The notes under the pieces are model-generated. The model was not told the origin of the DNA. It ran no database searches and was given only the letters and a program-made list of their open reading frames with translations. Shown here piece by piece: positions 1 to 9,337 of a stretch of DNA of 9,337 bases. Position 1 is the first letter of the stretch; each line of letters begins with the position of its first letter. Location: contig MTSL01000209.1 in assembly GCA_002794465.1 (NCBI GenBank), positions 12,019 through 21,355 of the forward strand, in the 5' to 3' direction. Origin of the DNA: Paramicrosporidium saccamoebae KSL3. Lineage: Eukaryota; Fungi; Cryptomycota. A program made the position numbers and the translations under genes.

Positions 1-881
1 TCTGGCTCAATGAAGGCTTCACCATGTACTTGGAGCGAAAGATCTTGGCAAAGACTCATGGCGAAGCAGAGAGACAGCTCAATTCAATCGTCGGATTGTC
101 TGCTTTGAAGGAAGACTTGGAACTCTTGGAAAATGGACCACTGACCAAATTGGTACCCGATCTGAGTACCACAGATCCTGATGACGCTTTTTCCCAGGTC
201 CCATATGAAAAGGGTTACATGTTGCTGTACACACTGGAAAAGCTGGTGGGAGCTGAAAAGTTTGAAGCCTACTTCAAAGCCCACATTGAGAAATTTGCAG
301 GCGAATCCATCGACACCAATCAATTCAAAGCATTCATTATGGAGTATTTCTTGGAAGACCCCATTCATCAGCAACTGATTGAATTCCCATGGGATGAGTG
401 GCTATACGGGACCGGTCTGGGACCATCAACACCGGAATTTAGCGAAGAACTCGCGATACCCTGCAGGCTGTTAGCCATGTCTTGGAAGGAAAATGGTTCA
501 CCCAATGATATCGAATTCAGCAGCTTTAGGGTATGGCAAAAGATCATGTTCCTTGACAATTTGCTCGATGCCAAGCATGTACTTTCTGTGGAGACAGTCG
601 ATAAACTGGCCCATGAATACCAACTACCTAGTTGCACAAATGTGGAAATTTTGTTAAAATGGTACCTTTTATGCATCAAGTCACATGCTGAGCATTTCTA
701 CGAGGCGGCCGCCCAATATGCGGCTACATATGGCAGAATGAAGTACAACCGTCCAATTTATCGCGCCCTCTATCATAGCGGTCCATTTGGAAAAAATCTC
801 GCCTTGGAAACATTCAAAAAACATCGTGCGACGTATCATCCAATTGCTGTCCAGATGATCTCCAAGGATCTCGAGTTATAA
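1..881 (+). CDS. LTA4H: LTA4H/Lap2-like M1 aminopeptidase, copy 1 (5'-truncated by the window)
   Basis: Frame is open from base 3 (WLNEGFTMYLERK, with the third Zn ligand Glu). It contains DPDDAFSQVPYEKG (catalytic Tyr) and the LTA4H C-terminal domain with GRMKYNRPIY (732-743) and YHPIAVQMISKDL. It ends at TAA 879-881 and is collinear with copy 2 at a 2060-bp offset. Confidence 0.95.
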   Translation, partial: WLNEGFTMYLERKILAKTHGEAERQLNSIVGLSALKEDLELLENGPLTKLVPDLSTTDPDDAFSQVPYEKGYMLLYTLEKLVGAEKFEAYFKAHIEKFAGESIDTNQFKAFIMEYFLEDPIHQQLIEFPWDEWLYGTGLGPSTPEFSEELAIPCRLLAMSWKENGSPNDIEFSSFRVWQKIMFLDNLLDAKHVLSVETVDKLAHEYQLPSCTNVEILLKWYLLCIKSHAEHFYEAAAQYAATYGRMKYNRPIYRALYHSGPFGKNLALETFKKHRATYHPIAVQMISKDLEL

Positions 882-1035
882 TTCTACATCTTTCAATTAC
901 TGACCATATCATAATCAAGTTACAATTTCTAAATCTTCCAGTGCATTGTTTCATCTCTCCATTAAGCAATATCTGAAAAGTTTACCGCGGCCATAAAGAT
1001 ATATTAATCTATGATATGATTTTGTTTAATTTGGG

Positions 1036-2941
1036 ATGAGATTATATAATCTTGTCGCCGGCTGGGCGAGCATACTGGTCGCCCATGCAGCCGTATCGGT
1101 ATCAATTGAACAAAGTATTGACCTTTCTACTATAGCGAGACCCCAATTCAGTGGCAAATATTGACGTGTTCCAGACTACACATATTCATTTGGCCTGGGA
1201 CGTGGACTTTAATACCTCAACAATCGAGGGAATCGCAACGCTAACTTTGAAACGTGTGGGCCAGGGCAATAAATTGATCTTGGACTGCTCCCATCTGAGG
1301 ATTCATACTGTTGCAGGGCTCATTAGCTCATATCACGTTGCTCTGGAGTATTCCAAAGATTCTTCAGCAAGTCCATTTGGAGGAGCACTTACCATCACTA
1401 TTCCATATGAGTTTGACAACTATACCATCGACATTAGCTACTCCACCACCAAAAAAAGCACTGCTCTACAATGGCTTACTCCTGAACAGACACTTGGCAA
1501 AACACATCCCTATATGTTCAGCCAGTGTCAAGCCATCCATGCACGTTCCATGCTCCCGTGTCAGGACACGCCTGCCATCAAGGCAACTTACTCAGCACAT
1601 GTTACGGTACCAAAACCATTGAATGTTGTGATGAGTGCCAATCGTCGAGAGGAATTCCAGGTCGCCTATCGCGACGATCGTATCGTTCACTTTGGCCAAA
1701 CCACCCCCATTCCAGCATATTTGATTGCAATTGCAGTAGGAGACATCCACCCAAGAGAGATTGGGCCGCGTTCTGCTGTTTGGTCTGAAGCGGAGAATCT
1801 GGAGGCCGCGGCTGAAGAGTTTTCAGAAACCGAAACGTTTATCAAAACTGCCGAATCGCTTGTTGGGCCGTATGTTTGGGAGCGCTATGACATTCTCGTC
1901 CTCCCACCCTCATTTCCCTATGGCGGTATGGAGAATCCCTGCTTGACATTTGTCACTCCCACCATCATTGCTGGCGATAAATCGCTGGTTGACGTGGTTG
2001 CCCACGAGATTGCGCATAGTTGGACAGGAAATCTTGTCTCTTGTGCGAGTTGGGAACATTCCTGGCTCAATGAAGGCTTCACTATGTATTTGGAGCGAAA
2101 GATCTTGGCAAGGACTCATGGCGAGGAAGAGAGACAGCTTAGTTCAATTGTCGGATTGTCTGCTTTGAAGGAAGATTTGGAATTCTTGAGAAATGGACCA
2201 TTGACCAAATTGGTACCCGACTTGAGTGCCACAGATCCTGATGACGCCTTTTCTGAGGTTCCATATGAGAAGGGCTACTTGTTGCTGTACACGTTGGAAG
2301 AGCTGGTAGGGGCGGCAAAGTTTGAAGTCTACTTCAAAGCCCACATTGAGAAATTTGCAGGCGAATCCATCGACACCCATCAATTCAAAGCATTCATTAT
2401 GGAGTATTTCTTGGACGACTCTATTCATCAGCAACTGATTGAATTCCCATGGGATGAGTGGTTACACGGAACCGGTCTTGGACCATCGACCCCGACATTT
2501 AATGACGAACTAGCGATACCCTGCAGACTGCTAGCCGAGGCTTGGATAGAGAACGATGCTGCCAATGAGATTGACTTCAGCAGCTTTAGGGTATGGCAAA
2601 AGATCATGTTCCTTGACAATTTGCTCGATGCCAAATATGTACTTTCTGCGGAGACAATCGATAAACTGGCCCATGAATACCAACTACCCAATTGCACAAA
2701 CATGGAAATTTTGGTAAAATGGTACATTTTATGCATCAAATCGCGTGCTGAGCACTACTATGAGGTGGCCGCTCAACATGCAGCGACACATGGCGTAATG
2801 GGGCATAGTCGTTCAATTTACAATGCCCTCTATCAGAGTGGTCCGGTTGGGAAATATCTCGCATTAGAAACATTCTACACTCACCGTGCAGTCTATCATC
2901 CAATCGCCGCGAATATGATCTCCAAGGATCTTGGGTTATAA
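1036..2941 (+). CDS. LTA4H: LTA4H/Lap2-like M1 aminopeptidase, copy 2; probable join(1036..1092 or 1098, 1136..2941), about 620 aa with a predicted signal peptide
   Basis: Contains SQCQAIHARSMLPCQDTP, GGMEN (1922-1936), HEIAH (2003-2017)-X18-E (2072-2074) and VPYEKG (Tyr 2264-2266). The frame extends upstream of GTG 1151 as RDPNS (1136-1150) to an in-frame TAG that doubles as a splice acceptor. ATG 1036 encodes MRLYNLVAGWASILVAHAA(VS). Family call is firm; the 5' exon structure is inferred. Confidence 0.9.
1093..1135 (+). other. Short spliceosomal intron of copy 2 (acceptor 1135; donor GT at 1093 or 1099, alternatively 1115)
   Basis: Has GTATCG/GTATCA/GTATTG donor candidates, a branch-like TTGAC (1118-1122) and a pyrimidine-rich CTTTCTACTATAG acceptor. 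Removing 1093-1135 (43 nt) or 1099-1135 (37 nt) puts ATG 1036 in frame with the peptidase. Confidence 0.7.
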
Positions 2942-3131
2942 TTTTACATTTTTTAATCACTGATCATGGCCTTAAATTGCAATTTCCGCATACATTCAAT
3001 AGGGCTTTGTATAAGCCTAAAACAGCATTCAATAATCTCAACATGAGTATGCCAATCTGATGAGCCATGACCATAGGAAGTAGATTAGATATTTAGGGGA
3101 TAAATCGAACCCCACCGCACTTCAATTTAGG

Positions 3132-5175
3132 ATGAGATTGCATAGTCTTGTCACCGGTTCGGCGAGCCTACTGGTCGCCCATGCAGCCGTATCGGTATCA
3201 ATTGAACCAAGTAATAATCACGCTGTAGAGGGATCCCAATTCAGTGGCAAATATTGACGTGTTCCAGACTACACATATTCATTTAGCCTGGGACGTGGAC
3301 TTTGATACCTCAACAATTGACGGTACTGCAACGCTAACGTTGAAGCGTGTTGGTGATGGCAACCAACTAGTCTTGGACTGCTCTCATCTGGTAATTCATA
3401 ACATTATCGAGACCAATGACCTATCCTCTGCTCCTCTGAACCATGATTTCAAGCCTTCTGCAAGTCTCTTTGGAGGATCGCTTACCATTACTCTCCCAGA
3501 AGGGCGTGATACTTACACCATTTCTATTAATTATGCCACCACCGACAAGAGTTCTGCTCTACAGTGGCTCACTCCCGAACAGACACTTGGCAAAGTATAT
3601 CCGTATTTGTTCAGTCAATGTCAAGCCATCCACGCGCGCACTATGCTTCCATGCCAAGACACGCCCGCCATCAAGGCCACATACTCGGCGTCCGTCAGGG
3701 TACCAAGCCCATTGAATGCTGTGATGAGCGCTAACCGTCGAAAGGAAAGCGAGGCCTCTTCTTCCGAGGGGCGCTACTTTGAATTCAAACAAACCACCCC
3801 CATTCCAGCGTATCTGATCGCCATCGCAGTAGGAGACATTCACTCGAAAGAAATTGGTCCACGTTCTGTTGTGTGGTCCGAAACAAAGAATCTGGAGGCC
3901 GCGGCCGAAGAGTTTTCAGAAACTGAAGCGTTTATCGAGACTGCCGAATCGCTTGTTGGGCCGTATGTTTGGGAGCGCTATGACATTCTAGTTCTCCCGC
4001 CCTCATTTCCCTATGGCGGCATGGAAAATCCCTGTCTGACCTTTATTACTCCTTCCCTCATTGCCGGCGACAAGTCACTTGTCAACGTGCTTGCCCACGA
4101 GATTTCACATAGCTGGACAGGCAATCTAGTCTCATGTGCGAGTTGGGAACATTTCTGGCTCAATGAAGGCTTTACTAGGTTCCTGGAACGAAAAATCTTG
4201 GCAAAGGCTCGTAGTGAGGCAGAGAGACAACTTCGATCAACTACAGGACTGTCTGCTCTGAAGGAAGATTTGGAATTCCTGAAAAATGGACCATTGACGC
4301 AATTGGTACCCGATCTAAGTGCTGACAGTCCCGATGATGCCTTTTCTCAGGTCCCATACGAAAAGGGCTACATGTTGCTCTATACGCTGGAGCAACTGGT
4401 GGGAGCTAAAAAGTTTGAAACCTGCTTCAGGGCGCACATTGAGAAGTTTGCAGGCAGATCTATTGACACGGATCAATTCAAAACATTTATTATGTATCAT
4501 TTCGTAGACGATCATCCCGTCCACCAGCAGCTCGTCAAATTCCCCTGGGACGAGTGGTTTTATGGGACCGGCTTGGGGCCGTCGACGCCAACATTTAGCG
4601 AAGAGCTCGTAACGCCCTGCAAACAGTTGGCCGAGTCGTGGATAGAGACTGATATTACCAATGAGATGGAATTCGGCGACATTGGGGCCATGCACAATAA
4701 TCCAAGCTCCATGAATGGTGCTGCCAGTGAAAATGCACCAAACGACTATGGAAAGTGGCACAGCAGGCTGTGGAAGGAGACTGGTGTTATCAATGAAATT
4801 GAATTTAGTAGCCTTGGAGCCTGGCAAAAAGTCCTGTTCTTTGGCAATTTGCTCGAGTCTGAGCACGTGCTTTCTGTAAAGATGATCAACAAAATTGCCG
4901 ATGACTACAGTTTACACACCTGCACCAATGTGGAGGTTCTACTAAAATGGTACCAGTTATGCATCAAGTCACGTGCTATACGCTTCTACGAAATGGCTGC
5001 CCATTATGCAGTGGCACATGGTAGAATGAGGTACAACCGTCCAATTTATCGCGCTCTTTATAATTCTGGTCCCATTGGGCAAGACCTCGCGTTAGAGACG
5101 TTCAAACTTCATCGTGCCGTATACCACCCAATTGCCGTGCAAATGATCTCCAAGGATCTCAATCTCGAATTGTAA
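3132..5175 (+). CDS. LTA4H: LTA4H/Lap2-like M1 aminopeptidase, copy 3; probable join(3132..3188 or 3194, 3229..5175), about 667 aa with a predicted signal peptide and a 44-aa insertion
   Basis: Contains GGMEN (4015-4029), HEISH (4096-4110)-X18-E in HFWLNEG, VPYEKG and GRMR (5020-5031). RDPNS at 3229-3243 follows a TAG acceptor. ATG 3132 encodes MRLHSLVTGSASLLVAHAA(VS). Confidence 0.9.
3189..3228 (+). other. Short spliceosomal intron of copy 3 (acceptor 3228; donor GT at 3189 or 3195, alternatively 3211)
   Basis: Same position as the copy 2 intron, with ends GTATCG...CTGTAG. Removing 40 or 34 nt restores frame. The 3' part is unalignable with copy 2, while the flanking codons differ only synonymously (CGA GAC versus AGG GAT). 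Confidence 0.7.
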
Positions 5176-5231
5176 TTTCGCAACTTTCAATTAGTAATCA
5201 TGATCTCTAATTGCAATAGCAGCATCTGTCC

Positions 5232-5237
5232 AATAAA
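5232..5237 (+). terminator. Candidate polyadenylation signal (AATAAA) for copy 3
   Basis: AATAAA lies 57 nt after the copy 3 stop in a 139-bp intergenic gap. Motif match only. Confidence 0.3.
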
Positions 5238-5314
5238 ATCACAGCATCTCCCAATCAATATTGAACAATCTCAGCATCTTTAATAAAGTAGCGCCACTTG
5301 TCGCACCAGGGACT

Positions 5315-7012
5315 ATGTGGCTTCCAGTGCTCGGACTGCTGGGTGCAGTGGCATGCAGTGTCGCAAATTACAGCCACTCCCTCACGAATGTCTCTCTCGA
5401 TATGGATATCGCACCATCGATGCAATGGTTTAAAGGAGCTGCCACTCTGACAATGAAACGCATAAGGAACGAAAGAGTCATGGTCCTTGATTGTGGAAAA
5501 TTTCATGTGACAAAGATAACGTGTCTCGAGCAGGACGTACAATTTCGCCAGTTTCCTGGCAGAGTGGAAGTTCTTGTTGAAAAAGCCGATCCTGTGATAG
5601 TCATCCAGGTTGCATACAAGGGATCCTTTGACAGCAACTCATCCATAAGAATGGTACCAGATCACAACGGGCTGCCTTCGTTTCATTTTATCCAAGACGG
5701 AAGAAATCTTTTTCCATGCCCAGATGTAAATACCTCTCAATTCACTTTTGCAGCCTCAATCAGGGTCCCGGGTTCCCTTTCGGTAATCTTTTCCGCTAGT
5801 CTAGATTCCTACGAGAACCATACATTCCACTATAAGCAAGACAATCCCGTGACCACCAGTCAGTTGGCCATGGCGGTTGGCAGAATTTCCCACCACAACA
5901 TTGCATACGGCACCCTTTATGTGGAAACTGTATCCCAAACTGCTGCGCTTGCCTATTTGTCGCGATGGAAGGAGCTGATGGATACCAAGGAGGCAACGTT
6001 CCGTCGCGAACGTGGTCTCAGTGTTCTGGTAATGCCATCTAGCTATCCTCAGCCCTACGCTGCTTACGAAAATTTGATCCTGGTGAATTCCGAGTTGGTT
6101 ACAGAGGACCAATCCCACCTGCCCGTTTTGATCCGCGCCATTGCAACCAGCATTACTATCGGACTGCGTGCCTCGGTGGAGGATAGATGGCTTAAGGAAG
6201 GTCTGATTAACTGGATTGAACGCAAGATGCTGCATCATGTTGTTGACCCGTCTCTAGCTCAACACGTGGCATTGAGGGCATGGGAGAAGGAATTTTCAAC
6301 CAATTCTATTTACAGCACGACTGCTGAACGTGCATTCGCCATGTTCATCAGGCTGGAAAGTCTAATCGGCCTTGAAATGTTTACAAATTTCATGACGACC
6401 TTTATATCACGCAACATGTTCATTACTCCTGGCAATCTTCGCTCCGAAATGCTCAAAGTCTTTCATAATCTGCCATGCATAGACAAATTACGGCGGTTTC
6501 CATGGGATGAGTGGTGCTCTCCTGGTCAGATGCCCGATATCCCGCATTACCGGGACACTCTGTCAGCTGCACCCTTAAAACTGGCGATATCTTGGCTAAA
6601 TAACAAAGTGCCCATCGACAGCCAATTCGCAAACCTCAACTCGGTGCAGAGATCACTCTTGTTTGATCTTCTTCTCTCGGACCATTCGAGACTCACTCCC
6701 GCTACTATCTACCAGATGGATTCTATTTATAGCCCTTCCTTTTCGCCTGATCCTGTCATCCGCTCAAAATGGTTTGTGTTGCTGGCACGCACCCGCAGCT
6801 ATAAGTGTTATGAACAACTGCATTCCGGGCTGCTGACTCTAAATATGGCGGAGCATTGCATACCCGTATATGTGGAGCTGCGTGCTGACACGCAGTATGA
6901 GTGGAGTGCGTCGGCATTGGAAAAGTTTCATGAACACCGAAAGTTGCTTCATGTGAGTGTCTCCAAAGTGCTTAAAAGGCTCAATCCATCTCCCAAGAGA
7001 GCCTGCCTCTAG
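5315..7012 (+). CDS. Divergent LTA4H-like M1 peptidase homolog, predicted catalytically inactive (pseudoenzyme), 565 aa with a predicted signal peptide
   Basis: Alignable by eye to copies 2 and 3 along its length: SVANY/SVANI, GAATLTMKR, VLDC, LFPCPD/MLPCQD, SVRVPGSL, QLAMAVG, WLKEG, FPWDEW, KWFVL. GGMEN becomes AAYEN (6059-6073), HEIAH becomes RAIAT (6134-6148) and PYEKG becomes TAERA. The first ATG is 5315 (MWLPVLGLLGAVAC). Confidence 0.85.
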   Translation: MWLPVLGLLGAVACSVANYSHSLTNVSLDMDIAPSMQWFKGAATLTMKRIRNERVMVLDCGKFHVTKITCLEQDVQFRQFPGRVEVLVEKADPVIVIQVAYKGSFDSNSSIRMVPDHNGLPSFHFIQDGRNLFPCPDVNTSQFTFAASIRVPGSLSVIFSASLDSYENHTFHYKQDNPVTTSQLAMAVGRISHHNIAYGTLYVETVSQTAALAYLSRWKELMDTKEATFRRERGLSVLVMPSSYPQPYAAYENLILVNSELVTEDQSHLPVLIRAIATSITIGLRASVEDRWLKEGLINWIERKMLHHVVDPSLAQHVALRAWEKEFSTNSIYSTTAERAFAMFIRLESLIGLEMFTNFMTTFISRNMFITPGNLRSEMLKVFHNLPCIDKLRRFPWDEWCSPGQMPDIPHYRDTLSAAPLKLAISWLNNKVPIDSQFANLNSVQRSLLFDLLLSDHSRLTPATIYQMDSIYSPSFSPDPVIRSKWFVLLARTRSYKCYEQLHSGLLTLNMAEHCIPVYVELRADTQYEWSASALEKFHEHRKLLHVSVSKVLKRLNPSPKRACL

Positions 7013-7515
7013 TCATAATAATCTATCCATTAATATCAGTCTCACTGGATCGGATCCTTCGGCCATGCTATTGTAATGTAGAGACTTGGTTGATGAGCGA
7101 ATTAGCTTTATTAAAGTGTGTGGCTCATTTATAGGCAGCTGCCCTTACTATGACGGGAGTGGCTTGTGGGATCGCTACCTGAGTCGGACTCACCAATGAT
7201 AAGCGGATACTGTTTAAGAGACTCTTTTGCCGTAGGAGCTACTTTCGCACACACTTGACGAGAGAGTTGATTTTGCGAGGTATAATATACCTTTTATAAA
7301 GCGAAATCTTTCACCTGAACATGCTCTAAATAGATGTTATCATCCCTTGAACGCAAACTGGTTCACCACGTATCACTATGATCCCAACCAATTTTGCTAG
7401 TGGCACACATACTGATTACTGGCGAATAAGGGGGTTTATTGAGTGCGACCGCGTTTCGATCGTTTTGGTTGTACTCCTTGGTTTGCGGTCCACGTCACCA
7501 GTGGTATTCTTGGCA

Positions 7516-7599
7516 CAATTCCATTGGAACGACTGTCTCCTTGCGGTACCATCCCCAAACCAGTTCCATTGGAAAGAGTTCCTCCCAGTGATCCCCTCA
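7516..7599. repeat. Diverged direct repeat with a 45-nt period (7516-7554 and 7561-7599)
   Basis: caattccattggaacgactgtctccttgcggtaccatcc versus cagttccattggaaagagttcctcccagtgatcccctca, 27 of 39 bases identical. Confidence 0.75.
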
Positions 7600-7749
7600 C
7601 AGCAGCAATCCAGAGTAGTAGTCCGAGCAGCAACATCAATGCGGTTTGTTTGCATGACGGGTGCAAATTTGTATTAATGCGGAAACTATGCTATACCGAT
7701 GCGGAAAAGCGTACTTTAAGCCAATATAAAAGTCTGCACTTGTATTAAA

Positions 7750-7975
7750 ACTCTTGTGATGTAGAAGATTGATTAGTTGGGTACTTGAGGACAATGTCCT
7801 AGTTTAGAGCAAGCCATAAAAGACCGCGGGATCAGCGTCTCTACCATTTTAAGATTATTACTAACGCTACTTGCGGGGCCATAAAAGGGTTTACAAATTG
7901 ATAATAAGAGTTCCCTTGCCTCCCGAACAACCATTGTGTCAAAGTTTGTGGTAACTTCCGCGCTACGCGACACTT
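7750..7975. repeat. Dispersed or segmental repeat, copy A
   Basis: 7761-7800 matches 9041-9080 at 33/40. ATAAAAGGGT is at both 7881 and 9161 (same 1280-bp offset). A third block, tgtggt...ctacgcg, is near 7947-7969. Confidence 0.8.
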
Positions 7976-8118
7976 TAATTTGTATGTATACTCTTTCACA
8001 CGGTAATTAGATGGCGTTAGTGAGACATTTGTACCCATTTACGACACAATCTCATATTAATGCAGTGAATTGTATAATTTGTGACTACGAAAACAGTATA
8101 TAGTATACCGCGCTAATT

Positions 8119-8937
8119 ATGTTTCCCCTTCTTTTGCTCTTGCGCATCTGTCATCTCTGTATCGCTAGTACCGATGCCTCCCTACGTAGAAACTCGTTCA
8201 CTCTCTCACCACATAATACTCAAAGAGCCCAGAGCAATTCTCCGCATTCCCCGCATTCCCCGCATTCGCTACATTTCACACATTCTTCGCATTCCATATA
8301 TTCTCCACACCCCGTGCAAAATCCATCCCATTCCATTTCTCACTCCACCTCTCAATCACGCTCCCGTTCTCGCTCGCCTCGCGTTGGAGTAAAACATTCC
8401 ACTGTCATTAAATCCGTGAGTCGGTTCATAACGCGTCTCAAGAGCCATCATTTTGAGTGGACGGAACATCGAAGACTGCGGGCTCTCACCTGGCGGGGAT
8501 ATATTTGTCGCGAGGAAAGCAGTGAAATGCTTAAAGTCTTTGCCGAAGAATATTTCAAGATCCTGGCGGACCACCTCGCTGTGGCTATTGAGGAAAATTT
8601 GCTGTCACACGAGGATTTCAAATTTCTGATTAGAGAAGGCTTTAGTGACATTTTGTTAAAATCGACATATTGTGGACGGCGGGACACTTTGGATGAGTGG
8701 CCACCACTACTTGATCTCGTGGATCATGCGGCAATGTGGTCGGAAGAGTCATTTCTTCATATCATTTTCCACAAAAAGCAGTGCTTGAACAACAGCAAAG
8801 TGCGTGCATTGCTAGAGAATCCCAAATTCTGGAATGCAGCATTCAAGATAAATGCGAATACAGTGACCAGTTACGCGGGCGAATATTTAGGCGCACAGGC
8901 CATAAAAGATCTCAAAGCCAGATATCTATACGAATGA
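8119..8937 (+). CDS. Hypothetical protein, 272 aa, with a predicted signal peptide, a low-complexity His/Ser and RS region and a probably helical C-terminal domain
   Basis: ATG-to-TGA ORF with a hydrophobic N-terminus (MFPLLLLLRICHLCIA) and codon-phased 9-nt repeats. AATAAA lies at 8964-8969 after the stop. I do not recognise a family. Confidence 0.75.
   Translation: MFPLLLLLRICHLCIASTDASLRRNSFTLSPHNTQRAQSNSPHSPHSPHSLHFTHSSHSIYSPHPVQNPSHSISHSTSQSRSRSRSPRVGVKHSTVIKSVSRFITRLKSHHFEWTEHRRLRALTWRGYICREESSEMLKVFAEEYFKILADHLAVAIEENLLSHEDFKFLIREGFSDILLKSTYCGRRDTLDEWPPLLDLVDHAAMWSEESFLHIIFHKKQCLNNSKVRALLENPKFWNAAFKINANTVTSYAGEYLGAQAIKDLKARYLYE
8242..8313 (+). repeat. In-frame 9-nt tandem repeat (CCGCATTCC and variants) encoding X-His-Ser tripeptides
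   Basis: ccgcattcc ccgcattcc ccgcattcg ctacatttc acacattct tcgcattcc atatattct ccacacccc translates to PHS PHS PHS LHF THS SHS IYS PHP. Confidence 0.9.
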
Positions 8938-9029
8938 AGAATGTGAGCGGGGATTGTGTCTATAATAAACAGTCTTTACTCCTGGTCTGTAAGTTTGAAA
9001 TGTCCTCTCTCGCTCCTCATATTTTTAAT

Positions 9030-9240
9030 AATCCTGTGACGTAGAGGATTGATTAGCTGGGTATTTGAAGATAGTTTCCTAATGTGGAGAAAAGCTAGTT
9101 GTGTGCTAAAGTGGATCGCTTTGCTGAGTATTTTATAATTACTACGTTGTTTGTGAGACAATAAAAGGGTCGTTGGATTGACTGAATAAATTCTCTTCTC
9201 ACCTGGTAAATTCTGTGGTTTTATTCCCACTACGCGGCAA
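9030..9240. repeat. Dispersed or segmental repeat, copy B
   Basis: Homologous blocks to 7750-7975: gtagaggattgattagctgggtatttgaag, ataaaagggt and tgtggtt...ctacgcgg. Confidence 0.8.
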
Positions 9241-9280
9241 TCCTACTCCTTGTACTCTTACTCACCTTTTCATATTCTTA

Positions 9281-9337
9281 CTCACACTCTCATACTCTCA
9301 TACTCTCATACTCTCATACTCTCATACTCTCATACTC
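9281..9337. repeat. 8-bp tandem repeat (CTCATACT)n, truncated by the window end
   Basis: One variant unit (ctcacact) followed by six perfect CTCATACT units (9289-9336). Confidence 0.97.

Follow-up and report, generated by a model that had tools for sequence, protein, structure and literature searches.

Human LTA4H and Lap2 are leaderless enzymes that are usually encoded by a single-copy gene. At one locus of Paramicrosporidium saccamoebae, four adjacent genes encode enzymes of this type preceded by hydrophobic leaders, which raises the question of where their products act and what they contribute to the organism. P. saccamoebae branches beside Microsporidia and lives naked in the nucleus of an amoeba. 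The preliminary description of the locus left open whether the DNA came from a parasite or a saprotroph; the source is a parasite found inside the nucleus of Saccamoeba (PMC5701793). The window, the whole stretch of 9,337 nucleotides analysed here, is the final 9.3 kb of contig MTSL01000209.1 (21 kb), and the P. saccamoebae proteins annotated on this contig showed a 100% match to the ORFs of the window. The answer that we favour, and that we regard as fairly probable, is a four-gene tandem expansion of the LTA4H/Lap2 type in which signal peptides were gained and the enzymes act outside the parasite cytosol.

Organization and relationships of the array

Four LTA4H-type M1 genes (A, B, C, and D) are arranged head-to-tail, all on the plus strand. 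The spacers between each stop codon and the next ATG, with leader ATGs counted, are 154, 190, and 139 nt, in agreement with the four paralogs about 140–190 bp apart noted previously. The size of the array is exactly four: an acetyl-CoA synthetase gene is located upstream of copy A, and searches of positions 7013–9337 of the window with tblastn and blastn detected neither a fifth M1 copy nor a remnant of one. No tRNA genes or Rfam families were found in the window. An assembly gap of 212 N ends just before the window start and masks the HEXXH motif of copy A, while the leader exon of this copy (MILHRLVAGLASILAVNAAVS), its intron, its N-terminal domain, and its GGMEN motif lie upstream of the window. 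The features are as follows.

3–881, plus strand: copy A, C-terminal half, ORF from WLNEG to the TAA at 879–881 (part listed, 1–881)
1036–1098, plus strand: copy B leader exon, 21 codons, MRLYNLVAGWASILVAHAAVS, read directly; the exon is included in NCBI model P0001
1099–1135, plus strand: copy B intron, 37 nt, phase 0, GTATCA...CTATAG (GT..AG)
1136–2941, plus strand: copy B main exon, from RDPNSVAN to TAA
3132–3194, plus strand: copy C leader exon, MRLHSLVTGSASLLVAHAAVS, read directly
3195–3228, plus strand: copy C intron, 34 nt, phase 0, with the same sequence as the copy A intron
3229–5175, plus strand: copy C main exon, beginning with RDPNSVAN
4660–4791, plus strand: copy C in-frame insertion, 132 nt (44 codons)
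5315–7012, plus strand: copy D, 565 aa, intronless, with ATG at 5315, leader MWLPVLGLLGAVAC, and then SVAN

Pfam matches above the curated cut-offs comprised Peptidase_M1_N, the Peptidase_M1 catalytic domain, and Leuk-A4-hydro_C in B and C, the catalytic and C-terminal domains in partial copy A, and Leuk-A4-hydro_C only in D. Copy B aligned with human LTA4H with E = 8e-153, and fungal and animal orthologs share 45–48% identity with the array copies. In GenBank the array genes already carry the labels "leukotriene A-4 hydrolase" and "peptidase M1", and their 5' models are inconsistent. In a neighbour-joining tree, bootstrap support was 100% both for a clade of A, B, and C and for the pairing of D with its relative P0122. 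Copy D was placed inside the Paramicrosporidium-like clade, its exact position not being fixed owing to its long branch, and its separation is much older than the divergence of A, B, and C from each other. The array genes cluster with Rozellomycota-like sequences, and exported bacterial homologs were thereby rejected as their source. Purifying selection acts on copies A, B, and C, with dN/dS of 0.18–0.22 at dS of 0.5–0.9.

Leader exons and the secretory pathway

Copies B and C each have a 21-codon hydrophobic leader exon, followed by a phase-0 intron of 37 (B) or 34 (C) nt and then by RDPNSVAN, while in copy D a leader of 14 residues is fused straight to SVAN without an intron. The leader described earlier before the (RDPN)SVAN start of these three copies was thus recovered when the exons and SVAN junctions were read directly. 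In copy A as well, the leader forms an exon of its own, of 21 codons, joined by a phase-0 intron. The introns of B and C are very short but normal for this genome, since the Rab gene on the same contig contains introns of 28 and 31 nt of the form GTAG..TGTAG. Exon 2 runs for more than 120 residues before its first methionine, so that translation must start upstream. The leaders of the array contain about 12–16 uncharged hydrophobic residues with small residues at −3 and −1 (VNA, AHA, and VAC); in that of copy B, residue 2 is basic, the hydrophobic core is free of charge, and residues 16–18 read A-H-A. The motifs preceding the mature start in the array and in the environmental leaders presented below are VNA, AHA, VDA, and VAC, and each leader has zero or one basic residue (none in D). 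The maximum 10-residue Kyte-Doolittle value was 1.92–2.51 in the array leaders versus 0.87 ± 0.55 in 115 orthologs, among which about two (P0013 and P0076) have a genuinely hydrophobic N-terminus; the lowest array value (1.92) belongs to copy C, whose h-region is only moderately hydrophobic. Residues 1–13 of the AF2 model of D are unstructured.

By a heuristic reading of hydrophobicity and motifs, the leaders fit the n-, h-, and c-region anatomy of the Sec type. Hydrophobicity, this anatomy, and conservation together give good support for reading the array leaders as putative Sec-type signal peptides, which would route the proteins into the secretory pathway. Outside the LTA4H subfamily, many M1 enzymes are established type II membrane proteins, and the leaders might represent another targeting device, either an uncleaved type II signal anchor, as in aminopeptidase N, or a mitochondrial presequence. 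A functional mitochondrion is present in P. saccamoebae (PMC5701793). However, the uncharged cores are short for a membrane span and lead into A-X-A-type motifs of small residues, and a contiguous hydrophobic run with at most one basic residue does not resemble an amphipathic Arg/Ser-rich helix, which makes this reading extremely improbable.

The same leader architecture was found in two environmental contigs (L088 and L089; JGI 3300063079), each of which carries a D-like gene together with a leader-bearing LTA4H gene. On the same strand as the D-like gene and about 400–500 nt downstream of it, the leader exon (MKLRSIIAAAVAVLSVDAGVS or MKLCGGIAVAAALSVGVTVS) is followed by an intron of 31 nt and by LDP[NH]SVAN. 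The donor (TCG-GTAT, with the exon ending in TCG) and the TAG acceptor are invariant in the five genes (A, B, C, and those of L088 and L089). Relative to the array, the exon, the intron position, and the hydrophobicity are kept, whereas the amino acid sequence of the leader has diverged. The leader-bearing fragment of L089 shares 41–49% identity with both the A/B/C group and the leaderless group. This latter group includes the closest full-length relatives of the array (P0004, P0005, P0006, and P0008; loci L002–L006), with 54–61% identity and no hydrophobic leader. These genes of uncultured Paramicrosporidium-like organisms share the (R)DPNSVAN domain start with the array, but they are single-copy, in a conserved neighbourhood where a protein kinase gene and a JAB/USP8-dimer gene (JAB-USP8) flank them, in contrast with the four tandem copies of the array. 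The lineage-specific family proposed in the preliminary description is therefore sustained in part: the closest leaderless relatives are indeed single-copy in another neighbourhood, but uncultured relatives share both the leader architecture and the dead paralog. Two metagenome scans added no further relatives of this kind; the alignment of D and P0122 gave 111 pattern matches and no relatives, and copy B gave 80 loci, all with at most 45% identity, generic, largely bacterial-type, and uninformative on leaders or arrays.

In two of the leaderless loci (L003 and L005), an ATG stands directly before RDPNSVAN and aligns with the TAG acceptor of the intron of A, B, and C. This exact coincidence suggests that a cytosolic enzyme was redirected to the ER and secretory pathway by means of an added leader exon, and the array would then be a clear example of retargeting, with the exon added at the old start codon. 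A different reading would be that the leader exons are unused or non-functional, the hydrophobic 5' ORFs being by-products of annotation or duplication, and that ordinary cytosolic LTA4H/Lap2 enzymes were tandemly duplicated with one copy decaying. The three NCBI gene models are consistent with this, as they disagree over the 5' exon: the donor of B is placed 6 nt upstream, C is given another donor, and in the model of A another ATG is used and DPNSAAN is left out. In addition, no leaderless LTA4H gene that could cover the cytosolic function turned up among the proteins annotated for P. saccamoebae, and the low dS of the leader region might stem from gene conversion instead of protein constraint (its dN/dS of about 0.9 covers only 21 codons, too few to inform). 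However, exon 2 offers no usable start codon over more than 120 residues, and the ORF, intron position, donor, and acceptor are kept in the two environmental contigs, where the leader has diverged in sequence and is still hydrophobic. Copy D, despite its early split, has an independent hydrophobic leader in a different gene structure, such N-termini occur in only about 2 of the 115 orthologs, and the conservation of D in a relative argues against decay. We therefore consider unused leaders distinctly unlikely. Export of all copies would mean that the cytosolic function has been lost, or that an unannotated gene or an untranslocated fraction provides it.

Divergence of the active sites

Residue states were compared over 117 columns conserved in at least 97% of 111 orthologs. 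The near-invariant columns changed were 2 of the 101 visible in A, 5 in B (R563V and K565G among them), 3 in C (K565R among them), and 73 in D. Copies A, B, and C all have GGMEN (GXMEN, Glu271) and PYEKG (Tyr383), and the zinc site HEXXH-X18-E is intact in B and C. In copy A, Glu318 is found at 3–17, Tyr383 (PYEKG) at 201–215, and the Arg563/Lys565 clamp (GRMKY) at 732–746; only the distal Glu of its zinc site is visible, since HEXXH falls inside the assembly gap. Copy C contains GGMEN (4015–4029), HEISH (4096–4110), WLNEG (4156–4170), and PYEKG (4354–4368), and its clamp (GRMRY, 5020–5034) bears the conservative change K565R. The insertion of 44 codons lies between its catalytic and C-terminal domains; it is an internal tandem duplication that has diverged, and direct repeats occur at 4638–4667 and 4770–4799. 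Judging from these motifs, A and C look canonical, with the HEXXH of A hidden. Copy B likewise contains GGMEN (1922–1936), HEIAH (2003–2017), WLNEG (2063–2077), and PYEKG (2261–2275), but its clamp is gone, GVMGH at 2792–2806 corresponding to human R563V/K565G. Both clamp columns are among those at least 97% conserved in the 111 orthologs, and they read GRMK in A, GRMR in C, GVMG in B, and LNMAEH in D. Arg563 and Lys565 have been described as key residues for tripeptidase function (PMC9177663).

Copy D has lost most of the catalytic machinery: GGMEN is replaced by PYAAYEN (6053–6073), HEXXH by RAIATS (6134–6151), Tyr383 by Ala (TAERA, 6320–6334), and the clamp by LNMAEH (6839–6856), while Glu318 is retained (WLKEG, 6188–6202). 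It nevertheless aligns with LTA4H over residues 38–549 (E = 3e-16), and its predicted structure (pLDDT 84.8) has human LTA4H as the best structural match (TM 0.80). Only three relatives of D were found among 1.84 billion representative proteins (P0122, P0123, and P0128), and HEXXH is absent from these as well; the 60% identity with P0122 indicates that D is not decaying. On sequence and structural prediction, copy D is most probably a dead enzyme that keeps the M1/LTA4H fold and is conserved. The division into canonical, altered, and dead members proposed beforehand is borne out by these comparisons, and the array offers a compact series of enzyme evolution within 9 kb, with canonical, clamp-less, insertion-bearing, and conserved dead members.

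Proposed function and comparison with known systems

We infer translocation, cleavage site, destination, substrates, and physiological role in the following way. The products of A–D would be imported into the ER co-translationally and the leader would be cut, probably after Ala18, leaving an N-terminus nearly identical to that of the cytosolic orthologs. The enzymes would then work beyond the parasite cytosol, either in a digestive vacuole or in the host nucleoplasm that surrounds the naked parasite. Copies A and C would trim N-terminal residues of short peptides, with a tripeptide preference similar to that of LTA4H, while B, with its zinc site intact, would probably act on longer or blocked peptides, as the absence of the Arg563/Lys565 clamp probably implies substrates for which a free carboxylate at that distance is not required. 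Copy D may be a pseudo-peptidase, folded and conserved, whose role is non-catalytic, for example in binding or as a partner. The likely pay-off would be free amino acids for an organism with reduced amino acid biosynthesis and duplicated amino acid permeases. The genome paper reported this reduced biosynthesis together with two expressed permeases, and suggested the proteolysis of host proteins as an amino acid source (PMC5701793). The array suggests peptide harvesting outside the parasite cytosol, and with secretory routing being probable, the question of amino acid supply in P. saccamoebae gains concrete, testable gene products. A further-reaching proposal, which we consider unlikely, holds that a housekeeping cytosolic peptidase became an exported family when a leader exon was created and the acceptor of its intron overwrote the ancestral start codon, that the family split into active, clamp-less, and dead members, and that D is a secreted peptide-binding factor in the host nucleus, where it could sequester or present host peptides or join A, B, and C as a partner subunit. 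If true, secreted factors of the D type would constitute a new class of effectors in Rozellomycota and microsporidia-like parasites.

A signal peptide specifies ER entry only. It is thus possible, although rather doubtful, that the signal peptides are genuine and the proteins are kept in endomembrane or extracellular structures of the parasite (digestive or phagocytic vacuole, polaroplast and polar-filament apparatus, or spore wall) instead of acting as host-directed effectors, digesting internalised host material or maturing secretory proteins of the parasite. No host-targeting motif or nuclear-localisation feature was detected in the sequences of A–D, which is compatible with retention, as is the proposal in the genome paper that host material is phagocytosed or translocated and then proteolysed (PMC5701793). 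The RNA used for annotation came from spores (PMC5701793) and would imply spore-stage expression if the models are RNA-supported. However, A–D showed no KDEL/HDEL ER-retention, transmembrane, or GPI signal, and a vacuolar route and secretion look the same in the sequence. The endings KDLEL, KDLGL, and KDLNLEL were rejected as ER-retention signals, since cytosolic orthologs share this ordinary family C-terminus; the A-x-L ends found in the D type were rejected as PTS1 since they lack the basic residue needed by this signal.

The searchable literature appears to hold no description of the leader, of the array, or of the pseudoenzyme clade: the genome paper contains no mention of secreted proteins, peptidases, leukotriene, or signal peptide (PMC5701793), and no paper joining microsporidia, M1 aminopeptidase, and signal peptide was found. 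A protein with an LTA4H domain and a predicted signal peptide (SPQ94386.1) has been listed as a candidate effector of Plasmodiophora brassicae, also an obligate intracellular parasite (PMC8595600). It belongs to an unrelated lineage and is only an entry in an effector table, with no array, altered clamp, or dead paralog reported there. Bacterial LTA4H-like aminopeptidases with N-terminal export signals include the cold-active enzyme of Colwellia (PDB 3CIA) and the lipoprotein-type P0125, with the N-terminus MKCKWLLIVTSIVVTGFGLVGC. These exported homologs share about 38–40% identity with the array and have neither an intron-separated leader exon nor arrays with pseudoenzymes. Among M1-fold proteins, TAF2 is a pseudoenzyme, and copy D resembles it in having the fold without zinc ligands and catalytic residues; unlike TAF2, copy D branched off recently within the LTA4H subfamily itself, bears a leader, and has active paralogs beside it in the tandem array. 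The three-domain architecture of the array copies is that of human LTA4H and S. cerevisiae Lap2 (PDB 1HS6, 2XPY), and the GXMEN, HEXXH-X18-E, Tyr383, and Asp375 of these two enzymes are also found in B, in C, and in A where visible. In contrast to these enzymes, the array comprises four leader-bearing copies, one of them clamp-less, one with a duplication of 44 residues, and one dead.

Layout of the aminopeptidase array

The window forms the final 9,337 bases of P. saccamoebae contig MTSL01000209.1 (GCA_002794465.1; protein identity 100%), each window position being the contig coordinate (L001) minus 8965. By six-frame ORF listing, Pfam and PDB sequence search, it holds four M1 zinc aminopeptidase genes of the LTA4H/Lap2 subfamily, all on the + strand:

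Window 3-881, +, copy A, 3' part (5' half upstream of the window)
Window 1036-2941, +, copy B including leader
Window 3132-5175, +, copy C including leader
Window 5315-7012, +, copy D

The stop-to-next-ATG spacers measure 154, 190 and 139 nt, in agreement with the preliminary description of four paralogs about 140-190 bp apart. The array comprises exactly four members; its upstream neighbour is an acetyl-CoA synthetase gene, and no M1 remnant was found in the window sequence downstream. A scaffold gap of 212 N inside copy A (L001 8754-8965) abuts window position 1 and conceals the HEXXH of this copy; the NCBI model of copy A (P0003) splices around it, yielding a 548 aa protein whose apparent lack of an active site is a false product of that splicing.

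Downstream, window 7013-8118 (~1.1 kb) is unusually long compared with the 139-190 nt spacers elsewhere in the locus and contains no annotated gene, ORF above ~100 aa, tRNA or Rfam match. It is followed by an annotated 272 aa ORF (window 8119-8937, +) with a signal-peptide-like N-terminus (MFPLLLLLRICHLCIAS), a Ser/Pro/His-rich repeat (SPHSPHSPHS; tandem repeats at 8237-8309) and no Pfam match, whose product may be another secretory-pathway protein beside the array. The contig ends in seven units of an 8-nt tandem repeat (CTCATACT, window 9281-9337), with a 20-nt repeat at 9253-9322 before it, and these terminal repeats probably account for the assembly stop.

Leader exons and their origin

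In all four copies a short hydrophobic segment, the leader, precedes the (RDPN)SVAN motif:

Just upstream of the window, +, copy A leader MILHRLVAGLASILAVNAAVS, then an intron identical to that of copy C, then RDPNSAAN
Window 1036-1098, +, copy B leader MRLYNLVAGWASILVAHAAVS, then a 37 nt GT..AG intron, then CGA GAC CCC.. (RDPNSVAN)
Window 3132-3194, +, copy C leader MRLHSLVTGSASLLVAHAAVS, then a 34 nt intron, then RDPNSVAN
Copy D leader MWLPVLGLLGAVAC, +, joined straight to SVAN, intron absent

Leader introns of 34-37 nt are normal for this genome: elsewhere on the contig, a Rab/Sec4-like GTPase gene (L001 4215-5020) is interrupted by introns of 28 and 31 nt with the form GTAG...TGTAG. In A, B and C, more than 120 residues of exon 2 pass before the first Met, and an upstream start is therefore needed. 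The NCBI models of B and C include the leader with different donor sites, and that of A starts at another ATG and leaves out the conserved DPNSAAN, so that the public annotation of the 5' ends is inconsistent.

The nearest full-length relatives, with 54-61% identity, come from uncultured organisms. They are single-copy genes flanked by a protein kinase gene and a JAB/USP8-dimer gene, and at the two loci with a readable 5' end (L003 and L005) the ATG directly precedes RDPNSVAN, with no hydrophobic leader. By contrast, two environmental contigs (L088 and L089, JGI sample 3300063079) each carry one D-like dead paralog and, ~400-500 nt 3' of it on the same strand, a leader exon (MKLRSIIAAAVAVLSVDAGVS or MKLCGGIAVAAALSVGVTVS) followed by a 31 nt intron and LDP[NH]SVAN. 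The leader-plus-array architecture is therefore older than P. saccamoebae; no examples beyond these few turned up in the public sequence collections searched. In DNA alignment, all five genes share an invariant ATG, TCG|GTAT donor, intronic TAAC/GAAC element and TAG acceptor, and the leader codons have diverged with their hydrophobic character retained. The position of the acceptor TAG coincides exactly with the ATG of the leaderless relatives, which suggests upstream recruitment of a leader exon, with the former start codon turned into a 3' splice site.

At L003 (1378-1410) and L005 (262-294), the ORF also runs upstream of the Met preceding RDPNSVAN to a conserved M-[S/T]-C-C start (MTCCAAAARQM.. 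and MSCCTKKMGSM.. in the two organisms), which could be an alternative start with a Cys-Cys acylation-like motif.

Two stretches recur around the genes:

Window ~3112-3131 (copy C), L001 ~7820-7839 (copy A), L088 ~1370-1386 and L089 ~1432-1448, motif (C)CACTT(T/C)AATTT, ~5-20 nt 5' of the leader ATG
Window 882-935 (A), 2942-2995 (B) and 5176-5225 (C), ~50 nt conserved after the stop codon, TAATT.TACA..TTTCAATTACTGA.CAT...AATTGCAAT

The former, of which copy B retains only TTAATTT, could be a core promoter or 5'-UTR element, and the latter may be a common 3'-end or termination signal copied along with the duplications.

Divergence and active sites of the copies

The tree unites copies A, B and C with 100% bootstrap support, and within this clade A pairs with B (87%). 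Their dN/dS of 0.18-0.22 at dS 0.5-0.9 (Nei-Gojobori) indicates that purifying selection has maintained them since duplication. The 5' ends of A and C are nevertheless near-identical over ~80-95 nt upstream (window 3050-3131; L001 7765-7839) and share an identical 34 nt intron (window 3195-3228; L001 7903-7936), whereas the upstream region of B is unrelated; leader-region dS (0.13-0.21) lies far under the gene-wide value. This conflict with the protein tree points to gene conversion or a 5' end of mosaic origin.

Changes were counted at 117 alignment columns whose conservation across 111 orthologs reaches 97% or more:

Copy A, 2/101 visible columns changed, neither in a catalytic residue
Copy B, 5/117 columns changed, human Arg563 to Val and Lys565 to Gly
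Copy C, 3/117 columns changed, Lys565 to Arg
Copy D, 73/117 columns changed

These counts bear out the mixture of canonical, altered and dead members proposed earlier. Tripeptide substrates rely on Arg563 and Lys565 for the placement of their C-terminal carboxylate (PMC9177663). Since copy B retains GGMEN, HEIAH, Glu318 and Tyr383, its catalytic machinery is intact and its substrate anchoring altered. In copy C, an internal duplication of 132 nt (window 4660-4791) keeps the reading frame and separates the catalytic from the C-terminal domain.

Copy D has lost GGMEN, His295, Glu296, His299, Tyr383, Arg563 and Lys565, together with the segment around Asp375. Among 1.84 billion representative proteins, the only D-like ones were P0122 (60% identity) and the more distant P0123 and P0128; HEXXH is absent from P0122 and P0123, and P0128 seems to lack the entire catalytic domain. 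D therefore counts as a conserved pseudoenzyme rather than a gene in decay. With P0122 it forms a long-branched clade (bootstrap 100%) within the Paramicrosporidium-like group, D being placed to group level only. Its structural model (pLDDT 84.8, pTM 0.85) matched human LTA4H structures best (TM 0.80), with the caveat that canonical LTA4H sequences were present in the input alignment.

In P0128 (L089 1-1085), the N-terminal domain is almost directly joined to the C-terminal domain, with an in-frame stop or unrecognised intron at position 250-254. D (window ~6998-7009) and its three relatives share a short C-terminal extension, absent from canonical LTA4H enzymes, that ends in A-[C/T/A]-L (RACL, NATL, LAAL, PAAL); it is not a canonical PTS1.

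Predicted export and comparison with known systems

The reading of the leaders as signal peptides was built on leader anatomy, ortholog controls and conservation. Near its start, each leader has 0-1 basic residue; the hydrophobic core spans 12-16 uncharged residues, and positions -3 and -1 are occupied by small ones (VNA, AHA, AHA and VAC). Over the first 35 residues, the maximum 10-residue Kyte-Doolittle value is 2.47 in A, 2.20 in B, 1.92 in C and 2.51 in D, against 0.87 +/- 0.55 in 115 orthologs from fungi, animals and metagenomes, among which only P0013 and P0076 have a genuine hydrophobic N-terminal segment. Residues 1-13 of D lie outside the fold in its AlphaFold model and are unstructured there (pLDDT < 50).

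Gene structures, their conservation, selection and residue states are results of the analysis; translocation, cleavage, destination, substrates and physiological role we infer. Most likely, all four proteins would enter the ER and act outside the parasite cytosol once the leader is removed, with probable cleavage behind residue 18 (A, B and C) or 14 (D). The role of tripeptide-type trimmer would fall to A and C, a shifted substrate range to B, and a non-catalytic part, as binder or partner, to D. A-D show no retention, anchor or GPI signal, and the main open alternative to the host nucleoplasm as destination is a digestive vacuole or spore/polar-filament structures. The annotated P. saccamoebae genes include no leaderless LTA4H gene; the cytosolic role is either lost or covered by an unannotated gene or untranslocated protein.

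P. saccamoebae is a Rozellomycota parasite growing inside the Saccamoeba nucleus, which probably lacks histidine and tryptophan synthesis, perhaps needs host intermediates for eight other amino acids, and expresses two duplicated amino-acid permeases; the genome-paper authors suggested host-protein proteolysis as a source (PMC5701793). A diversified, expanded set of putatively exported aminopeptidases would fit this need.

Copies B, C and probably A are LTA4H-subfamily members, and D is a derived pseudoenzyme. The combination of a leader exon added at the former start codon with a tandem array, a copy without the Arg563/Lys565 clamp and a conserved dead paralog appears undescribed, being mentioned in neither the genome paper (PMC5701793) nor the searchable literature. 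Bacteria are known to have exported enzymes of the LTA4H-like type, homologs with lipoprotein-type leaders being one example, and the candidate effectors listed for Plasmodiophora brassicae include an LTA4H-type protein with a predicted signal peptide (PMC8595600); the present combination occurs in the sister lineage of Microsporidia.
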